Shown in pieces: positions 1 to 64,000 of a stretch of DNA of 64,000 nt. Under the pieces are notes generated by a model. That model made no database searches, had not been told where the DNA came from, and saw only the letters and a list, made by a program, of their open reading frames with translations. The first letter of the stretch is position 1; every line of letters begins with the position of its first letter. The stretch is taken from assembly GCA_964016885.1 (NCBI GenBank), contig OZ024742.1, forward strand, positions 315,642,001 through 315,706,000. Direction: 5' to 3'. The position numbers and the translations under genes were made by a program. The stretch is from Eledone cirrhosa (Eukaryota).

Positions 1-12800: not shown

Positions 12801-13697
12801 AACAGCAATGCTGCATGGCAGTGAGACCTGGGCATTGTGTGCAGAGGATATACGCAGACTAGAGAGGAACGAAGCTTGCATGCTCCGCTGGATGTGCAAT
12901 AGTAATATACGTGAACGGCAAAGCATAAACGAACTAAGGAAAAAATTAGAAATAAGAGGGATCAGATGTTGTTTACTCGAGAGAAGGCTACGTTGGTACG
13001 GTCACGTGATGCGCATGAAAGTCGATAGCTGTATAACAAAGTGCAGGGCAATAAAGATAGACGGTAGCCACGGAGTAGGCAGACCCAGAAAAACATGGGA
13101 CGAGCTGATAAATTCCGACCTCACACGCTTACACCTCTCCAAGACAATGTCACTGGACCGAGACCTTTGGCGGTACTCAGTAATAGAGAAGACCCGCCTT
13201 ACCTAAATACAAAGTAAAAACCTACTACAGTCAGTAGGCACCTCTATCAAAACACACCCCCGTCCCTCCACACCGCCCCTTTCAATGTAAAGTTATGTTG
13301 GTCCCACAACATCCAGGCCGAAACAAATGAGATCGTGTAGGTGTCACGACAAAAAACACACAGTCCACGCTGTAAATGTGGCCGTGTAGGCAACACGGTA
13401 AAAACCTCCCAGCCCCACACTGTAAATGTGGTTGGTGTTAGGAAGGGCATCCAGCTGTAGAAAACCCGCCAGACAGTCCACGCTGTAATGTGGCCGTGTA
13501 GGCAACACGGTAAAAACCTCCCAGCCCCACACTGTAAATGTGGTTGGTGTTAGGAAGGGCATCCAACTGTAGAAAACCCGCCAGACAGTCCTATGCGAGC
13601 AAGACAACCACTCTTGCCTCAAGTGGGAAAACCCCCGTCCAAACCCATGCAAGCGTGGAACACGGACGCTAAACCTGATGATGATGATGATGATGAT
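9875..13697 (+). mobile_element. Apparently full-length RTE-clade non-LTR retrotransposon
   Basis: 5' leader, single APE+RT ORF, 3' UTR of about 490 bp, (GAT)n tail, then (TA)n. Confidence 0.95.
10186..13206 (+). CDS. RTE ORF: APE endonuclease, reverse transcriptase with inserted PHD-like Zn finger, RTE C-terminus
   Basis: NVGTL, IQETRW, GDLNGHVG, DYIL, SQH (APE); [36 protein letters not shown] (RT); RRLRWYGHV, GRPRKTW; uninterrupted 1006 aa. The true start may lie further upstream. Confidence 0.95.
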   Translation: MNVGTLKGRSNEVVEMLERKEVDVCCIQETRWRGGSARFIVGKERCYKLFWVGNDNGLGGVGIMVAEKWADKIIDVNRVNDRIIKIRLVLNKTTVTVISAYAPQSGQPRAIKDRFYETLMLATSQITDSDYIVIAGDLNGHVGQHCDGYDGIHGGYGFGTRNEEGSRILEFCDANNLTICNTNFKKRDNHLITYRSGEHTSQVDYILTRRRDRVSVVNTKSHPHEEFTSQHRLIISDLIVRTRRTRQRKRTILRRKIWKLKDPIARNKFQSKLLDAFDSKEEQLESYNIEEQWEFLRANLLTAADEVCGWSRPVGRRRVTWWWNSKVEESIKAKKQAWKVWRDGGSREDYQVARREARRQVYFARREAEERKFKHVLQREDQKREVFRIARQCVKENRDIVGEKCVLNDDGILAITDADKKVAWKCHYERLLNEENKWEKDSLPQIDPIEGPAVLVEGSIISKAIKDMKTGKAAGPSEIVAEMLKASGSVGHTMVTRIVNQVVQNGVVPKEWRSSIIVNCYKGKGDALDRSNYRGIKLIDQVMKVTEKVIAQLIRERIDLDEMQFGFVSGKSTTDALFIVRQLQEKYLAKSKPLYLAFVDLEKAFDRVPRSIIWWSLRKLGVDEWLVRAIQAMYKETVSKVRINNEYSEEFSVKVGVHQGSVLSPLLFIIALQAITEEFKTGCPWELLYADDLTLIAESMTELEKKFQTWKHGLESKGLKINLAKTKVLVCRKENKAAVPSGKWPCSVCRKGVGRNSILCPKCKVWVHKRCSGITGKLTKNIDFTCGRCSGAISSSKCPQNTSSFNCAEGSIEIVDSFRYLGDKISSGGGCSESTVARVRTGWKKFRELIPLLAARGFSLKMKGRLYDTCIRTAMLHGSETWALCAEDIRRLERNEACMLRWMCNSNIRERQSINELRKKLEIRGIRCCLLERRLRWYGHVMRMKVDSCITKCRAIKIDGSHGVGRPRKTWDELINSDLTRLHLSKTMSLDRDLWRYSVIEKTRLT

Positions 13698-13794
13698 ATA
13701 CATATACATATATATTTATATATATATATACATATACATTCATATATATATACATATACATATATATTTATATATACATATATATATATATGCT

Positions 13795-14272
13795 TGTGGG
13801 GGTGAGAGCTCTCAACTACCAATCAAATATGTGGGTGTCTCCTTTCAAAAAGACCATGAAAATGAGGCTAGTGAAGGCAATGTTAGTCATGGACATTAAC
13901 AAAAAACTCACACAAAGAGGATTAATAGCTCATTCATGCAGATGCTGAGAATGATCCAGAACATATCGTTGAGAATACGCGTAGTGGATAAATCATGCTA
14001 TGTCTCTCACATTCACCTTTCTGATATCATATGGTGTAGGAGGCTCGTATTAGTCATACATGTGAAATGTGCCAATGAATCTGCTAGCAGAGTTCTTTTC
14101 TGGAAACTTGATTTGTACAGACAAGTAGAGAGATCAACCACCACACTCACTAATGTTCTTGAAGATGACACCAGGTTGGAGGCAGTGCAAATTTAGATGG
14201 TAATGCTAGACAGGGTGAGCTGGAAGAAGAACTTCAGGTCACCTGCAATAGATGTACAGAAGTAAGAAGAAT
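13795..14272 (+). mobile_element. Degenerate RTE-like LINE 3' fragment
   Basis: MLRMIQNISL..RRLVLVIHV..ASRVLFW..LEDDTRLE..MLDRVSWKK with stops; AAG-like tail. Confidence 0.55.
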
Positions 14273-14580
14273 GTATGTATATATTTTTTTGTAGAACGAG
14301 AGACTTCTAGTCTTCATTAAGACATCTCTAGGAGAAGGTCACTCTGATATAAAACCTGCGACTTCGTTTGCATCCAATGATGTAGACCAGTTCTACTTTT
14401 TGGGTAAATGCATTTGATGTTCAGAGAGTGGGATTGGCCTCGTGCAAAGCCTTTCCTCACTTAAAAAAGCTACCAGCACAGACAACGCTTGATATGTGAC
14501 ATTTTTTGCGATACATGACATGGCAGGCTATAGACAAGTCTCTGGCATGATTAAAAAGCCAAGTCCATGATGCTTATGTT

Positions 14581-14790
14581 TATCCCTTTAGCATTTAAAC
14601 TGGCGATATCCGAGCAGAATTCTCTCACCTCTTTCTGTTCAAAGCCATAACCTGCCACTCATACTGATGTTAAGGTATTGTTCTCAAAATAAATAATATC
14701 AATATTTCATAGATTCAATATTATGTGAGGTAAAGCCTTTACCGTGGAAATATAATAGTAATTATAGAGTAATGTAAATGCTAAATTATC
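14581..14790. mobile_element. Degenerate MITE with piggyBac-like ends
   Basis: Left CCCTTTAGCATTTA, right TAAATGCTAAA (inverted termini). Confidence 0.4.
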
Positions 14791-15869
14791 AAGCGATGGC
14801 ATTACTCGAAATTGAATTGCAGCCATTATGTATGTGTCTGTCTTCCCTACCTTGCTCCTCACATCTTCGTTGCTATATCTCCTTTTTGTCTAAATCTCTT
14901 ACTCTTATTGCTTCATCTCTTTTTTTCTCATACTCATTAGTTTGTTTTCTGCTTTCCTCAGTGTTTCAGTATGAAATAACACCTTCTCTGTCTCTCTGTC
15001 ACCTCAACCCACCTTTACACTATCATCTCCTCCCCCTCTTTCTCTTACCTTCTCCCTACATTCTTTCTATCTCCTTCCATTTCTTTCTCTTTCACTTCCA
15101 TTTGGTTTCCTTCATTTTACCCTTAATGACCCTTCTATATCACTTTTAACCCCATGTAAATCACACATATTCATTCTCTCTTTTTCTTTCTGTGTCACCC
15201 CCCCCCCCCCTCACATTTGTATATATATACATATATGCATCATTATTCTTAATTTTTCTGTTTCGGAGACAATAATTTTATATTCAGTCACCTCTCTATA
15301 CCTATAAGTTACAAGAAACTCTATCTATGATTAGAATTCATAAGAAAATAGTAAAATATATATTCACGGTGAATGTTTACAATAAAATAAATGGAGGTGA
15401 TAGAATTTTATTTATTTAGGTCCCGCTAAAAGCCAGCAAATCATAAAACAATAACCATCTGTTAAGCCAACCTACCACATCTGAACATGCCTTTCTGATC
15501 TGGCTATTAATGTAACTGCTATGAAGACTCAATCTCTGGTGTCGGTTCCTTCATAACTTGTTTTAGTATTGTTTCTTTGAAGATGACTATGTGCATTGTA
15601 AAAAAAAAAGATGTTTCTTCTTTCATTTGTACAAATGTTATATTGCACCTACTTTCTATGCCTTCCAAACGCATATTTTTGGATTATGAAGATCTCAACA
15701 TTAAATAGGCTAAATTTCCCAATCGTTTGTTTAAGCAAGCAGGCATGCATGTATTTCAAATTGATAATGTTATTAGAGCATTCGTTTAAATGCTTCAGTA
15801 TTTGTTCCAGCTCTTGCTGGATTTGCATTCAAATCTCAACAAAGTCAAGTTTGCTTTTCATTTTTTCAG

Positions 15870-17300
15870 ACCAATAAATAAAATACCAGTCCATATGTGT
15901 GGCTGCAAGACCACAGAACATGACCATCATACAAGCCTATATGCCAACATTTGAATATAACGATGATGTCGTCGAAGGGTTTTTATGAAGATCTAGAGAA
16001 GATCATCAGGAAGGACAGCTCCTGAAAAAGACATTCTCATTAACTCAAGAGACTGGAATGTCTAAGTAATCCCGGATGAATATGACTAATGAACAGGGAG
16101 AGTGGAACGATTTGAGTTTAGTCAGAGAAATCAACGATCATGGACTCCGACTCCTAGAACTTAGTAGCACCCACAAGCTGTCCCTAGCCAACATACAGTT
16201 CTCACGCAAGACTTTGTAAAGAACAACATGACAAGCAACCCCCTATGATGAGACTTATAATTAAATTGATTTTATTCTTGCCTCTCAGAGGTTAAAAGCC
16301 TAGACTAAGACCTTCCTTGGTGTGGATGTCAGCAGTGATCATGATTGGGTTCTGATGTCACAGGCTCAAAAGGATCCGCATGTATTAGGATTGCTGTAAA
16401 CAAGCTAAAAGATCCCAAGGTTGAAGCATTGCTGTAAACCAGCTAAAAGATCCCAAGGTTCGAGGCCAGTGAACGGCTGGTTTGCAGAATATACATACTC
16501 CTTGACCGACATGATAGAAGCACCTCATGAAACAACTCTAGAAATTATGTGGAGAAGAGGGAAAAAGAAATCATGGTTCCCTAATGACATCTTGGACATA
16601 TGTGATTTTTTATGAGACCTAAAGAATCCCAAATCAACTGGTCAGGAGGCAAGGCAGCAAATTGATGCCATGAATAGGAAGGTTAGGAAGCCAAAGATGA
16701 GTGCAAAAACATTGAAATTGGGATAAGAAAGGATAACAACTAGTCTACTTATGAAAGCCTTAACATTCTAACACAAACAAAGCAACACATCACCACAGTC
16801 ATTGAAACTGCTGTCATCAGAAGATAGTCTAAGTTTTATGAAGACCTTTATAACCACACAGTCATTCATGATAACCTCAGCATCCTGGATATTTCCACCA
16901 CAAAGAATAATGAACTTGGGGATATTCCAATTCCTCAGGAAGAATTTGAAGAAGTGATGTGCATACTCAAATTTGGAAATCCTCAAAGTGGATGACATCT
17001 CATTAGAGCTCCCAAAACACTGAGGGCCAAAACTTATCAAAGCACTGACAGTTTCCTGTCAGAAGATATGGGAAACAATACAGTGGCCAAAGGAATAGTC
17101 CCAATCATCGATGGTACCTAATCTCAAGAAAGATAACTTTAGATTCTTCCAGAATTACAGAACAATCTGTCTAACTCGGTGAAGTAGTGCTAAAGAGACT
17201 TAAAGGGATGACAGAAGATCAGACAGGATTGTAACCAAAAGGAGTACAATGGAGTAGATATTTAACATCAGACTACTAACTGAAAAAACATCTGCAACAC
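15870..17300 (+). pseudogene. Heavily decayed RTE/BovB-like ORF (APE to RT start)
   Basis: Remnants TIIQAYMPTFEYNDDVVEGF, DWN, IDFILA, DVSSDHD, WPKE, NYRTI; many stops. Confidence 0.7.
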
Positions 17301-17421
17301 CTATCTGACTTCATCGACATGGATATTTTTAATGAAGATTTGTGGTACTGAGTCTATGAGAGATAACGTGCTAGCGTGGAAGATAGACGTTAAACGACGT
17401 TGATGATGATGATGATGATCG

Positions 17422-18010
17422 GATAATTTCAAATTTAGATTATTTATGTTGCTAGAGTTATCAACCAAAAATACCAATTCACATAAATAGTTTTTATCCT
17501 TAATTTCTATAAAGTGAAAGCCTTTAATATCTATGAAAAGTTCCATTTCATCTTTCAGCTCATTTGAGAATACAGCCTTTCTTTATCAAGCCAATCTCAC
17601 CATGGTACAAGGAATAACCATGTTTTAGTTCGAGGTCTTTTAAAATGTATTTACATTCTCCGTTGTTCAATTCCTTATTGTTTGGGAAGTTAATATATAT
17701 TGTTTCCACTTTTATTACATAGTTCGTTCTCAGAGGATGTTCGCATAATATTTGTTGGTGAAAACAATAACTGCATGCTATTTAATTATTAAAATCCAGT
17801 TAATGTTTTTTTTTTGTTTTTTTACTATGTCTTAATTAAAAAAAACAATGTTTTTAAACATCTTCCATCGTGATGTCCTCAACACGTTGCTAATATTTCC
17901 ATGAAATTGAATCGCTTATTACTAATTTGATCTCAGAAAAAACATCTTCGTTTCTTTAACCTGACTCATACAAGACCGTTTATTTTTAAATGTTTATATC
18001 TATCTAAAAA
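17422..18010 (-). pseudogene. Decayed hAT (Charlie/SPIN/GTF2IRD2-like) transposase fragment
   Basis: ORF 17301-17546(-) LCELVFLVDNSSNINNLNLKL resembles the hAT motif LAFLxDI..HLNxLNLKLQ; joined to an RTE-type (GAT)n tail at about 17370-17420. Confidence 0.5.
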
Positions 18011-18069
18011 CATTCCAACGTAATTTTATATAAGAACATTTGTTAAATTATGTTCCAAACACCAGATTA

Positions 18070-18260
18070 ATAATTGTTTCTACTTTTGGCACAAGGCCAG
18101 CAATCACCCCAGTGCATTACTGCTGCTTTATTTTATCGACCCTGTAAGGATGAACGGCAAAGCTAACCTCGGTGAGATTTGAACCCAGAACGTAAAGGGC
18201 CATAAGTCTATGCTGCAAAGCATGATGCCTGACGCTCTAACGATACTGCCACCGCAATAA
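18070..18260 (-). mobile_element. tRNA-derived SINE with Nin/Deu-like core (octopus-type)
   Basis: Reverse complement of the GTTCAAATC..GCCTTTCATCCT..GGGTCGATAAAATAAAG..TTGTGCCAAAAGTAGAAAC family; further degenerate copies near 21615, 22305, 23200, 24280, 35825, 37540, 43255, 43435, 45630, 53945. Confidence 0.8.
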
Positions 18261-18985
18261 TGACAAAGCTAGTATTATTAATAAATCCTTCCAAAATTGA
18301 TTCATTATTTTTCAAATTATTCAAAATTATTTTCAAAATTATAGGCAATATTTTTCCTTAAAAATGTTCTTATATCGTAAGGTTTCTCGTTATTTTACCT
18401 CAAACACAGCCGTATTTACTACATCTGTTGTCTCGTTTATAAGCTGGAACGGAACTCAAGGTCTCCTTCTGTGCTAGACCTGTCAAGAATGAACCACACC
18501 CCAAATATCTTGGCGTAATATTGGATCGCAGCCTGCAAGTGGCTAAGTATTCGATAGACTTTTGCGCCCTTTCACGTGAATCGTGGGGATAATCAGCATG
18601 ACAGTATGTGACAAAGCCGACTTTGCAAATTACAGCTTTATATATCATTATTCTCTGTTGTGCTATTGTTTAACCTCAAGTCAGCCCTGATTTACTAAAC
18701 CTATAATCAGAGGGCTTCTAGCCGTGACTAACTGTCATGTTGTTTAGCCATTAGTATATTATATTAACTCATACGTCCTTTCTAAGACGATATAGGGTAA
18801 TTTAATTAACGGTGATTTGACTGTTATTTCCAACAACGTAGAGCCTCCTGTGTGTGTTTAAATGGCTGTAAAGGGGAGGATTCTACATATGCATGTCATC
18901 TGGTCGAGTTTGCTCGGATTATAATCTTTTGACAGCTTAATGAAATCTTTGGTTAACAGCTCTATAGATTTTATGATAGCAGTAT

Positions 18986-19019
18986 TTATTTACCGTAACC
19001 TCGAGGTTACGGTAAATAA
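18986..19019. repeat. Perfect 34-bp spacerless palindrome
   Basis: TTATTTACCGTAACCTC|GAGGTTACGGTAAATAA. Confidence 0.9.
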
Positions 19020-20029
19020 CATTTGCCTAAGATACGACGCATAGGATCGAAACCAAGGCCTAATGATTCCGAAATAAATTTCATAACCATCCGGCCATGC
19101 TGCGCCCACATAGCTATCTAGATATAAAGATTAAGTTAATAATCTTAAATATCAATTTATAATATAATAATGTAGGTTTAGAATATTGTCATCAACTTTA
19201 TAGATAAAATCTTCTCTAATAGTTTCCCAACGTATAATGGTAAATTTAAACCGGTTCTGATTAACATACACGCAAAACAAACTAGAAATAGTTCTCAGCT
19301 ATTTTTATAAGAAACAACTCCCAAAAGAGAAAAAAGCAATTAAAGAGAAAACAACTTGAGCTTTTTGTCGTTTTGTTGTGATCCAACAGGAGGCGTGGCT
19401 CGAACATTGCGTCTTCCCAGTGTACTTGCTCTTCCGTCTTATTTCTTAAAGCGTAGTTGTCCGGTGAGAAGGATTATAATCTAATTGCCGATGACAGAGA
19501 GAGAGAAGGGGTAGGAGACAGATCGTTATGACATCCCCACGAAGGATATTTAGGCTGTATGAGAGTTAAAAATCATAGTTTTACATCCGGTTTTCCTTAC
19601 TTGGGCTGGGCTAGTGATTCTCAAACGGGAGGCATTTGGCTTCTAGAAGAGGAATTGAGGAGGCATGTTTGGGGATGTATCCAACCTAGGAAATAATAGT
19701 GTACATTGTGTATATATCAAAAGAAATACCAATATACCCAGCTAAAAGGGTGATCACGAATTAGTTCTTCACAAAAATCTAATATGGAAATTTGCTTTAC
19801 AAATATATTTTTTTAAATAATTAACACTGTTAATGTATAATGAGACACTACCCCTTATCTGCCGCAGACACTACCCCATTATCTGCCGCAGAGCCAACCT
19901 TTAGTTGACGCTGACACTAATTTACTGCTGAGTGACATAGAGCAGCATGAAATGGAGTGCCATGCTCATGGACACAACACCTCACTAGGTCTGGGAATCG
20001 AACCATCTGCCTTCTAAGCAGATGTATAA

Positions 20030-20392
20030 CAAATTGTCCCCCTGTATTCGCGGTGGTTACGGTCCTAGAGCACCCGCGAAGAGTGAAAAATCGCGAATAT
20101 CGGACGCGGTCCATAAAATGCCTATAAATGTCAAAACATAACGTAAAATATAGGGCGGCAAATACGGTATATTGTATACGGTATAATTTAACGTTAAAAA
20201 GCGTGAAAAAATATATATTTCCATGAAAAAAGCCATTTAAAAAATCTCGGAATCGTAAACATCTTCCGCGATTTGTTCTATGGCCTTTTTCGTGGCAATA
20301 TATATTTTTTAACGCTAAATTATACGGTGGTTTCTACGAACAATTATTAGTTGGGTTCTAAGGAAAATTCCGCGAATGCCGGTGGTATACTA
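20030..20392. mobile_element. Tigger/pogo-like MITE
   Basis: Imperfect TIRs CTGTATTCGCGG / CCGCGAATGCCGG; internal CGCGAA repeats. Confidence 0.5.
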
Positions 20393-23300
20393 TATATATA
20401 TAAGTAGAAGATAAGGTTTTATTTCACCGCATTTAAATTTATGAAAAAGCTGTTATGCGTATTTCAATGGAATTTGCGTGTTGTTACGTCATTGTAAACT
20501 AGATGTAATTCGTGCAGATGCGATTTTGTCAGACAACATCCGATTGTATAAATGTTCATGATATATCGACCTGTTGGTTTTCGGTGTTAGTTCTTCCCTA
20601 GCCGGTCGATATCTCTATATTATTAGTTTCCGTCTTTCTTATAAACTAGTGGACATGCGCCGTCAATAATAATTTCTTTATTAGGCACACAGCCAATAAT
20701 GACGGCAATAACGTTGAATATATTTCATTTCGATGCCATATATACCATGATTACTGGATATATGAACACTCATACACAGCAAGACATTTGTAGTTTGATG
20801 AATTAATGCTTTGCATAAGAGAAACCCTATAGTTCATGGGGGGGGGGGGGAGGGGGGAGAAATGAAGAAAGATAAGAACCAAAAATCAGAAATTATTCCT
20901 AGAACAGCACAATGCTAAAAACATACATTAATGAACATTAGAATGATAAGGTTTAACTCTAACAACAGTAATGGTTGCACCAATCACACTAGTCCTCTTT
21001 ACTATGAAATTACACTAACCTACCACAGACCAACATCACTTTCATCGAGAAAGTGAGACAGTGAAGGTCCAGAAATATTGTTGATGGAGTTTAGAAATAT
21101 TACTGCTGCTCCAAACTGGAAAGAACTATTTCAAACGTCAAAGAATATTAATAAAAATGTATACCAAGAACATAGTTCTGTTTTCAATACAATGTCTAAA
21201 CCGAAAGAGGTTCTCCACATATGCAACTCTCTCTCTCTCTATCTCTCTCTCTCTCACAGTGGGTGTGCTTATATGTGTTTCTGTCCTCATGCTCATTTTA
21301 ATATACATACAAATATATACATATTCAATTATTTTTTAAAGACCAAAGCATGTCGAATTGGATTATATATGAATATATTAAAATGTTATACACACACATG
21401 TATAAACACAGAGAGAAGAGAGAGAATGACACACATACATATATGCATGAATGTCTAATGTCTATATGCATGAATATCTAATGTCTATGTCCTGCACTTA
21501 CATTGTAACAGCTTGTTTGTATTGTGGTAGAAATTACTTAACAAATGAGTGACTATAGGAACAATGACATTCAGCGCAAGGTCAGAACAGTCTTAGGTCG
21601 TATGTAGAGTGTATTGCAGGCGATGAATTGGCAAAGTCGTTAGAACGCCCCCCCCCCTCTCAGTTCAATTTTTGCCTTTCATCTATTTAAAGTCTATAAA
21701 ATAAGTACCAGTCTAGTACTATGGTCGATTCTTCCTCTATAATTCTTTCTCACCTCACTCCTCTCTCTCTCTATCCTTTTCTGGCATAAATCTGCTGTAT
21801 TCAGACCTGGAGAGGAGATGGGCTCCGCTAGGTTTAGAACTGCCCAAGAAACGCCGTATGTCAATATGGTGCCTCCACCGACTTCCCCCAGGAGTTACGG
21901 GACCATACACGCATACATACATGCATGCATGCATGCATTGCGTTGCAGAAGGAAAATACCCCACAGACGTGTGTAATATATCTGAATATGATTGGTGTGT
22001 GTGTAGAGCCTATGAGAGAGGGGTTCCAGCCTGTACTTTGTTCCGGGGCCCAAGAGCTAAGAAAGCCCCACAGCAATCACGCAACATACATTTTGAGAAA
22101 ATCCTTTGCCTGTTACGGGCCACAAAGGGGTCTTGTACCGCCTTGCAAAATTTTTCTTAGAGGCCGTGAGTGTGTGTCTCACGTTTAACCCTATGCAGAG
22201 TGTATTGCGAAGAGAAAATACATCAGTGAAATATTGTGTAATATATACAGTATATGTAAATATTTTTAGAGTGTTGTCTTACGTTTGTAATATAGTGAAC
22301 TGAATTAAGGGCAGTATCGGTAGAGCGTCAGACAGCATCCTTTGCGGCTGTTTACATTTTGAGTTCAAATCCCACCGAGGTTAGCCATGCCTTTCATCTT
22401 TACGTGTTTGATAAAATAAAATACTAGTAACGCACTAGGTTCAAATTGCTGACCTTGAGCCAAATGTAAAATCAATAGAGTGAACTAAATAACATCAACA
22501 AAATGAGATTATGCAAGCAATTAACAACCAAATATTTCCTCTAAGAAGTGTGTTTAACCATTTTGATCCGAAACAGCCCCTGGTTCTATCACTTAAAAAA
22601 AAAAAGTGTTTCTTTTAAATTAGTTACGTATATTTATCCAGAGACCTTCAGTCATAATTTTTGTAAGTTCCACTAACACCAACTTAAGAACGTTTTCTAA
22701 TTTAGGCAAAATGCCAGTAATTCATACATACACACATGCGCGGAAGCACACACACATACAGGGGCCTCGTTTACCTTTAAAATGTGAGGGGGACAAACCA
22801 ACATTTGTTGATTCTTAAAGGACCATAAATTGCTTATGGCGCCTTTCCCGGACCCTATCACATAAGGAAAATTTTACGCTAATTAAATTTTATATATTGA
22901 AATGAAGTTCAGATATAAAAGAATAAGCTTAAAAAGAATTTATTATATCAAATAAACCAACAATAAAATAGACGTTTGAAAAAGCAAGGCCCTTGCACAC
23001 ATACATAGCATTTGGATAGCACCTATTGTGGTATCGACAGTAATAACAATAATCGATGAAAATGATAATTAGTATAACGATTATATACGCTGTCTTTATT
23101 CTCTTTCATCATAAGCTACATGATACAATGAATCCCATATCATGTTTTTTTTTTCTTCCCAAATGTTGACTTTGTTGTAGTTCTTGTTATAGCTATTGTT
23201 ATAACCCTTTGGCAAAATTCTTTGAACTCCTGACGAAATGACTTGCAGTATTTGTTTCAAATCCCGCTGAAGTCAACTTTACTTTTCATCCTTCAGGTGT

Positions 23301-23779
23301 CGATAAAATAGAACCAATCAAGTACTGGGAAAGGTTGAATCTATATAAAAATTTGAGCGACTTCCGTCCGTCCGTCACACATTATGTGTGTGTATTTGTG
23401 TGAATGTATGTATGTGTAAAAGGAAGGAAGGTGGTGGTTAGAAAACTATAGCAAAACAGTAGCTGGCGTTTCATTTGCTACGATGTGTTTGTGTGAATGT
23501 ATGTCTGTGAGTGTATTTTTGTAAGTGTGTTTGCACGTTTATATTTATATACTCATACATGTAAATGTATGCACACACACACACATATACACATACGCGT
23601 CATCGTGTTGAGAAATATTCTAGTCTAATAAACTCTCAAGCCTATGCTAGAAATACTTTAAAGTCGGTGATATGGCAGAATAGTTACTATGTCGGACGAA
23701 ATGCTTTGCAACAGAAAAAAAACTAGGGTCGGTTTAACGGACTAATCCTGCTTTCGAAATTCCCTTCCTTCTAACTATA

Positions 23780-23958
23780 CGAGGGTCACTGAAAAGTTCA
23801 TAGGCTGACCAAGATACTCTCATGGAATTACCAAATGAGGTTTATTTTTCAAAATAGTCCCTGGAAAGAAATTATGTAGTTATTAACAAGAAGAGTTGAA
23901 ATTCATGCATGTAAGATTTCCTTCATATTCAGCTTATGGACCTTTCAACCGACCCTCG
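23780..23958. mobile_element. Mariner-type MITE
   Basis: TA|CGAGGGTCACTGAAAAGTTCATA ... TATGGACCTTTCAACCGACCCTCG|TA, with TA target duplication. Confidence 0.85.
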
Positions 23959-25829
23959 TATTAGAAATAACGAGGAGGGTCATTTAAACCCAATCGCAAG
24001 AGTGTCAGACATAATGTCTTGCGGTTGTCAAATCATGGACTCAATTTAATCGGCTAACGTTTCTTTTTAAATGGCTGGATTTGTGGTTATGTTACAAGCA
24101 ATTATTATCGTTGTTGTTGTCAGCCATCCTCATCTACAACTGCTAAATCTCTGCCTATTCAATTGTTAGTAAATACTCCTATCCTTTCTGATATCTCAAG
24201 CATCGTGAGTAGCCTCCCATGGCATCCTCGTAGTACAGCGTATCCAATTCTGAAATAGTGGGACAAGAAAGAAAGCTCAACTTCAGTAACTCACTAGTAC
24301 TTTATTTATCGATCCTGATAAGATTGAACGACAAAGTTGATCGTGATGTGATTTAGACTCGGTGACCAGAGAGCCGGATCAATTGCCACAAAGTTTTTTT
24401 TTAGCTGACATTCCAAAGACTGCCATTGTCAATACATTAAGTTATTTATTTTCTTATATCTATCAGCTAAACTCACTTCTTCGTTATTCATGTGTGGCCG
24501 TGTGTATATATGCGTGAAAGTATCTACTCGTGGGTTTGGTCAAGGAGATTTTTTATTCGATAGGCGCATGTATACATATACTAATATCATAGAGTACATA
24601 TGTTGTTTTATTTCTTCTCTACTGAGTATGCGTAATAAATTGATGTTTTTCTTCCTAATATATATTTACATAGTTTGTTACTGTGTATGTCTGTTTCTCC
24701 TCCCCTTCATTCATTTTTATGTAACAGTCTTTTACCACCTCCCTCTTAACCTTTAACTCGACAAAATACTTCAGCAATGCCGGTACCTTATAAATATAAT
24801 GCACAAAAATATATCAATGTGTAAATATGAAAATACACTCTTGATAGGTGCAATGTGTTTGAACACGGAAGAGCCGAACTCCCACCGTCATCGCCCCTAT
24901 CTCTCTCTATAGTGAGCAAATGAGGTCCCACGTGTTGGCCGCCCCAGAGCCCCGGCGGACAGAATGGAGAAGGCGTTTCCCCGGAGGATGGTAAGGGAGA
25001 TGCGCTTGAAGAGCCACCCGCTTGCTGCCATATTTCAGACTTTGCGCTTTTACCTCTTTCCCCACTTCTCATTCCCTTTCACTATCTCATCATCTCTCTC
25101 TCTCTCTCTCCTCTCTCTCTTGCTATTTGTTCTTTTTCATAAGACGCTCCGCCGGGGTGTCATAACGAATGCTCTCTCTTTCTATAGCTATGTATTTCTT
25201 TCTCTTTCTATCTCCTACCCCACTCACTCAATACTCCGGAATATAGTTCGTAATTGTCATTTAAACAATATAACAGGAGCCTCTTCCACATCAGTTGTAT
25301 ATCAGAAGAAACCGTCACCGAATCATCATTTTTCTTACCTGTTGTACAAACCTGGCTGGACACAGAACACTGCACAAACATTCGAAACGTTCTATAGAGT
25401 TATGAAATAATACATATGAATAAGCCATAGATGACTAACATCATTAAGTAATGTCAGTTTCATGAGGAGATAAAACGTCTCCATCCTTTTGAAGAAAAAA
25501 AAAAAAGAAAAATGAGTCTATAAATCCTGGAAAACTAGAAGTCCAGTATTGGGAAAAAAAAAAAACAAAAAAACACAAGGGATTGACATTCCAAATTCAC
25601 TATTCTCCTTTTACTTTGCTCCATTTTTCAAATTAAATGACACGACGGTTCAGTTATATTCAAATATTGTAAGCGCGTCCATTGAGAATATCGTTACGAT
25701 GTATGCGAAAATGTAAAACAAATATTGATATCCCAGACAGAAATGTTAACCTTTATTTCTATATACTTTTTTTTATATAATTGTCTGCTGGTGGGTTTTG
25801 TATTTCGCTCTATATCTTTTTTGCGTGAC

Positions 25830-27480
25830 CAGGTAAACGCCAAGCTTATCATTGGTGATGTCTCGGCCGCAGTCAGAGTTGTTGCCTCAGAGGACACTGT
25901 CCTCCAACCCACCGAGGAGGTATGGCTGCTCTGCGACTCAAACACCCTGAGCCACCCACTGATCTCAGACCCTTACCCCCACCCGACCCTCCCTTGCTCC
26001 TTGTGGCTTCTGATGCAGACATCATGTCCGCCATCAGGTCCTTCCCAGCTAGCAGCTGCGGAGTAGTCCAGGTCAACTCGGCCAAGTCGGAGGTGGTGAA
26101 TGTCAGCCTCGATGCTGCGAGCTTTGCGTCATGGACGTGCGGTTTATTCTCTACCAGGTTCAGGTGACGTCCAAAGAGGATGTCCTCATCCTCGGGTCAC
26201 CGATCCATCCGCTCCACCATCAGGTCCAGGCTTCAACAACTCCAGACTCTCACGAGCCGACTGGGCTTGATTGACGGCCACCCAGCTCTATACCCTCCGC
26301 AGCGCTCCGTGCTACACCCAGACATCTCTCCTAGCTGACCTCGATACTTGTATCCGAGCAGCAGCCGAGGAGATATGCAACGTCAAGTTTGACAACATAG
26401 GATGGCAACAGGTCACTTTACCTGTCAGGTATGGCGGCCATGGCCTCCGGTCCCCCCATCTCACTAGCTTTGCTGGCGTATCTTTCGTCGGTAACCTCGT
26501 GCCGCGTCCTCGTCAGCAGGGTTCTTCAAAACACAACAGAACCCTCTGTGTTCAGAGAACGTGAGGCCGCCTGTGAGACGTGGGACTTAGCCCAGTGGAC
26601 GTCCCTCCTCCTCCCCCTGTTGACGTCAACCCAACCCCCCCCCCCGACGCAGTTGGGATGTCATCCAGTGCAGCCTGGCCTCAGACAGGCTCACGCGCCA
26701 CCTCGACCACCACTACCTTGCTTGTTTTCGTGCGGCCTCCAAACACCACAGTGGTGCCTGGCTCCATGCCCTGCCCTCCTTCTCAACTGGCACGCAGCTA
26801 GGCAACCATAGCCTGCGCATCGACGTTTCCCTGAGGCTCGGCCTCCGGATCTGCCAGCCACACCAATGTCGCTGCGGTTCCACCGGTAACTCTCTCGGCC
26901 TCCACCCGCTTTCCTGTCGCCACAGTGCCGGCCGCATTCAACGCCATACTGCCCTCAACGAGGTCATTAAGCATGGCTTGGATGCTGCAGGATTCCCTTC
27001 CCAGCTCGAGCCGGTGGGGCTGGATCGAGGGGACGGCAAAAGGCCAGATGGCATGACCATCTTCTCGTTCAGCGGTGGCAAATCCCTCGTCTGGGATGCC
27101 ACTAGCACCGATACTTTCTGCAGACGCAACCCGATGCAGTCTGCGACTGACCCAGGTTCTGCTGCACGTCGGGCTGAGGAGGCCAAATTCCTCAAATACC
27201 GGTCGCTCTCCGACAGGTTTGCGGTCGTACCCCTGGCAGTGGAGACTTCTGGTGTCCTCGGCCCCAGGGCTACCTCTTTACTCACCACCATAGGCGCTGA
27301 GCTGGCCAGCCGCAGGTGTGAGCCCCGCGAGTTGGAGTGGCTTTTCCAGTGCGTCTCACTTGTCGTCCTCCGGAGAAACGCCTTCTCCATTCTGTCCGCC
27401 GGAGCTGTGGGAGGGCCCCATCGCGTATCAGGCCGATAAATAAAGTACCAATCCGATTCTCCACCCACCTTTTCTCTCTA
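25830..27480 (+). mobile_element. Decayed CRE-like non-LTR retrotransposon with restriction-like endonuclease
   Basis: GC-rich; QVTLPVRYGG.GLR, CRCG..HPLSC..RH, LEPVGLDRGDGKRPDG..LVWDATSTDT..KFLKY..VVPLAVETSGVLG; related minus-strand scraps near 24890-25030 and 35480-35760. Confidence 0.8.
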
Positions 27481-27670
27481 TCCCCACACACACATCTTTC
27501 TGGCAGTTACTGATAGAAAATATCCTTTTAATTGTATCTGTCTACTCATTAATCGTATACAGTAAAATTATAAATAGTACGTTTTTCAAAACTAAAAAAA
27601 AAACCAAAAAACCCAAAGTTGTTTCATTAAAAACAAGACATATATATGTACGTACATACGTATGTAAATA

Positions 27671-28276
27671 CTATCAGTGGTACCCGGCGTTGCACGAGAT
27701 AAGGTATTTTGGAACGCGGGCCGCCAACAGACCTAATCGTGGAAAAACTGCATGCCTGGACAATATGTAAAGAAAATAAACCGAATACTCTGATGGCTGG
27801 ATAATCTAAGATTTTCCGCGATGAAGCAGGAAAAACAGGTTTTCACCTAATGATCCTAGGGGATCAAGAAAATGAATTTTTTTATGTGCCAAATATGCCT
27901 TGAAATTTTGGGAAAATCGGTTAGACGTAACGCCTCAAAAGAGTCGTGAAAAGCTGAAAAAAATGAAGTTTTTCACCTAATGCGGGCCCTAGGCCATAAA
28001 AAAGTTGGATTTCTTTGCTCGCGGTATGAAGAAGAGACTGACTAATACATAGTTACAATTTCAAGGAAATCGGTCTGACGTAACGCCTCAAAAAACCCCT
28101 AAAAAGCTGGATCCTAGGGGATCAAAAAGTTAAATTGTTTTTATGTGCATAACACTCTCTGAAATAAAAGTAATTCACATGTAAAGTTTGAAAACGATCG
28201 GTTGGGTACTTCTCGGGTTTCACAGACACACACATACATACATACATCCTTCCTCAGTTTTATATAAATATATAGA
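27671..28276 (-). mobile_element. Non-autonomous Helitron
   Basis: Minus strand starts A|TCTATATATTTATATAAA and ends with GCAACGCCGGG hairpin then ATAG|T (mutated CTAG); ends resemble 52413-53319. Confidence 0.7.
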
Positions 28277-28870
28277 TTAAAGTAACAGTTTATCAAAGTT
28301 AAAATAACAGTTAATAAAGTTTAAGCAAAGAATCGTTGCTTTCACCCTTAACGGGATCTTCTGAAACTAAAAACATCAATCTGTGAACGCAGAAGTAAAT
28401 ATTTCGAAAAACGTTGCAACCGAAGGAAAACAGGAAGACGATACTTTGGTTCGTGAAGACGTTCCCTGGCAATGAACGGATAGTAGCGAACATAATACGT
28501 CATCAATGTTCGTCAGAATGTCGTAATGCAGACAGCCAGATATACAGACAGATATTATAAGAGCGCGATGGAGATGGATAACCGGCGCCTAACACTCCTT
28601 TAACAACAGAAAATTGAAAAATAAAAGCTGCAGTTAACATCTTTAGACGGCAAGGAATATATAAATGCAAGGTTGAAATCAATCGGAGTAGAAATGTCGA
28701 TTTGTATAGACTTTGCAAAAATGAGGGCACGCACGCACGCACACGCACACAACATCAGTTTCATATATATAGATGTATGTTTGGGCTGAGGGAATACACA
28801 TGTAATATCAAACATTCTCTCTCACACACCACACACACACACTCTCTCTCACACACAACACACACACACA

Positions 28871-28954
<84 letters not shown>

Positions 28955-29149
28955 TACACACATTATTTTTAATTCTCTTTCAATTAAGGATTTTTGAGTA
29001 ATTTTTCTTTTGCTAGGTCTGGAGGAAGGGACTATACCTCTGAATTGTGCAAGCTCTTCGATATCGATAAGCTGGATGCTGTTGATGTTATTGTTGTTGG
29101 GGTGGTAGCGGTATGGGGTGTTGCAGCGATGGTGGATTATTATTATTAT

Positions 29150-29592
29150 TATTGACTTTGCCTTTCATCCTTACGGGGTCGATTAAATAAAGTACCAGTA
29201 ATGAACTGGGTAATTGCTGGCCTTGTGCCTAAAGTAGAAACAATTATTATTATTAAGATAAAAAAAAAGTTACGGCCCTTTATGATCTGAGTTCAAATCC
29301 CGCCGAGGTTAACTTTGCCTTTCATCCTTACGAGGTCGATACAATAAAGTACCAGTCACGCACTGGGGACGATTTAATCGACTTTCCCCTCTCCCAAAAT
29401 TGCTGGCCTTGAGGTGGATTGGCAGTATCGGTGGAGGGTCGGACGCCATGCTTATGTCCTTTTACGATCTGAGTTCAAATCCCGCCGAGGTTGACTTTGC
29501 CTTTCATCCTTGCGGGGTCGATAAAATAAAGTACCAGTAATGCACTGGGTAATTGCTGGCCTTGTGCCTAAAGAAGAAACAATTATTATTAT
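29150..29592 (+). mobile_element. Tandem cluster of Nin/Deu-core SINEs
   Basis: Three repeats of ACTTTGCCTTTCATCCTT..GGTCGAT..AAAGTACCAGT; (TTA)n tails. Confidence 0.85.
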
Positions 29593-29842
29593 TGTTCTTT
29601 GAGTCACAGTCATTGATGTTATTGAACTGGAAAGTTTGTTGAAATGAATATCAAGCCACTACCTGCAGCCTCAGACATTCAGGACGTATCGGAGGGTTCT
29701 TGCTGTTCCCAGCAAGCATGCCTTTTGAAGTGTTCCAAAAAACGGGGCTGGACTAATCTTCTTTAACCATCCTTGGAAACATTTTGAGATAGTACCTAGT
29801 GCGCTTATGACAATCGGGAAGACCTTGATCTCATGGCAGTTT
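29593..29842 (-). mobile_element. 3' fragment of an R4/Dong-clade non-LTR element
   Basis: VFPIVISALGTI..WLKKI..LQKACLLGTARTLRYVL is a typical R4-clade C-terminus; (TAA)n at both ends. Confidence 0.75.
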
Positions 29843-29944
29843 CTATTATTATTATTATTATTAAAGTACCACTGGGATAATTGCTGGCCTTGTGCCAAAA
29901 GTAGAAACAATTATTATTATTATTATTTTTATTATTTTTATTAT

Positions 29945-30133
29945 AAGGGTGGTTTGACAGTATCAGTAGAGCATCAGACATCGTTTTTCAGCATAGAGTT
30001 ATGGCCCTTTACGGTCTGAGTTCAAATTCCGCTGAGGTTAACTTTTCCTATCATCCTTACGGGGTCGATAAAATAAAGCACCAGTAATGTACTGGGATAA
30101 TTGCTGGCCTTGTGCCAAAAGTAGAAACAATTA
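29945..30133 (+). mobile_element. Nin/Deu-core SINE
   Basis: Same family as 29410-29590. Confidence 0.8.
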
Positions 30134-30549
30134 TTTGCTAGGTCTGGAAGAAAGGGCTGTCCTCATGGCCAGCTTCCCTGAGATCATATATTTTGAAGCT
30201 GTTAAGTTCAGTTTACATTGTTGTAGGTCAACTTCTGAATGAAAGACATCCACAGAGAAAGAATTCAAGAGGGATGGTATTTTGTGGGAAGAAGGACTGG
30301 GCGGCATTGTGGTTATTGCAAGGTCTGAGGAGTTGGACACAATATGTATGGTGGAAGGAGAAGAGGAATGCCTGAATGAAGGTAGCATGAAATCAGCCAG
30401 ATCCGAGAAGGGCCAGTCTGTTAAATGCAATTCTAGATATGTTTAGAATGTACGTTCGTTATAAGAGATCGAACACCAGGGCACTTCTAATTGCGTGCTG
30501 CTCATGTTTAATGGTGGTAAGGTGAAGTAATGTTTCATACACATAGAAT

Positions 30550-30729
30550 CAGTGCCGGATTTACAGTTGTGCTTAGGCGTGCTTAAGTACAGGATCCTAT
30601 TGGCCAGGGAAGAAGGGGCATCTTCCTGCCCAAAAATTTGTTTACGATGAATTACCTCCTTTGGGGCCCAAGTAAGGGCCCTCATAACCTAACTAGCACA
30701 GTGCCGCACTTGCCCTAAATCCAACACTG
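30550..30729. mobile_element. hAT-like MITE
   Basis: TIRs CAGTGCCGGATTTA / TAAATCCAACACTG. Confidence 0.65.
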
Positions 30730-31440
30730 CAAACAATCAACAAAGTAAACGAGATAAAAATGAATTAGTCTTGTCACTGATTCGGTCATTGAGGGACAAC
30801 GTCTTTCAGTAATTATATCGACGCCAGCACTTATTTCAATCTATTACTTATTATCGATCTCTATTTGCCGATTTACCACGTTACTGGACAAAAGCAAGAA
30901 CGAACAAACGAACGCGCGCACGCACACACACGCCGAATAAGAGCCTATTTCAAATGACAGTTTTTGCAGATTTGCAATTATTTTCCAAGAAATTGTCCAC
31001 TGAATGAGTTAATTCTTTCCCGGGCAACGTCGCGTACTTTTGCTAGTATATATATATATATATGCACCACTTTATATTCCTTTTGAAAAGGGGGGTTTTA
31101 ACACCGAAACTTCATGAAAGAGAAAGTAATAGTGTAAACTGTTGTATTGTTTTGTCTTACTTTATTTTCGTTTTCACTCCTTTATGTCTAAGTTGCATTG
31201 TACTGCCCCATCCAAAGTAATCGCCCCCACCGCCACACACACACACCATATATATATGTGTGTGTGTGTATGATATACATGTATGATATACATGTCTTCT
31301 GATGAGGATTCAATAAAATCGAAAAATTGATTAAAGATGTTTATCCTTTCATCTATTCACAGGTAAATTCGTTTTTTCGGGCATGTTTATATACCTATAA
31401 ATTGATGCAGTCTCGGTTAAACATTCGGTATTTATACGGA

Positions 31441-31496
<56 letters not shown>

Positions 31497-31499
31497 GTA

Positions 31500-31530
<31 letters not shown>

Positions 31531-31771
31531 ATAATTAAAATATAAAAAAAACAAAGAAATAAGTAATACCAGAAAGTAAAACAAACAAAAAAATGATAAA
31601 AGAAACGCTGTAAGGTAAAAATATAAAGGTAGACAGGAATAAGCCCTTCCTTTGTCTATAATTTTAAGGTGATAATATAATGTCTCTTATTAGAAATATG
31701 CTAACGAAAGTTTTCAGCGACTGAGAACTAAAGGCCGTTACAGCTACCATTTTCAGTTTAGTGAACTAGAG

Positions 31772-32212
31772 CAGGTATGTCAAACATGCAGCCCTTTGCA
31801 AGCACACTTGCAGCCTGCGCATGGGTTTTTACAGCGCGAGCATGTTTTATCTTTGTAATATAAAATAAAATAAAAATTAGTTGTATTGTGTGCAATTAGT
31901 TGTCGTGTGTGGCCCTCAGACAACACATATGTGACCCATGTGGCCCTGGGGGGACCTTCAGTTTGACATGTTTTAACTTGAGAAATGGCAAGTGAAATGT
32001 CTTGCTTAAAGATATAACGAGCCACCTGGTGTGACCCTCGGGGGACCTTTAGTTTGACATGTTTTAACTTGAGAAATGGCAAGTGTAATATCTTGCTTTA
32101 AAGATATAACGAGCCACCTGGTGTGGCCCTCAGGGGACCTTTAGTTTGACATGTTTTAACTTGAGAAATGGCAAGTGAAATGTCTTGCTTAAAGATATAA
32201 CGAGCCACCTGG
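31772..32212. mobile_element. hAT-Charlie-like MITE whose right end and flank are tandemly triplicated (unit about 90 bp)
   Basis: Left TIR CAGGTATGTCAAAC; AGTTTGACATGTTTTAACTTGAGAAATGGC..GAGCCACCTGG occurs three times. Confidence 0.65.
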
Positions 32213-32892
32213 TTCAAGTTTCGAACCTACGATCTTATGGTCGTGAGCCTAACACTGTAACCATTAGGCCACGAACTTTTTGTTCAAGTTAATAAATATA
32301 GCAGAAAAGAGTAGAACCTATTAGAAACATAAGATGAAAAATAAGAAATAGAGATATTAAAAAAAAAAAAGGAAGCACTGTGAGTTTTCGTCATAATGTA
32401 TATGGCCATGCTGGAGCACTTCCTTCAAAAACAAACAAAATAGTTATGAAAAAGTGAAAAGAAAACAAAAAACAAACAGCTAATATAATGTAATGAAGAA
32501 AAGAACACGAAGAAAGTGAGAAAGTAATTACTAATACCGTATTTCTTTAGAAATACGAAGTTCAAATACATATTTGTATACAGTTATGTTCGAAGCTAAA
32601 TTATAAATATATATATATATATAAATATATACTTAATACATTAACAGAGAAAGCCATTAGCGATACTCCGAACAATTTCCAACTCACTCAACAAACATTA
32701 GGAAATACCTAAGCATATTCCCAATTATACGTTTGGGGTGCTAACTATATTGTATTGTGTGGATAATCGGCTGTATTATTTTATATAAGACATAATTAAA
32801 TAAATCTCATTCCCCATACGATCGTTTCAATATAAGATTTCTACAAAGTGGGGGAAAAGTCTCCTAGTTATGTATATACACACACACACACA

Positions 32893-32981
<89 letters not shown>

Positions 32982-33050
32982 TTAAATATATATATATATA
33001 TATATGACAGGAGTTACGGGTCCAAACCATATATGTGTGTGTGTGTGAAT

Positions 33051-33148
33051 ACAAGGTGTCCCCCAAAAATGTATATACACTGATTACATGTACAGGCAAT
33101 ATTTATTAAAATGCTGTTGAAACGTGTATACATTTTTTAGATACCCTG
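33051..33148. mobile_element. Tc1-type MITE of about 100 bp
   Basis: TA|CAAGGTGTCCCCCAAAAATGTATA ... TATACATTTTTTAGATACCCTG|TA; second copy in reverse at about 40177-40277. Confidence 0.75.
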
Positions 33149-34059
33149 TACACACGCACACGCATACACACACACACACACGGCAAGAATAAAAAGACTG
33201 AGAAACAAGCCCGTTCAGTGGTGATAATAAAGGCCGAGGCCTGATGTAGAATGTAAGCCTCATTTGAAATTACTAGTAATCAGTGTTAATTACATATGGT
33301 TTATATAATGGGTTACGTTTAAATATACATGTACCATACATGTAATGAACATGATGTAGTTAGAATTTAACAGAAGGAAACCATAGGATAAAAGTTTGGG
33401 GCGATAGGCGTAACATTACTCCACTAAAAATCGGAGATCCATACCAACTGACCAATAGTATAACCCTTTCCCACCTCTAAACTCTATCATCAGGTCAGCC
33501 GATAGATGTTAAATAGATGAAATATTTCGTTTAAGAAAAAGTAAAGTAAGAACGCAATAAAACATGCAAAAGAACAAACAAATAAAAAACAACAAAAACA
33601 ACACAAAAGAAGAAAGATAATTGATGACTATTGCTAAAAAAGAACTCACACGCACAAACTTATATATGTATATATATATAATCATAGACATACACGTATT
33701 ATATATATATAATATATATATATATATAAGTATATATATATTATATATATATAATAAATATATATATATATAATAAATATATATATTATATATATATATA
33801 TAATAAATATATATATTATATATATATATATAATAAATATATATATTATATATATATATATATAATAAATATATATATTATATATATATATATAATAAAT
33901 ATATATATATATAATAAATATATATATATATAATAAATATATATATATATATTATATAATATATATATATATAATAAATATATATATATATATTATATAT
34001 ATATATTATGTATATAATATGTGTATATATATATATTTAATATGTATATAGTATATATA

Positions 34060-34130
<71 letters not shown>

Positions 34131-34505
34131 CATACACACACACACACACACACATATATATACATATATACATACACACATATATATATAAACACATATG
34201 CTTTTTTTTCGGACAGTTACCAGAAGGTCAAGTTGGGCACCGCTTCCTGCATCCGTTGCAATAGTAGTTTGTTCCAAGTTGAGATAATTTGTACGTACAG
34301 TTCTCGGAGCAAGCATTGTTTTTAGAATGCAAGCTCTGGCTGGTATAAGGAATTATAACTCTCAATCTAAGGATGTACAGTATTGCTTGAATCAGACGCC
34401 GAAAGATGAGAAACGTACGGGTTACTAGAGAAATAAATATATAATGTAATATAACATATGATATATTATAAATAGAAACAAAATAATATATATATATATG
34501 TAAAC

Positions 34506-34539
<34 letters not shown>

Positions 34540-34759
34540 GCATATATATATATGTATAGATAGATATGTAAAACGTATATATATACGCATATATATATAT
34601 ATGTATAGATAGATATGTAAAACGTATATATATACGCATATATGTATAGATAGATATGTAAAACGTATATATATACGCATATATGTATAGATAGATATGT
34701 AAAACATATATATACGCATATATATATGTGTATAGATAGATATGTAAAACGTGTATGTG

Positions 34760-34796
<37 letters not shown>

Positions 34797-36781
34797 ATTA
34801 AGCATAACGGAACTGGCTATGTAAAGTGACATTTACTTTTAAGAATACGAGAGAAAGGGATGTGAGAATGTGTGTTGCGAGCAGTAGGTGGAATGGTATG
34901 GCGGAGGGGTGGGTGGGTATAAGCATATTGATAGTGAAGAACGAGAGAGAATGTGTGTGGTATGTAGAGAAAGAGAGAGGTAAGGGAGGAAGTAAAGGTG
35001 AGAGAATGAAAGTGTGACGTATAGGCTGGATTGGATATATCGAGATAGATAGATAGATAGACAGAAAAGAGGTGAATATACACAGTTCTTTAGAGAGAGC
35101 GAGAAGAGTGATATATGGAGGGTGTAGGATGAATTAAGGTATATTATTGGGGTTAGGAATAGATAGATATATCGATATAGAGAAAGATAGTGATATAATA
35201 GGTGAGATAGACTGATACAGAGAGGGAATAAGAGAGAGAGAGAGGGAGTTGGGTATACAAAATCTGAAGGAATAGTAAGGAGAGGTTGATAGATAGGGCA
35301 AACAGGTAGGTGGGTAGTGACGTCGATATTAGAGGGTTGACTAGTAAGTGGCTAGAAAGGTAGGTAGATAGGTAGATAGATAGATAGGTAGGTAGGTAGA
35401 TAGAGAGGTAGGTAGATAGATAAGTAGACTGATAAACTGATGTCTATTTTGGTCTCTATTTATATTTACAAACAGAAAGAGAAAAAAAAATGGGGGCGAG
35501 TGGAATGAAAAGGAGGCAAACTCCCTTGACTGAGTGATGTATCTCAGCTGCGCCTCACCGCACGGACAAGATAACGAAAGCAATGCATCTGAGAATAGCC
35601 AGCGATAGTCGCTGTACAAGCCATTGCACGTCATAGTGTTCCACTCCTTTCTCAAGCGAGATGCTCTCCTCCCGATTTGGCGAAAGAAAACAGCAGTCTG
35701 TGAACCAATGACACCAGAGCTCTCGATGGTGACAGACACAAAATGAAACTGCCAGTCACTGCCTAGTATTTATACAAGCGAATATAAACTTAATATTTAG
35801 TGGTTCTCTAAATATATAATATAATTTAATTGTTTCTACTTTAGGCACCAGGCCAGCAATTACCCAGTGCATTACTGGTACTTTATTTTATCGACCCCGT
35901 AAGGATGAAAGGCAAAGTCAATATATAATATAATTTAATGAATTAACACCAAACAATATAGCTATTTTCAATATTGTTCTCTAAATATATATCACTCTAT
36001 ATGCTAACATGAAACTACTTACCTTTTTGGTTTCTTGTATTATAGTCTTTGTATTTTTATTGTTTTATTTAGTTTCGGAGATTATGCTCATGGTTTTGTA
36101 GTAGTAGTGGTGGTGGTGGTCTGTTGTTTTTTATTGATTTCCTACAAAATTAATCATTTTGATACCAACAACCTGAAACTTGACCTACGATAAAGAGCTG
36201 CTTGTGTAAAGTGTTTATATTTATCTAGAAAAACTTTCATTATAATTTTATGGTAGAATCTGTTAAGTTATGCCCTAAATACCAGCTTTAAAATGACTGC
36301 AACATTCTGCCAAATTCTTGATTATTTTCAAAATTATTTGAAAATCTTAGGCAGTGTTTTTATTAGAAATATGGTAACGAAAGGTTGATATTGAACACTT
36401 TCTACAATGTATGCACTGCATTTGGACTAAATATTAGCACAAAAAAGACAAAGGTCATGTACACTCCACCAATTGGGGAAGTGTATGTGGAGCCAGACAT
36501 TCTCATAGGAGGAAAAAACTTGAAGAGGTGGACAGCTTTGAGTATCTCGGAATAGTAGAAATGTTACCCGTGATGCTGATATAAATCACAGGATTGCGAA
36601 AGCGAGTTTTGCCCTCGGGAAGTTTAAGAAGAGTGTCTAGTCAGATCGGGGTATCACAAGAGACACAAAGCTCTCTGTGGTTAAGTTCACTTTGCAACCA
36701 TATGATTAAGGGTTCGATCACACAGCGAAGTAGCTTGGGCAAGCGTTTTCTACTTTATCCTCGGGTTGATGAATAGAGTGA

Positions 36782-37030
36782 AGGCACGTGGCCTAGTGTA
36801 AGGGTGTTGGACTTACGATCATAATGTCGTTGGTTCGATTTCTGAGCTGAGTTGCGTGTTGTGTTCTTGAGCAAAATATTTCATTTCACGTTGCTCCAGT
36901 ATACTCAGCTGAAAATGAATACCAGCAATAGCTGGTGGCTTAACCCTGTGATGGACTGGCGTCCTGTCCAGGGAGGAGTCTTGTACTCTCAGTCGCTTCA
37001 TGCCATGAAACCGGGAAAAGCACCGGCTCA
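36782..37030 (+). mobile_element. tRNA-derived SINE, second family (Meta/V-domain-like)
   Basis: A box TGGCCTAGTG, B box GGTTCGATT, then GTGTTCTTGAGCAA and CCCTGTGATGGACTGGCGTCCTGTCCAGGG; other copies at 51115-51372(-) and 61945-62075(-). Confidence 0.8.
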
Positions 37031-37744
37031 ACGCACTGGTTTCATTGCTGTTTTAAACGCAGATCTACCTGCATTGAGTAACATAGATTAGATTCTAATT
37101 TCTCAAAACAGGATCTTTTATTTCTAAGATAAAACTTCATAAAAGTAGTAAAGTATTACGTTTACACACTAGATTTATGGTAACAAAATTCAAGTGATTT
37201 TTGTGGCTATGAAAACGGAAAAGGAAGGGAAAGGCTAGGGTTCTAAGGTAGCAGAAAATGGAGAGAGGGAAGGGGGATGGTGATGGGCTCTAAGCCTAGG
37301 GAACGGCGGTACTCAATATTTAGTCAATATAAAGAAAAAAAGTAGCATTGCAAAAGACAACAAATGAAAGAAAAGAGAGGGAAAGAGCAAGGAGTATTAA
37401 GCAACGAAAGAAAGGAAGGAAGAGGGGGCGAGGGGGACAAACTCTGCACCTAAGTCAGAGTGGTGTTTAGGCTGCACTCCGCGGACTAATGGCAAAGGTA
37501 TTGCCGCGTACAATGGCCAGCGACACCCTAATTTAGACACAAGACCATCAGTTTAGAGGGTAGAGAAAATCGATGAAATTGATGCCAGTATTGAGTTTGT
37601 ACTTTATTTTAACGATCCTAGAAGAATGAGACGGAAAGTTGATGTTGGTGGGATTTGAACTCAGATTGTAAAGAGCAGGGGCAAATATAAGCAAATACCA
37701 GTTTAATAATGAAAGAGGGCATTAATCGACAACCACTATCTGGT

Positions 37745-38033
37745 CTTCTTCTTCTTCTTCTTCTTCTTCGCCGCCCACTTATTTTTGAGAGGGTCGTGGG
37801 GGAAGAGTCCTAAAACACTCCTTCCTGTCAGAAGCAACCGTCACCAATTGATCCAGCTGGATCCCCAAGCGAGACCAGCCAAGCTCATGGATGTTATCGA
37901 ACCATTCTGCACGCGGTCTACCCCTGGGTCTTCTACCGATTGGTTTGGCCCGTAAAATCTGTCCAGCGATTCTTTCCTGAAGCATTCTAATCACATGCCC
38001 ATAGTACTGGAGCTGTGATATCTGAGATCTCAT
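37745..38033 (-). mobile_element. RTE-type LINE 3' fragment with (AAG)n tail
   Basis: QLQYYGHVIRM..GRRPRGRPRAEW; sister fragment at about 40650-41130(-). Confidence 0.75.
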
Positions 38034-38164
38034 TGTGCCTATGTTAGAAACAATTATTGCTGTTGTTATTATTGTTCATGTTATTCAAATCCCGCCGAGG
38101 TTAACTTTGCCTTTCATCTACCGATACTACCAATTCACCGCCCATTACTAAATGGTGAATGACA

Positions 38165-38358
38165 TATATACATACATAAATATCTAATGATATAAATGTA
38201 CAATAGGACATATCAAACTTTAACAAGAGACAATCTGTATAAAGTGTAAGAATACATATTGTATAAAGTGTAAGAATACATAGTTCGTTATAGTATCATA
38301 TTAAAATTTAACAAAAGTGTTGTCTCTTCATAAAGTTTAACATGCCCTATTGTACATT

Positions 38359-38393
<35 letters not shown>

Positions 38394-39078
38394 CATTCAC
38401 TATTTTGTAGTGATTAAATGCTCAGATTTATTCCTTGAATTTTTTCTTTGAGCTTATTTTGGGAGACAAGACACATGTTCGAGATAATCTCAGATATGAC
38501 ATCTATAACTTTGAATGTAATATATAATATATTTATGCTCCTACTTAATTGAGCTGTTAATGAGAGCTTAAGCTGCTATTTCTAGTTGGCGTGAACCCTT
38601 TCATGTCACTGCAGACAATGACCGCGTCCGTTGATTTTTTGATAATACCATGTGCTTCTCTCATTGTCTGCAATTCTGTATGTTAACGGGTGTCAGTTTA
38701 GATAGATCAATACCCTCACTGAAGAGCCAGATCGATCATCCAACTGTACCGATATTTGGTGAAATATATTCATGATTTCTGAAGGATATGAGGGAAATAT
38801 ATATGATTTTTATCAGGTATCTATATTTTAAACTTTTGTTAAATTTTAATATGATACTGTATTCTTACATTCTATACAGATTGTCTCTTATGTCCTATAT
38901 GTCCTATTTGATATGTCCATTTATATCATTAGATATTTATGGATGTTTATATGTAATTCACTATTTTGGATTTATTCTTTGAATTTTTTCTTTGAGCTTA
39001 TTTTGGGAGACAAGACACATGTTCGATATTATCTCAAACATGACATCTATAACTTTGAATGTAATATATAATATATGT
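38165..39078. repeat. pLTR-like module: direct repeat (about 38395-38533 and 38956-39075) plus inverted copy (about 38170-38258 vs 38860-38945), with a hammerhead-like core at 38716-38775
   Basis: Repeats read directly; TCA-CTGAAGA-GCCAGA..TTTGGT-GAAATATATTC-ATGA. Confidence 0.6.
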
Positions 39079-39629
39079 TTCTCTTACATAATTTTTATTA
39101 TGTCAACTATATTTTACAAAAAGAAGTTATAGTGTTGTTGCTGTTGTTGTTATTGTCGTTTTTAATGTTATTTTAATTTTTATTGTTGCTGTTATTGTTA
39201 TTGTTGTTGCTGGCGTTGTTGTTGTTATTGATGCTGTTATTGCCGCTGTTGTTATTGTTGCTGTTGTTGTTGTTGCTGGTGTTGTTGTCATTGTTATTGC
39301 TGTTGTTGTTTCTACTTTGTTATTAGTGTTGTTGCTATTGTTGTTATTGTTATTGCTACTGTTGTCATTGTTATTGTTACTGATGTTGCTGTTATTGTTG
39401 TTGCTGTTATCGTGATTAACTTTTGATTGCTATTCTGCTCAGCTCAGAATACCTTCTTTACAGACAGCATACTTTTGAAACCTCCTCTCCCTTCCTACCA
39501 TTGTTCTCTCATACTCTCTTTCTCCCTCTCTCTTAGCCGACCCTCTCTCTCTCTCTGCTTCTCGCTCTCTCTGCTGCTGTCTCTCTCTCTGCTTCTCGCT
39601 CTCTATTTTTGTTTTACTCTTTAATCACC

Positions 39630-40000
39630 CCTCTCTATCATAGTAGCGCCAAAATACCCCTCCCTCTATCACAATACCACTGTACCCCCCCCATTCCTCC
39701 CTCTCTCTCTATCATGTTACCACCGTAACCCCCCTTCACTCTCTCTATCATGGTATCACTGTAACACCCCTTCTCTCTATATATATCCTGGTACCACCGT
39801 TACCCCTTCCTCTCTCTCTCTCATGATACCACCGCTACCCCCTCCCCTCTCTCTATCATGGTACCACCGTTACCCCCTCTCTCTCTATCATGGTACCACC
39901 GTAACCCCCTCTCTCTCTATCATGGTACCACCGTAACCCCCCTCCTTTCTCACTATCATAGTACCCCCGTAATCCCCTCTCTCCTCTCTCACTATCATAG
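39630..40000. repeat. Degenerate minisatellite (CTCTATCATGGTACCACCGTAACCCC)n
   Basis: About 9-10 variable-length copies. Confidence 0.85.
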
Positions 40001-40137
40001 TAGTGCCACACACACCAGCTTTCTTACACATTCCACAAACAAACATCACACATGGTTCTTGTTCTGTTCTTAATAAGTCAGCATTGCTTACTGGGCCTGA
40101 GTCTAGCGTTTATATACAATATATACACACACACACA

Positions 40138-40180
<43 letters not shown>

Positions 40181-41273
40181 GGTGTCCCAAAAAATATATA
40201 TATACTTCAACACCATTCTGATAAATATTTCCTGTACAGGTAATCAAAGTGTGTATACATTTTTTGGGGGACACCATATATATTTAACTGGGGGACACTA
40301 TATATATTTAACAGGCATATTTAACTGGATTAAGCAAGAAAGGTTACTTTTACTGTACTAATGTTTTTGGTTTATTTCCATTGTTGATAGAGATGTAGAT
40401 CTACTTGTTATTTGTTTTTGGTGTAGATGTAGTAACAACAGTAGTAGCAGTTGTTGTTATGAATGTTGTTATAAATATACGTAGCCGATCTATCGGACTT
40501 TTACGAAACGCCGAGGAATAAAGTTAATATAAAGAGTGGTATGCTCATGCGCGAAGATGCTCTAACATAGCTTATAAAAGAAGCTGAAGATCTTTAAAGA
40601 CGGAAAAGGAAGCTGCCATCGGCCCGGTTGTTATAAATGTTCTATCATCTCTCCTCTTCTTCGCCCACTTAGTTCTGAGTGGGTCGTGGGGGAGCAGAGC
40701 CCTCAAACACTCCTTCAAAACGGGTCCTATCAGAAGCACCCGTGTCCGACTGATTCGGCTGGGTTTCCAAGCGAAACACACCAAGCTCAGGGATGTTATC
40801 CAACCATCTTGCTCGGGGTCAACTGAGCAAGATGGTTGGTTTGGCCCGTAAAATCTGTCCAGAGATTCTTTCCTGAGACATTCTAACCACATAACCATAT
40901 TATTGGTACTGTGATCTCTCAATTCTTAGAAGTAGCGGCCCTACCTGGAGTGCTTCTCTGATCTCTGAGCTACGCACTTTACCGAGTAACGTTACTCCAA
41001 AGACCCTTCGGAGTACGTTACTCCAAAGACCCTTCGGAGTAACCCCATTTCGGCTGCTTGTATTCGCCATTGTATTCTGTCGCACTTTACCCAAGTTCTA
41101 TGACCATACATAAGGGTTGGTACGAATACCGAATTGTTATAAAAATTGTTTGTTGTAATTGTTTAAGTTGTATTGGATGTTGTAGTTGTAGCTGCTTTGT
41201 TTCATTTAGATATTCTCTTTAATGTTACTCTCTTTCGAGTACAGAAGTATATGGTGTGTAAGAGGACCACTAT

Positions 41274-41519
41274 CAGGGGCGGTGGAAGCATTTCTGAATG
41301 GTGGGGGCAAATTAGGTCAATTCAGTTGTAGTAATTAGTTAAGCTCTTTGCAATCATTAATGGTCAGAAAGAAAACTTCGATATGCGATAAACATAACAT
41401 GTACATAAATTGTAGCGCATATACAAATAGATGTGTGTTTTGGTAGTTTTGGGAGAGAAATATAATTATTTGAGGGTGGGGCATGGCACCTCCCTGGTCC
41501 CCCAGTTCCACCGCCCTTG
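41274..41519. mobile_element. hAT-like MITE
   Basis: TIRs CAGGGGCGGTGGAA / TTCCACCGCCCTTG; no target duplication seen. Confidence 0.6.
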
Positions 41520-41524
41520 TTTGA

Positions 41525-42160
41525 TGTTCAGAATGCATCGGATACAATGCTGATGAAACATTGCCAACTGTTTCATATGATACCTGTAAGTTGTCCACGT
41601 TTGCATCCGTATAGCAGGGCTGTAAGAACACAGACCTCATACACAGAGAGCTTTGTGTTTCTTGTGATACCCGAATCTGACTAGGCACGCTTTTCAAGCT
41701 TCCTGGAGGCAAAACTCGCTTTCGCAATCCTGTGATTTATTTCAGCATCAAGGATACCACCTTTAGTAAGTGTACTTCCGAGATACACAAAGCTGTCCAC
41801 CATTTCAATTTTTTTCCCACCTACAAGAATGTCTGGCTCCTCATACACTTCCCCAGCTGGTGGAGTGTACATGACCTTTGTCATTTTTTTGCTAATATTT
41901 AGCCCAAATGCAATACATACATTGTAGAAAGTGTCCAATATCAACTACATGTCCTCTATTGTGTGACCCTCAAAATCTGCATCATCAGCATAAAGGAATT
42001 CCCTGACAAGAGTGCCAAATGTTTTGAACTTGGTGTTAAAACGTCTTAGATTAAAGACTTTACCAGAGGTTCTAAATTGCGAGTATACACTGATTTCAAA
42101 GTCTTGGACGGCATATGTCAGCAGCACGGCGAAGAATATGGAGAACAGTGGGTGCAGGTA
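41525..42160 (-). mobile_element. RTE/BovB-like RT fragment
   Basis: LFSIFFA..FNLRRF..VREFLYADD, FGLNISKKMTKVM, FVYLGSTL..EINHRIAKAS; related plus-strand fragment at about 36390-36680. Confidence 0.8.
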
Positions 42161-42167
42161 ACACACA

Positions 42168-42248
<81 letters not shown>

Positions 42249-42407
42249 TTAACGGGGAAACCCGTTTTCAAGAAAATGTTTTTACCTGTTTAAAAATCCC
42301 GATCGGATTTAGCGGGGGTAGTTAGTATGACGATGTCTATAATCTATTAGTAATAATCTGATTTATTTATGAGAAAATTACTAATTAATCTCAATTATTG
42401 TATGAGG

Positions 42408-43000
42408 AAGGGCCGGTAGAGTATCGGTAGAGGGTCGGACGCCATGCTTTGACGTATAGAGTTACGGCCCTTGCCATTCTGAGTTCAAATCCCGCCAAGG
42501 TTAACTTTGCCTTTCATCCTTATGGGGTCGATAAAATAAAGTACCAGTAATACACTGGGTAATTGCTGGCCTTGTGCCAAAAGTAGAAACAATTATTGTA
42601 TGAGGAAGGGCGGTTGATTGGCAGTGTCGGTAGAACGTGGCCAATATACTTTGCAGCATGTAGTTATGACCCTTTACCTTCTGAGTTCAAATCACACCGA
42701 GTTTAGCTTTGCCTTTCATCGATACGTCCTTTTAAATTGCTAGCCCCATGCCAAAAGTAGAAACAGTTTTTACCAATGAGTTAAGGGCGGGGGGTCAGCA
42801 AAATTGTTAGAGCGCCGTATAAAATATTTCGTATCATTTAGTTACGACTCTCTAAGTTCAAATCCCACCAAGAGGGGTATGGGATTTCATCCTTCCGAGA
42901 TCGATAAAATAAAATACCAGTCAAGTACTGGTGTCGATATATTCGCCTTTCCTTTCCTCCCAAAATTGCTGGCTTGTACCAAAGTTAGAAACCATCATTA
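42408..43000 (+). mobile_element. Three tandem Nin/Deu-core SINEs
   Basis: Repeated GTTCAAATC..TTTCATC units; ATTGTATGAGGAAGGGC duplicated around the first copy. Confidence 0.8.
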
Positions 43001-44674
43001 CTCATGAGTTAATGTTGCATTTTATGCTGGGTAGTTAACAAAAGAAAGATCGATCCTTCTATATCGGTGTGATTGCTGGACACTTACAGTCGACATGGAA
43101 AGAAGAATTCAGGCGTTGGAGCAGAAAACCATCCTTCAGGTCATAGTCCAGGGAAGTTGAAGAAGGGGCAGCAAAGTAATTCCTGGTCTAACAACATCAA
43201 AAATTAGACAGGTCAAATACACCATGACGAGAGAGAGAGAGAGAAAAGAATGGATCCCAGTACTAGCCGGGTACTTTTTTTATCGACCTCGAAAGGATGA
43301 AAGGTAAAGTGGACCTTTGTGGGATTTGAACTCAGAGCGTAAAAAATCGGAACAAATACCCTAAAGGCATTCTATCTGACTTTCTAATGATTCAGTTCAG
43401 CATGATATTTAAACAATAATCATGAATAGATTAAAGGCGGTGAATTCACAAAGTCATTAGAACATTGGATAGAATGCTTCGTGATATCGTTTTGGCTCTC
43501 TGCGCCCTGAGTTCAAATTTCGCCGAGGTCAACTTTGACTTTCCTCCTTTCGATGTTGATAAATAAAGTGTCAGTTTAGTCCAGTACTCCGGTCATTTCT
43601 TTCTCCTATATCGATTTCTCACTGATTTATATCTCTTTCTCATTTCCTTTCTCCCACACACACTCTCTCCTCCGCAAGTAATCGGCTGTATTCAGATTTT
43701 GTGCAGGGAAATGGACTCCGCCAGTTTTAACACGCCTATGGCACGCCGTATATCATGACGGCGCCATTACGTCTCCCTCAGGTGTTAAGTGTTCATGCAC
43801 AAAAACAAACAAACAAAAAAACAAATATATAAATATATATAAAAAACTGAATAGATTGGTTGCAAGGAGAATGTGTTTCCTGGAAATATCCATCCATCTC
43901 ATAATGTTTGAATATGTTTAATTGTTTCTAATTTAATCGTGAAGTACTTAGTTGACTGTCACGGTATATACCGGGAATATTTCCGGATTCTATTATAGGA
44001 AATATTGTCAAAACATTTAGCTAATCAATAAATGTCATCGCTATTTTCAGCTAGGACATTGCTGATCAGTTATTAACTTTCTAGCTACGCGAAATTTACT
44101 GTTCTGGAAATATATTGCCTTTGCTAACCAGATGTCCACCTTCATTTCGATATATATATATAAATATATATATTAGTTGTAATGTCATTGGTGCCAAGCT
44201 GTATTAACCTTTGTCTTTCTCTTGAACAACATCATTTATGGTGTATATATAAAATGAAGGTGGATAGACTGTATTTTATATATACACCATAAATGATGTA
44301 TATGTATATATATATATATATATATATAATGTTTATATATATATATATATATATATAGGAATGAAAAATGGCGTGCTGTGTTGTTGCAAATGTGATATGC
44401 AAATTGAAATGAAGAATTAGAAATAGGACTATCCATCATCAGTGATCTACTAGCCATCATAGGTATTTCTTCGCATTAAAGACCAATATATATATATATA
44501 TATATATAAATATAAACATTTATAGATATGTAAATATATATATATTGGAGTTTGTTGTCACATAGATCGATTATGTTTCGGTTTAAGGCAGTAATTTCCA
44601 AAGTGCGTTGATCTGGTGAGGCTGGCAGACTAAAAAGGGGCAGTAAGGTACAAGTACTTCACTTTGTCATAGTT

Positions 44675-45340
44675 ACTACATTTGGCTCAAGGCCAGCAAT
44701 TTGAACGGCAAGTGAAAGTCGACTAAATCGACCCCAGTGTGTTACTGGTACTTTATTTGATCGACCCTCCTAAGGATGAAAGGTAAATATGACCTCGATG
44801 GGATTTGACAAAATAATGGTTTCTGTTTTAGGCATAACGCCAGCAATGTTTTGGGGGAGGGGAAAGTCGATCAAATCGACCCCAGTGCATTACTGGTATT
44901 TTATTTTATCGACCCCGTAAGGATGAAAGGTAAAGATGACCTCGACAGGATTTGAACTCAATAATAATAATGATAAAAGCCCCCACCCCACCTAACATCG
45001 CAGTATTATCGCCCCATCGTTGTGAGACGTGTGGTTAATTCGACTAAATGTAGAAACTCTGATAAAATGAAGTACCAGTAACGTACTGGGATCGACTTAA
45101 TCGACTTTCCCCTCCCCTAAAATTGTTGGCTTTGTGCCTAAATCAGAAACCGTGGATTAGCAGTATCGGTAGAGGGTCGGACGCCAGGCTTTGTAGCATA
45201 GAGTTACGCTCCTTTACGGTCTGAGTTCAAATCCCACCGAGGTTAACTTTGCCTTTCATCCTTATGGGGTCGATAAAATAAAGTACCAGTAATACACTGG
45301 GTAATTGCTGGCCTTGTGCCAAAAGTAGAAACAGTTATTA
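44675..45340. mobile_element. SINE cluster (two minus-strand copies, then plus-strand copies)
   Basis: Same Nin/Deu-core family. Confidence 0.8.
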
Positions 45341-45344
45341 TTGT

Positions 45345-45630
45345 GATTCTTCTTCTTGTTGTATGACATGTGTAGAGCTGCTAAAGAGGCAGGTTGAGAC
45401 CAGGGAGTGAGACGAAGGTGTCATTTGCAGCATTATGGATAGCATCAAGGCCGCCGGGAATACGTCTGAGGGGGGCAATTCCGAACAACATGCAGTACTG
45501 TTTGGTTAGGGTCCCCACAGTAATATGCTACACTGTCTTTCATTTGCCATCGAACAAGATGATGGGCTGTCATGGACATGTGTTGTGTGGATCCGATTAA
45601 GGGCCACCCATTGCTTTCTGTTAATGTGGT
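45345..45630 (-). mobile_element. I-group (Ingi/Vingi-like) LINE 3' fragment
   Basis: RKQWVALNRI..HLVRWQMKDS..CGDPNQTVLHVVRNCP (degenerate CCHC); (AAG)n tail. Confidence 0.6.
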
Positions 45631-46047
45631 GGGTTGGCAGAAACGGTAGAGCATCTGACGAAACTATTTGCGGTGTTTGTTCCGGCTCTTTACCTTCTGA
45701 GTTCAACAACCACCGAGCTAAATTTTGACTTTCATCCTCCTGGGGTCGAAAAACTAAAATACCAGTCAAATACTGGGTCCATATAATCGACCTGATCATT
45801 CCACCAAATTGTTAATATTGTGCTGAAATTAGAAACGATCAACAGTCACATAAAAAACCTTCCTCCCCATCATCACCATCATCATCATCAATAGTAGTAG
45901 TAGTAGAGGTGGTGGTCTACTAGTAGTAGTAAAATATTTAATCCCTTCACCGAGATAATCTTTCGGAGGTGATGAGGGAGAGACTAAAGCGGAATTTCGC
46001 TTATTTTACAATAAATTTTGTCGGTAAAACCTAAAAAAAAGAAAAAC

Positions 46048-46120
<73 letters not shown>

Positions 46121-46139
46121 GTATGTATGAGAAAATAAT

Positions 46140-46185
<46 letters not shown>

Positions 46186-46324
46186 GTAGATGTAGATACA
46201 TTTACCAAAATATACAGTAGTGTCCAATCCGTATGAAGAACTCAATGTAATCCAAATATCATGAAAAGAGAAGATGCATTCAAAAATTTTCGATAAAAAT
46301 CATAGGAAAACAGAGTCAAGATAA

Positions 46325-46358
<34 letters not shown>

Positions 46359-46451
46359 GAAGTAATTCCGTCGGAAAAGTCCAGGAAAAAAGAGTGCTCT
46401 ATGTAGGTAACAGAGCTTAATAGTTATGTAATAAACAACATAAGGCAATTA

Positions 46452-46511
46452 TTCCATTTACCAGTGGTTTCTTAAAAGCAAAAGATTTTGCTTTCAATCC
46501 TCAGAATGAAA
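46452..46511 (-). ncRNA. Type I hammerhead ribozyme (identical inverted copy)
   Basis: Reverse complement of 46531-46590. Confidence 0.8.
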
Positions 46512-46530
46512 AAAAAACAGACCAGGATTT

Positions 46531-46590
46531 TTTCATTCTGAGGATTGAAAGCAAAATCTTTTGCTTTTAAGAAACCACTGGTAAATGGAA
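46531..46590 (+). ncRNA. Type I hammerhead ribozyme
   Basis: TTTCATT-CTGAGGA-TTGAAAGCAAAA tc TTTTGCTTTTAA-GAAA-CCA c TGG-TA/AATGGAA; all core nucleotides present; GUA triplet at 46581-46583. Confidence 0.8.
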
Positions 46591-47049
46591 TAATTGTCTT
46601 ATGTTGTTTATTACATAACTATATATATATATATCTATATATATGTGTGTGTGTGTGTATAGATACATATATATGTGTGTGTGTGTATAGATACATATAT
46701 ATGTGTGTGTGTGTATAGATACATATATATGTGTGTGTGTGTATAGATACATATATGTGTGTGTGTGTGTATAGATACATATATGTGTGTGTGTGTGTGT
46801 ATAGATACATATATATGTGTGTGTGTGTGTGTGTATAGATACATATATGTGTGTATATATACATACATATACCAATGCATATATACGTGTATGTGTGTAT
46901 GTGTCATAGAATCCTTATGTTTCAAGGTCACTAAAAGAGGTAGAAAACTGTATGAAAACAATAACATTTAAAATTACATGATATTGCCAAGGAGCCTTAC
47001 ACCAAGACGGTTATACATGTAATTTAAAATGTTATTGTTTACGCCATGC

Positions 47050-47240
47050 AGTGGAGTGGCAGTATCGGTAGAGCGTCAGACACCATCTTTGCAGCATAGA
47101 GTTATGGCCCTTTACGTTCTGAATTCAAATACTGCCGGGGTTAACTTTGCCTTTAATCCTTACGGGGTCGATAAAATAAAGTACCAGTAATACACTAGGA
47201 TAATTGCTGGTCTTGTGTCAGAAGTAGAAACAGTTATTGA
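47050..47240 (+). mobile_element. Nin/Deu-core SINE
   Basis: Same family as 45155-45340. Confidence 0.8.
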
Positions 47241-47984
47241 CGTCATGCGTTTAATTTCCTCCCTAACGGTAGTTTTTCTTGCAAAATATTGGGTCGTCAA
47301 GTATGAAATTTGTAGAAATTTGTTTTTTTTCTAGAAATTTCTACAAATTTCATACTTGACGACCTAATAATTTCATCCCAAATGATTATATTAATATGTT
47401 ATTCTCTAATTCAGGGTTTCCCAAACTTTTTCAAATGCGGAACCTTTTTTTTTGGTTCAGAAACTTTTAGGGGAAACCCCAAAATCTAATACTGTTATAT
47501 GGTCGTAATATAAATATACTCCTCTAACTTTTTTCACGGACCCTCCTTTGTGGAACCCACTTTGGGAACTACTACTCAACCATTACAGAACTTACGCTTG
47601 GGTCCCAAATAATAAGGGGTGGGGTGGAATCGGTTATTGTATCGTGTACTTCGTAAATATGGGATTTTTTGTAATGTTCTTTTTTTTTTGTCATATATAA
47701 TGTTTTTTTTAATGTATCGATATAAATCACTTACAATAAAATTTCGCCGAAGATAGATTAGCAAAATTTAATAAGTACGGGGGGATGGGAGGTGGAATAA
47801 AAGCGGTGGGGTTCGAAAAAATCTGAGAAATTAATAAGCGGGGGTAGATTCAAATATCACAGAGAAAGAGAGAGAGGGGAGAAATGAGGTGGAACAGAAA
47901 TGAAACATGGATTACAAGTTAAAATATAGTCTAGACAGATGTGAAACAAAACGAAGATGTAGTTTATGGAACACCCAAATGATT

Positions 47985-48440
47985 TAGAAATCGACCTTAA
48001 GTAGGAGCAATAACATTAAGAAAGACATGAACGACACCATAACACTTTGTTTTGAAAAGTTTGAAAGTAGGTTCATAAGTATGAATTTTCATACGATTTT
48101 TCGTAGTTGTCGCTGTGGCCTAGCGGTAGATACTAGAGACGTTGGAGATCCTGTCCTTGGGTTCAATCCTGGTCAAGAGGTACATGTAACCTTTTTCAGT
48201 TTTTATTTTACAACCCATAGAAAAAACTGAAAAGGTTTACTGGGAACCATACTCCCGACCAGGATCGAACTTCAGACCAAGCTCACCACCGTCTATGATT
48301 CCTCCAACTAGGCCACCGAGACAGCCAGAACAATTTAATGAAAATTGATAATTATAAACCTTCTTTTGAAATCAAAGTTAAAAAGATGTGGTGTCGTTCA
48401 TGGCTTTCCTAGAGGTATTAGTAATATTTAGGGTCGACTT
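47985..48440. other. Imperfect palindrome containing two convergent tRNA-like (A/B box) units
   Basis: Plus strand TGGCCTAGCGG..GGTTCAATCC; minus strand TGGCCTAGTTGG..AGTTCGATCC; both followed by CCTTTT(T)CAGTTTTT; 5' flanks homologous. Confidence 0.65.
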
Positions 48441-48866
48441 GTGGTCATTATTGAAAGTCTCTGGATTTCGCAAAATACATATTTTTTATTGGAGAAGGTA
48501 AGATATTTTTCCACAAAAATATGATTGCACTGTTTTGTTTCCACTTATGTATTTTTCGAAAATGTCATTTATTCATTATAAAAATTAAATGATAGCATTC
48601 TATATGTAGGTGGGCCCTCCTTCATTTCCTGGAAACCATTATTTTTAGACCCAGTCCGCCACTGCTTAGGTGTCAATGTAACTCAATAGATCACCTATAT
48701 TTCTTGATAATATAAGGCGAGATACTTTTGTGCTACATACATAATTAATTGATTGACCGATTAATTAATTCTTTGGACTGGTGCTATATCTTTCCTTATA
48801 GAAACGACGAGTGTAGAAATAAAAGATTGATTTCGAATAACCATCTTGGTGTTTCCTTATGTATTG

Positions 48867-48915
<49 letters not shown>

Positions 48916-49643
48916 GGAAAATGTGAAGTTGTAGATGTTAATGAATCCTATATTAATAGAGCCGTTATACATATTTTAATGACGATTTACATCGTGATTT
49001 CATCAGACAGCAAAATTGAGTAAAAGGTAACGTTTCCGAGGCATTTATGGGTGGGAGGGAGCGGATATATATACACAAATGGAAGTTCAGTAGAATCGAA
49101 GCTCTGGCTGCGACCAAGCTAACGAATGCAATCTGGAATGTGCAGTTAAGCACTCAATAAGGTAGTTTCACCTTAGAGTAATAACATACATTTAGACAGC
49201 TTGACAAATTGAAGACTGCGACCGGTGAGCCATCCACAAGGACCAAAGCAACGAGAAAACCAACTCAGGATAATGACAAGAACAAAGTGAAGGTGTTACA
49301 GTAAGTAATGTATTGATCAATCCTGGTTATATATATATCGGTTGTTTACTTGTCCTGTGTGGCGTACGTGTGTCTGGTGAATTCCAGGCCCATGATTGAA
49401 CATTCTCTACACTTGTTTGTAACTGGCTGGTTTGTCCAAAGATCCGATGTGAATTTTGTTGTGATAGCACTGGTCTGAGGATCAGACAGATTTGGAATCT
49501 GGTCTGGAACATAACCCGGATCATGAGCTGAATGTTTGTGAAACAATTGTATGGCATATGATTCAGTTAACGTAAACAACCCTTAGTCATTGGCTGAACA
49601 TATTTCCAACCTTTCACATTCCTTGCCTTCCTGACTGCTCCAT

Positions 49644-49694
<51 letters not shown>

Positions 49695-49700
<6 letters not shown>

Positions 49701-50995
49701 AAAATAACAGATTAAAGTTTAAGCAAAGAATCGCTGCTTTCACCCTTAACGGGATCTTCTGAAACTAACAAAGTCAATCTGTAAACGCAGAACTGGATAT
49801 TTCAAAAAACGTTGCAACCGGAGGAAGACAGGAAGACGATACTTTGGTTCGTGGTAACGTTCCCTGGCGAAGAACGGGGAAAAAACGAATAATACGTCAT
49901 TAATAGGAGCGGTGAAAAACAATTACGCGCAAAGACAAAACCACGTGTATGGTATAAAAGAGGTCGTAGACTAATGTTTTCTTTGGTGGTGCATAGAGAC
50001 GTTCTCTGGCAATGAACGAAAAAACGAAGATAATAAGTCATATGTGGAGCGTGGAGAACAATAGCACGCAAAGACAAAACCACGTAAATGGTATAGCATA
50101 ATTCGTAGACTAAAATTCTAACTAGGAGACCAAATGAATCTCCGCTACAGAGTTAAGAACAAAGTAAATAAATACAATACAGAAATAATAGAAACAAATA
50201 AATACATACACGCAAACAAATACGTACATACACAAGCGTACGCAAAACCTTACCATGAGTATACAAAACCATGCACATATAAATATGTGTGTGTGTATGC
50301 TTGTGTACAAATAAATAAATAATTATATAAACGTATATAAGTAAATAAATACGTATATAACAAGCGCACACGCATACCTACATATAAATACACGAATGTT
50401 CGGAGAGGTAAGTCAACTAAAACAAGAAGTACACATATACACACACCCACCATACGTACGAACTTGCACACTCACGCGGACGCAAAACTCCCGTATACAC
50501 ATAGCCAAACCCTAAATACCAGAATATGTAAAAATTATACGCTATAACAGTCAAGTATACGTACGAGAAGGTATACATACCTTCACAAAACATACGGGTA
50601 ATATATACTTACCTATGCAAATAAGTAAAGGAATAAACAAAACATATACTTAGCTCCCACATCAAGACGTAAAATATCCACGTATAGATCGTGCTATCCG
50701 TTAGGGTATAACGTGGGGCTGTAATACAGGAAAGTTTTGTGCAATTTATGTTTACAAGCCGAAATTGCCTCAGATTTTTTGTTTAAGATGTGGTCTGTAG
50801 CGTAGAGTATTTCCAGGGCCTCAGCGGCGCAGAGGTCACATAGTCTTTTATTTCCGTTATACGATCTAGCCCTAGCTAGGATCTCCCAGTGTAACTTATA
50901 TTGGGTGTGGTTGTCTTTTAGACTCCAGATATAAGCTGAAAAAGGGTGAAAGCAGCGATTCTTTGCTTAAACTTTAATCTGTTATTTTAATAAAT
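49695..50995. mobile_element. Non-coding element of about 1.3 kb with inverted termini of about 50 bp, next to (TA)n
   Basis: ATTAAAATAACAGATTAAAGTTTAAGCAAAGAATCGCTGCTTTCACCCTT and its exact reverse complement at about 50942-50991; left end also present at about 28300-28500. Confidence 0.65.
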
Positions 50996-51082
50996 ATTTG
51001 CTCTACGGTTCTTATATATTTGATATATATTTTCCTTATCGAGCCCTCTTTGGATTTTAGTCTTCAATTTTATTATTATTAC

Positions 51083-51114
<32 letters not shown>

Positions 51115-51835
51115 GTCTTAAGCCAGAAGACTCATTTGACTGGTGCTTATCCCGGTTTCGTGGCGTGAAGCGACTGAGAGTAAAAGACTCCCTCTGAACA
51201 GGACGCCAGTCCATCGCAGGGTTAAACCTCCAGCTATTACTGGTACTCATTTTCAGCTGAGTATAGTGGAACAACGTGAAATGAAGTGTTTTGCTCAAGA
51301 ACAATACGCAACCCAGGAATCGAACCCACGGCATTATGATCGTAAATCCAACACCCTTACCACTGGGTCACGTCTCTGTCTCTCTCTCTCTATATATATA
51401 TAATGAAGAATTAGAAATAGAAGCCAGGACTATACATCATCAGTGGTCTACTAGCCATCATAGGTATTTCTTCGCATTAAAGACCAGATACCTCAGGCTA
51501 GCGCGAGCAATAATTAAAATAAGTTTTTAGGATAAAAAGAATTGGGTGGAGAAAGAGAGACAGGTAAACAAACACGAATGGTGAGGCAACGTAAAGAGAG
51601 GAAAAAGTGAGAAAATCTAGTCAATGATTCATTTGAACATAAGAACTTGTGAATATTGACGAGAAGACGAAGTATCTGGTCTGTAATGCGAAGAAATACC
51701 TGTGATGGCTAGTAGATCACTGATGATGGATAGTCCTGGCTTCTATTTCTAATTCTTCATTTTAATTTGTATATCACCTATGCAACAACACAGCACGCCA
51801 TTTTTCATTCCTATATATATATTATTAGAAATGTT

Positions 51836-52044
51836 AGCTATCGCCGTATTTTGGCTAAAGAAATTTAAGAAATTATTTAGCCTGATAGTGGGGTTAAGAA
51901 CCCTCGGAGAAATTGAAAAAGATGAGTATTGACGTACATCCCATGGTCGTCAATACTCATCTTTTTCCATTTCTCCGAGGGTTCTTAACCCCACTATCAG
52001 GCTAAATAATTTCTTAAATTTCTTTAGTCAAAATACGGCGATAG

Positions 52045-52046
<2 letters not shown>
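51836..52046. repeat. Fold-back with 99-bp arms and 13-nt loop between (TA)n runs
   Basis: 51836-51934 vs 51948-52046, only a couple of mismatches. Confidence 0.9.
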
Positions 52047-52099
<53 letters not shown>

Positions 52100-52412
52100 A
52101 GGAAAAATGGCGTGCTGTGTTGTTGCAAATGTGATATATCAGGCTAAATAATTTCTTTAATTTCTTTAGTCAAAATACGGCGACAGCTTACATTTCTAAT
52201 AATTTCAAACCTACTCGCTGTTTCGAAAATATTCTTACTATATATATATATTTATATATATATATATATATATATCTATATAGGGAGGAAAAAATGATTA
52301 TTAGGAAGAAAAATATATTTTTTTCCTTATTTTTTTCTGGGTTAGGAAATATTTAAAACAAAATATTTTACTTTGTGTGAAGTGTTAAGGTATTAGTTAA
52401 TTTATATATTAA

Positions 52413-64000: not shown

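Follow-up and report, generated by a model that had tools for sequence, protein, structure and literature searches.

What placed two hammerhead ribozyme motifs on opposite strands of a short palindrome, inside a (TA)n tract of the Eledone cirrhosa genome? The first-pass annotation of the window (the whole 64,000-nt stretch analysed here) had considered a non-coding retrozyme-like element, a self-silencing RNA switch or a source of double-stranded RNA. We are confident of a different reading, an extremely 5'-truncated insertion of a Hydra-type Penelope-like element (PLE) into (TA)n, in which two hammerhead-bearing end repeats (pLTRs) stand head to head and one of them carries a tail, likely from a single event and likely functionless. 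The palindrome itself is likely a by-product of PLE copying rather than an RNA switch.

Geometry of the insertion

The arms of the inverted repeat (46420-46514 and 46528-46622) are 95 nt each, lie 13 nt apart and are 99% complementary, with their sole mismatch at 46445/46597. The RNA fold of 46400-46640 reached -152.5 kcal/mol (z = -31), and none of 200 shuffles was equally good. The first-pass annotation had correctly seen a palindrome of about 200 bp in (TA)n and misjudged its extent: the insertion starts at 46352 and not at 46420, because 68 element-derived bases (46352-46419), overlooked at that stage, extend the left arm only. The whole insertion spans 46352-46622, about 270 bases, and is larger than the palindrome. 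Read from 46514 to 46352, arm and tail correspond to positions q98-260 of a natural copy (L053:3741-4000), used below as the 260-nt reference, at 99% identity. The features are as follows.

46328-46351, no strand: left (TA)n target remnant (TRF, TA x14 at 46328-46355; element homology from 46352)
46352-46419, minus: 68-nt PLE tail, the template between the pLTR end (site 1) and a second end point (site 2)
46420-46514, minus: inverted, 5'-truncated pLTR arm (inverted-repeat call and match to the L053 reference)
46452-46511, minus: type I hammerhead motif, core 46504-46459, predicted cut 3' of 46459 (pattern match; mirrors the plus copy)
46509-46517, no strand: head-to-head junction, a run of 9 A with a microhomology overlap of at most 3 nt between the arms
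46515-46622, plus: sense, 5'-truncated pLTR arm without tail, ending at the fixed site 1 (q82-192 of the L053 reference)
46531-46590, plus: type I hammerhead motif (pattern match, fold, covariation, L053 alignment)
46623-46871, no strand: right (TA)n/(TA-TG) microsatellite flank, within which a target site duplication (TSD) is unreadable

The 5' ends of the two arms are 16 template positions apart. No TSD can be read at this insertion because the target is (TA)n. The arms and tail were deeply covered in four public contig sets of one study, in which no piece spanned the junction, so that they speak neither for nor against the assembled centre of the palindrome. No host gene was recognised near the insertion, the long ORFs of the window resembling retroelement proteins.

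The parent element and its clade

The arm is a high-copy repeat, with at least 716 candidates in the genome, of which 40 scored 99-100% identical over 111 nt. In 30 fetched copies the sense arm ended at one fixed point followed by (TA)n, two features that the query itself had selected, and was 5'-truncated at many points. Inverted partners usually carried some 68 bases past the end point of the sense arm. The genome-wide check of copies and flanks suggested by the first-pass annotation returned many copies and, in the fetched ones, (TA)n flanks. The 76-nt tail alone gave no candidates as a genome query within the limit of a first look; a longer query gave 890.

In L031-L033 the hammerhead continues upstream, via a microsatellite-rich 3' UTR, into a frame of RT and GIY-YIG type, and L033 has the layout of the window with a 2.5-kb sense arm. 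Conversely, when copies were chosen by the RT 5' region (20 fetched out of 40 found), a complete terminal arm lay downstream within the 10-kb locus in 13/20, or 14/20 once L053 was extended; at least an internal hammerhead copy was present in 17/20, and neither lay downstream in 3/20. The pLTR and tail stood directly upstream of the ORF in four copies, flanking it as direct repeats on both sides in L048 and L059 and on the 5' side in L053 and L057. In full-length units the tail leads over into the 5' UTR, with the ORF beginning about 113 nt further on, and in 10 arm records it runs into the next unit. The extension is therefore the start of the next unit, that is, a PLE "tail". Judged from these sequences, the arm is the end repeat of a coding PLE. 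This bears out the suggestion that the motif was of the Penelope pLTR type, and it goes against a non-coding retrozyme-like element, as does the lack of tandem short-unit arrays among the 103 sites described below. RT-like frames, at first suspected to be unrelated, also lie antisense upstream of L019 and L021; those in L019 belong to another PLE family.

One copy, L059, has a single unbroken ORF of 714 codons encoding an RT followed by a GIY-YIG-type endonuclease, in a unit of about 4.6 kb between pLTR ends. Its motifs are RWK (position 37), DKT (114), YRDD (344), CxCx5C (559), YVGMT (598), CxxC (662) and CxH (693), and, as read from the L059 sequence alone, no cysteine pair lies inside the GIY-YIG-type core. 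The nearest ESM-atlas clusters scored 0.95-0.99: for the best three neighbours (~700 aa) the sole annotation was an HTH family, found in a minority of members, and others carried RVT_1 (92% of one cluster) or GIY-YIG (22-50%). Searches of Pfam (two ORF fragments and the whole ORF), NCBIfam and PDB sequences named nothing relevant for this ORF, so the evidence for the clade consists of motifs, neighbours in the atlas and visual comparison with a published protein.

The Hydra clade is described as inserting into (TA)n, with canonical hammerheads, RWK and DKT motifs, a CxCx5C linker, CxxC and CxH (PMC8557442); a further criterion of the clade is an endonuclease that lacks an internal CCHH motif. 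The present family resembles this clade, with its C-terminal endonuclease, in all five of those motifs, the (TA)n target, the single ORF and a hammerhead near the 3' end. The L059 motifs and the (TA)n insertion thus match the description of the clade, a putative assignment made by motifs. The nearest family listed in the supplement of PMC8557442, Hydra-1_Obim, shares the ACCA-n-UGGU stem III and the (TA)n preference, and the N-terminal 400 residues of its protein look collinear with our ORF by eye. According to that supplement the two differ in the sequences of stems I and II, in the triplet (GUA here, U at that position there) and in the end repeats, Hydra-1_Obim being listed as "no pLTR" whereas clear pLTRs and a 68-nt tail are present here. 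Units also differ in length (~4.6 kb in L059, 2.5 kb in Hydra-1_Obim), because L059 has a long microsatellite-rich 3' UTR with a second hammerhead copy; it exceeds the usual size of Hydra clade units (<3 kb), which is typical and not defining. By its motifs, the element is a putative new Hydra-type PLE family in an insertion layout that is already known.

The hammerhead motif

The hammerhead pattern matches at 46538-46583 (plus) and 46459-46504 (minus). In its loose form it was weak evidence within the window, with 17 matches, many of them overlapping, a number also reached by 1 of 100 shuffles. A tighter pattern including stem III gave 9,034 matches in the genome, some motifs matching twice, against 1 for the reversed control. 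In the plus copy, stem I pairs 46531-46537 with 46584-46590 (7 bp, one G.U), stem II occupies 46545-46570 (12 possible bp, one G.U), and the core consists of CUGAGGA (46538-46544) and GAAA (46571-46574). The GUA triplet ends at 46583; the cut predicted to follow it lies 39 nt before the end of the pLTR. A palindrome, ACCA-C-UGGU (46574-46582), makes up stem III.

The first-pass annotation had described a full type I hammerhead in each arm. Stem I, stem II, core and triplet stand; the 4-bp stem III does not, since its loop would be a single nucleotide, too short for closure in a monomer, where a 3-bp form is possible. Two palindromic stem III strands would form an 8-bp intermolecular duplex (-8.2 kcal/mol), which agrees with the earlier remark that such hammerheads can cleave as dimers; a dimer is probably needed here. 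The monomer fold of the arm recovered stems I and II, with a stability no better than that of shuffles (z -1.1 to -1.5). The scan for known hammerheads that had been proposed gave a mixed outcome: next to the pattern matches on both strands, searches of 5 kb at E<=1 and of the arm alone at E<=10 yielded no Rfam hammerhead family, only hairpin-driven hits to miRNA models below the gathering score.

The motif in the window has the type I features CUGANGA, GAAA, an NUH triplet and three stems, and the core was intact in 152/160 terminal-arm records. Covariation was analysed in 18 aligned motifs (17 distinct) from the first 30 loci of the tighter pattern search, 4 of 21 distinct motifs being omitted, including the L163 pair, in which the junction cuts stem I. 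Across the 17 distinct subfamily variants, 94% of cells were paired, compared with 33-56% in slid controls, and two-sided changes occurred in 5 pairs (3 in stem II and 2 in stem I). The stem II changes are common to 3-4 related sequences and may therefore represent few events, and since the search pattern prescribed the core and stem III, this set is no test of their conservation. The stem covariation supports the hammerhead fold.

The long hairpin and the ribozyme would exclude each other in read-through RNA, as had been proposed: the modelled hairpin reaches -146.4 kcal/mol, and the fold with stems I and II enforced -65.3 kcal/mol, a gap of about 80 kcal/mol. This exclusion follows from any inverted insertion. 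A self-silencing switch under selection is hence disfavoured, the more so as the copies have many different fold-back centres, which is expected if each copy is made anew. The hammerhead would be a passenger of the pLTR, sequestered in the long hairpin whenever the fold-back is read through; within the parent element, tandem transcripts would be its substrate, cleaved either by a dimer or with the assistance of protein. For related PLE motifs, published cleavage is either weak and dimeric or dependent on protein (PMC4209133, PMC11167929).

The 3' UTR of the parent element contains a second hammerhead copy, about 89% identical (oriented position 8483 in L031; also in L032, L033 and L042-L059), 1.1-2.7 kb upstream of the terminal one in most copies. 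The cleavage position is G (GUG, normally uncleaved) in 43/45 internal records versus A in 156/160 terminal ones, and the core is otherwise intact in 40/45 internal records; overlapping loci may account for a few duplicates in these counts. The internal copy may be an old partial tandem that became fixed and inactivated, or an uncleavable partner for intramolecular dimer folding. A role as a selected "helper" was considered and not adopted, because about 8 differences in 100 nt sparing the core are within chance.

One tail per pair and coupled junctions

We merged 141 loci into 103 sites, 65 of which scored as head-to-head pairs; in the remaining 38 the fetched flanks contained no scored pair, and one of these sites has an irregular, untyped pair (L088). 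The 3' ends of the arms were bimodal, with 88 records ending at site 1, 96 at the end of the tail and 4 elsewhere, the two sites being 68 nt apart. Overlapping loci led to a few duplicates among these records, and the site-1 group includes 3 internal copies. Simple repeats followed 158 of the arm records (88 + 96 + 4), in line with the targeting of (TA)n noted in the first-pass annotation.

Exactly one arm carried the tail in 59 of the 62 typed head-to-head sites (both arms in 2, neither in 1); 3 further head-to-head sites have an irregular end. Among the typed sites that came from end-neutral queries the rule held in 32/33 (30/31 without the window and one segmental duplicate); it was followed by 6/7 head-to-head pairs of diverged subfamilies, one with only a partial tail match. 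The diverged exceptions were L163/164, with a tail on neither arm, and L144/145, which are tail to tail.

The 5' ends of the two arms were coupled as well. Among 34 short pairs, picked for having both 5' ends inside the 260-nt reference, one with tails on both arms was dropped; in 22 of the other 33 the 5' ends lay within 5 nt of each other (permutation mean 9.5; 0/100,000). Outside a hotspot of 5' ends this was still the case in 5/13 (mean 1.6, p = 0.011). Short solo copies without fold-back started in the same hotspot, at q64-71, in 7/10 cases. The other 11 of the 33 short pairs were asymmetric, that of the window by 16 nt; among the long pairs L047 and L054, for example, were asymmetric by hundreds of nucleotides. 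Tail-only arms tended to stop at site 1 (q188-202 in L030, L031, L066, L070 and L084). The centres of the fold-backs were heterogeneous, some with filler DNA, six copies having one palindromic centre. Most symmetric junctions lay on the palindrome TTTTAAAA; the junction of the window was not found in the other short pairs examined. Inverted pairs with arms of 1-4 kb exist, and arm lengths were continuous up to full-length, ORF-bearing arms. Heterogeneous centres, fillers and this continuum indicate that the fold-back is rebuilt at each landing and not propagated as a unit.

Mechanism and alternatives

The shared template end and the coupled junctions are most simply read as both target strands priming on one RNA. 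The element's endonuclease would nick both strands of (TA)n, and the 3' ends so exposed would prime reverse transcription at internal positions of the element RNA, namely site 1 for one strand and site 2 for the other. Both cDNAs would then head to the RNA 5' end, stop after about 110-165 nt and be closed by end joining. The one-tail rule with fixed double end points fits such priming. A stricter version, which we put forward tentatively and with somewhat more doubt than belief, is that fixed double priming is how PLEs integrate: a dimeric enzyme would use one strand per initiation site, all head-to-head insertions would consequently be tailed on a single arm, the trailing cDNA would often stall at site 1, both would run off at the common RNA 5' end, and the short stumps would be copies of the 5' pLTR of a transcript starting some 35 nt upstream of the hammerhead. 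Against the strict mechanism count the 3/62 sites that break the rule, the two diverged exceptions, the irregular ends and the asymmetric pairs, that of the window among them.

The PLE protein of Poseidon nicks and extends both DNA strands, with two internal initiation sites bounding the tail, and its insertion needs no hammerhead cleavage, its hammerhead cleaving only with protein (PMC11167929). The integration route of PLEs is named as unresolved in PMC8557442. No paper on a double-priming model for PLEs was found by title or abstract start in the open-licence literature, subscription journals lying outside this scope. The value of the locus is as a record of PLE integration: the one-tail rule, which has few exceptions, and the coupling of junctions make concrete predictions that apply to the in vitro system of PMC11167929, and these statistics add modestly, and in testable form, to the question of mechanism. 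If true, the double-priming rule would extend to the (TA)n-targeting Hydra clade and would have a quantitative in vivo footprint.

The strongest rival, which we consider rather unlikely, keeps the same element and derives the inverted arm from self-priming or fold-back at a short palindrome, endonuclease resolution at site 1 then stripping one tail. Similar ideas appear in Arkhipova et al. 2013 and in a comment on "EN-mediated resolution" by Craig et al. 2021 (PMC8557442), and self-priming at junction palindromes was proposed in PMC3846280. Such a process accounts for the symmetry and the one-sided tail alike, and it agrees with the perfect palindromic junctions on the palindrome named above and with overlaps of about 20 nt (q59/q59) in L006, L023, L099, L100, L122 and L131. 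However, a single fold-back cannot give a tail arm much shorter than the tail-less one, an arrangement that is common (L030, L066, L070, L084, L031 and L033); several tail-only arms end right at site 1; and the short solo copies, which have no fold-back, begin at the hotspot too.

It is improbable, more so than self-priming, that the insertion was once a longer inverted one and was reduced to a short palindrome by loss of its centre, through later deletion in the genome or collapse in the assembly. Long palindromes are unstable, which favours such a loss, and long inverted pairs (arms of 1-4 kb) are known in this family. The location of most symmetric junctions on a palindrome suits central deletion as it suits self-priming. 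Yet solo short copies and short pairs start at the same positions, the junction fillers resemble end joining, the arms are 99% identical and the one-tail layout recurs at every length. The lack of a public contig across the window junction would also fit a deletion or collapse, but short-read contigs are not expected to span the junction of a high-copy repeat.

The idea of a fold-back retrozyme or ribozyme switch that is non-coding and dedicated, with the palindrome as its unit of transcription and mobilisation, is largely refuted and very improbable: short fold-backs are frequent (34 among 103 sites), their hairpin beats the ribozyme fold by ~80 kcal/mol and six share one palindromic centre, but that centre is a palindrome of the template at which solo copies start, the other centres are heterogeneous and in some cases contain filler DNA, arm lengths form a continuum up to ORF-bearing arms, head-to-tail arrays of the short unit were seen at none of the 103 sites, and the window junction is absent from the other short pairs examined.

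Comparison with known systems

The layout has published parallels. PLEs typically have, at their 5' end, a 5'-truncated copy in inverted orientation, and often a tail of 30-40 bp at one end only (PMC8557442). In Pen2a_Av, a tail on one inverted pLTR and junction palindromes were read as self-priming (PMC3846280). This element and the unit in Fig. 2 of PMC8557442 resemble ours in the head-to-head 5'-truncated copy, the one-sided tail and the junction palindromes; they differ in the tail (30-40, against 68 nt here), the TSD, unreadable here within (TA)n, and the arms, which here barely extend beyond the hammerhead.

Opposite-strand pairs of PLE hammerheads 100-700 bp apart were reported in Schistosoma and ascribed to truncated PLEs, and a dimer arrangement via stem III was described for metazoan PLE hammerheads (PMC4209133). 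These dual hammerheads (Cervera and de la Pena 2014) share with ours the opposite strands and a palindromic stem III suited to dimers. Compared with the minimal motif of Schistosoma as given there, the present one has a stem I of 7 bp, a stem II of 11-12 bp, a longer stem III and no G10.1-C11.1 pair. Metazoan non-LTR retrozymes are described as head-to-tail tandem hammerhead units (bioRxiv 10.64898/2026.07.22.740005). They are alike in their PLE-type type I hammerhead and in that the short copy is non-coding, but here the pairs are head to head and longer copies are continuous with a coding element. With no tandem arrays of the short unit, the present copies fall outside the definition of a retrozyme.

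Both features, inverted pLTRs tailed on one side and hammerhead pairs on opposite strands, are thus already in the literature (PMC8557442, PMC3846280, PMC4209133). The locus in the window is ordinary, being one of at least several hundred near-identical copies in a genome with thousands of related hammerheads. Such insertions scatter perfect hairpins of 100-300 bp genome-wide, a possible source of double-stranded RNA if read through.

Other elements in the window and at related loci

Inside a long (TA)n array (window 60746-61775) lies another hammerhead pair arranged head to head, which belongs to a different family. Its arms (60765-61095 and 61337-61667) are 331 nt long and 98% identical, its motifs lie at 60805-60849 (minus) and 61583-61633 (plus), and an extension of about 90 nt is present on the right arm only, the same one-sided-tail layout. 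A hammerhead-like motif of another repeat family, at 2443-2485 (minus), adjoins (TA)n and has an inverted pair in L036. At 50748-50930 (minus), a segment 37% identical to the C-terminal endonuclease part of L059 (E 4e-8) is a remnant of another Hydra-like element.

Other Hydra-like families also occur beside or nested with the present one (L032, oriented 2031-4382; L034, L038 and L039), including an unbroken 784-codon frame; the hammerhead of one family has a stem III of UAUAUA type. In L034, the sole site with a tail on neither arm, symmetric 3.4-kb arms fuse an end of this UAUAUA-type family to the 3' UTR of the present one. Inside the element copy of L037 (G000:C2:311620500-311630499) lies a 424-bp tandem array of 100% identity that has an inversion and contains the region of the internal hammerhead; it may reflect local amplification or an error of assembly.

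In the window itself, blocks of a 203-bp tandem unit (6522-9837) recur four times with interruptions at 98-99% identity. Downstream of them lies a frame of 1029 codons (10117-13203), which we take to be an APE-type non-LTR retroelement from the way it reads. A near-perfect hairpin of about 80 nt at 47287-47369 gave miRNA-model hits below the gathering score. Finally, 54696-63990 is a 9.3-kb degenerate (TA)n array with higher-order units and mobile-element insertions.
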